Assembly (NCBI RefSeq): GCF_003334815.1
Contig: NZ_QOWO01000005.1
DNA from: Escherichia coli
Lineage (GTDB): Bacteria > Pseudomonadota > Gammaproteobacteria > Enterobacterales > Enterobacteriaceae
Strand: one strand, 5' to 3'
DNA length: 64,000 nt
Shown: piece after piece, positions 1 through 64,000 of the stretch
How positions within the stretch are numbered: position 1 is the stretch's first letter
How the letters are laid out: every line of letters begins with the position of its first letter
Made by a program: the position numbers and the translations under genes
The notes under the pieces: model-generated
What the model saw: only the letters and a program-made list of their open reading frames with translations
The model's database searches: none
Told to the model about the DNA's origin: nothing

Positions 1-1424
1 AACTTCTTATAGAAGATGATCATGAACAGAATAGAAACCAGCAGACCGGCAAGGCAAGCCTCCAGCCCCTGTTCAATGTTCTGCATACCCAGGGTTGGGC
101 CAATGGTACGTTCTTCAACAATCTGAATCGGCGCGATCAACGCACCGGCACGCAGCAGCAGTGACAGCTGACGGGCTTCGTTCGGGTTGTTGATGCCGGT
201 GATACGGAAGCTGTTACCCAGACGAGACTGGATGTTGGCGATGTTAATCACCTCTTCCTGTTTCACCAGAACCGCACGACCATTTGCATCTTTCTTACCG
301 CTGTCTTTGTACTCCACAAACAGGGTTGCCATCGGTTTGCCGATGTTGTCCTTAGTGAAGTTAGACATGATGTTACCACCAGCGCTATCGAGCGAGATGT
401 TAACCTGCGGTTGGTTGTATTCGTCCTGGCTGGAAGTGGAGTCGGTGATATGGTCACCGGTCAGAATTACGCGTTTGTACAGCACAACTGGCTGACCTTC
501 GCGGGTCTGTTTCACTTCAGAGTCGCCCGGTACGCGACCGGATGCCGCAGCGGCCTGGTCAACGTTGGTGTTTACCAGACGGAATTCCAGCGTTGCCGTC
601 GCACCCAGAATCTCTTTCGCACGCGCAGTGTCCTGAATACCTGGCAGTTCAACAACGATACGGTCAGCACCCTGACGCTGAACCACCGGCTCCGCCACGC
701 CAAGTTGGTTTACACGGTTACGCAGGATATTAATGTTCTGCTGCACCGCATATTCACGCGCTTCACTCAGACGAGCATCGCTCATTACCGCACGCAGCTG
801 GTTGCTGCCCTGGCTGCTAATCACCAGGTCCGGATGGCGCTTGCTCAGATACGCAATGGCTTCATCACGAGCTTTAGCATCGCGGAAAGTGATGCTCAGG
901 CCGTAGTTGTTTTCTTTACGAACAGTGGTATACGGGATGCCCTTTTCGCGCAGGTCACTGCGTAGGCTATCGATATTTTGTTCCTGGAGTTTGCCAAGCG
1001 CGGTGTCCATATCCACTTCCATCAGGAAGTGAACGCCGCCACGCAGGTCAAGGCCGAGCTTCATCGGCTCAGCGTGAATAGCTGCCAGCCAGCGCGGCGT
1101 TGCCGGGGCAAGGTTAAGCGCCACGACGTATTTGTCACCCATAACGCCCATTAATGCTTCACGAGCGCGCAACTGGGTGTCAGTGGAGTCGAAGCGCGCA
1201 AGAATAGCGCCCTCTTCCAGTGCCACAGACTTAGCAGTTATTTTTTCTTCTTGTAACGTTTTCTGGACCTGGATCAGCGTTTGCTCACTGGCGGCGACTC
1301 CGCGCGCACCAGTGATCTGAACAGCCGGATCCTCACCAAACAGGTTGGGAAGCGCATACAGCAGACCGATGACAATCACCACGATCAGCATGACGTACTT
1401 CCACAAAGGATAACGGTTTAACAC
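1..1424 (-). CDS. secD: Protein translocase subunit SecD, N-terminal ~475 codons; gene continues beyond window start
   Basis: Reverse complement of 1380-1424 reads GTG TTA AAC CGT TAT CCT TTG TGG AAG TAC = VLNRYPLWKY (SecD N-terminus, GTG start); open frame runs to position 1; synteny with yajC-tgt-queA. Confidence 0.85.
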   Translation of the reverse strand, partial: MLNRYPLWKYVMLIVVIVIGLLYALPNLFGEDPAVQITGARGVAASEQTLIQVQKTLQEEKITAKSVALEEGAILARFDSTDTQLRAREALMGVMGDKYVVALNLAPATPRWLAAIHAEPMKLGLDLRGGVHFLMEVDMDTALGKLQEQNIDSLRSDLREKGIPYTTVRKENNYGLSITFRDAKARDEAIAYLSKRHPDLVISSQGSNQLRAVMSDARLSEAREYAVQQNINILRNRVNQLGVAEPVVQRQGADRIVVELPGIQDTARAKEILGATATLEFRLVNTNVDQAAAASGRVPGDSEVKQTREGQPVVLYKRVILTGDHITDSTSSQDEYNQPQVNISLDSAGGNIMSNFTKDNIGKPMATLFVEYKDSGKKDANGRAVLVKQEEVINIANIQSRLGNSFRITGINNPNEARQLSLLLRAGALIAPIQIVEERTIGPTLGMQNIEQGLEACLAGLLVSILFMIIFYKK

Positions 1425-1451
1425 GGCAATTCCCTTAGGGAAAAATTTTAA

Positions 1452-1784
1452 TTACAGCGCCTTCATGGTGCCTTTCGGCAGGACGGCAGCTACGAAGTCA
1501 CGTTTAATAACTACTTCAGTGGTGTCATTCAGCGCGATAGCAATGTAGCCGTTTTCCGCTACTTTGGTTACGCGACCAACCAGGCCACCGTTCGTCAGAA
1601 CTTCATCACCTTTGGCAATGGAGTCCATCAGCTTTTTGTGTTCTTTGGTGCGCTTCTGCTGTGGACGCAGGATCATGAAATAGAAAATCAGACCGAATAC
1701 CACCAGCATCAAAATCAAAGACATCGGGCTACCTTGCGCCGGTGCACCCGTTGCCGCTACCGCATCAGAAATAAAAAAGCTCAT
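1452..1784 (-). CDS. yajC: Sec translocon accessory subunit YajC (110 aa)
   Basis: ORF 1452..1814(-); recognised N-terminus MSFFISDAVAATGAPAQGSP begins at the second in-frame Met; single TM helix; operon position between tgt and secD. Confidence 0.9.
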   Translation of the reverse strand: MSFFISDAVAATGAPAQGSPMSLILMLVVFGLIFYFMILRPQQKRTKEHKKLMDSIAKGDEVLTNGGLVGRVTKVAENGYIAIALNDTTEVVIKRDFVAAVLPKGTMKAL

Positions 1785-1806
1785 TAAATTTCCCTCATTA
1801 TTAATA

Positions 1807-2949
<1,143 letters not shown>

Positions 2950-2989
2950 TCAGAAAAACAGTCCAACGTTTTAAACCAGCGCCGCGGAA

Positions 2990-4060
2990 TTACTCCCCGA
3001 CGCGCTCATTAATTGCCTGCGGATTGTACGTGATAAACATCGCATCACCGTAACTAAAAAAGCGATATTTCTCTTCTACCGCTGCTTTATAGGCGTTCAT
3101 GGTGTGTTGATAACCGGCAAAGGCCGAAACCAGCATAATCAGCGTCGACTCTGGCAAGTGGAAGTTCGTCACCAGCGCATCGACCACTTTGTACTGGAAG
3201 CCCGGATAGATAAAGATTTGGGTATCGTCGAAGAACGGTTCAATGAGATCGTTTTTCGCTGCCTGAGCCGCGCTTTCCAGCGAACGTACTGAAGTGGTGC
3301 CAACCGCAATCACCCGGTTACCGCGCGCTTTCGCCGCCAGTACCGCGTCTACCACATCCTGCGGTACTTCAGCGTATTCCGAGTGCATGATGTGATCTTC
3401 AATGGTGTCGACGCGCACCGGCTGGAAGGTGCCCGCACCAACGTGCAACGTCACAAACGCCATCTCCACGCCTTTGGCGCGCAATTTTTCCAGCAAAGGC
3501 TCGTCAAAATGCAGACCTGCGGTCGGGGCTGCAACCGCGCCCGGTTTTTCGCTATAAACGGTTTGATAAAGTTCGCGGTCAGCGTCTTCGTCCGGACGGT
3601 CGATATACGGCGGCAGCGGCATATGGCCGATGCTGTTGAGAATATCCAGCACCGAGCGTTCATCATTAAATTCGACTTCAAACAGTGCGCCGTGGCGCGC
3701 GGTCATTGTTGCGTTAATACTTTCGTCATCGCCCAGCAGCAGTTCTGCGCCAGGTTTTGGCGCTTTCGAGGCGCGAATATGCGCAAGAATGCGTTTGTCG
3801 TCGAGCATCCGTTCAACCAGCACTTCAATCTTGCCGCCGCTGGCTTTACGCCCAAACAGGCGCGCCGGGATCACGCGGGTATTATTAAAAACCAGAAGAT
3901 CGCCGGGGTTGAGCTTATCAAGTAAATCGGTGAAAGTACCGTGCGTCAGCGCGCCCGTCGGCCCGTCCAGCGACAGTAAACGACAGCTACTGCGTTCAGG
4001 CATGGGATAGTGGGCAATCAGGGATTCGGGCAATTCAAAGGAGAAATCGGTAACGCGCAT
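2990..4060 (-). CDS. queA: S-adenosylmethionine:tRNA ribosyltransferase-isomerase
   Basis: 356-aa [22 protein letters not shown]; upstream of tgt in the same orientation. Confidence 0.95.
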
Positions 4061-4152
4061 GACACTGACTCAGACTAAAATAAGAGGCGGGTAGTCTAGT
4101 GCCGGGGCGCTCTCCCTGCAACCTTTACCCCCTTTTGGATAGAATATAATCG

Positions 4153-4734
4153 ATGAATTTTTTAGCTCACCTGCATTTAGCCCATCTCGCGGAAAGCTCG
4201 CTTTCCGGCAATTTACTGGCTGATTTCGTACGCGGAAATCCTGAAGAAAGTTTTCCGCCCGACGTCGTGGCTGGCATTCATATGCATCGACGTATCGACG
4301 TATTGACTGACAATCTGCCGGAAGTCCGCGAAGCACGGGAGTGGTTTCGTAGTGAAACGCGCCGCGTTGCGCCTATTACGCTGGATGTCATGTGGGATCA
4401 CTTTCTTTCCCGCCACTGGTCGCAGCTGTCGCCGGACTTTCCGCTACAGGAATTTGTCTGTTATGCCCGCGAGCAAGTGATGACGATTTTGCCGGACTCA
4501 CCGCCACGTTTTATCAATCTGAACAATTACTTGTGGTCAGAGCAGTGGCTGGTGCGCTATCGCGATATGGATTTCATCCAGAACGTGTTAAACGGCATGG
4601 CAAGCCGCCGCCCACGTCTGGATGCCCTGCGTGACTCCTGGTACGATTTAGACGCTCATTATGACGCCCTCGAAACCCGCTTCTGGCAGTTTTATCCGCG
4701 GATGATGGCGCAGGCGTCACGCAAGGCGTTATAA
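4153..4734 (+). CDS. acpH: Acyl carrier protein phosphodiesterase
   Basis: 193-aa [34 protein letters not shown]; divergent from queA. Confidence 0.9.
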
Positions 4735-4738
4735 AACG

Positions 4739-6556
4739 TTAGTTCATCCATACCGTAGCCGAAATGGCAGGCAAAGCCAGAATCCCGTCAGTCAGTTGCC
4801 CATGCCCTTCTTTGCATTGCCATTGCACGGCATTGAGAAACGGTGACGCGGGTAGCACCACTTCACAGGCCTCGCCACGGTTGATTGCCACCAGTACACG
4901 TTGCTGATTCAGCACGCGGACAAATACCACCACGTTATCTTCCGCATACAGCACCTGACAGCCGCCATGACGTAGCGCCTGACTTTTCTTACGCAGCGCA
5001 ATCATTCGCTGGTACAGCGCGAATAACGCCGTATCCTGCTTTTCCACCTGCCAGGGGAACGGTTTACGGCAAAACGGATCGTTTTTGCCATCCAGTCCTA
5101 CTTCATCACCGTAATAAATGCACGGTACACCAGGCCAGGTGAACAGCCAGACCACCGCCAGCGGCAGGCGCGCAATATCCCGACCGAGCAGCGTTTTAAA
5201 TCGCGCAGTATCGTGGCTGTCGAGCTGATTAAACATACGTAATTGTTGTTGATGAGAAAGCCCTGCGCGGTAATTATCCATCCAGGCCATACAGGTTTGG
5301 GCATCAATTTGCTGCGGATCGTAAGAGATATCGGTATTGGCAAGAAATCCCCACAACGGGAATGTGAAGCCACGATAGTTCATGGCGGCATCTTCCACAT
5401 CGGCCTGTAACCATTGCCGTGCATCGCCAAAATGTTCGCCGACAATATACGCTTCCGGCTGGGTTTCTTTCGCCGCTTCGGTGATCCCGGCAACGTGCTG
5501 CATATTATTGCGCGCCCCACCCGCCTCCCCCAGCATATGCACCACATCCAGCCGCCAGCCGTCCATATTCCACGGCGCTTTCAGCCAGTGGCGGACAATA
5601 CTGTCTTCCCCGCGATAAATTTCATTCACCAGACTTTCCGACTGATAATCCAGCTTCGGCAAGCTGGCATAGCCAAGCCAGTCGAGCGCCGTGCCATCAT
5701 CACTAAACGAGTACCAGTCGCGCCAGGGCGATTCGGGGTTGTGACAAGCACCACCCGTGCCACGATTATGCCTGTCAAACCAGGCATGGGAATCGCCACT
5801 GTGGTTAAACACGCCGTCCAGCACCAGCCGCATTCCCAGCTGCTGCGTATTGTGTCGCAAACGCAGCAACGCCCCATCACCGCCAAACTGCGGATCGACA
5901 TGGCGATAATCCTCGGTATCGTATTTATGTACGCTGGGAGCTTTAAACACCGGATTGAGATACAGCGCTGTCACGCCAAGCTTTTTCAGATACGGCAGTT
6001 TTTCGCTTATCCCGTCCAGATCGCCGCCATAGAACGTTGATCCGCCCGCCTGCGCCGTGACCGGTTCATCCCAGTCACGCAAGATGATCTCTTGTCCGGC
6101 TGCATGATGGTAATAGACATGATCCTGTTCAGCTTCACGAGGAAGACTACGCGCAAAACGATCAGGGAAGATCTGATAAAAAATCTGATCCGCAGCCCAT
6201 TGTGGGCCGATATCCGGTACATCGACGGCAAACTGCTCCAGTCGTGCCGGCGGCATTCGGCTGAAGCCCTGCGGTGTAAACCAACGCTGGCGATCGTGCC
6301 ACAGCAGTTTGAAACTGTAACGCCGCCGGGGTTGTCCGCTGGAGAGATCAATCGCCGCACGCCATGCGGTGACGCCAGGCTGCGGCTGACTGCGCTGCTT
6401 ATGCATCGGTACTGACATTTCTTCGTTATCGTGTTCTGTACGCAGCATAATGCGCTGCGGTGGGTCTTCGCCCGTCAGCCACAGTGTAATGAGCAGTTGA
6501 TCTTTGCTTTGTTTAACAAATGGGGGCACCGGCAGGTGCCATGCATTTAACATCAT
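4739..6556 (-). CDS. malZ: Maltodextrin glucosidase (GH13 family)
   Basis: 605-aa ORF; GH13 hallmarks ([22 protein letters not shown]); start may be the second Met. Confidence 0.9.
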
Positions 6557-6629
6557 AATTCCCCTGTGATGAAAATCTGATCACCTTGCCATAGCCTAAT
6601 GCAGGATCACTCATCATCTGAAGGATATT

Positions 6630-6650
6630 TGGGGGAGGAGGACGGGGGCG
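6630..6650 (-). promoter_or_regulatory. Candidate MalT-box region upstream of malZ (overlapping GGAGGA repeats)
   Basis: GGGGGAGGAGGACGGGGG about 75-95 nt upstream of the malZ start; MalT box consensus GGA(T/G)GA. Confidence 0.3.
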
Positions 6651-6667
6651 GATAACTTTCGGAATAG

Positions 6668-6694
6668 CCGGATCAGGATTTCCTCCTGAACCGG
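6668..6694 (-). terminator. Putative proY terminator hairpin (11-bp stem, 1 mismatch)
   Basis: ccggatcagga / tcctgaaccgg inverted repeat just downstream of the proY stop; weak U-tract. Confidence 0.3.
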
Positions 6695-6711
6695 CTTACA
6701 GAACGCAAGGA

Positions 6712-8085
6712 TTACTGGTTTTCAGCCAGCTGACGATCGTGGCGGCGTTTAAACATCCAGCCAATCAACAGCACAACAATCCACGCGAAACCGACATACA
6801 GCGAGATACGCGTATCCGGGTGATAACCAATCAACCCGATAATAAAGAGCAGGAAAATCAGCCCGCCGATGGTCGTTGCTACCCCACCCGGCACTTTAAA
6901 TTTCAGCGCCTTAACTTCTTCTGGCGGCAAACGGCGACGGAAGGCAATTTGCGACAGCAGGATCATAATCCACACCCACACCGTGGCGAAGGTTGCCAGC
7001 GAAGCGATCACCAGGAAGACGTTTTCCGGCATGATGTAGTTCAGATACACCGCAAACAGCAGCGCGGTAGTCATCACCAGCACCGTAACCCACGGAATAC
7101 CGCGACGCGACGTTTTGCTGAAAATTTTCGGCGCGCTGCCCTGCTCTGCCATACCGTGGAGCATACGGCCTACGCCAAATACATCACTGTTAATTGCCGA
7201 CAGCGAAGCAGTCAGCACAACAAAGTTAAGAATGCTGGCGGCAAAGGTAATGCCCATATGCTGGAACGTCAGCACGAACGGGCTACCGGCAGTGCCAACC
7301 TGATTCCACGGGTAGATAGACATAATGACGAACAGCGTACCGACGTAGAACACCAGAATACGCATCGGCACGGAGTTAATCGCACGCGGTATCGATTTCT
7401 CAGGATCTTTCGCTTCACCGGCGGTAATCCCGATAATTTCGATCCCACCGTAAGCAAACATCACCATTTGCAACGACATTACCATGCCAAGCCAGCCGTT
7501 ACTGAAGAAGCCGCCGTTGCTCCACAGGTTATGAATACCGGTCGGTTGCCCGCCGTTGCCAATCCCCCAGATGATGATGCCGAAACCGGCGACAATCATG
7601 ATGATGATGGTGGCGACTTTAAAGAACGAGAACCAGAATTCCAGCTCACCGAATACCTTCACGCTCATCAGGTTTACGGCGCAAATGATCAGCACCACGC
7701 TCAGTACCCAAATCCAGTGCGGCACCGTCGGGAACCAGACACCCATATAGATACCAAAAGCGGTCACATCGGCGATGGCGACAATAAGGATTTCAAAGCA
7801 GTAGGTCCAGCCGGTAATGTAACCTGCCAGCGGGCCGAGGTTTTCCTGCGCATAACGCGAGAAAGAGCTGGCGGCCGGGTTATGTACCGACATTTCCCCC
7901 AGCGCACGCATAATGATATACGCCGCGATACCACCGATAATATAGGCCAACAACACGCTCGGACCGGCCATTTTGATGGCGTCTGCCGAACCGTAAAACA
8001 GCCCGGTGCCAATTGCTGAACCCAGTGCCATAAAGCGTATGTGGCGGGTACTTAGCCCACGCTTTAGCTTGTTCTTACTTTCCAT
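6712..8085 (-). CDS. proY: Proline-specific permease (APC family amino acid transporter)
   Basis: 458-aa [36 protein letters not shown], 12-TM hydrophobic profile. Confidence 0.9.
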
Positions 8086-8107
8086 CAATTCCTAACCCAT
8101 CAACACA

Positions 8108-8140
8108 ATAAAAAACCACGGGGCATCGCAGCCCCGTGGT
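8108..8140 (-). terminator. Rho-independent terminator downstream of brnQ
   Basis: Minus strand reads ccacggggc-tgcgat-gccccgtgg followed by a T-run (plus strand aaaaaaccacggggcatcgcagccccgtgg). Confidence 0.7.
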
Positions 8141-8160
8141 TAAAACAAATGTTCAGTGAT

Positions 8161-9480
8161 TTAGTGAGCGCTGGAGGTCACCTGACGACCTGCCGCGCGA
8201 TCCCAGATAATGGCCAGAACCACCATCACCACTGTTGGCATTAACCACGCCAGACCTTGTTCGGCCAGCGGTAAACGCTGCGCCCAGGACGGTAAGATAT
8301 CGCTGAATGCAGATGCTTTGATCCCGTCGAGAATACCAAAAAGCAGGCTGATAAACATCGGCGGAGCAATCACGCGGGACGAATTATGCCACCATGAGCG
8401 TGTAAAACTTAATACAACCAGTGCGATACACGGCGGATAAATAGCGGTCAGCACCGGTACGGAGATCTGGATCAGCTGGCTTAAGCCGAGGTTAGAAACC
8501 ACCATCGAGAAGCCGCCGAGGATAAACACCAGCGTACGATAAGAGAGCGGTACGTACTGGGCAAAGAATTCTGCACAAGCACAGGTCAGGCCAACTGCCG
8601 TTACCAGGCAGGCGATGAAGATTAACGCCGCCAGCAGGAAGCTACCGCCGCCGCCAAAGGTGTGCTGAACGTAAGCATGCAGAATAGCAGCGCCGTTTGC
8701 AGACTGATCGACCAGCGACGCGCTGTCTGACCCCAGACGGAACAGCGCCAGGTACAGCAGAGTCAGACCAACACCCGCCATCAGGCCAGCCCAGACGGTA
8801 TAACGGGTCAGCAGACGCGCTTCGGTAACGCCACGAGAACGCGCCGCGTTAACAATAACGATACCAAACACCATTGCGCCCAGCGTATCCATGGTCAGAT
8901 AGCCGTTAACGAAGCCGTTAGAAAACGCAGCGTTTTGATAAGCCTCAGTCGCCGTGCTGATAGAACCCGCCGGCCAGACAATAGCGGCAACAGACAGGAT
9001 GACCAGCGCGATAATTTTCAGCGGCGCAAGGAAGTTGCCCACGGTATCCAGCAGCTTGCCCGGATAGAGCGAAACCAGAATAACGATAGCGAAATAGACC
9101 AGGCTGTAGATAAACAGCGGCAGCGCGGAATCACCCGTCAGCGGCGCAATCCCCACTTCAAAGGAAACGGTAGCTGTACGCGGCGTAGCGAAAAGCGGCC
9201 CCACCGCCAGGTAACAAACCGTTGCCAGCAGTACGCCAGCGACTTTACCGATTGGCGTGCTGAGGCTGTCAACACCGCCGCCAACTTTTGCCAGCGCCAC
9301 TACCGTTAATACCGGCAGGCCAACGGCAGTAATGAGGAAGCCGAATGCCGCAGTCCAGACGTGTTCGCCTGCCTGTAAGCCGACCATTGGAGGGAAAATA
9401 ATGTTACCTGCGCCGACGAACAACGCAAATGTCATAAAGCCCAGAGCGATGATATCGCGCGATCTTAATTGATGGGTCAT
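8161..9480 (-). CDS. brnQ: Branched-chain amino acid transport system 2 carrier
   Basis: 439-aa [37 protein letters not shown] (LIVCS family). Confidence 0.9.
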
Positions 9481-9834
9481 AAATCATACTGCCTGTGGAT
9501 GTGGTGTTGTAACGTTAAATTTTTGTGCCAATCCCTGGGGATGATACAGCGGTATATTTAAACAATTTTAGCGGGAAATACTCCCAACCAGGCGCGGCGA
9601 AGAATAGTTTTTCGATTTACCGCGTTAATGCAGTCAGTATGACAGCACCTGAAGCGCAATTTAAACGCTTATAACGTTTTAAAGCAAGGAGGGATCTAAA
9701 AACCAGAGGTATATAGCGATAAGAAATCACCAACCAGTATAAAACACTATTTCCGTGAAAAAGACATGGCTAATCATGCGAACAAAAAATCACCAACCGT
9801 TGTAAAATCTAACGCCCGTATTTTGACTGCAAAG

Positions 9835-9860
9835 AAAATAAGCCAGCATCGACTGGCTTA
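9835..9860 (-). terminator. Putative phoR terminator hairpin
   Basis: agccag-catcga-ctggct inverted repeat immediately 3' of the phoR stop, T-rich on the minus strand. Confidence 0.45.
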
Positions 9861-9886
9861 TGGCAATAAAAGATGACAAAGGCGGA

Positions 9887-11182
9887 TTAATCGCTGTTTT
9901 TGGCAATTAAACGTTCCGGGATAACAAAACTGAAACGTGTTCCTTTTCCTACTGTACTCTCAATATTCAGGCGACTTTCGTGATGATTCACAGCATGTTT
10001 CACGATCGCTAACCCTAATCCGCTACCGCCGGTTTGCCGGGAACGCGCTTTATCAACGCGATAAAAACGCTCGGTCAGGCGCGGAATATGCTCCGGTGCA
10101 ATGCCCGGTCCGTTATCTTCAACGCTAAATTCGGCACCGTGCGGCACTCGCTGCCAGCGTACGGTGATATGCGTGCCTTCCGGCGTATGATTCACGGCGT
10201 TATAGACCAGGTTCGAAATCGCACTGCGTAGCTGATTTTCGTTGCCAGACACCTTGAGGCCGTTATCTATCTCAAAGGTAAATGTCTGTTTTTTCTGACT
10301 CAGAGTCTGAGCCTCGCGCTCAACAACGCGCAGCATCATCGGCACATCAACCTTTTCATTGAGCAAATGCGTCGGTGCGGCTTCTATTTTCGACAGCGTC
10401 AGCAATTGCTTCACCAGTCCTTCCATCCGCTGGGTCTGCTCGCGCATGGTGTGCAACGCTTTTTCGCGTACCGCGCCTTCCAGCGGCTGCTCATTCATCA
10501 TCTCCAGGTAACCCTGTAACACGGTCAATGGCGTACGTAACTCATGGCTCACGTTGGCAAAAAAGTTACGCCGCGCCCCTTCCAGTTGATGCATTTGCGT
10601 GACATCACGCGCCACCATCAGCAACTGTTTGTGGGTATAAGGCATGACGCGAATTTCCAGATGCCGCCCGGTGTTGAGCACCAGATTGAGCGGGCGAGAA
10701 AAATCACGCGTTTTCAGATATTGCGTAAACTCCGGGTAACGCAGTAGGTTAAGGATGTTCTGCCCGTTATCTTCCGGCCAGCGCAAACCAAGAATTTGTT
10801 GCGCCAGACCGTTACACCAGAAAATACCGCCCTCTTCCGTGGTCAGCACCACCGCGTCGGGCAGCGACTCCGCGCCGCTACGAAAGCGTTTAATCAGATT
10901 GCCCAGTTCACGGCGGCGTTTTTTATTTCGCAGCTGCATCTGGTGTAAGCCGTATAGTAGCGGTTCCCAGCTACCACGCCCCGGTGGCGGGGTCATACTG
11001 CGATCCACCCACAGCCACCATGAAAGGCGCAATAAATTCCAGAAATGCCAGATAAGCAGTCCTGTTACCGATGCCAGCAAAAACCAGGGCAGGTAACCAA
11101 AAAATGCACCCAGGATGAAAGCCGGGAGGCAGCAAAGTAGCAGCTCCAGCACCAGCCTTTTCCACGACAGCCGTTCCAGCAC
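9887..11182 (-). CDS. phoR: Phosphate regulon sensor histidine kinase
   Basis: 431-aa ORF; H-box ([11 protein letters not shown]) and HATPase motifs (GSGLGLAIV). Confidence 0.95.
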
Positions 11183-11239
11183 GTAAGATACTCCAGTTAA
11201 GAAATCATAAGCCCTGCTCTGCGTCCGATGAGCAAGGCG

Positions 11240-11929
11240 TTAAAAGCGGGTTGAAAAACGATATCCTGTACCGCGCACGGTCTGCACCATGCGGTCATGC
11301 CCGCCGGGCTCCAGTGCTTTACGCAGGCGACGAATGTGGACATCGACCGTGCGGTCTTCCACATACACGTTAGTTCCCCAGACGTGGTTTAACAGCTGCT
11401 CGCGGCTGTACACGCGCTCAGGATGCGTCATAAAAAAGTGCAGCAGTTTAAATTCTGTCGGCCCCATCTCCAGCGGCTCTTCGCCCGCCATCACTCGGTG
11501 AGATGTCGGGTCGAGACTTAATCCCTGCATCTCAATCACCTCTTCCACCGCCATTGGCGAAATACGGCGCATTACCGCTTTGATTCGCGCCACCAGCTCC
11601 TTCGGCGAAAACGGCTTGGTGATATAGTCATCCGCGCCGGTTTCAAGGCCGCGCACGCGATCTTCTTCTTCCCCTCTGGCGGTCAACATCACCACTGGAA
11701 TATCCCGGGTCATCGACTCGCGCTTGAGGTGTTTGATGAACTGGATACCGGAGCCGCCAGGTAACATCCAGTCAAGGAGAATTAAATCCGGCCAGGGTTC
11801 ATTCAGTTGATTCACAGCACTGTCATAATCTTCCGCTTCGACCGGCTGAAAGCCATTTTGTTCGAGCACGAAGCAGACCATTTCGCGAATTGGAGCTTCA
11901 TCTTCTACGACCAGAATACGTCTCGCCAT
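11240..11929 (-). CDS. phoB: Phosphate regulon response regulator
   Basis: 229-aa [30 protein letters not shown]; OmpR-family winged helix. Confidence 0.95.
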
Positions 11930-11980
11930 GATTTGCCCTGTTGTAATAAATAGGTTGCGATCATTAATGCGACGTCATTA

Positions 11981-12023
11981 TGCGTCAGATTTATGACAGA
12001 TTTATGACAGATTTATGAAAAGC
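11981..12023 (-). promoter_or_regulatory. Tandem Pho boxes of the phoBR promoter
   Basis: Minus strand reads ttcataaatCTGTCATAaatCTGTCATAaatCTGacgca; matches the PhoB consensus CTGTCATA(A/T)A(T/A)CTGTCA. Confidence 0.8.
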
Positions 12024-12129
12024 TCGTCGCACATATCTTCAGGTTATTGATTTCCGTGGCGCAGAAAAAAGCAAATGGCACATCTGTTTGGGTATAATCG
12101 CGCCCATGCTTTTTCGCCAGGGAACCGTT

Positions 12130-13332
12130 ATGCGCATCCTTCACACCTCAGACTGGCATCTCGGCCAGAACTTCTACAGTAAAAGCCGCGAAGCTGAACA
12201 TCAGGCTTTTCTTGACTGGCTGCTGGAGACAGCACAAACCCATCAGGTGGATGCGATTATTGTTGCCGGTGATGTTTTCGATACCGGCTCGCCGCCCAGT
12301 TACGCCCGCACGTTATACAACCGTTTTGTTGTCAATTTACAGCAAACTGGCTGTCATCTGGTGGTACTGGCAGGAAACCATGACTCGGTCGCCACGCTGA
12401 ATGAATCGCGCGATATCATGGCGTTCCTCAATACTACCGTGGTCGCCAGCGCCGGACATGCGCCGCAAATCTTGCCTCGTCGCGACGGGACGCCAGGCGC
12501 AGTGCTGTGCCCCATTCCGTTTTTACGTCCGCGTGACATTATTACCAGCCAGGCGGGGCTTAACGGTATTGAAAAACAGCAGCATTTACTGGCAGCGATT
12601 ACCGATTATTACCAACAACACTATGCCGATGCCTGCAAACTGCGCGGCGATCAGCCTCTGCCCATCATCGCCACGGGACATTTAACGACCGTGGGGGCCA
12701 GTAAAAGTGACGCCGTGCGTGACATTTATATTGGCACGCTGGACGCGTTTCCGGCACAAAACTTTCCACCAGCCGACTACATCGCGCTCGGGCATATTCA
12801 CCGCGCACAGATTATTGGCGGCATGGAACATGTTCGCTATTGCGGCTCCCCCATTCCACTGAGTTTTGATGAATGCGGTAAGAGTAAATATGTCCATCTG
12901 GTGACATTTTCAAACGGCAAATTAGAGAGCGTGGAAAACCTGAACGTACCGGTAACGCAACCCATGGCAGTGCTGAAAGGCGATCTGGCGTCGATTACCG
13001 CACAGCTGGAACAGTGGCGCGATGTATCGCAGGAGCCACCTGTCTGGCTGGATATCGAAATCACTACTGATGAGTATCTGCATGATATTCAGCGCAAAAT
13101 CCAGGCATTAACCGAATCATTGCCTGTCGAAGTATTGCTGGTACGTCGGAGTCGTGAACAGCGCGAGCGTGTGTTAGCCAGCCAACAGCGTGAAACCCTC
13201 AGCGAACTCAGCGTCGAAGAGGTGTTCAATCGCCGTCTGGCACTGGAAGAACTGGATGAATCGCAGCAGCAACGTCTGCAGCATCTTTTCACCACGACGT
13301 TGCATACCCTCGCCGGAGAACACGAAGCATGA
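12130..13332 (+). CDS. sbcD: SbcCD nuclease, nuclease subunit D (Mre11-like)
   Basis: Recognised N-terminus [13 protein letters not shown] (ATG at 12130; the ORF track begins upstream at 12088); calcineurin-like phosphoesterase motifs. Confidence 0.9.
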
Positions 13333-16300
13333 AAATTCTCAGCCTGCGCCTGAAAAACCTGAACTCATTAAAAGGCGAATGGAAGATTGATTTCACCCGC
13401 GAGCCGTTCGCCAGCAACGGGCTGTTTGCTATTACCGGCCCAACAGGTGCGGGGAAAACCACCCTGCTGGACGCCATTTGTCTGGCGCTGTATCACGAAA
13501 CTCCGCGTCTCTCTAACGTTTCACAATCGCAAAATGATCTCATGACCCGCGATACCGCCGAATGTCTGGCGGAGGTGGAGTTTGAAGTGAAAGGTGAAGC
13601 GTACCGTGCATTCTGGAGCCAGAATCGGGCGCGTAACCAACCCGACGGTAATTTGCAGGTGCCACGCGTAGAGCTGGCGCGCTGCGCCGACGGCAAAATT
13701 CTCGCCGACAAAGTGAAAGATAAGCTGGAACTGACAGCGACGTTAACCGGGCTGGATTACGGGCGCTTCACCCGTTCGATGCTGCTTTCGCAGGGGCAAT
13801 TTGCTGCCTTCCTGAATGCCAAACCCAAAGAACGCGCGGAATTGCTCGAGGAGTTAACCGGCACTGAAATCTACGGGCAAATCTCGGCGATGGTTTTTGA
13901 GCAGCACAAATCGGCCCGCACAGAGCTGGAGAAGCTGCAAGCGCAGGCCAGCGGCGTCACGTTGCTCACGCCGGAACAAGTGCAATCGCTGACAGCGAGT
14001 TTGCAGGTACTTACTGACGAAGAAAAACAGTTAATTACCGCGCAGCAGCAAGAACAACAATCGCTAAACTGGTTAACGCGTCAGGACGAATTGCAGCAAG
14101 AAGCCAGCCGCCGTCAGCAGGCCTTGCAACAGGCGTTAGCCGAAGAAGAAAAAGCGCAACCTCAACTGGCGGCGCTTAGTCTGGCACAACCGGCACGAAA
14201 TCTTCGTCCACACTGGGAACGCATCGCAGAACACAGCGCGGCGCTGGCGCATATTCGCCAGCAGATTGAAGAAGTAAATACTCGCTTACAGAGCACAATG
14301 GCGCTTCGCGCGAGCATTCGCCACCACGCGGCGAAGCAGTCAGCAGAATTACAGCAGCAGCAACAAAGCCTGAATACCTGGTTACAGGAACACGACCGCT
14401 TCCGTCAGTGGAACAACGAACCGGCGGGTTGGCGTGCGCAGTTCTCCCAACAAACCAGCGATCGCGAGCATCTGCGGCAATGGCAGCAACAGTTAACCCA
14501 TGCTGAGCAAAAACTTAATGCGCTTGCGGCGATCACGTTGACGTTAACCGCCGATGAAGTTGCTACCGCCCTGGCGCAACATGCTGAGCAACGCCCACTG
14601 CGTCAGCACCTGGTCGCGCTGCATGGACAGATTGTTCCCCAACAAAAACGTCTGGCGCAGTTACAGGTCGCTATCCAGAATGTCACGCAAGAACAGACGC
14701 AACGTAACGCCGCACTTAACGAAATGCGCCAGCGTTATAAAGAAAAGACGCAGCAACTTGCCGATGTGAAAACCATTTGCGAGCAGGAAGCGCGCATCAA
14801 AACGCTGGAAGCTCAACGTGCACAGTTACAGGCGGGTCAGCCTTGCCCACTTTGTGGTTCCACCAGCCACCCGGCGGTCGAGGCGTATCAGGCGCTGGAG
14901 CCTGGCGTTAATCAGTCTCGATTACTGGCGCTGGAAAACGAAGTTAAAAAGCTCGGTGAAGAAGGTGCGACGCTACGTGGGCAACTGGACGCCATAACAA
15001 AGCAGCTTCAGCGTGATGAAAACGAAGCGCAAAGCCTCCGACAAGATGAGCAAGCACTTACTCAACAATGGCAAGCCGTCACGGCCAGCCTCAATATCAC
15101 CTTGCAGCCACTGGACGATATTCAACCGTGGCTGGATGCACAAGATGAGCACGAACGCCAGCTGCGGTTACTCAGCCAACGGCATGAATTACAAGGGCAG
15201 ATTGCCGCGCATAATCAGCAAATTATCCAGTATCAACAGCAAATTGAACAACGCCAGCAACTACTTTTAACGACATTGACGGGTTATGCACTGACATTGC
15301 CACAGGAAGATGAAGAAGAGAGCTGGTTGGCGACACGTCAGCAAGAAGCGCAGAGCTGGCAGCAACGCCAGAACGAATTAACCGCGCTGCAAAACCGTAT
15401 TCAGCAGCTGACGCCGATTCTGGAAACGTTGCCGCAAAGTGATGAACTCCCGCACTGCGAAGAAACTGTGGTATTGGAAAACTGGCGGCAGGTACATGAA
15501 CAATGTCTCGCATTACACAGCCAGCAGCAGACGTTACAGCAACAGGATGTTCTGGCGGCGCAAAGTCTGCAAAAAGCCCAGGCGCAGTTTGACACCGCGC
15601 TACAGGCCAGCGTCTTTGACGATCAGCAGGCGTTCCTTGCGGCGCTAATGGATGAACAAACACTAACGCAGCTGGAACAGCTCAAGCAGAATCTGGAAAA
15701 CCAGCGCCGTCAGGCGCAAACTCTGGTCACTCAGACAGCAGAAACGCTGGCACAGCATCAACAACACCGACCTGACGACGGGTTGGCTCTCACTGTGACG
15801 GTGGAGCAGATTCAGCAAGAGTTAGCGCAAACTCACCAAAAGTTGCGTGAAAACACCACGAGTCAAGGCGAGATTCGCCAGCAGCTGAAGCAGGATGCAG
15901 ATAACCGTCAGCAACAACAAACCTTAATGCAGCAAATTGCTCAAATGACGCAGCAGGTTGAGGACTGGGGATATCTGAATTCGCTAATAGGTTCCAAAGA
16001 GGGCGATAAATTCCGCAAGTTTGCCCAGGGGCTGACGCTGGATAATTTAGTCCATCTCGCTAATCAGCAACTTACCCGGCTGCACGGGCGCTATCTGTTA
16101 CAGCGCAAAGCCAGCGAGGCGCTGGAAGTCGAGGTTGTTGATACCTGGCAGGCAGATGCGGTACGCGATACCCGTACCCTTTCCGGCGGCGAAAGTTTCC
16201 TCGTTAGTCTGGCGCTGGCGCTGGCGCTTTCGGATCTGGTCAGCCATAAAACACGTATTGACTCGCTGTTCCTTGATGAAGGTTTTGGCACGCTGGATAG

Positions 16301-16475
16301 CGAAACGCTGGATACCGCCCTTGATGCGCTGGATGCCCTGAACGCCAGTGGCAAAACCATCGGTGTGATTAGCCACGTAGAAGCGATGAAAGAGCGTATT
16401 CCGGTGCAGATCAAAGTGAAAAAGATCAACGGCCTGGGCTACAGCAAACTGGAAAGTACGTTTGCAGTGAAATAA
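13329..16475 (+). CDS. sbcC: SbcCD nuclease, ATPase subunit C (Rad50-like SMC protein)
   Basis: 1048 aa; Walker [10 protein letters not shown]; long Q-rich coiled coil; CPLCG zinc hook; 4-nt ATGA overlap with the sbcD stop. Confidence 0.95.
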
Positions 16476-16600
16476 CTATTCAGCAGGATAATGAATACAG
16501 AGGGGCGAATTATCTCTTGGCCTTGCTGGTCGTTATCCTGCAAGCTATCACTTTATTGGCTACGGTGATTGGTAGCCGTTCTGGTGGTTGTGATGGTGGT

Positions 16601-17785
16601 ATGAAAAAAGTCATTTTATCTTTGGCTCTGGGCACGTTTGGTTTGGGGATGGCCGAATTTGGCATTATGGGCGTGCTCACGGAGCTGGCGCATAACGTAG
16701 GAATTTCGATTCCTGCCGCCGGGCATATGATCTCGTATTATGCACTGGGGGTGGTGGTCGGTGCGCCAATCATCGCACTCTTTTCCAGCCGCTACTCACT
16801 CAAACATATCTTGTTGTTTCTGGTGGCGTTGTGCGTCATTGGCAACGCCATGTTCACGCTCTCTTCGTCTTACCTGATGCTCGCCATTGGTCGGCTGGTA
16901 TCCGGCTTTCCGCATGGCGCATTTTTTGGCGTCGGAGCGATCGTGTTATCAAAAATTATCAAACCCGGAAAAGTCACCGCCGCCGTGGCGGGGATGGTTT
17001 CCGGGATGACAGTCGCCAATTTGCTGGGCATTCCGCTGGGAACGTATTTAAGTCAGGAATTTAGCTGGCGTTACACCTTTTTATTGATCGCTGTTTTTAA
17101 TATTGCGGTGATGGCATCGGTCTATTTTTGGGTGCCAGATATTCGCGACGAGGCGAAAGGAAATCTGCGCGAACAATTTCACTTTTTGCGCAGCCCGGCC
17201 CCGTGGTTAATTTTCGCCGCCACGATGTTTGGCAACGCAGGTGTGTTTGCCTGGTTCAGCTACGTAAAGCCATACATGATGTTTATTTCCGGTTTTTCGG
17301 AAACGGCGATGACCTTTATTATGATGTTAGTTGGGCTAGGGATGGTGCTGGGAAATATGCTAAGTGGCAGGATTTCAGGACGTTATTCACCACTGCGCAT
17401 TGCAGCAGTGACTGACTTTATAATTGTACTGGCACTGCTGATGCTCTTTTTCTGCGGCGGCATGAAAACAACGTCGCTTATTTTTGCTTTTATTTGTTGC
17501 GCGGGATTATTTGCCCTTTCAGCACCGCTACAAATATTGTTACTACAAAACGCCAAAGGCGGAGAGTTATTAGGTGCCGCAGGTGGGCAAATAGCGTTTA
17601 ACCTCGGTAGCGCCGTCGGCGCATATTGCGGAGGTATGATGCTGACGCTGGGGCTGGCATATAATTACGTGGCGCTGCCTGCCGCCCTGCTTTCGTTTGC
17701 TGCGATGTCGTCGTTGCTGCTGTATGGTCGCTATAAGCGCCAGCAAGCGGCGGATACTCCGGTGCTGGCGAAACCACTGGGGTAG
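16601..17785 (+). CDS. araJ: MFS transporter AraJ
   Basis: Recognised start MKKVILSLALGTFGLGMAEF inside ORF 16517..17785; 12-TM MFS profile. Confidence 0.85.
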   Translation: MKKVILSLALGTFGLGMAEFGIMGVLTELAHNVGISIPAAGHMISYYALGVVVGAPIIALFSSRYSLKHILLFLVALCVIGNAMFTLSSSYLMLAIGRLVSGFPHGAFFGVGAIVLSKIIKPGKVTAAVAGMVSGMTVANLLGIPLGTYLSQEFSWRYTFLLIAVFNIAVMASVYFWVPDIRDEAKGNLREQFHFLRSPAPWLIFAATMFGNAGVFAWFSYVKPYMMFISGFSETAMTFIMMLVGLGMVLGNMLSGRISGRYSPLRIAAVTDFIIVLALLMLFFCGGMKTTSLIFAFICCAGLFALSAPLQILLLQNAKGGELLGAAGGQIAFNLGSAVGAYCGGMMLTLGLAYNYVALPAALLSFAAMSSLLLYGRYKRQQAADTPVLAKPLG

Positions 17786-17809
17786 GTTATAGTCTCGGTG
17801 CTCATTACT

Positions 17810-18012
17810 TATTGCCGGATGCGGCGTGAACGCCTTATCCGCCCTACGCGGTTCTGGCACATTTTGCAGGCCTGATAAGACGCGGCAAGCGTCGCATCAG
17901 GCATCGGAGCACTTATTGCCGGATGCGGCGTGAACGCCTTATCCGGCCTACGGTTCTGGCACCTTTTGTAGGCCTGATAAGACGCGGCAAGCGTCGCATC
18001 AGGCATGATGCG
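17810..18012. repeat. REP/BIME cluster (tandem palindromic units)
   Basis: Two copies of gccggatgcggcgtgaacgccttatccg[g]cctac...aggcctgataagacgcggcaagcgtcgcatcaggca. Confidence 0.85.
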
Positions 18013-18029
18013 CCAATTGCCTACGTTTT

Positions 18030-18938
18030 TTACTCTTGTGGCCATAACCACGCAGCGCCGCGTACGCCGCTGGAATCACCGTGCTTCGCCTTACGCACCG
18101 GCGTTTCACATTCGCCGCCGAAGACAAATTGTTTAATCAACTGCCCAACCGTTTGATATAAACGGTCTACATTGCTCATCCCGCCCCCCAGGACAATCAC
18201 ATCCGGATCGAGAATATTCACGACATGTGCCAGCGATTTTGCCAGCCGCAGCTCGTAGCGACGCAATGCCAGTTCCGCTACCGGATCGCTTTCTTCAACC
18301 AGGCGGATAATTTCACTGCCTTTCAGCGCATGTCCGCTCAAACGACGATAATCCATCGCGAATCCCGTGCCCGAAATAAAGGTTTCAATACAACCTTGTT
18401 TACCGCAATAACAAGGGACTTCCTCGCGATAACGCAGTTCGTCTTCGTCCATCCACGGTAGCGGATTGTGTCCCCACTCACCTGCCGTGCCATTGCCGCC
18501 GATATGCGCCCGCCCATTGAATGCCACGCCCGCGCCGCATCCCGTGCCGATAATCACGGCAAATACCGTCTGCGCTCCCGCTGCCGCGCCATCTACTGCT
18601 TCTGAAACCGCCAGACAGTTAGCGTCATTTGCCAGCCGCACTTCCCGCTGCAACCTCGCGCTTAAGTCTTTATCGAATGGCTGACCGTTGAGCCAGGTTG
18701 AATTGGCATTCTTCACCACACCGGTGTAAGGCGAAATTGAGCCAGGAATGCCCATACCTACCGTTCCGCGCTGCCCCGTCGCCTGCTCCGCCATATCAAC
18801 CAACGTGGCGATCGTTTCAATAGTCTGCCGGTAATCATCACGCGGCGTGGGCAGACGATGGCGGTACAACTGCTCCCCTGCATCGCCCAGTGCAATCACT
18901 TCAGTTTTGGTGCCGCCTAAATCGATACCTATACGCAC
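18030..18938 (-). CDS. mak: Fructokinase / manno(fructo)kinase, ROK family
   Basis: ORF 18030..19076(-); recognised N-terminus (V/M)[13 protein letters not shown] with GTG start about 18938; ROK sugar-kinase motifs. Confidence 0.85.
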
Positions 18939-19062
18939 GGTACTCTCCTTATTTTTTTCAATATCAATAGCGTAGAGACGGACAACCGGATTGGCAATGC
19001 AAGGCCGCCGACAATTCGTTATCATGCCCGCTAAATTTAACGACAAGGCCGTGGAAATTATC

Positions 19063-19974
19063 ATGCTGTGGTTCAAAAATTTAATGGTTTACCGTCTTAG
19101 CCGCGAGATTTCGCTGCGTGCAGAAGAGATGGAAAAACAGCTAGCCTCGATGGCATTTACCCCATGCGGCAGCCAGGACATGGCGAAGATGGGCTGGGTT
19201 CCTCCGATGGGATCGCACAGCGATGCGTTAACGCACGTTGCCAATGGTCAAATTGTTATCTGCGCGCGCAAAGAAGAAAAAATCCTCCCGTCTCCGGTGA
19301 TTAAACAGGCGCTGGAAGCGAAAATCGCCAAACTGGAAGCGGAACAGGCGCGTAAGCTGAAGAAAACCGAAAAAGATTCGCTGAAAGACGAAGTGCTGCA
19401 CTCTCTGCTGCCGCGTGCTTTCAGCCGTTTTAGCCAGACAATGATGTGGATCGACACGGTTAACGGTTTGATTATGGTGGACTGCGCCAGTGCCAAAAAA
19501 GCGGAAGATACGCTGGCATTACTGCGTAAAAGCCTGGGGTCGTTACCGGTTGTACCATTGAGCATGGAAAACCCGATTGAACTGACGCTGACCGAATGGG
19601 TTCGCTCCGGTAGTGCGGCACAGGGCTTCCAGCTGCTTGATGAAGCCGAGCTGAAATCGTTGCTGGAAGATGGCGGCGTGATCCGCGCGAAGAAACAAGA
19701 TCTGACCAGCGAAGAGATCACCAATCACATTGAAGCCGGAAAAGTGGTGACTAAACTGGCGCTCGACTGGCAGCAGCGCATTCAGTTTGTGATGTGCGAC
19801 GATGGTTCGCTCAAGCGTCTGAAGTTCTGCGACGAGCTGCGCGATCAAAACGAAGATATCGACCGTGAAGATTTCGCCCAGCGTTTTGATGCCGATTTCA
19901 TCCTGATGACTGGTGAACTGGCAGCGTTAATTCAAAACCTGATTGAAGGATTAGGTGGCGAAGCACAACGTTAA
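19063..19974 (+). CDS. rdgC: Recombination-associated protein RdgC
   Basis: Recognised start [16 protein letters not shown] within ORF 18991..19974 (303 aa). Confidence 0.9.
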
Positions 19975-19989
19975 TTGCTGATTTTCCTT

Positions 19990-20035
19990 TAATGCCGGAT
20001 GCGACGCCTGCCGCGTCTTATCCGGCGTACGAAGC
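19990..20035. repeat. REP element
   Basis: tgccggatgcgacgcctgccgcgtcttatccggcgtac. Confidence 0.7.
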
Positions 20036-20131
20036 CACACCAGGCATATAATTATTCGCTACGGCGAGCAATAATTTTTAGCGCAGCAATATTATGCGTT
20101 TTACGCTGTAACTTGCTCCATGGACGTTGTG

Positions 20132-20413
20132 TCATTGTTTTTCCTCAAGCCGGTGACGCGCTTCACTGCGAATTTTCCGCGTTGCCCCGGTTTTCACTAA
20201 ATCACGTAACAGCGAAAGATCGGGTTGTTCGACAAATAAGAGTAATGATGGATCCTCTTTTAACCACGCCGTTTTCACATCGGCAGCCAGCTGTGGATTA
20301 TTAATAGCCAGCGACCGATCCTGAGGCTCAGTCAATGTCGTTAACAACAACGCCGGGGTATGTGCGTTGCGCAATGCCGTTTGGCGTAAATGATCATTGC
20401 GACTTTGCAGCAA
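20132..20413 (-). CDS. ykiA: Small hypothetical protein (ykiA-like)
   Basis: 93-aa ORF in the position K-12 annotates as ykiA; no recognisable domain. Confidence 0.4.
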   Translation of the reverse strand: MLQSRNDHLRQTALRNAHTPALLLTTLTEPQDRSLAINNPQLAADVKTAWLKEDPSLLLFVEQPDLSLLRDLVKTGATRKIRSEARHRLEEKQ

Positions 20414-20620
20414 TGCACGCCACCATTCATCATCTGATTTATCTTTTATCGTAGCCAGTTCCGCAACAATATCTGGAGATCTTCACTGATATTTATATCA
20501 ACCTTGATAAATTATGAATATATCGGAAATTGAAAAAATCGCAGCAAAGGAAATATTATTATGGGCTAAAGAAAGGATATTTCAGAAAAATGCCCTCCCG
20601 TTCAAGGGGAAGGCGAGGAA

Positions 20621-20905
20621 TTACAGATAGCGGCACAGATAAGAGGTGGGTTCGGCAACTTGCAGATGAAACTCACTGTGACCGGGAACATTAAACACCG
20701 AACCGGCTTCATACACCTGCCAGTCGGTCGCGTCAGGCAGTAACACATTCAGCGCGCCACTGATTACCGTCATCTCTTCCGGCTCAGCGGTGCTGAAGGT
20801 GTATTCGCCTTCAACCATAACACCCACGCTGGCGCGACCAGTGCTGCTGCTGGAAAAGCCGATTGATTTCACTTTGCCGGAAAAGTACTCATTACTTTGA
20901 AGCAT
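20621..20905 (-). CDS. ppnP: Pyrimidine/purine nucleoside phosphorylase PpnP (YaiE, cupin)
   Basis: 94-aa [33 protein letters not shown]. Confidence 0.9.
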
Positions 20906-20976
20906 AAACTGGCCCTGTTTGGTAGTTGAACATCTACTTCACTATAGGGGCCAGAGGCGCTGGCTGTCACGCAAAA

Positions 20977-21654
20977 TTACACCAGTAATTCCGCAGCCAG
21001 CCGTGCAATCAATACGTTAGACAGCAAGACAGGAACATCGAGCTGTTTTTGCAGTAAATCGCGATGACGTTGGTGAAATCCTAAACAATCCAGCATGATG
21101 ACATCAGCCCCTTTTGCCAGTAATTCTTTCCCGGCATCAATGATTTTTTGTTCTGAATCATGAATGGGGTTACCCAATGAAAATACCGGCGATTTCTGCA
21201 AAATTTGCCATTTTTGCGCCTGAACGGGCAGCATCTCCTCAACCGGAACGATAACCCCCACCTGATGATCTTCAACAATAGAGGAAACCAGTGGAGGCAA
21301 TATTCGCGACGGCTCAAGAAAGATCGTATTACGCGCAGTCATACTACTAATGTTTGCTGTACTCATTAATAAAATGACGTCATAACCCTGATTATCGAGC
21401 ACTTCAACCACACCTTGCAGGTCACGCTCCACTTTGCGACGCGAAACATGGGCCAGCTGGTTGTCATTTAATAATGTGAGAATGGTGTCTTCGCCTGCTT
21501 CTGGCGCGTACTCCGCCATCACTTCTTCACGACTTAACTTCCCCAGCAGGCTATGATGGGAAATATTATCTTCGTCAATGTATTCCGTCAGGAGCGGCAA
21601 AACTTCCTGCATAGGTACAATGCCGATGGTCAGGATCGCCAACGACGCACTCAT
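20977..21654 (-). CDS. aroM: AroM family protein
   Basis: 225-aa ORF downstream of yaiA-aroL in the same orientation. Confidence 0.85.
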
Positions 21655-21911
21655 TGTTCATCCACCTTACTTTTCTTTCGTCGTTAATTACCGGGCAAGT
21701 GTGAAGCACCACTGCTGACACTTACTTGTGCTACAAATGACAAAAAGCGTAGCAGCAGACGTGCACGGCATAATGTAAAGATTCCAAATGATTCCAGTAA
21801 TGGATTGTTATTGTTTAATATTCTAATTATTAGAAAAACATGAATTATGAAAAATGTGACGCAGATCCCTTGTAGTGGCACTCAGAATCCCTTCCGAGCA
21901 GTCTGATGCGG

Positions 21912-22112
<201 letters not shown>

Positions 22113-22152
22113 TTATTTCACGGGATGAACGTTAAGTATAGGCGCTCGAAAA

Positions 22153-22677
22153 TCAACAATTGATCGTCTGTGCCAGGGCGCTGCGAATTTCAGAAATCAC
22201 CTGGCTGGGTTCGTTTGTTGCGTCGATGATAATATGCGCAACTTCGCGATATAGCGCATCGCGTTCTTCCAGCACTTCCTGAACTTCTTCGCTCAGCGGT
22301 TTTCCCGTTAAGGTTGGCCGTAAATCTTCTTCCGGTGCAGCTTGCAGTCGGTTAACCAGGACTGATACTGGCGCACACAAATAAACCACGATCCCGTTAT
22401 TTTGCATGAAGTGACGATTAAATTCCGTCAGAATAATGCCGCCGCCTGTAGCGATAACGGTGGATGGCGCAGTTACCGCTTCCAGCGCCGCCGTTTCTCT
22501 GGCGCGAAATCCCGCCCACTCTTCCCTTTCGACGATCTCCGCGACCGTCATATTGAGCTGTGATTGCAACCACTGATCGGTATCGACAAACCGACGGTTA
22601 AGCGAATCGGCAAGGGCCATTCCGACCGTTGTTTTACCACAGCCCCGAGGCCCGATCAGAAAAAGAGGTTGTGTCAT
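22153..22677 (-). CDS. aroL: Shikimate kinase II
   Basis: 174-aa [22 protein letters not shown] (P-loop). Confidence 0.95.
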
Positions 22678-22744
22678 CGTGGGTTTTCCCCAATAGGTCG
22701 CAATGCGGCGAAAGCCGGTGTCATGAGAATAGCGATCATACCAT

Positions 22745-22858
22745 CAAACTAGTACAATTTCGATTGTAAAGAAAAAATTCCACTTAAAGTGAAAATCTCA
22801 ATACACCCCTTACTATACCAATAAATATTCAAGAATGAAGTGTAAATAATAAATTACA
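22745..22858 (-). promoter_or_regulatory. aroL promoter region with TyrR boxes and a TrpR-like ACTAGT core
   Basis: TGTAAATAATAAATTACA (22841-22858) and TGTAAAGAAAAAATTCCA (22765-22782) match TGTAAA-N6-TTTACA; aaACTAGTac at about 22748-22757. Confidence 0.6.
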
Positions 22859-22859
22859 T

Positions 22860-23318
22860 TTAGCCACGACTACGTTGCACTTCCAGCCACCACTTCTCCA
22901 GCTCCGCGGCAAAGGCCTGGCGGTCACGTTGTGAAAGGCTATCTGGTCCGCCGGTCTGGATCCCACTGGCACGTAAGGTATCCATAAAATCGCGCATCGT
23001 CAGGCGCTCACGAATGGTCGCTGGCGTGTAACGTTCGCCGCGCGGATTAAGCGCCGCAGCGCCTTTCTCGATGGCTTCAGCAGCCAAAGGTATATCTGCG
23101 GTGATCACCAAATCGCCCGCTTCACACTGCCGGACAATTTCGTTATCGGCAACGTCGAAACCTGCCGCGACGCGCAGCGTACGAATAAATCGCGATGGCG
23201 GCACGCGTAAACTCTGGTTTGCTACCAGTACCAGCGGCATCTGCATACGTTCCGCCGCGCGATACAAAATCTCTTTAATTACATTGGGACACGCGTCGGC
23301 ATCCACCCAAATTGTCAT
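22860..23318 (-). CDS. yaiI: UPF0178 protein YaiI
   Basis: Recognised start [29 protein letters not shown] at the internal Met of ORF 22860..23438. Confidence 0.8.
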
Positions 23319-23437
23319 AAAGTCATCCTTTGTTGGGTAATCCTCTATTGTGTCGCGCTTTTGCCTTCCGGCATAGTTCTGTTTATGCTTCTGCCAGCGA
23401 TTATCAAAACAATGAATTTCACGGCAGGAGTGAGGCA

Positions 23438-24247
23438 ATGGAAAAGAAAATCGGTTTTATTGGCTGCGGCAATATGGGAAAAGCCATTCTCGGCGGTCTG
23501 ATTGCCAGCGGTCAGGTGCTTCCAGGGCAAATCTGGGTATACACCCCCTCCCCGGATAAAGTCGCCGCCCTGCATGACCAGTTCGGCATCAACGCCGCAG
23601 AATCGGCGCAAGAAGTGGCGCAAATCGCCGACATCATTTTTGCTGCCGTTAAACCTGGCATCATGATTAAAGTGCTTAGCGAAATCACCTCCAGCCTGAA
23701 TAAAGACTCTCTGGTCGTTTCTATTGCTGCAGGTGTCACGCTCGACCAGCTTGCCCGCGCGCTGGGCCATGACCGGAAAATTATCCGCGCCATGCCGAAC
23801 ACTCCCGCACTGGTTAATGCCGGGATGACCTCCGTAACGCCAAACGCGCTGGTAACCCCAGAAGATACCGCTGATGTGCTGAATATTTTCCGCTGCTTTG
23901 GCGAAGCGGAAGTAATTGCTGAGCCGATGATCCACCCGGTGGTCGGTGTGAGCGGTTCTTCGCCAGCCTACGTATTTATGTTTATCGAAGCGATGGCCGA
24001 CGCCGCCGTGCTGGGCGGGATGCCACGCGCCCAGGCGTATAAATTTGCCGCTCAGGCGGTAATGGGTTCCGCAAAAATGGTGCTGGAAACGGGAGAACAT
24101 CCGGGGGCACTGAAAGATATGGTCTGCTCACCGGGAGGCACCACCATTGAAGCGGTACGCGTACTGGAAGAGAAAGGCTTCCGTGCTGCAGTGATCGAAG
24201 CGATGACGAAGTGTATGGAAAAATCAGAAAAACTCAGCAAATCCTGA
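23438..24247 (+). CDS. proC: Pyrroline-5-carboxylate reductase
   Basis: Recognised start [21 protein letters not shown] (Rossmann GxGxxG), 269 aa. Confidence 0.95.
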
Positions 24248-24263
24248 TGACTTTCGCCGGACG

Positions 24264-25379
24264 TCAGGCCGCCACTTCGGTGCGGTTACGTCCGGCTTTC
24301 TTTGCTTTGTAAAGCGCCAAATCTGCCGATTTCAACCACTCACGATAGTGACTCATTTGTGGGTTCAGCGGCGCAACCCCCACACTAATCCGTAAAGTTA
24401 CCTGTGGCGTATTCGGCAAACGTAATGTATTTAGCCCTTCATGCACCCGTAACATGGCGGTAATGGCGCTCTCAGCTGGCGTACCGGACATGATTACTGC
24501 AAACTCATCGCCGCCAAACCGACCAATCACATCGCTACCGCGCAGGGTAATTTGTAACTGTCGGGTAAGCGCCACAATCGCTTCATCGCCCACATCATGG
24601 CCCCAGGTATCGTTGATGCTCTTGAAATGGTCGATATCGATAATCAGTAACGTTGCATCGCGATTATGCCGCCGACAGTTATCAAATTCATTGCGTAACA
24701 TAGTTTCCCAATGACGTCGGTTATACACGCCCGTCATGCCGTCGCGGGTACTCATGACCTGCAACCTGCGTTTATGTTCCGCCAGTTTGGTTGCCGTCTG
24801 GTAGCTGACCCAGCCAAACAGCAGAGGATAAATGACAATAATGGGAAGGGAGAGCCACCATTCCAGCGGCGCACTATTGAACGACACGGTAATGCCCGTC
24901 AGCTCGAGGGTGACAAGGCAGGAAACCACCATCAACACCAGACCCGCGACAAACAGACGGGGGCCGCCTGCCCCCATCAAATTCAGACACATAATCATCA
25001 ACATCGCGGTGGAAGGCAGCACGTTTACGCCCATTACGCCTACCCACATTCCCGCTAATACTGCATCGGTTTTTAAGTTGTAAATTTCCCGGCTAAGCGG
25101 ATCGACGGCCCTGCTCGCTATCTGCCAGGCTAAATGCGGCCAGACGAACGCCCAGCCGACCAACACCAGCCACCACCAGCCCGGCGGCGGGTGTGAAACC
25201 AGCGTTGAAGCAATCGGTAAGAACATGCCAGCCAGGCCAACCGCACGGGGTAGTCTGACGCGACGGGCGAAGCGCAGCCCGGACCGCTGATGTTCGTTTT
25301 GAGGAGTTAAAGGAGGTTCCTCCCCGTGCGCCGCCGCTTTTTTGAAAAAGTTTTCATCATTCATTATTTTTGGGAACAT
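24264..25379 (-). CDS. dgcC: Diguanylate cyclase DgcC (AdrA/YaiC), MASE2 + GGDEF
   Basis: 371-aa ORF with N-terminal TM domain and C-terminal GGDEF (RFGGDEFAVIM). Confidence 0.9.
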   Translation of the reverse strand: MFPKIMNDENFFKKAAAHGEEPPLTPQNEHQRSGLRFARRVRLPRAVGLAGMFLPIASTLVSHPPPGWWWLVLVGWAFVWPHLAWQIASRAVDPLSREIYNLKTDAVLAGMWVGVMGVNVLPSTAMLMIMCLNLMGAGGPRLFVAGLVLMVVSCLVTLELTGITVSFNSAPLEWWLSLPIIVIYPLLFGWVSYQTATKLAEHKRRLQVMSTRDGMTGVYNRRHWETMLRNEFDNCRRHNRDATLLIIDIDHFKSINDTWGHDVGDEAIVALTRQLQITLRGSDVIGRFGGDEFAVIMSGTPAESAITAMLRVHEGLNTLRLPNTPQVTLRISVGVAPLNPQMSHYREWLKSADLALYKAKKAGRNRTEVAA

Positions 25380-25480
25380 TCAGAAACAATTTTCCCAAAT
25401 TATAGAGACGGAGCTAAAGGCAGAAGTATGATATTTCGGGTGAGCCATTTTCGTAGCTCACCCGTTAGCACTATCAGGTA

Positions 25481-25801
25481 TCAGGCGGCTTTCTTGAGGC
25501 AGGCACTCATAAACTTATTACGATCATCACCTTTCAGAGATTGTTGTGTTGCTTGATTATTGCATTCGCGCATCTTTTGCTGCTGTGGCGTCAAACTTTT
25601 TTCGCCAGGCGCAGACTTGCTGTTCTTCAGGCAATCACTCATGTAGGTCTTACGAGCATCCCCTTTCAACGCCTGCGCCGTCGCCTGCTGATTACAGGAG
25701 GTCATACGCTGTTGTTGTGGGGTTAAAGTTCTCTCGGCAGCGCCGACGGTGGTTAAAAAAACCAGACCGAAAAGCAAGGTAACCAGTAATGTTATTTTCA
25801 T
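25481..25801 (-). CDS. psiF: Phosphate starvation-inducible protein PsiF
   Basis: MKITLLVTLLFGLVFLTTVGA signal peptide; internally duplicated ...CLKKAA motif; downstream of phoA. Confidence 0.85.
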   Translation of the reverse strand: MKITLLVTLLFGLVFLTTVGAAERTLTPQQQRMTSCNQQATAQALKGDARKTYMSDCLKNSKSAPGEKSLTPQQQKMRECNNQATQQSLKGDDRNKFMSACLKKAA

Positions 25802-25873
25802 AGCACCATCCCTCTTCATGTTTTAACCATGAGCGTATGCGCCCGTGATCTGCCATTAAGTCTGGTTGCTAAC

Positions 25874-25914
25874 AGCAAAAAAACCACCCGGCAGCGAAAA
25901 TTCACTGCCGGGCG
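25874..25914 (-). terminator. phoA rho-independent terminator
   Basis: Minus strand cccggcag-tgaattttcg-ctgccggg followed by a T8 run. Confidence 0.75.
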
Positions 25915-25919
25915 CGGTT

Positions 25920-27335
25920 TTATTTCAGCCCCAGAGCGGCTTTCATGGTGTAGAAGAGATCGGTCTGGTCGGTCAGTCCAACAACATTGGCGGCATGCGG
26001 GCCATACGCCGCAATACGCAACTGACTGCCGGTATGTTCTTGTGAATCCTCTTCGGAGTTCCCGTAACTCATCACCATCACTGCGCCATCTTTGGTATTT
26101 AGCGCCTGGGTGAGGCCCGGAGCTTTGGTATCCGGCGCAACAATCTGGCTGGCGTGGGCGTGATCAGCGGTGACTATGACCAGCGTGTTACCCTCCTTTT
26201 TAGCGAATTCCAGCGCCCGTTGTACGGCTTCATCGAGATCGACCGTCTCGCCAATTTGCCCACAAGGATTCGCAGCATGATCCTGTTTATCGATTGACGC
26301 ACCTTCAACTTGCAGGAAAAAGCCTTTCTCATTTTTACTCAACAATTCAATGGCTTTGTCGGTCATCTGCGCCAGGGTTGGTACACTGTCATTACGTTGC
26401 GGATTTGGCGTACAGGTGACTGCGGGCTTATCGATATTGCCATGGTACGTTGCTTTCGGTCCTAGCCAGCGCACTGGCATATTGCCGTCAGCAAACAGGC
26501 CAAGCAGGGGTTTTTGCTGATTCGCTTCCGTCACCGAATTCAGTGAGGCAGCATCGCTCACCAACTGATAACCACGCGCCTGTGCCTGTTCACGCAGCGT
26601 TTTTCCCTGCCATTCACCAGCGGTTGCCGTTTCAGCAAAGGTTTTTGCGCCGCCGCCAAGCGTAACGTCGGCACGAGCGTTAAGCAGCTGTTCGGTAATC
26701 GATCCTTTTCCGCCTTTTTCCAGAGCGTTACCCGGACATTTTTCACTGGTCGCGCTCGGACCGTAGCATTTGCGCGAGGTCACATGTGCCACCAGCGCAG
26801 CGGGCGTGGCATCCTGCAACTCTGCGGTAGAAACGTTACCGGTCGCCAGACCTGCGGCTTTTGCCATTTCCAGAATCGTTGGGTGATCTTTTTCGTGAAT
26901 ATCGACGCCCAGCGCGCCGTTATAGGTTTTGACACCGGTTGACCAGGCGGTTGCTGATGCAGCCGAGTCGGTGACGTAGTCCGGTTTGCCGGTTTTTTTA
27001 TTCAGCGCATAGTGAGTGTATTGCCCGGTAAGCGGTAAGGCATCTATACCTTTAAAAAAGCCGCCCGCACCTTCGGCATAATTACGTGCGGCAGTAATTT
27101 CCGAGTCCCCCATCCCATCGCCAATCAGCAAAATAATATTTTTTGCAGGTTTATCGCTAAGAGAATCACGCAGAGCGGCAGTCTGATCACCCGTTAAACG
27201 GCGAGCACCGCCGGGTGCAGTAATATCGCCCTGAGCAGCCCGGTTTTCCAGAACAGGCATTTCTGGTGTCCGGGCTTTTGTCACAGGGGTAAACAGTAAC
27301 GGTAAGAGTGCCAGTGCAATAGTGCTTTGTTTCAC
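25920..27335 (-). CDS. phoA: Alkaline phosphatase
   Basis: Recognised start (GTG) [21 protein letters not shown] signal peptide, then [22 protein letters not shown]; 471 aa. Confidence 0.95.
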
Positions 27336-27394
27336 TTTATTTTCTCCATGTACAAATACATTAAAAAATAAAAACAAAGCGACTATAAGTCTCG

Positions 27395-27418
27395 GCCGTG
27401 ACAACTTTATGACAGCTG
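27395..27418 (-). promoter_or_regulatory. Pho box of the phoA promoter
   Basis: Minus strand CTGTCATAAAGTTGTCAC about 60-80 nt upstream of the phoA start. Confidence 0.75.
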
Positions 27419-27435
27419 TTGAAAAGATTAACTTT

Positions 27436-27696
27436 TTACTGACGAGGATGCTTCAATAACTTCTTTACGTAATCGCGCAGCAGCTCCGTATCGTCGTCAG
27501 GAATGCTGGCATCGGGCTTTACCTCGTACAGCGCCCCCTCTACCTGATCAATCAACCGCTGTTGGTCATTTTGCGCCATATTGCGAAGCATTGCAGTGAC
27601 GATAATCTCCAAAGCTTCTACCTGCGCACACAGTTCTTTCGACTCTTCTTCTTTTTGGGCAAGCTTAAATAACAACTCAGCAATGAGATTTTTCAT
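27436..27696 (-). CDS. iraP: Anti-adaptor protein IraP (YaiB)
   Basis: 86-aa [36 protein letters not shown]. Confidence 0.9.
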
Positions 27697-28158
27697 GTCT
27701 GTATTTCCTTATCCAAAGTATGGAGAAGTTAACATTATGTTTCACAACTTCATAGTGTCTGGAAGTATTATTTTTATGACAAAGGAAATACTTTGCGCAA
27801 ATATTTTTTGTTTGATTACCAGCGAAACGTTTCTCTTATTTAAATAATTACCCACACAAAATATAGGCTTTTAATTATCAACCTTTATTATAAATAAAAG
27901 TTATGAAATATATTCTCTTCGTTAACTTATAATTAAGAGAAAAAAACTCACCGCATGGCCATTTAAGCCAGGAATAAATTAGCTTCCCGTTCATCATTTT
28001 TGTGATCTTGCGCACATCTTTGAGATAACGCACTTTCTTCACCAGTACGTTGCACGCTTTGTCAGCAGAAGATTGCAACAATCTTTCAGAAGGCCGCGAA
28101 TCCCCCGTTTTGTCGTGGTAATGTATGCACTTTGTGTTAGACGGGATAGGTTTTTAAG

Positions 28159-29253
28159 ATGGAAAAACTGCGGGTAGGAATCGTTTTTGGTGGTAAATCA
28201 GCGGAACATGAAGTGTCTCTGCAATCGGCAAAAAACATTGTCGATGCCATTGATAAAAGTCGCTTCGACGTTGTGCTGCTGGGCATTGATAAACAAGGGC
28301 AATGGCACGTCAGCGATGCCAGCAATTATCTGCTAAATGCAGACGATCCTGCCCATATTGCGTTGCGCCCTTCGGCGACCAGCCTTGCGCAGGTGCCAGG
28401 TAAACATGAGCATCAGCTTATCGACGCGCAAAACGGTCAGCCGTTGCCGACGGTGGATGTCATTTTCCCGATTGTCCACGGTACGCTGGGCGAAGATGGT
28501 TCCTTGCAGGGAATGCTGCGGGTCGCCAATTTACCGTTTGTAGGTTCTGATGTTCTGGCTTCAGCAGCCTGTATGGACAAAGATGTCACCAAACGTCTGC
28601 TACGCGATGCCGGGCTGAACATTGCGCCATTTATTACCCTGACGCGCGCCAATCGTCACAACATTAGTTTTGCCGAAGTGGAGTCTAAACTGGGGTTACC
28701 ACTGTTTGTAAAACCGGCTAATCAGGGCTCTTCTGTTGGTGTCAGCAAAGTAACCAGTGAAGAACAGTACGCAATTGCCGTCGATCTGGCGTTCGAGTTC
28801 GATCATAAAGTGATCGTTGAGCAAGGGATCAAAGGTCGTGAGATCGAATGCGCAGTTCTGGGCAACGACAATCCGCAAGCCAGCACCTGTGGAGAGATCG
28901 TACTCACCAGCGATTTCTATGCCTACGACACCAAGTACATTGACGAAGATGGCGCGAAAGTGGTAGTTCCGGCAGCCATTGCGCCAGAAATCAACGATAA
29001 GATCCGGGCGATTGCCGTTCAGGCTTATCAAACGTTGGGATGCGCAGGCATGGCGCGTGTAGACGTGTTTTTAACCCCAGAGAACGAAGTGGTGATCAAC
29101 GAGATCAACACCCTGCCTGGCTTCACTAATATCAGTATGTATCCGAAGCTGTGGCAAGCCAGCGGTCTGGGTTACACCGATCTGATCACACGTTTGATTG
29201 AACTGGCGCTGGAGCGTCACGCTGCGGATAACGCATTGAAAACCACAATGTAA
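28159..29253 (+). CDS. ddlA: D-alanine--D-alanine ligase A
   Basis: 364-aa [34 protein letters not shown]; ATP-grasp. Confidence 0.95.
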
Positions 29254-29259
29254 TATTTT

Positions 29260-29290
29260 AACGCCCGATAATATTCTTATTGGGCGTTTT
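29260..29290. terminator. Hairpin between convergent ddlA and yaiZ (likely bidirectional terminator)
   Basis: aacgcccgataa-tattc-ttattgggcgtt followed by tttt. Confidence 0.5.
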
Positions 29291-29489
29291 CAGTTTCTTC
29301 ATCGCGACGACGAATAATCAACCCCGCCAGCCAGAAACTAATCACCCACGTCACCAGACCGACGGCATAGGTCTGCCAACCTTTTGCTTCAAATCCCAGT
29401 AACCCCACCACGCCATTAAGAATGAATATAAGGCCAATGGCGAACGCATAGTAGTGCCAGTCACGGCGGATTTTTACAGGCAGATTCAT
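29277..29489 (-). CDS. yaiZ: Small membrane protein YaiZ (about 70 aa)
   Basis: MNLPVKIRRDWHYYAFAIGLIFILNGVVGLLGF within ORF 29277..29621; start uncertain. Confidence 0.6.
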   Translation of the reverse strand: MNLPVKIRRDWHYYAFAIGLIFILNGVVGLLGFEAKGWQTYAVGLVTWVISFWLAGLIIRRRDEETENAQ

Positions 29490-29748
29490 GGCAGCTCCGT
29501 TAACGAAAAACAACATCCTTGCATATTCTGCAACAACCGTCTGTGGTGTAGACAACATTTTCGTAATTGTTAATAAATTTAACTTAAGGTTGCCATTTTG
29601 TGACTCACAACGAAGATTCACGCTTCGGGAATATTCCCAACATCAATTTACCATGATTCTGATATTGACAATCTAAATGACCTGTCAGACTTGCCATAAG
29701 CCGCTGGTATCACACCAGAAGAGAAGCAGATGACTTCCGGAGGTTTTT

Positions 29749-30057
29749 ATGGCTGATTTCACCCTGTCAAAATCGCTGTTTAGCGGAAAATATCGCAATG
29801 CCTCTTCAACGCCTGGCAACATTGCCTATGCGTTGTTTGTGCTGTTTTGCTTTTGGGCTGGGGCGCAATTGCTGAACCTGTTAGTGCATGCGCCCGGCGT
29901 CTATGAGCGTTTAATGCAGGTCCAGGAAACAGGTCGCCCACGGGTGGAAATTGGTTTAGGTGTCGGCACCATTTTCGGGCTGATCCCGTTTTTAGTAGGC
30001 TGCCTCATTTTTGCAGTGGTGGCGCTATGGCTGCACTGGCGACATCGCCGCCAGTAA
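29749..30057 (+). CDS. yaiY: Inner membrane protein YaiY
   Basis: 102-aa [36 protein letters not shown], two TM helices. Confidence 0.8.
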
Positions 30058-30071
30058 GTTTTACATTGTCA

Positions 30072-30101
30072 GATGCGGCCTGAAACGCCTTATCTGGCCT
30101 G
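30072..30101. repeat. REP-like palindromic remnant
   Basis: cagatgcggcctgaaacgccttatctggcctgac resembles the REP consensus. Confidence 0.45.
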
Positions 30102-30115
30102 ACATTCCTGTTTGA

Positions 30116-31210
30116 TCACTGTTTCATACAACGCGCCCGCCGTTCGTCTACGCGCTTCGCAAACCAGGCCGTAGTCAGGTTGCGGGTGATTTTCGGGCTT
30201 TCCAGTTGAATGCCAGGCAACATTTCGCGGGGGAGTGATTTACCCGTTTTCGTTTCGGCAAGTTGATAAACTTTCTTGTACAGCGCCGTCTCCTCAAAAG
30301 AGAAGCTGTCACCTTTCTCTAACTGACGGCGAATTTCGCTGTCGCTCATCCCCAGTTTTGCAGCCAGTTTGCGCGTTGCCAGTTCGGTTTTCCCGGGTTC
30401 TTTACTGTCGTAACGAATTAAATCACCGTCCAGTGCCAGCTTCACGCCGCTGGCCTTACTGACCGCGTTCTGAAACGCGGCATTACGGCTGGCGTACCAG
30501 CCAGCGTTAAAATCAGCAAAACGGTATATCGGTGCGCTATAACTGGCGGGATAATTCAGTAAATGGTAAGTACCAAACCACAACCCGCCGCGGCGACTGA
30601 AGACTTCCTGACGGACTGTACCGTCCATTTTCCACGGATACCCTTTGGTATGCTGTTCGGCAAAAGCAATGCTGACCTGCATCGGCCCACCGGTGCGCAC
30701 CGGATTGAGCGAACCAAACAGCGTCTGCCCCATTGGCACCATGTTGATCAGATCGTCAAAAATCGCGCTCAATTGCTTTTCTGTACGCACCGAATCTAAC
30801 CGTTCGCTATAACTTTTGCCGTTTGGCGATTTGATTTTTAGCGCGGTATGAACCAGAAAAGCAGGAATGTGCATCCGTTCAGCACGACGGTCAATCTCTT
30901 GCCAGGCGATCTTGCTTAAGCCCGGAACGGCCGGATCTGCCTGATAATTTGACTCCTGCTGCGCCACCGCCAGCACCGAGCAGACGTTTTCCAGCGTCGG
31001 TGCCAGCCCCTGACTTTCAAAGGTGGTGGCGAGATCTTTCGCCCAGGCATCGCGGTCTTTCACGCTCGCAGGCATCTTCTGCCGCACGACGCTCGCTACA
31101 TCTATCGCTTTTTCGCCCTTTTTCAACGGTTGCGGAGCCTGACTACTACACCCCGCTAAAACCAGAACCGCCAACAATGACAGCGAAGATAGAGGATTGA
31201 CGCGCGACAT
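30116..31210 (-). CDS. yaiW: Lipoprotein YaiW (DUF1615)
   Basis: 364-aa ORF with lipobox LAGCSS. Confidence 0.85.
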   Translation of the reverse strand: MSRVNPLSSLSLLAVLVLAGCSSQAPQPLKKGEKAIDVASVVRQKMPASVKDRDAWAKDLATTFESQGLAPTLENVCSVLAVAQQESNYQADPAVPGLSKIAWQEIDRRAERMHIPAFLVHTALKIKSPNGKSYSERLDSVRTEKQLSAIFDDLINMVPMGQTLFGSLNPVRTGGPMQVSIAFAEQHTKGYPWKMDGTVRQEVFSRRGGLWFGTYHLLNYPASYSAPIYRFADFNAGWYASRNAAFQNAVSKASGVKLALDGDLIRYDSKEPGKTELATRKLAAKLGMSDSEIRRQLEKGDSFSFEETALYKKVYQLAETKTGKSLPREMLPGIQLESPKITRNLTTAWFAKRVDERRARCMKQ

Positions 31211-31222
31211 TACTTCTCCTTT

Positions 31223-32443
31223 TTAGCTCAAGGTATGGGTTACTTCCTGAATTTTGTCACCATCCAGCTCATGTTCAAAGCTGCGCAGACGTTTGTAGAT
31301 AGACATCAACTCAACCAGTGTGGTCCATGAGTTAATCAGGTACTGGAAAGCACCGCGAACCTGACCAAAAACGTTGGTAATCTGCGTCATCAGGCCGAGC
31401 GTAATCGTACCGGCAACAATTGACGGAAACAGCAAGAACAAACCGAAAACGTTATCGACCTGCAAATAGAGAATGCGGGCGATGTTGAAATACATATAGT
31501 GAAAATAGAGGCGGAAATAGTTTTTCCGTACGGCGCTAAACAGCTCGCGTACCGTAGGCGGCGTCGCGCGCGTGGCATCGTCTTCACCATAAACCAGCTC
31601 TTTACGGTAGGCAGCCTCTACACGCTGGTTTTTAAACTCCAGCCCCGGCAGTTTGATCCCTACCACTGCCAGCAATCCGGTCCCCATCAGCGACCAGACG
31701 ATTGCGGCAATCACCAGACCATACGGAATGTGCCCGATAATCGGCAGCTCCGGCACATGCGCGGAGAGCGTTACCAGCACCGGCAGGAAGGCGATCAACG
31801 TCATGATGGCGTTGATAAAACTGACGCCCATATTCTCCAGCGTTGAAGCAAAACGCATGGTGTCTTCCTGCACACGCTGTGCGGCCCCTTCGATATGACG
31901 CAGTTGTTGCCAGTTCGCCATGTAATATTCGTTCATCGCTGTACGCCAGCGGAACACGTAGTGACTGACAAAGAAGTTGTTCAGCACACTGATCACCACA
32001 GCGATCAGCGCAATCCCCAGAAAGACGCCCACTTCGCGGTAAAATTGTTCGATGGTGACTTTATGCGGCGAACTTAGCGCGGTTTGAATCAGATCATAGA
32101 ACGGCGCATACCAGGCGTTGACGGCGACCCCGACTTCCACCAAAAACCAGGTGACGAAGATGATCAGTGCAGTACCGAGTATTGACCAGTATTGCCAACG
32201 ATGCGGGCTGTAGATAAACCAGAACAATGCAAAAAGTCCTACGCAAACAATGTAGTAAGCGTAAAAAATCAGGAAATCCAACGACCAGAAACGCGCGGCG
32301 CTAATCGGGATCTGCCCGGAAGCGCCGGTGATACGCGCCACCCAGTCACCCCCACCGGCTTGCCAGAAGATAACGGCAATCAATGCCCAAACGAAGGCCG
32401 AGAGAAAAAACGTTCCCGGCTTTGGGAAAAAAGACTTAAACAT
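31223..32443 (-). CDS. sbmA: Peptide antibiotic/microcin transporter SbmA
   Basis: [24 protein letters not shown] (start at third codon of ORF 31223..32449); ABC-TMD-like. Confidence 0.9.
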
Positions 32444-32794
32444 ATGCACTCCTGCTAACTTCTTATCGTTTTAACAACTGCTGTGTATTAACCGCATGAC
32501 CGCTACAAAGCGTCAGCCAAATGAAACCGCCCATTGTGACCCATAGCAAGGCGCTTAGTTCGCCAGCCTGACCATAAGAATTGTTTCGACGGATTTCACA
32601 AACCAAAGATTGTTTACATAAGCGGATTAACACGCGCAGGATCACAAATGCAGGCATTGGTGAGCAGGAAAAAGATCGTGTTTACGCGCCGTTACGTTTT
32701 TAACACTATTATTGCACTAATTCGCCCTTTGCAATCTATCAATGAGTAGTATAAATACGCTCAGTTACCTTCATTCAATCTATGGACACCACCG

Positions 32795-33952
32795 TTGAAA
32801 CGTAGTCTGCTTTTTTCTGCCGTGCTGTGTGCGGCGTCATTGACCTCCGTCCATGCGGCGCAGCCGATCACTGAACCGGAGTTTGCCTCTGATATTGTCG
32901 ATCGTTATGCCGATCATATTTTTTACGGCAGCGGTGCCACGGGGATGGCTCTGGTTGTTATCGACGGTAACCAGCGCGTCTTTCGCAGTTATGGCGAAAC
33001 GCGACCTGGTAATAACGTTCGCCCGCAGCTGGATTCGGTCGTGCGTATTGCTTCCCTCACCAAGCTAATGACCAGTGAGATGCTGGTGAAATTGCTCGAC
33101 CAGGGGACCGTGAAGTTAAACGATCCGCTAAGTAAATATGCTCCGCCAGGCGCACGCGTGCCAACCTACAATGGGACGCCCATTACGCTGGTCAATCTGG
33201 CAACCCATACCAGCGCCCTGCCCCGTGAACAGCCCGGTGGCGCGGCACATCGTCCGGTGTTTGTCTGGCCAACGCGCGAGCAACGCTGGAAATACCTTTC
33301 TACGGCGAAGCTGAAAGCCGCGCCAGGCAGTCAGGCGGCGTACTCTAACCTTGCGTTCGACCTGCTGGCAGATGCACTGGCGAATGCGTCCGGCAAGCCT
33401 TATACCCAGTTGTTTGAAGAGCAGATTACCCGTCCATTGGGGATGAAAGACACCACCTACACCCCCTCACCGGATCAGTGCCGCCGTTTAATGGTTGCTG
33501 AGCGCGGTGCCAGTCCGTGCAATAACACGCTGGCGGCAATTGGCAGCGGCGGCGTCTATTCCACGCCTGGCGATATGATGCGCTGGATGCAGCAGTATTT
33601 GTCATCTGATTTTTATCAGCGCAGTAACCAGGCAGATCGCATGCAGACGTTGATTTATCAGCGCGCGCAGTTTACGAAAGTGATTGGCATGGATGTCCCC
33701 GGCAAAGCGGATGCGCTTGGTTTAGGTTGGGTATATATGGCCCCGAAAGAGGGTCGTCCGGGGATTATTCAGAAGACAGGCGGTGGTGGCGGTTTCATTA
33801 CCTATATGGCGATGATCCCGCAGAAGAATATTGGCGCGTTTGTGGTGGTCACTCGTTCGCCGTTGACGCGCTTTAAAAATATGAGCGATGGCATCAATGA
33901 CCTGGTGACCGAGCTAAGCGGGAATAAACCGTTGGTTATCCCCGCGTCCTGA
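32795..33952 (+). CDS. ampH: D-alanyl-D-alanine carboxypeptidase/endopeptidase AmpH (class C beta-lactamase-like PBP)
   Basis: 385-aa ORF with signal peptide and SxxK motif (IASLTK). Confidence 0.9.
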   Translation: MKRSLLFSAVLCAASLTSVHAAQPITEPEFASDIVDRYADHIFYGSGATGMALVVIDGNQRVFRSYGETRPGNNVRPQLDSVVRIASLTKLMTSEMLVKLLDQGTVKLNDPLSKYAPPGARVPTYNGTPITLVNLATHTSALPREQPGGAAHRPVFVWPTREQRWKYLSTAKLKAAPGSQAAYSNLAFDLLADALANASGKPYTQLFEEQITRPLGMKDTTYTPSPDQCRRLMVAERGASPCNNTLAAIGSGGVYSTPGDMMRWMQQYLSSDFYQRSNQADRMQTLIYQRAQFTKVIGMDVPGKADALGLGWVYMAPKEGRPGIIQKTGGGGGFITYMAMIPQKNIGAFVVVTRSPLTRFKNMSDGINDLVTELSGNKPLVIPAS

Positions 33953-34641
<689 letters not shown>

Positions 34642-34642
34642 T

Positions 34643-37570
<2,928 letters not shown>

Positions 37571-38093
37571 TTGTCATCCCTCCTCAGGGACGTAATAAGT
37601 TGATCCATCAATTATCAATGCATAGAAAACATATTATGTTTCGCGCTAACGATTATGCTGCGTTACAGACGAATGGTTCAATTATTCTTTCCCCTAAGTC
37701 CGAATGTGGACATATATAATTTATGGAGAAAAACACGCATCAAATTCATAAAAGCACAGTATTTCAACATGTTGCAGATAATTTTGTTTTTGAAGCATAC
37801 GCATAATAAATATCACAAACACAAACCAGATAAATATCCTATGAATATGCAACAAAGTTTTAATTATTCAATTTATAGCAGCGCAACCAAACTCCAAAAA
37901 ATAATAACCAACAGCTATAAATAAAGATTAAAAATATTTTCAGTGAATATAAAATTATTGCTGTTTCTATTAAAAAGATGTCCTGGCCTCTCTTCCATTC
38001 TCTTCTTGTCAACATCGCGACAACTTTCGTAAAACATCCCTACCCTGCTTCAGGTATACTATGCCCCTCGATTCCACAAACATCAGGCAGACC

Positions 38094-39068
38094 ATGACAG
38101 ACTTAATCCAACGCCCTCGTCGCCTGCGCAAATCTCCTGCGCTGCGCGCTATGTTTGAAGAGACAACACTTAGCCTTAACGACCTGGTGTTGCCGATCTT
38201 TGTTGAAGAAGAAATTGACGACTACAAAGCCGTTGAAGCCATGCCAGGCGTGATGCGCATTCCAGAGAAACATCTGGCACGCGAAATTGAACGCATCGCC
38301 AACGCCGGTATTCGTTCCGTGATGACTTTTGGCATCTCTCACCATACCGATGAAACCGGCAGCGATGCCTGGCGGGAAGATGGACTGGTGGCGCGTATGT
38401 CGCGCATCTGCAAGCAGACCGTGCCAGAAATGATCGTTATGTCAGACACCTGCTTCTGTGAATACACTTCTCACGGTCACTGCGGTGTGCTGTGCGAGCA
38501 TGGCGTCGACAACGACGCGACTCTGGAAAATTTAGGCAAGCAAGCCGTGGTTGCAGCTGCTGCAGGTGCAGACTTCATCGCCCCTTCCGCCGCGATGGAC
38601 GGCCAGGTACAGGCGATTCGTCAGGCGCTGGACGCTGCGGGATTTAAAGATACGGCGATTATGTCGTATTCGACCAAGTTCGCCTCCTCCTTTTATGGCC
38701 CGTTCCGTGAAGCTGCCGGAAGCGCATTAAAAGGCGACCGCAAAAGCTATCAGATGAACCCAATGAACCGTCGTGAGGCGATTCGTGAATCACTGCTGGA
38801 TGAAGCCCAGGGCGCAGACTGCCTGATGGTTAAACCTGCTGGAGCGTACCTCGACATCGTGCGTGAGCTGCGTGAACGTACTGAATTGCCGATTGGCGCG
38901 TATCAGGTGAGCGGTGAGTATGCGATGATTAAGTTCGCCGCGCTGGCGGGTGCTATAGATGAAGAGAAAGTCGTGCTCGAAAGCTTAGGTTCGATTAAGC
39001 GTGCGGGTGCGGATCTGATTTTCAGCTACTTTGCGCTGGATTTGGCTGAGAAGAAGATTCTGCGTTAA
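38094..39068 (+). CDS. hemB: Porphobilinogen synthase (delta-aminolevulinic acid dehydratase)
   Basis: Recognised start [31 protein letters not shown] within ORF 38061..39068. Confidence 0.95.
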
Positions 39069-39174
39069 TTTTGTTTCCTCTCAGAAAGGGGGAGTTAACC
39101 TGTTGAAAGTACGGTGAACGCCCCCTCACCCTAACCCTCTCCCCAAGGGGGCGAGGGGACCGTCCACTCTCGTA

Positions 39175-40026
39175 TTACCCCGCCCGATAAAACGGTTTAT
39201 CCCCAAGGATCGTCGCCCGATGCATTATCCGTCGCTGTGGCAGGTAATCGGCATTGGCATAGTGCTGGGTCACGCGGTTATCCCAAATCGCAATATCATT
39301 TGGTTGCCAGCGCCAGCGCACCTGAAACTCCGGTTTGGTGATATGGGCAAACAAAAAACTTAACAAGGCTTCGCTCTCTTTCTCGCTCACATCAACAATT
39401 CGCGTAGTAAAGCCTTCATTCACAAACAGCGCCTGTTTACCGCTCACCGGATGCGTTCGCACCACCGGATGTAGCAACGGCGGGTTTTTCGCGACCGCCT
39501 CGCGCCAGCGTTGATGTTCCTCCTCGGTTTTGCGGTATTTGTATTCCGGGAACGATTTACGGAAATCATGCTCCGCACGCAGCCCACTCAGCAGCTGGCG
39601 GAAGGGAACAGAGAGCGCCTCATAGGCCGCAATACCGCTGGTCCAGAGCGTATCACCGCCGGTCGAAGGTAACTCTTTAGCTGCCAGAATCGCCCCTGCG
39701 GGTGGCGTTTCAATAAATGTCACATCGGTATGCCAGTTGTCGTTATCTGGCGGATTATCGTTATGGGTATCCAGCACGATGATCTCGTCAACCCCTTCGG
39801 CATGCGGGTAAACAGGGTGAATATGCAATTCGCCAAAACGCTGGGCCAGCGCGCGTTGCTGCTGCGGCGTAATAGCTTGATCGCGTAGAAACACCACCTG
39901 ATGGCGCAGCACCGCATGGTAAAGCTGTTCAAACTGATTATCGCTTAACGGGCGCGTCAGGTCGGCACCCGAAATTTGTGCGCCGATATACGGCCCCAGC
40001 GGGGTAATGCTCAGACGTTCACTCAT
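39175..40026 (-). CDS. tauD: Taurine dioxygenase (alpha-ketoglutarate-dependent)
   Basis: 283-aa [42 protein letters not shown]. Confidence 0.95.
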
Positions 40027-40850
40027 TGTACTTCTCCATGCCAGGGCGTCAGGCGGCGCTGTAACGCGCGCAGACCCAGTTCTAAAAGAAAGGCGATAAT
40101 CGCAATCACCGCGATCCCCGCCAGCACCACGTCAGTTGCGAGAAATTCACCCGCTGACTGAACCATAAATCCTAAACCGCGCGTCGCGGCAATCAGCTCC
40201 GCCGCCACCAGCGTAGACCAGCCCACCCCCAGACCAATACGTAATCCGGTGAGGATTTCCGGCAGCGCACCGGGCAAAATGACAAACCACAGCACCTGCG
40301 CACGGCTGGCACCCAGCGACTGGGCGGCACGAATGCGAACCTGCTGCACGCTTTTCACCCCCGCCAGCGCCGACATCGCCACCGGTGCAAAAATCGCTAA
40401 ATAGATCAGTAAGATCTTCGAGGTTTCACCAATACCAAACCAGATCACCATCAGCGGCAAATAAGCCAGCGGCGGCACCGGACGATAAAGCTCGATTATC
40501 GGATCCAGAATGCCGCGTACCGTAGGGCTAAGTCCCATCGCGATCCCGACCGGAATACCGAACAACACCGCTGCAAATAGCGCCAGCATAATGCGCGTCA
40601 GACTGGCTGCCAGATGCTGCCACAGCGTGGCGTCCATAAAGCCTTGCGGTCCGGCAATGGTGAGTAGTTTTTCCAGTACCTGTTGCGGCGGCGGCAAAAA
40701 TAGCGGGCTAATCAGTTGCAGCGTCGCCACCGTCCACCATACGGTGAGTAAAACCGCTAACGTGCCAATGCTTAAGGTCACCTGACGCGAGAGCGGCCAG
40801 CGCCATTTCAGCCGCCGCGAATGCAGTTTTTCATTAATGAGCACACTCAT
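40023..40850 (-). CDS. tauC: Taurine ABC transporter permease
   Basis: 275-aa ORF, overlaps tauD start by 4 nt. Confidence 0.9.

Positions 40851-64000: not shown

Follow-up and report, generated by a model that had tools for sequence, protein, structure and literature searches.

The DNA analysed here is a 64-kb stretch (64,000 nt; "the window") of Escherichia coli, in which phoB (11929-11240), phoR (11182-9887), brnQ (9480-8161) and proY (8088-6712) all lie on the minus strand. The product of brnQ (LIV-II) is a major branched-chain amino-acid carrier and, to our knowledge, the transcriptional control of the gene has never been dissected at the base-pair level. The spacer between phoR and brnQ comprises 406 nt (9481-9886); of 5426 complete E. 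coli genomes, 5425 contain it, each in a single copy and with no less than 95% identity. No annotation falls within this spacer, including in the curated MG1655 record, and no Rfam match was found in it, the sole hit being a chance tmRNA fragment (E=0.4). At its distal end, the hairpin of the phoR intrinsic terminator (9838-9861, minus strand) bounds the brnQ regulatory region on its upstream side. For comparison, 80 brnQ loci from Enterobacteriaceae (a set in which Salmonella is absent) were taken, and the spacer alignment comprised 69 sequences. In most genera of the family the spacer measures approximately 405 to 412 nt, despite a high sequence turnover in parts of it; at six loci it was longer (1147, 628, 573, 566, 487 and 482 nt).

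Kim et al. 2012 (PMC3415461, supplement) placed the transcription start site (TSS) of brnQ at 418,645 (NC_000913.2), with 54 reads and a 5'UTR of 170 nt, and the same dataset (PMC3415461) gives a TSS for K. pneumoniae brnQ at the homologous promoter, with a UTR of 179 nt; the start positions thus come from one study and two species. The published string from -50 to +1 maps to positions 9700-9650 of the window, so that +1 corresponds to 9650 on the minus strand. Upstream of it, a sigma-70 promoter (9650-9687, minus strand) can be read, with a -35 hexamer TTGCTT (9687-9682), an 18-nt spacer and a -10 hexamer TAAATT (9663-9658). This promoter is weak; a sigma-70 promoter scan of the sequence returned nothing at its threshold, and the promoter was placed from the published TSS. 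A GATC (Dam site) is found at 9693-9696 on the minus strand (-46 to -43), within TAGATCCC and between the -35 hexamer and the Lrp-like site at -61 described below, and shows essentially no variation among the 69 spacers.

The 170-nt 5'UTR (9481-9650, minus strand) contains several near-invariant blocks. Just upstream of the brnQ Shine-Dalgarno sequence and ATG, a CA-rich tract, ACAACACCACATCCACA (9494-9510, minus strand), is invariant in the Enterobacteriaceae sampled and fits the C/A-rich targets of region R1 of GcvB; brnQ is listed among the R1 targets of GcvB, verified in Salmonella and conserved in E. coli (PMC9299463). Farther upstream, at about 9591-9624 (minus strand, approximately +27 to +60), the arms GCGYGG and CCRCGC surround an invariant TAAATCGAAAAACTATTCTTCG. 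One pair of this stem alternates between U-A and C-G (28 versus 11 sequences), 77.6% of the cells are paired, and the covariation score was reached by none of 500 shuffles, a modest signal that one or two evolutionary events might suffice to produce. The element could be a leader RNA hairpin or a DNA palindrome, and a conserved Lrp-like 15-mer, at +43, lies in its loop. A global conserved RNA structure of the 5'UTR was unsupported (RNAalifold, -0.27 kcal/mol).

The direct repeat from which this study started lies exactly where the sequence-only reading had placed it. The promoter-proximal copy 1 occupies 9724-9745 and reads aaatcaccaaccagtataaaac (GTTTTATACTGGTTGGTGATTT in the brnQ sense), and the promoter-distal copy 2 occupies 9787-9809 and reads aaatcaccaaccgttgtaaaatc (GATTTTACAACGGTTGGTGATTT in the brnQ sense), both being assigned to the minus strand, like the gene. 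The repeat search paired 9721-9744 with 9784-9807, with 20 of 24 positions identical and a start-to-start spacing of 63 bp, which is 6.0 helical turns, in agreement with the near identity and the distance of roughly six turns first reported. The two copies share an exact 12-nt core, AAATCACCAACC (GGTTGGTGATTT in the brnQ sense), located on the minus strand at 9724-9735 in copy 1 and at 9787-9798 in copy 2. With +1 at 9650, copy 1 covers -74 to -95 and copy 2 covers -137 to -159; the copies are therefore upstream promoter DNA, and not part of the brnQ leader in which they had been supposed to lie.

The position of the TSS also weighs on a coding interpretation, according to which the repeats would flank or end a small open reading frame, MISHVFFTEIVFYTGW (9777-9727, minus strand), acting as a brnQ leader peptide, with the GGTGA of copy 2 as a Shine-Dalgarno-like sequence and the TGA of copy 1 as the stop codon. 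The frame is initiated by ATG, its 16 codons are rich in Ile, Val and Phe, and some of the substitutions within Escherichia look synonymous or conservative. However, it lies wholly upstream of the mapped TSS in both E. coli and Klebsiella, it varies between 7 and 38 codons in length across genera, and in several of them its start is ATT or ACG; moreover, no terminator or antiterminator follows it, no Rfam leader matches it, and it is unannotated in MG1655. We regard such a peptide as extremely improbable. Attenuation by an amino-acid leader of the ilvL or leuL type was rejected on the same grounds, given that the frame is outside the transcript and no terminator-like site comes after it.

Sites of NtrC take the form of a dyad, TGCACC-N3-GGTGCA, and the CACCA/TGGTG contained in the cores raised the question whether the cores are half-sites of an NtrC-type enhancer for a sigma-54 promoter of brnQ. 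A gSELEX peak for RpoN plus NtrC does fall in the phoR-brnQ spacer, at 418,832 in the old coordinates (PMC8743547), and a TGGCAC-N5-TTTAA element occurs at 9515-9530 on the minus strand, approximately 60 bp from that peak. The peak, however, is situated some 300 bp downstream of the repeats, close to the start codon of brnQ and beside this element, in which the -12 GC is missing and which other genera preserve poorly. The cores are arranged as direct repeats and not as dyads, do not show the NtrC form, and are not conserved. There is thus very little chance that the repeat belongs to an NtrC-dependent enhancer.

To judge how unusual the repeat is, dinucleotide-preserving shuffles of the 406-nt spacer were scored for their best 24-nt window. 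A match of at least 20/24 was reached in none of 1000 and none of 3000 shuffles (<0.0004), at least 19/24 in 0.2% and at least 17/24 in 18% of them, and an exact 12-mer repeat arose in 0.9%. Within the 64-kb window the degenerate repeat pattern occurs twice (two matches were obtained in 0 of 100 shuffles), and a search for a third copy of the motif with up to two mismatches found none. The other local repeats of such quality in the window are all REP/BIME elements: the clusters at 17869-17948, 49017-49094 and 51124-51300 carry exact direct repeats of 37 to 50 nt with a spacing of about 100 to 102 bp, and the three match Rfam naRNA4 (RF02564), being ordinary repetitive extragenic palindromes of E. 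coli. The brnQ repeat, for its part, is found at one place per genome in the 5425 E. coli genomes, at variance with a dispersed repeat family (REP/BIME, ERIC or MITEs).

This departure from randomness, together with the spacing of exactly 63 bp, speaks for the original proposal, namely that the two copies, including the core ATCACCAACC, are paired sites for one sequence-specific regulator, six turns apart and bound cooperatively; the lack of any other copy of the motif in the 64-kb window speaks against it. A genome contains approximately 3000 intergenic regions by our estimate, and at probabilities of about 0.0003 to 0.002 a few repeats of such quality are expected genome-wide by chance, so that non-randomness in shuffles alone is no proof of function. 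The same expectation favours the opposite view, that of a purely neutral coincidence in which neither copy overlaps a functional protein-binding site, and in which AT-rich DNA upstream of a promoter has produced by chance both the Lrp-like matches presented below and their phasing.

Conservation was uneven along the spacer. The majority frequency over the 69 species averaged 0.75 for the whole spacer and reached 0.91 in the promoter and 0.90 in a 25-nt block lying between the copies, whereas the core of copy 1, with 0.53, was the lowest of the upstream region. Among the five Escherichia species, whose spacers are 92% identical, variable columns amount to 9 of 24 in the cores and to 20 of 126 in the rest of the upstream region (Fisher p=0.022), with 0 of 15 in the 15-mer centred at -92 and 1 of 25 in the block at -124. 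The 12-mer core varies in all four of the other Escherichia species, the very outcome that had been named as telling against the proposal, and it is absent from approximately 65 other Enterobacteriaceae spacers. Even within E. coli the core is polymorphic, since at window position 9797 K-12 carries A in place of G, which leaves an exact match of 10 nt and 19/24 overall, and further single-nucleotide polymorphisms affect the core of copy 2 in other E. coli lineages. Both copies are therefore not kept where the gene and its promoter are kept; the check across the family, suggested at the outset, returned a core with no counterpart in other genera next to a promoter and neighbouring blocks that are conserved. 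A pair of operators is hard to reconcile with a core that is variable or absent in relatives although spacer length and the neighbouring elements persist.

The comparison across genera also argues against the idea that a regulatory module of 63 bp was long ago duplicated in tandem and that the repeat is what is left of it. The head-to-tail arrangement, the 63-bp period and a weak in-register CCGT match beyond the repeat would fit such an origin, but the similarity is limited to about 24 to 27 of the 63 nt. Furthermore, the two homologous positions agree at 20/24 in this allele, at 17/24 in the sister Escherichia species and at 8 to 15/24, which is background, in every other genus; their similarity rises towards E. 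coli instead of decaying from an ancestor. An ancient duplication was rejected because the other genera have the same spacer length with a self-similarity of only 8-15/24, and such an origin appears very improbable.

One E. coli strain has lost a period of the repeat. Strain A39 (NZ_CP028737.1), known from its assembled genome alone, has a spacer of 343 nt from which exactly one 63-bp period, homologous to window positions 9735-9797, is missing, and is the only such allele among the 5425 complete genomes. A single 12-mer is left at its junction, ...ATTTTACAAC|GGTTGGTGATTT..., and such a loss of one period, with one 12-mer retained, is what slippage between short direct repeats typically leaves behind. 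Acting as the substrate for this deletion is the one demonstrable consequence of the repeat. A39 resembles other slippage deletions of this class in the exact period lost and the single repeat unit retained, but with one occurrence in 5425 genomes the brnQ spacer is not a high-frequency contingency locus. The deletion removes the invariant block at -124 and keeps the helical phase.

Lrp had been named as a textbook candidate for the regulator binding the repeat. Genomic SELEX by Shimada et al. 2015 (PMC5320599, Table S1) yielded an Lrp peak in the phoR-brnQ spacer at 418,534, that is, at about -111 or window position 9761, centred between the two copies, which favours their being paired sites, in an in vitro assay with a resolution of approximately 100 bp. 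Scoring of the spacer with the 15-bp Lrp consensus YAGHAWATTWTDCTR (quoted in PMC5554404), used as a degenerate consensus and not as a calibrated matrix, gave as the best match in E. coli the 15-mer TAGTGTTTTATACTG (9735-9749, minus strand, 13/15, centre -92). Other matches were the 15-mer at 9704-9718 (minus strand, centre -61, 10/15 in E. coli) and two weak ones, at 9767-9781 (minus-strand feature, within the invariant block, centre -124), where the opposite strand scores 11/15, and at 9800-9814 (CGTTAGATTTTACAA, minus strand, 11/15, centre -157). Taken on its own, the E. coli sequence has matches that are significant neither in number nor in quality when compared to shuffles (P~0.1).

Across the 69 species the picture was different for some of these sites. 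The 15-mer at -61 averages 12.0/15 and reaches at least 11/15 in 90% of the species, and that at -92, which is invariant in Escherichia, averages 11.3 and reaches at least 11/15 in 77%. No other upstream Lrp-like columns are retained as well; -218 (10.6) and -124 (10.4) come next, and the poorly retained -157 site (mean, 9.2) ranks below them. The constant positions are the informative ones of the consensus (A5, T6, A7, T12, C13, T14 and G15 at -61; T1, G3, C13, T14 and R15 at -92), in spite of 38 and 52 distinct sequences at the two sites, and column permutation gave P<0.0005 at both. Intervals of 31, 32 and 33 bp separate the centres at -61, -92, -124 and -157, a periodicity noticed post hoc; the peak at -218 fits the same lattice of approximately 31.4 bp, and a peak at -112 is off-lattice.

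The AT-rich ends of copies 1 and 2 overlap the Lrp-like sites at -92 and -157, respectively, while the exact core of copy 1 falls in the linker between those at -92 and -61. The attribution to Lrp therefore held in part: there is an in vitro peak in the spacer and copy 1 overlaps a 13/15 match, but the cores, which contain G and C, are unlike the AT-rich Lrp motif. Motif comparison also showed that the 15-mers at -92 and -157 are 65 bp apart and not 63, out of register with the repeat, which is consequently not simply two in-register copies of a binding site. Taken with the variability of the core among the sister Escherichia species, its polymorphism within E. coli and its absence elsewhere, this offset leaves the notion of paired operators quite unlikely, even with the precedent of Lrp sites 63 bp apart at gltBDF.

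The near-invariant block TTTTTTGTTCGCATGATTAGCCATG (9765-9789, minus strand, 25 nt, -115 to -139) is located between the copies, with an overlap at the edge of copy 2. No regulator was matched to it. Its conservation exceeds what a typical degenerate Lrp site would show, and the block may be the site of another factor. By eye, against consensus sequences, CRP, IHF, TyrR, PdhR, Fis and NtrC gave nothing convincing and nothing conserved, and these are to be taken as leads only. A bolder proposal, to which we attach a low probability, is that the block is the operator of a regulator of branched-chain amino-acid uptake common to the family, excisable in E. coli by in-phase 63-bp slippage.

As for pure coincidence, it can appeal to the lack of significance of the single-sequence Lrp matches (P~0.1), to the low specificity with which Lrp is known to bind AT-rich DNA, and to the in vitro nature and low resolution of the gSELEX data. 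Against it stand the consensus-compatible bases retained at -61 and -92 despite sequence turnover, the invariance of the -92 site in Escherichia, the regular spacing of 31 to 33 bp, and a spacer length that stays at approximately 405 to 412 nt across genera. On balance, coincidence throughout seems rather unlikely.

The explanation that we favour, and hold to be probable, sees in this region an Lrp-type upstream array of the ordinary kind, serving the brnQ sigma-70 promoter, to which the exact repeat would be largely incidental. The upstream DNA would consist of degenerate Lrp-type sites about three helical turns apart, separated by T-rich linkers, and each copy of the repeat would correspond to the 3' two-thirds of an Lrp-like site (-92 or -157) plus the linker that follows. 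The exact 12-mer would then be linker DNA under little constraint, whose identity in the two copies would have arisen recently in the Escherichia lineage and been completed by a single polymorphic A-to-G change within E. coli. That the exact 12-mer repeat is incidental is most likely on account of the look-elsewhere argument and the lack of conservation, and not of the statistics of this spacer alone.

We infer that the Lrp-like 15-mers are the actual contacts of Lrp, whose oligomers would bind the phased sites cooperatively and bend or wrap approximately 100 to 120 bp of upstream DNA. The wrapped array would in turn modulate RNA polymerase at the weak TTGCTT-18-TAAATT promoter. The direction of the effect cannot be read from the sequence; activation appears somewhat more likely than repression, because all the sites are located upstream of the -35 hexamer and the promoter is weak. 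The accessible literature yielded no report on brnQ expression in lrp mutants, and the Kroner preprint does not mention brnQ.

This proposed architecture has relatives among known Lrp systems. At ilvIH and pap, Lrp binds about six phased sites cooperatively and wraps the DNA, and the brnQ region is similar to them in its putative 15-bp sites, which are degenerate, AT-rich in the middle and bordered by YAG/CTR arms, and which are arrayed on one face of the helix. It differs in that the brnQ sites are known from sequence, in the lack of a Dam/GATC switch architecture, the single conserved GATC being that at -46, and in the near-invariant block at -124, atypical for a degenerate Lrp site. The gltBDF region of E. 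coli has three Lrp sites, with centres at -152, -215 and -246 and spacings of 63 and 31 bp, which act together with IHF (PMC1784095). Both gltBDF and brnQ thus show several Lrp or Lrp-like sites upstream of a sigma-70 promoter with spacings in multiples of three helical turns. Nevertheless, the gltBDF sites have been footprinted, whereas those of brnQ are consensus-like only, under a low-resolution in vitro peak; the brnQ array begins at -61, much nearer to the promoter. The brnQ upstream region yielded no IHF-like site, and an eye-catching exact direct repeat is absent from gltBDF.

The analysis locates on the sequence the mapped promoter, the invariant block and what is plausibly a phased array of Lrp sites, with little reach beyond the annotation of an E. 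coli promoter. Should the block at -124 turn out to be a family-wide operator, its excision, as in A39, would produce heritable variation in brnQ expression. The A39 deletion allele could serve as a ready-made test strain. The conspicuous repeat is not the conserved part of this region: the bases worth mutating are those of the 15-mers at -61 and -92 and of the -124 block, with the repeat cores as the control.

Follow-up and report, generated by a model that had tools for sequence, protein, structure and literature searches.

A BIME-2 repeat array of two tandem units between the convergent araJ and mak genes of Escherichia coli

Introduction

In the nomenclature of Gilson, Bachellier and Hofnung, as summarised by Ton-Hoang et al. 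2012 (PMC3333891), BIME-2 elements are built from y and z2 REPs in inverted orientation, joined by a short S linker and repeated in tandem with a copy number that varies among strains, whereas BIME-1 elements combine z1 REPs with a long, IHF-binding L linker. BIMEs serve as substrates for cleavage and recombination by TnpA_REP in vitro (PMC3333891), and REPs are known as specific insertion targets of IS1397 (PMC1525189).

Several activities have been attributed to these repeats. In RNA, REP hairpins shield the message upstream of them against 3' exonucleases, and they mark the ends of many transcripts terminated by Rho (PMC6061677). Attenuation of transcription by BIMEs has been reported (Espeli et al. 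2001, as cited in PMC4550694 and PMC6061677), and the effects on translation cited in PMC12306157 concern REPs within 15 nt of a stop codon. In DNA, Topo-seq has shown that gyrase cleavage sites are enriched in BIME-2 elements generally, mostly in y REPs (PMC6379681). The best-studied relative for the present purpose is REP325, a BIME-2 array of six repeats between yjdM and yjdN for which HU binding and a nucleoid phenotype have been shown; one of its Y-Z2 units is naRNA4, which binds HU (Qian et al. 2015, PMC4550694).

Here we describe the repeat between araJ and mak. We conclude, with a probability of about 0.93, that the region is a BIME-2 of two tandem Y/inverted-Z2 units between convergent genes, that it is non-coding and that the 80-aa open reading frame lying across it is an artefact. 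The array is real, it is already known in kind and in place, and it holds no new biology. A literature search on REPs at araJ or on b0395, the former name of the reading frame, returned only unrelated papers and nothing pertinent.

Results

We analysed a stretch of 64,000 nucleotides of E. coli DNA (the window), in which positions 16582-20582 are the reverse complement of E. coli K-12 MG1655 408500-412500 with 0 mismatches. The genes araJ (16601-17785, + strand) and mak (18030-18938, - strand) converge on a gap of 244 bp (17786-18029). Expression of araJ depends on AraC. In the gap Tandem Repeats Finder detects a single array, at 17807-18006, with a period of 102, 1.9 copies and 94% matches, and a direct-repeat search finds that the unit halves recur at spacings of 104 and 102 nt; the array comprises two BIME-2 units, of 104 and 102 nt, with four REPs. 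The initial annotation had placed a cluster of two tandem REP-containing units between convergent araJ and mak at 17810-18012, only a few bases off the measured limits, and had proposed REP consensus alignment as a check. Both the arrangement and the identification held up: tandem-repeat and consensus searches agree on two units, and each of the four REPs aligns with 0-1 mismatch.

The REPs alternate in inverse orientation, Y(+), Z2(-), Y(+), Z2(-), as palindromes of 34 or 37 nt with the foot CTAC/GTAG in three of the four and GCAG in the remaining one. Y REP no. 1 (17814-17847, +) follows the end of the araJ stop codon after 28 nt. Its single mismatch to the Y consensus falls in the stem (CCGCCC for CCGGCC) and thereby leaves it with the weaker hairpin (-14.5 kcal/mol as RNA). 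A tail-to-tail short linker of 18 nt (GCGGTTCTGGCACATTTT, 17848-17865) leads to Z2 REP a (17866-17902, -; -20.4/-21.3 kcal/mol), which has one mismatch to the Z2 consensus, GCAG for GTAG in the foot. The two units are joined by a head-to-head linker of 15 nt (ATCGGAGCACTTATT, 17903-17917), at which B2-type alleles carry about 26 nt more. Beyond it lie Y REP no. 2 (17918-17951, +), a perfect match to consensus (-21.3 kcal/mol), a second tail-to-tail short linker of 16 nt (GGTTCTGGCACCTTTT, 17952-17967) and Z2 REP b (17968-18004, -), again perfect. Searches of 100 dinucleotide-preserving shuffles with the Y and Z2 consensus gave 0 matches.

A spacer of 25 nt (18005-18029) separates Z2 REP b from the mak stop codon (18030-18032). 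Within this spacer are another copy of GCCTAC (18019-18024) and the start of a run of six T (T6, 18025-18030) whose last T is the first base of that stop codon. On the + strand the spacer GCCTAC can pair with GTAGGC of Z2 REP b, with G and T6 following directly. The segment 18005-18030 is nearly unchanged in three aligned alleles.

The MG1655 RefSeq record lists no REP features in the araJ-mak gap. Because it lists none anywhere we checked, the gap after yaaX included as a control, their absence here is uninformative.

The repeat belongs to a dispersed, high-copy and extragenic family. With the 601-nt query, all 5426 of 5426 complete E. coli genomes gave matches, at a median of at least 33 places per genome. 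The window itself holds 12 further REP matches outside araJ-mak: 10 are near full length and lie in two more BIME-2 arrays, and the other 2 are a shorter Z2-type match after rdgC and a fragment. One of these arrays (Y, Z2, Y, Z2; 48964-49150) also lies between convergent genes, frmB and yaiL. The other, between mhpE and mhpT (about 51121-51354), has about five REPs in the opposite orientation. The two tail-to-tail linkers at araJ-mak are nearly identical to each other and show no relation to the linkers of the window's two further arrays; such likeness within a locus but not between loci is expected from local amplification. After rdgC, the lone Z-type REP (19994-20035) lies about 20 nt past the stop codon, and the published primary rdgC 3' terminus (MG1655 409047-409055, supplements of PMC10687069) maps at its foot.

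The araJ-mak gap folds far more stably than its shuffles on either strand (z-scores -5.65 and -5.37), and on either strand the four palindromes form hairpins of -14.5 to -21.3 kcal/mol with a predicted internal mismatch. Across copies and alleles, a small sample of 6 and 8 distinct sequences, pairing holds in 97.2% and 99.0% of stem cells, against 30-54% in slid controls. Compensatory double changes maintain pairing at two pairs in Y and one in Z2, so that complementarity is kept between copies. Small as the sample is, this is what a structure-constrained repeat would be expected to show.

These properties place the locus among described elements. The four palindromes are REPs of Y and Z2 type in their length of 30-40 nt, conserved foot, copy number, dispersal and stem complementarity. 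The array alternates y and z2 REPs, has short linkers and is repeated in tandem with a variable number of units, and because every sequence-level feature of BIME-2 is present we assign it to that class. It is not a BIME-1, RIP or RIB: its REPs are of z2 type, tandem and closely spaced, and the IHF consensus WATCARNNNNTTR has no match in 17786-18029.

A covariance-model search assigned part of the array to the Rfam family naRNA4 (RF02564): the segment 17869-17948 on the - strand (mak-sense), a head-to-head arrangement of reverse-complemented Y2, linker and Z2a, reaches 79.8 bits, where the gathering score is 59.5. This threshold is also exceeded at three further sites of the window, one in the frmB-yaiL array (49017-49094, 79.6 bits) and two in the mhpE-mhpT array (51223-51300 and 51124-51199, + strand). 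Because these pass equally, the match says nothing specific about araJ-mak, and RF02564 in effect models the head-to-head pair of BIME-2.

The reading frame of 80 codons (17809-18051, - strand) opens with GTG and is an exact match to "hypothetical protein b0395 - Escherichia coli (strain K-12)", a sequence deposited in several E. coli records. Its peptide is largely a translation of the repeat: MPDATLAASYQAY is one frame of Z2, and RPDKAFTPHP and VGRIRRSRRIR are two frames of reverse-complemented Y. By tblastn these peptides recur at the other BIME arrays of the window and at the rdgC REP. The initial annotation had held that the frame lies entirely within the repeat, which is wrong, as only 198 of its 243 nt (81%) fall inside the array; its first 15 codons fall in the spacer of 25 nt and in the final 22 nt of mak, a gene on the same strand but read in a different frame. 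The accompanying advice not to annotate it was sound. Current MG1655 annotation passes directly from b0394 (mak) to b0396 (araJ), b0395 having been withdrawn, and the 88 sampled RefSeq records that cover the intergenic region carry only araJ and mak features there, with no CDS between them. Nor is the frame conserved across alleles: it shrinks to 46 aa in the one-unit allele, and in the B2-type allele it acquires an unrelated middle segment and a stop. Searches of Pfam and NCBIfam found no family match.

Three further reading frames in the window touch REPs. One of 103 aa (48849-49160, -) runs across the frmB-yaiL array and is probably spurious in the same way as b0395; another, of 119 aa (50882-51241, -), overlaps the mhpE-mhpT array; and a third, of 101 aa (19999-20304, +), starts within the rdgC REP, its opening MRRLPRLIR... 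being a translation of the repeat.

Published maps of RNA 3' ends bear on how the array is transcribed. The TRS analysis of RNAtag-seq data in PMC10687069 (Supplementary Data 3) lists an araJ-sense terminus at 17949-17958 (+; MG1655 411124-411133, dominant position 411126), 172 nt past the araJ stop codon and just 3' of Y REP no. 2. It is classed as "Distant primary", and no terminus is listed for the 100 nt that directly follow the araJ stop. The terminus is weak, coming from a single study in which one of the three LB libraries gave no significant signal (adjusted p = 1) and the other two gave adjusted p values of 2.5e-5 and 1.2e-4, and the longest U run near it is 4. For the other direction the same study assigns no terminus to mak itself, and lists a mak-sense end at 17729-17737 (-; MG1655 411345-411353) under the class "Antisense araJ". 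This end lies beyond the whole array and about 50 nt inside araJ, at a non-REP hairpin antisense to the 3' end of that gene.

That hairpin (17729-17782, -) lies within the final 50 nt of araJ coding sequence, and the 3' terminus it bears is the only one mapped in the mak sense. Its segment 17733-17755 shows 74% similarity to the Z2 REP core, which may be chance.

Farther along, a bicyclomycin-sensitive, Rho-dependent termination peak in the mak sense is reported at 17398 (-; MG1655 411684 +) in Supplementary file 2 of PMC7815308. It was scored from 800-nt windows (score 4.5, p = 1.4e-8) and lies about 390 nt past the array; the adjoining RNA is C-rich, with a C/G ratio of 2.46. The curated Term-seq list of Adams et al. 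(PMC7815308) has no 3' end in the array, and expression of mak is low in their data (read counts 66 and 19). A search of SMRT-Cappable-seq supplements for the araJ-mak locus found nothing.

Scanning both strands of 17500-18300 revealed no consensus intrinsic terminator or promoter and, in particular, no G+C-rich hairpin followed by a U-tract. The T6 run was considered as an intrinsic terminator and rejected as unproven in that role, the scan being negative and the mapped araJ end lying upstream of it. The spacer GCCTAC together with T6 could act as a weak terminator for araJ read-through, with no 3' end mapped there. We rejected a role in stalling translation, since the gaps between REP and stop codon, 28 and 25 nt, are outside the 15-nt range.

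The initial annotation had suggested a bidirectional transcript-stabilising and termination element and had named RNA 3'-end mapping as a check. Half of this agrees with the published ends: an araJ-sense 3' end does fall in the array, at the second Y REP. The mak-sense half does not, its terminus lying beyond the array and inside araJ. Since mak-sense RNA crosses the array and the Rho region lies about 390 nt farther on, the array is not a demonstrated bidirectional terminator, and the functional proposal has to be confined to the araJ direction.

To survey alleles, we took a sample of 60 rows in even steps through the ranked E. coli genome matches. The locus spans 601-603 bp, the K-12 size, in 17 records, about 489-500 bp in 30 and 624-625 bp in 11, ST131 strains among them; one record has an insertion in the array, and one match lies elsewhere, at a similar BIME adjoining rayT in a JM109 record. 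Representatives of each size class showed two units (601-603), one unit (about 489-500) and two units with about 26 nt of extra head-to-head sequence (624-625). The short allele of strain 165 is exactly one 102-bp unit shorter. Strain ETEC1717 has another type of two-unit allele, in which two 104-nt units are nearly identical, so that more than one event of duplication or conversion must have occurred.

The insertion, in strain UID2309220007 (NZ_CM142668.1; locus L005, 3687-4801), is an IS1397-family element, annotated as partial, in a one-unit BIME. It sits in the loop of a Z2 REP, GACGCG-TCA[TGAACTG...CAGTTCA]GCA-AGCGTC, where the flanking triplets are TCA and GCA, and provides a natural example of REP-targeted insertion at araJ-mak. 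The JM109 match (NZ_CP117961.1 228165-228367), under the rayT annotation, is 86% identical to the whole two-unit array. This BIME, at the gene for a REP-associated tyrosine transposase, is the REPtron of K-12.

A scan across species used a degenerate pattern of the Mak C-terminus. Among the matches listed, most were ROK kinases of unrelated Proteobacteria, and about 10 enterobacterial loci were useful, with Salmonella, Shigella and E. fergusonii falling outside the sample. In two species of Citrobacter, C. werkmanii and Citrobacter sp. FP75, the alignments of araJ and mak end only about 20 nt apart (L036, 3322-3345; L085, 145-168), and no REP is visible in the displayed sequence downstream at either locus. 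E. albertii (L054, 3469-3560) has a single Y-like REP after mak, followed by what appears to be the 3' end of sbcC, and tblastn for araJ gave no match there. In Superficieibacter electus (L056, 387-800), mak is followed by three tandem units of about 75 nt that belong to another repeat family. Because the Citrobacter genes almost abut without a repeat, the array is, judging from these alignments, a lineage-specific insertion that has since been amplified, and not ancestral to the gene pair.

Discussion

The araJ-mak array differs in nothing of substance from BIME-2 as described: it has alternating inverse y and z2 REPs, tail-to-tail linkers of 16-18 nt that are specific to the locus, a tandem, extragenic position at gene 3' ends and a copy number that differs among strains, its only departures being GCAG for GTAG in one Z2 and a mismatch in one Y stem. 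BIME-1, RIP and RIB elements are built instead from y and z1 REPs around a long IHF-binding L linker. With the REPIN/RAYT (TnpA_REP) system it shares the inverted REP doublet and the conserved GTAG foot, but no RAYT gene lies nearby. It resembles REP325 and naRNA4 in its two-hairpin Y-linker-Z2 unit, which passes the Rfam gathering score; unlike the six-repeat REP325 it has two units, or one in half of strains.

How such an array would work can be outlined from these comparisons. Once transcribed, the REPs would fold into stable hairpins of about -15 to -21 kcal/mol each. In the araJ direction the hairpins may define or protect the mRNA 3' end, which maps to the base of the second Y hairpin. 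Polymerases arriving from mak would read through the array, which would become part of a long 3' UTR, until Rho stops them farther on. A role in defining or protecting the araJ 3' end is thus plausible, with Rho acting on mak-sense polymerases only after they have crossed the array. The araJ-sense end lies at the inner Y hairpin and not at the most distal Z2 hairpin, and this position is not what simple exonuclease trimming from a downstream terminator predicts. Pausing or termination in the linker might account for it, as might endonucleolytic cleavage or noise, the gene being weakly expressed. At the DNA level, gyrase probably binds the array, by analogy with BIME-2 in general; araJ and mak are not named in the Topo-seq supplements that we searched (PMC6379681). 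As to origin, a REP doublet may have been inserted and then amplified locally, through RAYT/TnpA_REP or by unequal recombination.

Other readings of the region deserve weighing. If polymerases stopped inside the array from both sides, it would be a true terminator common to the two genes; its place between convergent genes, its stable hairpins on both strands, the araJ-sense end within it and the attenuation attributed to BIMEs in papers citing Espeli et al. 2001 all fit. Yet neither strand offers a hairpin with a T-run, both the mak-sense terminus and the Rho peak lie past the array, and the convergent pair in Citrobacter manages with about 20 nt and no repeat, so that we regard this reading as unlikely. 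Passage of mak-sense transcription across the array fits a gene for a naRNA4-like, nucleoid-associated non-coding RNA, one whose product would bind HU, bridge cruciform DNA and condense the chromosome. The RF02564 score on the mak-sense strand and the derivation of naRNA4 itself from one Y-Z2 unit of REP325 (PMC4550694) speak for such a gene; the three equally good matches elsewhere in the window, the low expression of mak and the half of E. coli genomes whose single unit lacks the head-to-head pair speak against it, and we regard it as quite improbable. Similarly doubtful is a composite in which a directional array fixes the araJ 3' end at the inner Y, is transparent to mak-sense transcription and yields a naRNA4-like two-hairpin RNA.

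That the 80-aa frame encodes a real small basic protein has almost nothing to commend it beyond the GTG start, the 80 open codons, the deposited hypothetical protein and a unit length of 102 bp that keeps the frame open, at 46 aa, when one unit is lost. Its peptide blocks are Y and Z2 consensus translations shared with unrelated BIME loci, it starts inside mak, it is broken in the B2-type allele and belongs to no Pfam or NCBIfam family, and annotators have withdrawn it; moreover, the substitutions between alleles preserve base pairing. We therefore retain the reading of the region as a non-coding BIME-2.

For annotation, the locus is a reminder that REP/BIME arrays keep yielding reading frames that gene finders call: the araJ-mak case is the retired b0395, and the same window offers two more over its other BIME arrays and a third starting in the lone rdgC REP. 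For the biology of these repeats, araJ-mak shows by example that stopping transcription from both sides is not a necessary property of REP arrays placed between convergent genes, and it illustrates the dynamics of BIME-2 through copy-number change, insertion of IS1397 and absence from Citrobacter. Should the directional reading prove true, the common polymorphism between one and two units would alter the araJ 3' UTR together with the presence of the naRNA4-like unit, and would measurably affect expression or the DNA contacts mediated by HU.

Follow-up and report, generated by a model that had tools for sequence, protein, structure and literature searches.

The yaiT-hemB locus of Escherichia coli raises the question of why strongly AT-rich DNA separates a surface autotransporter gene from an essential housekeeping gene, and which of the two genes this DNA serves. 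The window, which is the whole stretch of 64,000 nucleotides that was analysed, carries both genes in divergent orientation. The features that define the locus are as follows.

34664-37570, minus strand: yaiT, an intact autotransporter gene, 968 aa (the same gene as ehaB or upaC, and named seaB or yaiU in Salmonella)
37571-38093, no strand: divergent intergenic spacer between yaiT and hemB, 523 bp, 34% GC
37720-38017, no strand: AT-rich spacer of ~300 bp, 28.5% GC, whose sequence is not conserved from genus to genus; proposed platform for H-NS binding
38094-39068, plus strand: hemB, encoding porphobilinogen synthase, 324 aa, beginning MTDLIQ

The RefSeq annotation bounded the autotransporter gene at 37570 (minus) and began hemB at 38094 (plus). 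An AT-rich region of ~520 bp between the yaiT start on the minus strand and the hemB start on the plus strand had been proposed, and this description was exact, with a measured length of 523 bp and a GC content of 34.0% compared with 51.7% for the window. The A/T tracts that had been noted in it were also present, as twelve runs of A or T of at least 4 bases. Among all 523-bp windows in the 64 kb, 0.9% were equally or more AT-rich. The composition was uneven along the spacer, with 28.6% GC at 37600-37980 and 18.8% at 37901-37980, and the hemB-proximal 113 bp (37981-38093) showed a normal composition of 48.7% GC. The yaiT and iprA genes also had low GC. The AT-richness of the spacer exceeds chance and is evolutionarily stable.

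The spacer of the window was 100% identical to positions 389728-390250 of K-12 MG1655. In K-12 the yaiT gene is split by IS3B, but in the window it carries no IS3B insertion despite the identical spacer. Strain C288 also showed a 100% match to the window spacer, and its yaiT was 84 bp shorter. An 851-bp query around the spacer gave matches in 5,424 of the 5,426 complete E. coli genomes.

To see how the spacer is distributed, a scan with a HemB query was run on one genome per species and resulted in 80 loci. Of these loci, 39 had a yaiT orthologue divergent from hemB, and they represent at least 12 genera, which include Escherichia, Citrobacter, Enterobacter, Lelliottia, Kluyvera, Pseudocitrobacter, Trabulsiella, Yokenella, Pluralibacter, Leclercia, Phytobacter, and Kosakonia. 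The spacer in these 39 species measured 389-617 bp and had 32-38% GC, except one at 44%, next to hemB genes of 54-62% GC. In 17 species that lacked both yaiT and iprA, ampH was followed directly by hemB, and the gap between them was 100-170 bp with 42-61% GC. Those 17 species retained the hemB promoter block ...TTT(C/G)nnAAAC...GGTAnACT...CACAAAnATCAGGCAnACC. As hemB has short upstream DNA of normal GC wherever yaiT is absent in this set, the AT-rich DNA belongs to yaiT and not to hemB.

The two ends of the spacer carry the promoters. At the hemB end the transcription start is mapped, and the features are the following.

38018-38066, plus strand: hemB core promoter, with the conserved block CAACTTTCGTAAAACA, a non-canonical -35 region, and the -10 TATACT at 38055-38060
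38067-38093, plus strand: hemB leader, 27 nt, from the mapped start at 38067

Kim et al. 2012, in their table of K-12 transcription starts, give a single hemB start. It lies on the minus strand at NC_000913.2 position 388978, is backed by 39 reads, and leaves a leader of 27 nt. The upstream sequence in that table, GCGACAACTTTCGTAAAACATCCCTACCCTGCTTCAGGTATACTATGCCCC, equals window positions 38017-38067 and places the hemB start at 38067. The TATACT hexamer ends 7 nt upstream of the mapped start, which is the position of a -10 element in a sigma-70 promoter. An in-frame ATG at 38061 would extend HemB to 335 aa, but it precedes the mapped start by 6 nt and therefore cannot serve as the start codon, so the 324-aa HemB was confirmed. 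The -35 region (38018-38040) was non-canonical, with AAACAT at the 17-nt position. The block TTTCGTAAAACA near this -35 region was kept even in genera without yaiT and could serve as a site for an activator or as an atypical promoter element.

At the opposite end of the spacer lies the predicted yaiT promoter, whose -10 came from a promoter scan, together with a predicted leader and a palindromic site.

37698-37711, no strand: palindrome GTCCG-N4-CGGAC (in the window GTCCGAATGTGGAC, one mismatch), half-sites 37698-37702 and 37707-37711; candidate transcription-factor site
37676-37681, minus strand: predicted yaiT -35, TTGAAC, followed by an 18-nt spacer of variable sequence to the -10
37652-37657, minus strand: predicted yaiT -10, CATAAT, invariant in 40 of 40 sequences
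37571-37645, minus strand: predicted yaiT 5' leader, ~75 nt, with a putative start near 37645
37575-37592, minus strand: Shine-Dalgarno (SD) region of the yaiT leader, GUCCCUGAGGAGGGAU, with a predicted 7-bp hairpin enclosing the SD

The arrangement TTGAAC-N18-CATAAT was present in all 40 sequences, from at least 12 genera, and was matched in just 2 of 2000 shuffles of the spacer. Fixed hexamers at a fixed 18-nt spacing, with variable sequence between them, are the signature of a real sigma-70 promoter. The core promoter and leader were the same in CFT073 (upaC), UTI89, an O157-like strain (ehaB), K-12, and the window.

Conservation continued into the leader, where the profile and the alignment showed the last 55 nt before the yaiT ATG to be nearly invariant across genera, and TCCCTGAGGAGGGAT was found in 39 of 40 sequences. 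The strong SD sequence GAGGAGGG lay inside the predicted 7-bp hairpin, which appeared in almost every per-species fold and in the fold of the window; the whole leader gave a folding z of −1.74. As this element never varies, covariation cannot test the hairpin. The SD hairpin may be a layer of translational control. A further hairpin, predicted where the yaiT leader begins, occupied the same place in most genera with differing sequences, but it was energetically weak, with a median z of −0.8 (near 0 for the E. coli type).

The original prediction read the spacer as a silenced, H-NS-type promoter region of the autotransporter. A tract much more AT-rich than the genome, as expected for a target of xenogeneic silencing, was seen in the window and in 39 other species. 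Such a target should also be silent in standard laboratory conditions. Transcription start site mapping had been suggested as a check, and the published K-12 map of Kim et al. 2012 lists the hemB start and no yaiT start; on both strands it contains no start in the spacer other than that of hemB. This list is not saturating, so the missing yaiT start is weak evidence of silence.

The case for H-NS is built on the orthologues. Papers that cite Allsopp et al. 2012 (Infect Immun 80:321; PMC3255655) place UpaC of UPEC among the H-NS-repressed autotransporters and give the repression as transcriptional. The gene upaC (c0478) of UPEC strain CFT073 occupies the same locus, divergent from hemB and followed by iprA, and citing papers also report its de-repression on loss of hns. 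A comparative study equates the names ('EhaB, also called UpaC'), and RefSeq labels the hemB-adjoining gene ehaB in many strains. CFT073 carried 6 substitutions relative to the window between the palindrome and the ATG, all of which spared the -35, the -10, and the final 72 nt of the leader. Across the centre of the spacer, in contrast, its identity with the window allele was ~62-68%, near that of shuffled sequence, and its passenger domain is a different allele. The H-NS repression is reported for the upaC allele, and its extension to the K-12-type allele of the window is by analogy.

In Salmonella, seaB (formerly yaiU) adjoins hemB and lies upstream of iprA. The yaiU gene of Salmonella Typhimurium is a positional orthologue of yaiT, likened to it by position and not by promoter alignment. 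H-NS binding to the yaiU promoter was reported by gel shift, calorimetry (Kd 0.29-0.46 µM), and ChIP-qPCR, and the Salmonella paper terms yaiU a previously reported H-NS-repressed gene. There c-di-GMP is reported to block H-NS binding to the yaiU promoter DNA and to relieve the repression, an effect known solely from Salmonella. The seaB gene belongs to a different genus, and its passenger domain is ~50% identical. For K-12, a genomic SELEX table carries an H-NS mark at the yaiU>yaiV spacer, which is the opposite end of the gene. The supplements of Shimada 2014 have no entry for the yaiT-hemB spacer, the orthologue table of Higashi 2016 is without hemB, yaiT, and iprA, and the hemB-yaiT pair is not in the published excludon list.

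By analogy with these orthologues, the best explanation, and one that we consider probable, is that H-NS silences the yaiT promoter and that the hemB promoter is independent of it. The silenced, H-NS-type promoter region of the autotransporter thus gained support, as the AT-rich DNA accompanies yaiT, a yaiT start is absent from the Kim 2012 list, and the orthologues are H-NS targets. The idea that this promoter shares space with that of hemB was right insofar as both lie in one spacer. It did not hold at a finer scale, because ~420 bp separate the two starts (hemB mapped, yaiT predicted) and the AT-rich core does not extend to the hemB promoter.

In the mechanism that we propose, the two promoters are independent and point in opposite directions, and the AT-rich DNA that separates them would act as a silencing platform. 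A compact promoter, located where the spacer has normal GC, drives hemB, which needs at most ~80 bp of upstream DNA. yaiT would be driven by its own promoter at the opposite end (-35 at 37681-37676, -10 at 37657-37652, start near 37645). H-NS would bind positions 37720-38017 and also the AT-rich 5' portion of yaiT, which encodes the passenger domain, and this occupancy of the window allele is what we infer from the orthologue literature. H-NS filaments or bridges would then keep the yaiT promoter off in laboratory conditions. hemB would escape H-NS because its promoter lies past the AT-rich boundary. Control by a site-specific factor that binds the palindrome may play an additional part.

The H-NS interpretation is already known for the upaC and yaiU (seaB) promoters, so the finding is ordinary and reveals no new kind of system. 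At the E. coli upaH, upaG, and F9 fimbriae loci, surface-protein genes likewise have AT-rich regulatory regions, stay off in laboratory culture, and are released from repression when hns is mutated. These loci show no sequence relationship to this one, and yaiT differs from them in sharing its spacer with an expressed essential housekeeping gene. The locus is a textbook-style pairing of a silenced variable adhesin with an essential, constantly expressed housekeeping gene. What is gained is a map, in which 80 bp belong to hemB, the yaiT (ehaB, upaC, seaB) elements are fixed across genera, and ~300 bp are conserved solely in composition and length. With such a map, experiments that ask how H-NS silencing stays within bounds and leaves an adjacent essential promoter active become easy to design.

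The AT-richness might instead be functionless. An unconstrained spacer could have drifted under the AT-biased mutation pressure of enteric bacteria, and yaiT could be quiet because of a weak promoter or the lack of an activator and not because of H-NS. The variation of the spacer gives this view some ground, as its central 190-300 bp are not conserved in sequence even within E. coli. Identity between E. coli alleles was at least 94% at 37571-37719 and ~89-99% at 37913-38093. At 37720-37912 it fell to 62-73% between allele classes, compared with 62 ± 1.7% for a shuffled control under the same alignment scheme; within the K-12/O157 class the same segment was ~89-90% identical. The promoters flanking the variable centre were 89-100% identical, and most of the strains examined had an identical HemB protein (the accession for CFT073 is a different one). 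The centre of the spacer keeps its length and composition and not its sequence. This pattern fits a composition-dependent role; it is also what one would expect if diverged alleles were imported whole, along with the hypervariable passenger domain.

The sequence hallmarks of H-NS targets were also not in clear excess. The H-NS motif TCGATAAATT at up to 2 mismatches occurred three times in the 523 bp and 87 times in the 64 kb, and AT content alone might give as many. Promoter-like sites numbered 5 in the promoter scan against 2.8 ± 1.5 expected, an excess that was not significant. AA/TT periodicity at 10-11 bp reached p ~0.07 at best, so phased A-tracts or curvature were not significant either. 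Nevertheless, functionless drift is unlikely in our view. Length and composition were maintained in at least 12 genera though deletions are easy, E. coli intergenic DNA is typically far richer in GC than 28%, a value within the lowest 1% for the window, and the orthologous promoters are bound and repressed by H-NS.

The palindrome raises another explanation, in which a dedicated site-specific regulator acting near -60, possibly IprA, is the main control of yaiT and H-NS is background only. The palindrome was located exactly 16 nt upstream of the yaiT -35 in 40 of 40 sequences (at most 2 mismatches, at least 12 genera), with its centre ~59.5 bp upstream of the predicted yaiT start. In the 64-kb window the site was the sole match at up to 1 mismatch. 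Its layout, a 5-N4-5 palindrome held at one helical position ahead of the -35, would suit the operator of a Crp/Fnr-like dimeric regulator. IprA is a candidate because yaiT (seaB) always lies upstream of iprA, and its domain content includes a winged-helix HTH_46 (1e-30) and a weak cNMP_binding-like match (0.016).

The palindrome was missing upstream of hemB in all examined loci from which the entire yaiT region is gone, and it persisted in two loci with only yaiT remnants or at a contig end, as well as in locus L068. In S. enterica subsp. diarizonae (L025), yaiT was reduced to fragments and the palindrome was still there. In Kluyvera intermedia (L026), S. enterica subsp. arizonae (L028), and Pluralibacter sp. 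(L036), iprA was kept beside hemB and yaiT was lost. Against IprA, the palindrome was missing upstream of iprA in two of these loci, L026 and L036, so nothing ties the palindrome to IprA in particular. The published repression of the orthologues by H-NS also speaks against such a regulator as the main control, and we regard it as rather improbable in that role. A regulator may act at the palindrome, and such action is compatible with H-NS silencing.

We know of no factor that binds the yaiT palindrome. From the sequence one could picture a broader scheme, in which the palindrome is the operator of a dedicated regulator that counters H-NS silencing (IprA being the best candidate, as it is co-inherited and Crp/Fnr-like) and, with the SD hairpin, forms a conserved two-level adhesin switch across Enterobacteriaceae; this scheme is speculative and we hold it to be doubtful. 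The palindrome and the fixed layout of the yaiT promoter are the sole items of the analysis that are possibly new.

A further reading assigns the AT-rich DNA to hemB as its upstream regulatory region, with an UP element, curved DNA, or activator sites. The 91-94% conservation of 37913-38017 within E. coli agrees with it, and the non-canonical hemB -35 makes an upstream contribution conceivable. Between genera, however, the hemB promoter and leader were conserved from 38018 onward and conservation stopped at ~38018, and species without yaiT use 100-170 bp of normal-GC DNA for hemB. A natural deletion in E. coli strain 4848 bears on the same point.

L008 2252-3054: IS1 deletion in strain 4848, junction equal to window 38041-38045

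This IS1-linked deletion took out nearly the whole of yaiT and ran through the spacer as far as window 38041-38045, ~50 bp before hemB, so that an IS1 end stands in place of all DNA upstream of this point. The IS1 end provides TTGGCA 18 nt upstream of the hemB TATACT and, judging from this spacing, probably forms a hybrid promoter with the hemB -10. The deletion shows that the AT-rich DNA is dispensable for hemB. Together with the short upstream DNA in yaiT-less species it shows that hemB does not need the AT-rich DNA, and a hemB regulatory role for it is very unlikely.

A gene for a small protein or small RNA, missed by annotation within the spacer, is least likely of all. The spacer does contain mechanical ORFs, such as one of 89 aa at 37655-37924 on the plus strand, but this ORF was rejected because other E. 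coli alleles truncate it to 4 or 31 aa. An Rfam scan of 37000-38600 at E ≤ 1 gave no match, the RefSeq K-12 annotation has no feature inside the spacer, and the Kim 2012 table adds no extra start.

The spacer was one of three AT-rich troughs in the 64 kb. With two further troughs in this length, AT-rich regions are a recurring feature and not a rarity. One of the others, at ~27644-28166 between iraP and ddlA, was strongly AT-rich intergenic DNA. The other, at ~42605-43127 upstream of tauA, had 28% GC, and the tauABCD transcription unit is marked as H-NS bound in a published table.

Follow-up and report, generated by a model that had tools for sequence, protein, structure and literature searches.

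Between the convergent genes hemB and tauD of Escherichia coli lies a short GC-rich sequence, and the question raised by this locus is whether that sequence ends the transcripts of both genes or belongs to a repeat dispersed over the genome. An earlier note on this DNA had offered both readings, a bidirectional terminator or a small repeat-family member. We analysed the element within its window, which is the whole stretch of 64,000 nucleotides, and compared it with E. coli genomes, published repeat tables and RNA 3'-end data. The GC-rich hairpin is a catalogued copy of the BoxC (PIT/TMECO) dispersed repeat of E. coli, which at this locus would very probably be a passenger of a lineage-specific alternative spacer rather than a dedicated terminator.

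The hemB-tauD spacer

In the list of open reading frames, the stop codon of hemB (plus strand) ends at 39068 and the tauD frame (minus strand) ends at 39175. The gene names were taken from the RefSeq annotation of identical K-12 records. The two ends delimit the spacer as follows.

39069..39174, no strand: the whole intergenic spacer between convergent hemB and tauD, 106 bp in this long (K-12-type) allele, from the open reading frames and the RefSeq annotation

The 45-mer quoted in the earlier note occurs a single time, at 39121-39165, and the GC-rich element with pairing C-rich and G-rich runs that the note placed between the two genes was confirmed. A 1.1-kb query around the site was 100% identical to E. 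coli K-12 MG1655 and to other K-12 records, and it was found in 5,425 of the 5,426 complete E. coli genomes. The MG1655 (NC_000913.3) equivalents are 388,646 for the end of tauD and 388,753 for the start of hemB, with the repeat between them. The repeat lies 53 nt from the hemB stop and 17 nt from the tauD stop, and the RefSeq K-12 records annotate no feature at its site. Because such sites are unannotated, BoxC elements are repeatedly rediscovered as "possible terminators", and the practical value of the present result is therefore one of annotation.

Identity of the element

The minus strand of the spacer, read from 39157 to 39122, was compared with the 23 "TMECO" sequences of MG1655 in Table 1 of Holder et al. 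2015 (PMC4666352).

39122..39157, minus strand: BoxC / PIT / TMECO core of 36 nt, CCCTCGCCCCCTTGGGGAGAGGGTTAGGGTGAGGGG, type A with one mismatch, identical to entry no. 5 of that table

Every letter agrees with TMECO no. 5, a type A mm element at 388664-388699 of MG1655. We located the 36-mer in NC_000913.3 at exactly 388664-388699, so that the K-12 sequence agrees with the published table. The family consensus, CCCTCNCCC-N3-6-GGGNGAGGG-N3-GGGNGAGGG, was matched as a regular expression by the minus strand at 39123-39157. The TMECO motif is the BoxC repeat, first described in the 1990s, and also the PIT (potential intrastrand triplex) element of Maher and co-workers from 2000 (PMC4666352). In an independent survey, BoxC is a known stem-loop repeat family of E. 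coli with a unit of about 50-56 bp and 22-32 copies (PMC2267715). The family is dispersed, strictly intergenic and GC-rich, and in each element a C block comes first and two G blocks, mirror images of each other, come after it. The hemB-tauD element is already known, as it has been in E. coli repeat lists since the 1990s/2000 and its coordinates are in the 2015 table. The repeat-family part of the earlier note was thus right, and the element has little discovery value since its exact copy was published earlier.

The three blocks of the core were assigned on the minus strand by pairing, folding and a triad check.

39148..39157, minus strand: C block CCCTCGCCCC, pairing with G block 1
39135..39144, minus strand: G block 1 GGGGAGAGGG, duplex partner of the C block (pairing and folding)
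39122..39131, minus strand: G block 2 GGGTGAGGGG, in mirror repeat to G block 1 and a candidate for the third strand in an intrastrand triplex of the purine motif (triad check)

The C block and G block 1 form 9 of 10 Watson-Crick pairs, and the remaining G.A mismatch defines the "mm" subtype. When G block 2 was set against G block 1, 10 of 10 positions gave allowed triads (G*G-C, A*A-T or T*A-T), and the letters of the core are compatible with a purine-motif intrastrand triplex. In vitro, by CD and NMR, the G-rich strand of type A mm oligonucleotides folds into an intrastrand triplex of this motif that is very stable (PMC4666352). The same study reports no triplex signal in duplex DNA, and its in vivo DMS footprinting argues against a stable triplex (PMC4666352).

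The check by RNA folding that the earlier note had proposed gave a hairpin on both strands. The energy was -16.9 kcal/mol for hemB-sense RNA; for tauD-sense RNA it was -29.4 kcal/mol, with G-U pairing drawing both G blocks into the hairpin. In the tauD sense the flanks lengthen the stem, and the energy of the whole spacer reaches -44.5 kcal/mol; folded as DNA, the flank-extended stem had a z of -2.92. Relative to shuffles, the whole-spacer fold had z values of -0.41 on the plus strand and -1.86 on the minus strand, and the core had values of -1.7 and -2.9, which are unremarkable to moderate. Fold energy alone is not clearly beyond chance; it is repetition, as seen in a 22-mer and in the copy number, that settles the non-chance status of the element.

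Copy number, flanks and genomic contexts

The genome-wide motif search proposed in the earlier note bore out the repeat. By BLAST, a 61-nt query had a median of 18 places per genome (range 1-34) over all 5,426 E. coli genomes, and only 364 of the 91,741 places were plasmid-borne. The query was built around the 22-mer CCCTCACCCTAACCCTCTCCCC, whose expected count in shuffles of the window is 0.00. For comparison, 12 other K-12 loci were retrieved along with two additional paired loci, and the position was intergenic in all 12 of the former. The copies aligned share sequence beyond the 36-nt core, toward the BoxC unit of about 56 bp.

39158..39165, minus strand: family-conserved 5' flank GGACGGTC, from the alignment with K-12 type A copies

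Of the 12 other K-12 type A copies aligned, 11 have the 5' flank GAC(G/A)GTC ahead of the core, the exception being one plus-strand copy (L132) with ATCCGTC. The 3' flank is GAAMAG in most of these copies, from which the hemB-tauD copy diverges with GGCGTTCACC. Several K-12 type A copies (L129 and L131, and L133 and L134 on the minus strand) also have in common a longer A-rich upstream stretch, GATGACAAAG..AAAAA..GC.C..GACRGTC, that is absent in the hemB-tauD copy. This pattern suggests that a subset of BoxC copies may have a longer repeat unit.

The contexts of the K-12 copies were convergent (aaeR/tldD, frlR/yhfS, zntA/tusA, yjdP/phnP and fimH/gntP), tandem (adk-hemH, ycjD-fabI and yihS-yihR) or divergent (fepB/entC). 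One copy lies within the pst operon, between pstA and pstB. Five K-12 loci are inverted A+B BoxC pairs, and the hemB-tauD copy is solitary.

As an explanation, a GC-rich palindrome that arose by chance at this one locus, or a REP/BIME element, has hardly any probability. The plus-strand z of only -0.41 for the whole spacer and the REP/BIME clusters elsewhere in the window speak for it; against it stand a multi-copy element whose core and flank are conserved and which every E. coli genome contains, a 22-mer with a chance expectation of zero, a repeat finder that kept the element apart from the REP families of the window, and a sequence that fits the BoxC consensus. Membership of REP/BIME was rejected directly, as the element did not group with the REP copies at 17.8, 49 and 51 kb and followed the BoxC consensus instead.

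Other repeats of the window were recorded as well. The REP/BIME-type palindrome clusters (GCCGGATGCGGCGTGAACGCCTTATCCGGCCTAC...) lie at 17807-18006, 48955-49152 and 51143-51363, are mutually 80-100% identical and occur in both orientations. At 11979-12024, the window has three tandem 11-bp units of TTTATGACAGA, whose reverse complement is the Pho-box half-site CTGTCATAAA; these units map to about 415.8 kb of MG1655, presumably near the phoB promoter.

The TMECO pattern was also scanned against 100,044 species genomes, with at least 120 loci found. Among the matches listed, Mitsuaria chitosanitabida had at least about 145, a Methylomirabilota MAG at least 13, an unclassified MAG at least 5 and Ca. 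Contendobacter at least 3. Inverted pairs were frequent among these matches, and the loops and flanks were lineage-specific, for example GCTTGC and TCTTCGGGCT in Mitsuaria. The blocks are identical across lineages because the search pattern imposes them, and this identity therefore says nothing on common descent. Holder et al. (PMC4666352) report thousands of copies across 262 proteobacterial genomes, with loci unusually variable among strains and very few copies in some lineages.

Two alleles of the spacer

About two thirds of the genomes, 3,601 of 5,426, matched 80% or more of a 306-nt query that had the spacer at its centre, and carry the long allele. In the remaining genomes, about one third, the flanks of the query align and the middle of the spacer does not, and these have a 39-bp spacer instead. 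Examples of the long form were fetched from K-12, O104:H4 and TUM18530, and the 39-bp form was fetched from UM146 (positions 301-339 of L135) and CFSAN018748 (L137). The short form, TGATCATTATGCCGGGTTATCCAACCCGGCATTTCCCCC, is unrelated to the 106-bp form. Between the two alleles, 39070-39174 is unalignable, and nothing is common from the base after the hemB stop to the tauD stop codon. The short allele contains a perfect 10-bp palindromic hairpin (ATGCCGGGTT/AACCCGGCAT) with z values of -5.9 and -5.2, far outside the shuffles. It has no T tract and the consensus terminator scan flagged nothing in it, so that its hairpin was not called a canonical intrinsic terminator either.

The long allele consists of the BoxC copy with its flanks and a left half next to hemB.

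39069..39121, plus strand: left half of the long allele, single-copy and not detectably BoxC-derived, with one place per genome in 3,603 of 5,426 genomes

These counts suggest that the left half travels with the BoxC copy, the two sets of genomes having been counted separately. The left half (CCTCTCAGAAAGGGGGAG...) was also tried as a decayed inverted type B copy, the second copy seen at paired BoxC loci, and this candidate was rejected: aligned locally with four such loci, it reached a score of 14, the same as the mean of the shuffles (p = 0.57).

DETEC-S565 (L136) has an extra 51 bp at the 5' flank of the BoxC copy (between 39157 and 39158), bounded by GAC(T/C)GTCC direct repeats. The 236 records in the 80-90% identity band of the 306-nt query may share this 51-bp segment. 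Two alleles together with a 51-bp variant fit the reported instability of TMECO loci (PMC4666352). In NZ_LR536431.1 (L139), which is labelled E. coli, hemB is 83% identical over its last 100 nt and is followed by a lysophospholipid acyltransferase gene, not by tauD. This record is probably from a divergent Escherichia lineage.

Transcription termination at the locus

A Rho-independent terminator acting in both directions would require the hairpin to stop RNA polymerase arriving from hemB and from tauD. Such a function would suit an element set between convergent genes, with the hemB stop 53 nt and the tauD stop 17 nt away, and it would suit the strong GC-rich hairpins, above all in the tauD sense with the flank-extended stem. 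Against it, neither strand has a T tract past the stem, where the next 12 nt contain only 3 T, and the consensus terminator scan found no site in the spacer. Permissive Rfam searches of 38500-39700 gave only sub-threshold chance hits, the best reaching 17.5 bits (E = 1.3) where the gathering score is 40. Published tests of PIT elements, as far as Holder et al. (PMC4666352) cite them, found neither promoter nor terminator activity. Members of the family are found in all kinds of gene context, one of them inside the pst operon, and one third of E. coli genomes have no such element between hemB and tauD.

For mapped 3' ends, we used the curated Term-seq tables of Adams et al. 2021 (PMC7815308), which cover LB at two densities and M63. 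No curated 3' end was present on either strand in MG1655 388,400-388,899, with tauD silent in the media used, and hemB was absent from all entries of the tables. With coverage of hemB as low as 86 reads per 800 nt, the absent Term-seq peak is weak negative evidence. The only entry near the element was a region of Rho-dependent termination.

39322, plus strand: peak of a Rho-dependent termination region on the hemB strand, antisense to tauD (MG1655 388499, minus strand), from Adams et al. 2021, Supplementary file 2

This region, 388499(-), has a Rho score of 3.8 (p = 2e-9) and is classed as antisense to tauD (PMC7815308). Its downstream/upstream coverage changed from 33/86 without bicyclomycin to 213/146 with bicyclomycin (PMC7815308). 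The peak, at about 39322, is 254 nt beyond the hemB stop and about 165 nt beyond the repeat, at the coarse resolution of a score that compares coverage in 800-nt windows. From these data, at low hemB coverage and in coarse 800-nt windows, we infer that hemB transcription passes the element and is terminated by Rho further downstream.

Thus, of the features of an intrinsic terminator, the GC-rich stem-loop was found, and a T/U tract and, in the curated tables, a Rho-insensitive 3' end were not. The bidirectional terminator of the earlier note is very improbable. As a dedicated function of the element it is not supported, and in the hemB direction, where the read-through is Rho-sensitive downstream, it is largely refuted. 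The BoxC reading instead places the repeat in a spacer through which hemB transcripts would read, to be ended by Rho about 165 nt further on, inside antisense tauD.

A second role in termination was considered for the C-rich strand. In hemB mRNA, the 27-nt run ACGCCCCCUCACCCUAACCCUCUCCCC is C-rich and nearly G-free (18 C and 1 G) and could be a candidate rut site that loads Rho for termination in antisense tauD, the Rho region peaking about 165-200 nt downstream of it. Half of the run, however, is sequestered in the hairpin. In the other case, adk-hemH (Rho region 498060), the element has the opposite, G-rich orientation, and Dar and Sorek (PMC6061677) put rut sites downstream of the stem-loop and not within it. 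We regard this reading as improbable.

RNA 3' ends at other BoxC copies

For 16 of 18 K-12 BoxC loci, the Adams et al. 2021 tables were looked up in 100-nt bins, after the table format had been checked on the sgrS terminator. Ends at the edge of the hairpin were found at 4 of the 16 loci, in a family reported to be without terminator activity. The end at 3,781,065(+), the "primary" end of lldD, is 4 nt past the hairpin of BoxC no. 17, and the end at 164,636(+) is 5 nt past BoxC no. 2. The end at 3,959,467(-) is 4 nt past the Watson-Crick hairpin of BoxC no. 20, downstream of the own terminator of ppiC, and the end at 624,567(-) is 12 nt past BoxC no. 7. A further end, at 624,680(-), is 4 nt before BoxC no. 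8. Eleven further loci had no Term-seq ends in the 100-nt bins searched. The ends at the hairpin edge of four other loci indicate that a BoxC hairpin can shape RNA 3' ends. A second Rho region soon after a BoxC copy, 498060(+), lies 182 nt downstream of BoxC no. 6 (adk-hemH), with the element oppositely oriented.

These ends bear on a reading that is compatible with BoxC identity, in which the hairpin would define and stabilise the mRNA end without terminating transcription. Rho would end hemB transcripts (perhaps also those of tauD) downstream, and 3'-to-5' exonucleases would then halt at the BoxC hairpin. Dar and Sorek 2018 (PMC6061677) described Rho-dependent transcripts that end just past stable stem-loops without U tracts, after exonuclease trimming, with rut sites immediately downstream of the stem-loops. 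The Rho region about 165 nt downstream of the hemB-tauD copy follows this pattern, the Term-seq ends 4-5 nt past no. 17, no. 2 and no. 20 and 12 nt past no. 7 point the same way, and the RNA hairpin of -16.9 kcal/mol is close to those of no. 17 (-18.4) and no. 2 (-19.2). On the other side, no curated 3' end was recorded at the hemB-tauD copy in the three growth conditions, and eleven other BoxC loci were without ends in the bins searched. In addition, the hairpin is free of mismatches in three of the four copies with hairpin-edge ends; the hemB-tauD copy has one mismatch. A protective role of this kind is a possibility that we give a minor share of the probability, and at hemB-tauD the BoxC hairpin would be at most a passive barrier to 3' exonucleases.

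A broader proposal joins this role to the two spacer alleles. The arrival of the BoxC-bearing spacer could have replaced a compact palindromic hairpin, retained at this locus by other E. coli lineages, and thereby changed how hemB mRNA ends in K-12-type strains, through read-through, a Rho stop in antisense tauD and trimming back to the BoxC hairpin, and BoxC hairpins in general could be recurrent determinants of mRNA 3' ends. We think this unlikely as a whole. If it were true, BoxC hairpins, long described as functionless, would recurrently set where mRNAs end. Two spacer alleles at one locus and hairpin-edge ends elsewhere offer a route to testing the effect of BoxC on RNA, which would be a modest advance.

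Comparison with known systems

Like REP/BIME elements, the hemB-tauD element belongs to a class of GC-rich palindromes that are short, lie between genes in many copies and often stand at gene 3' ends. REP hairpins can block 3' exonucleases. The two are unrelated sequence families, however, since BoxC has three blocks with mirror symmetry and is no simple palindrome, and to our knowledge no REP-type Y1 transposase accompanies BoxC.

With intrinsic terminators, the element shares a GC-rich stem-loop past a stop codon, between convergent genes. It differs from them in having no U tract and no mapped 3' end, and the terminator tests of its family were negative as far as Holder et al. cite them. 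The protective 3' stem-loops of Rho-terminated mRNAs (PMC6061677) are likewise stable stem-loops free of a U tract with a Rho region downstream, and other BoxC copies carry 3' ends near the stem. At the hemB-tauD copy no 3' end is recorded, and such a role would be by analogy.

Within the BoxC/PIT/TMECO family itself, the hemB-tauD copy differs from other copies in its 3' flank, which is GGCGTTCACC and not GAAMAG, in being without the A-rich upstream stretch and in being unpaired. It shares with the family the intergenic position, the 5' flank and the variability between strains, and its core is identical to no. 5, with the same order of C block, loop, G block, 3-nt loop TTA and G block.
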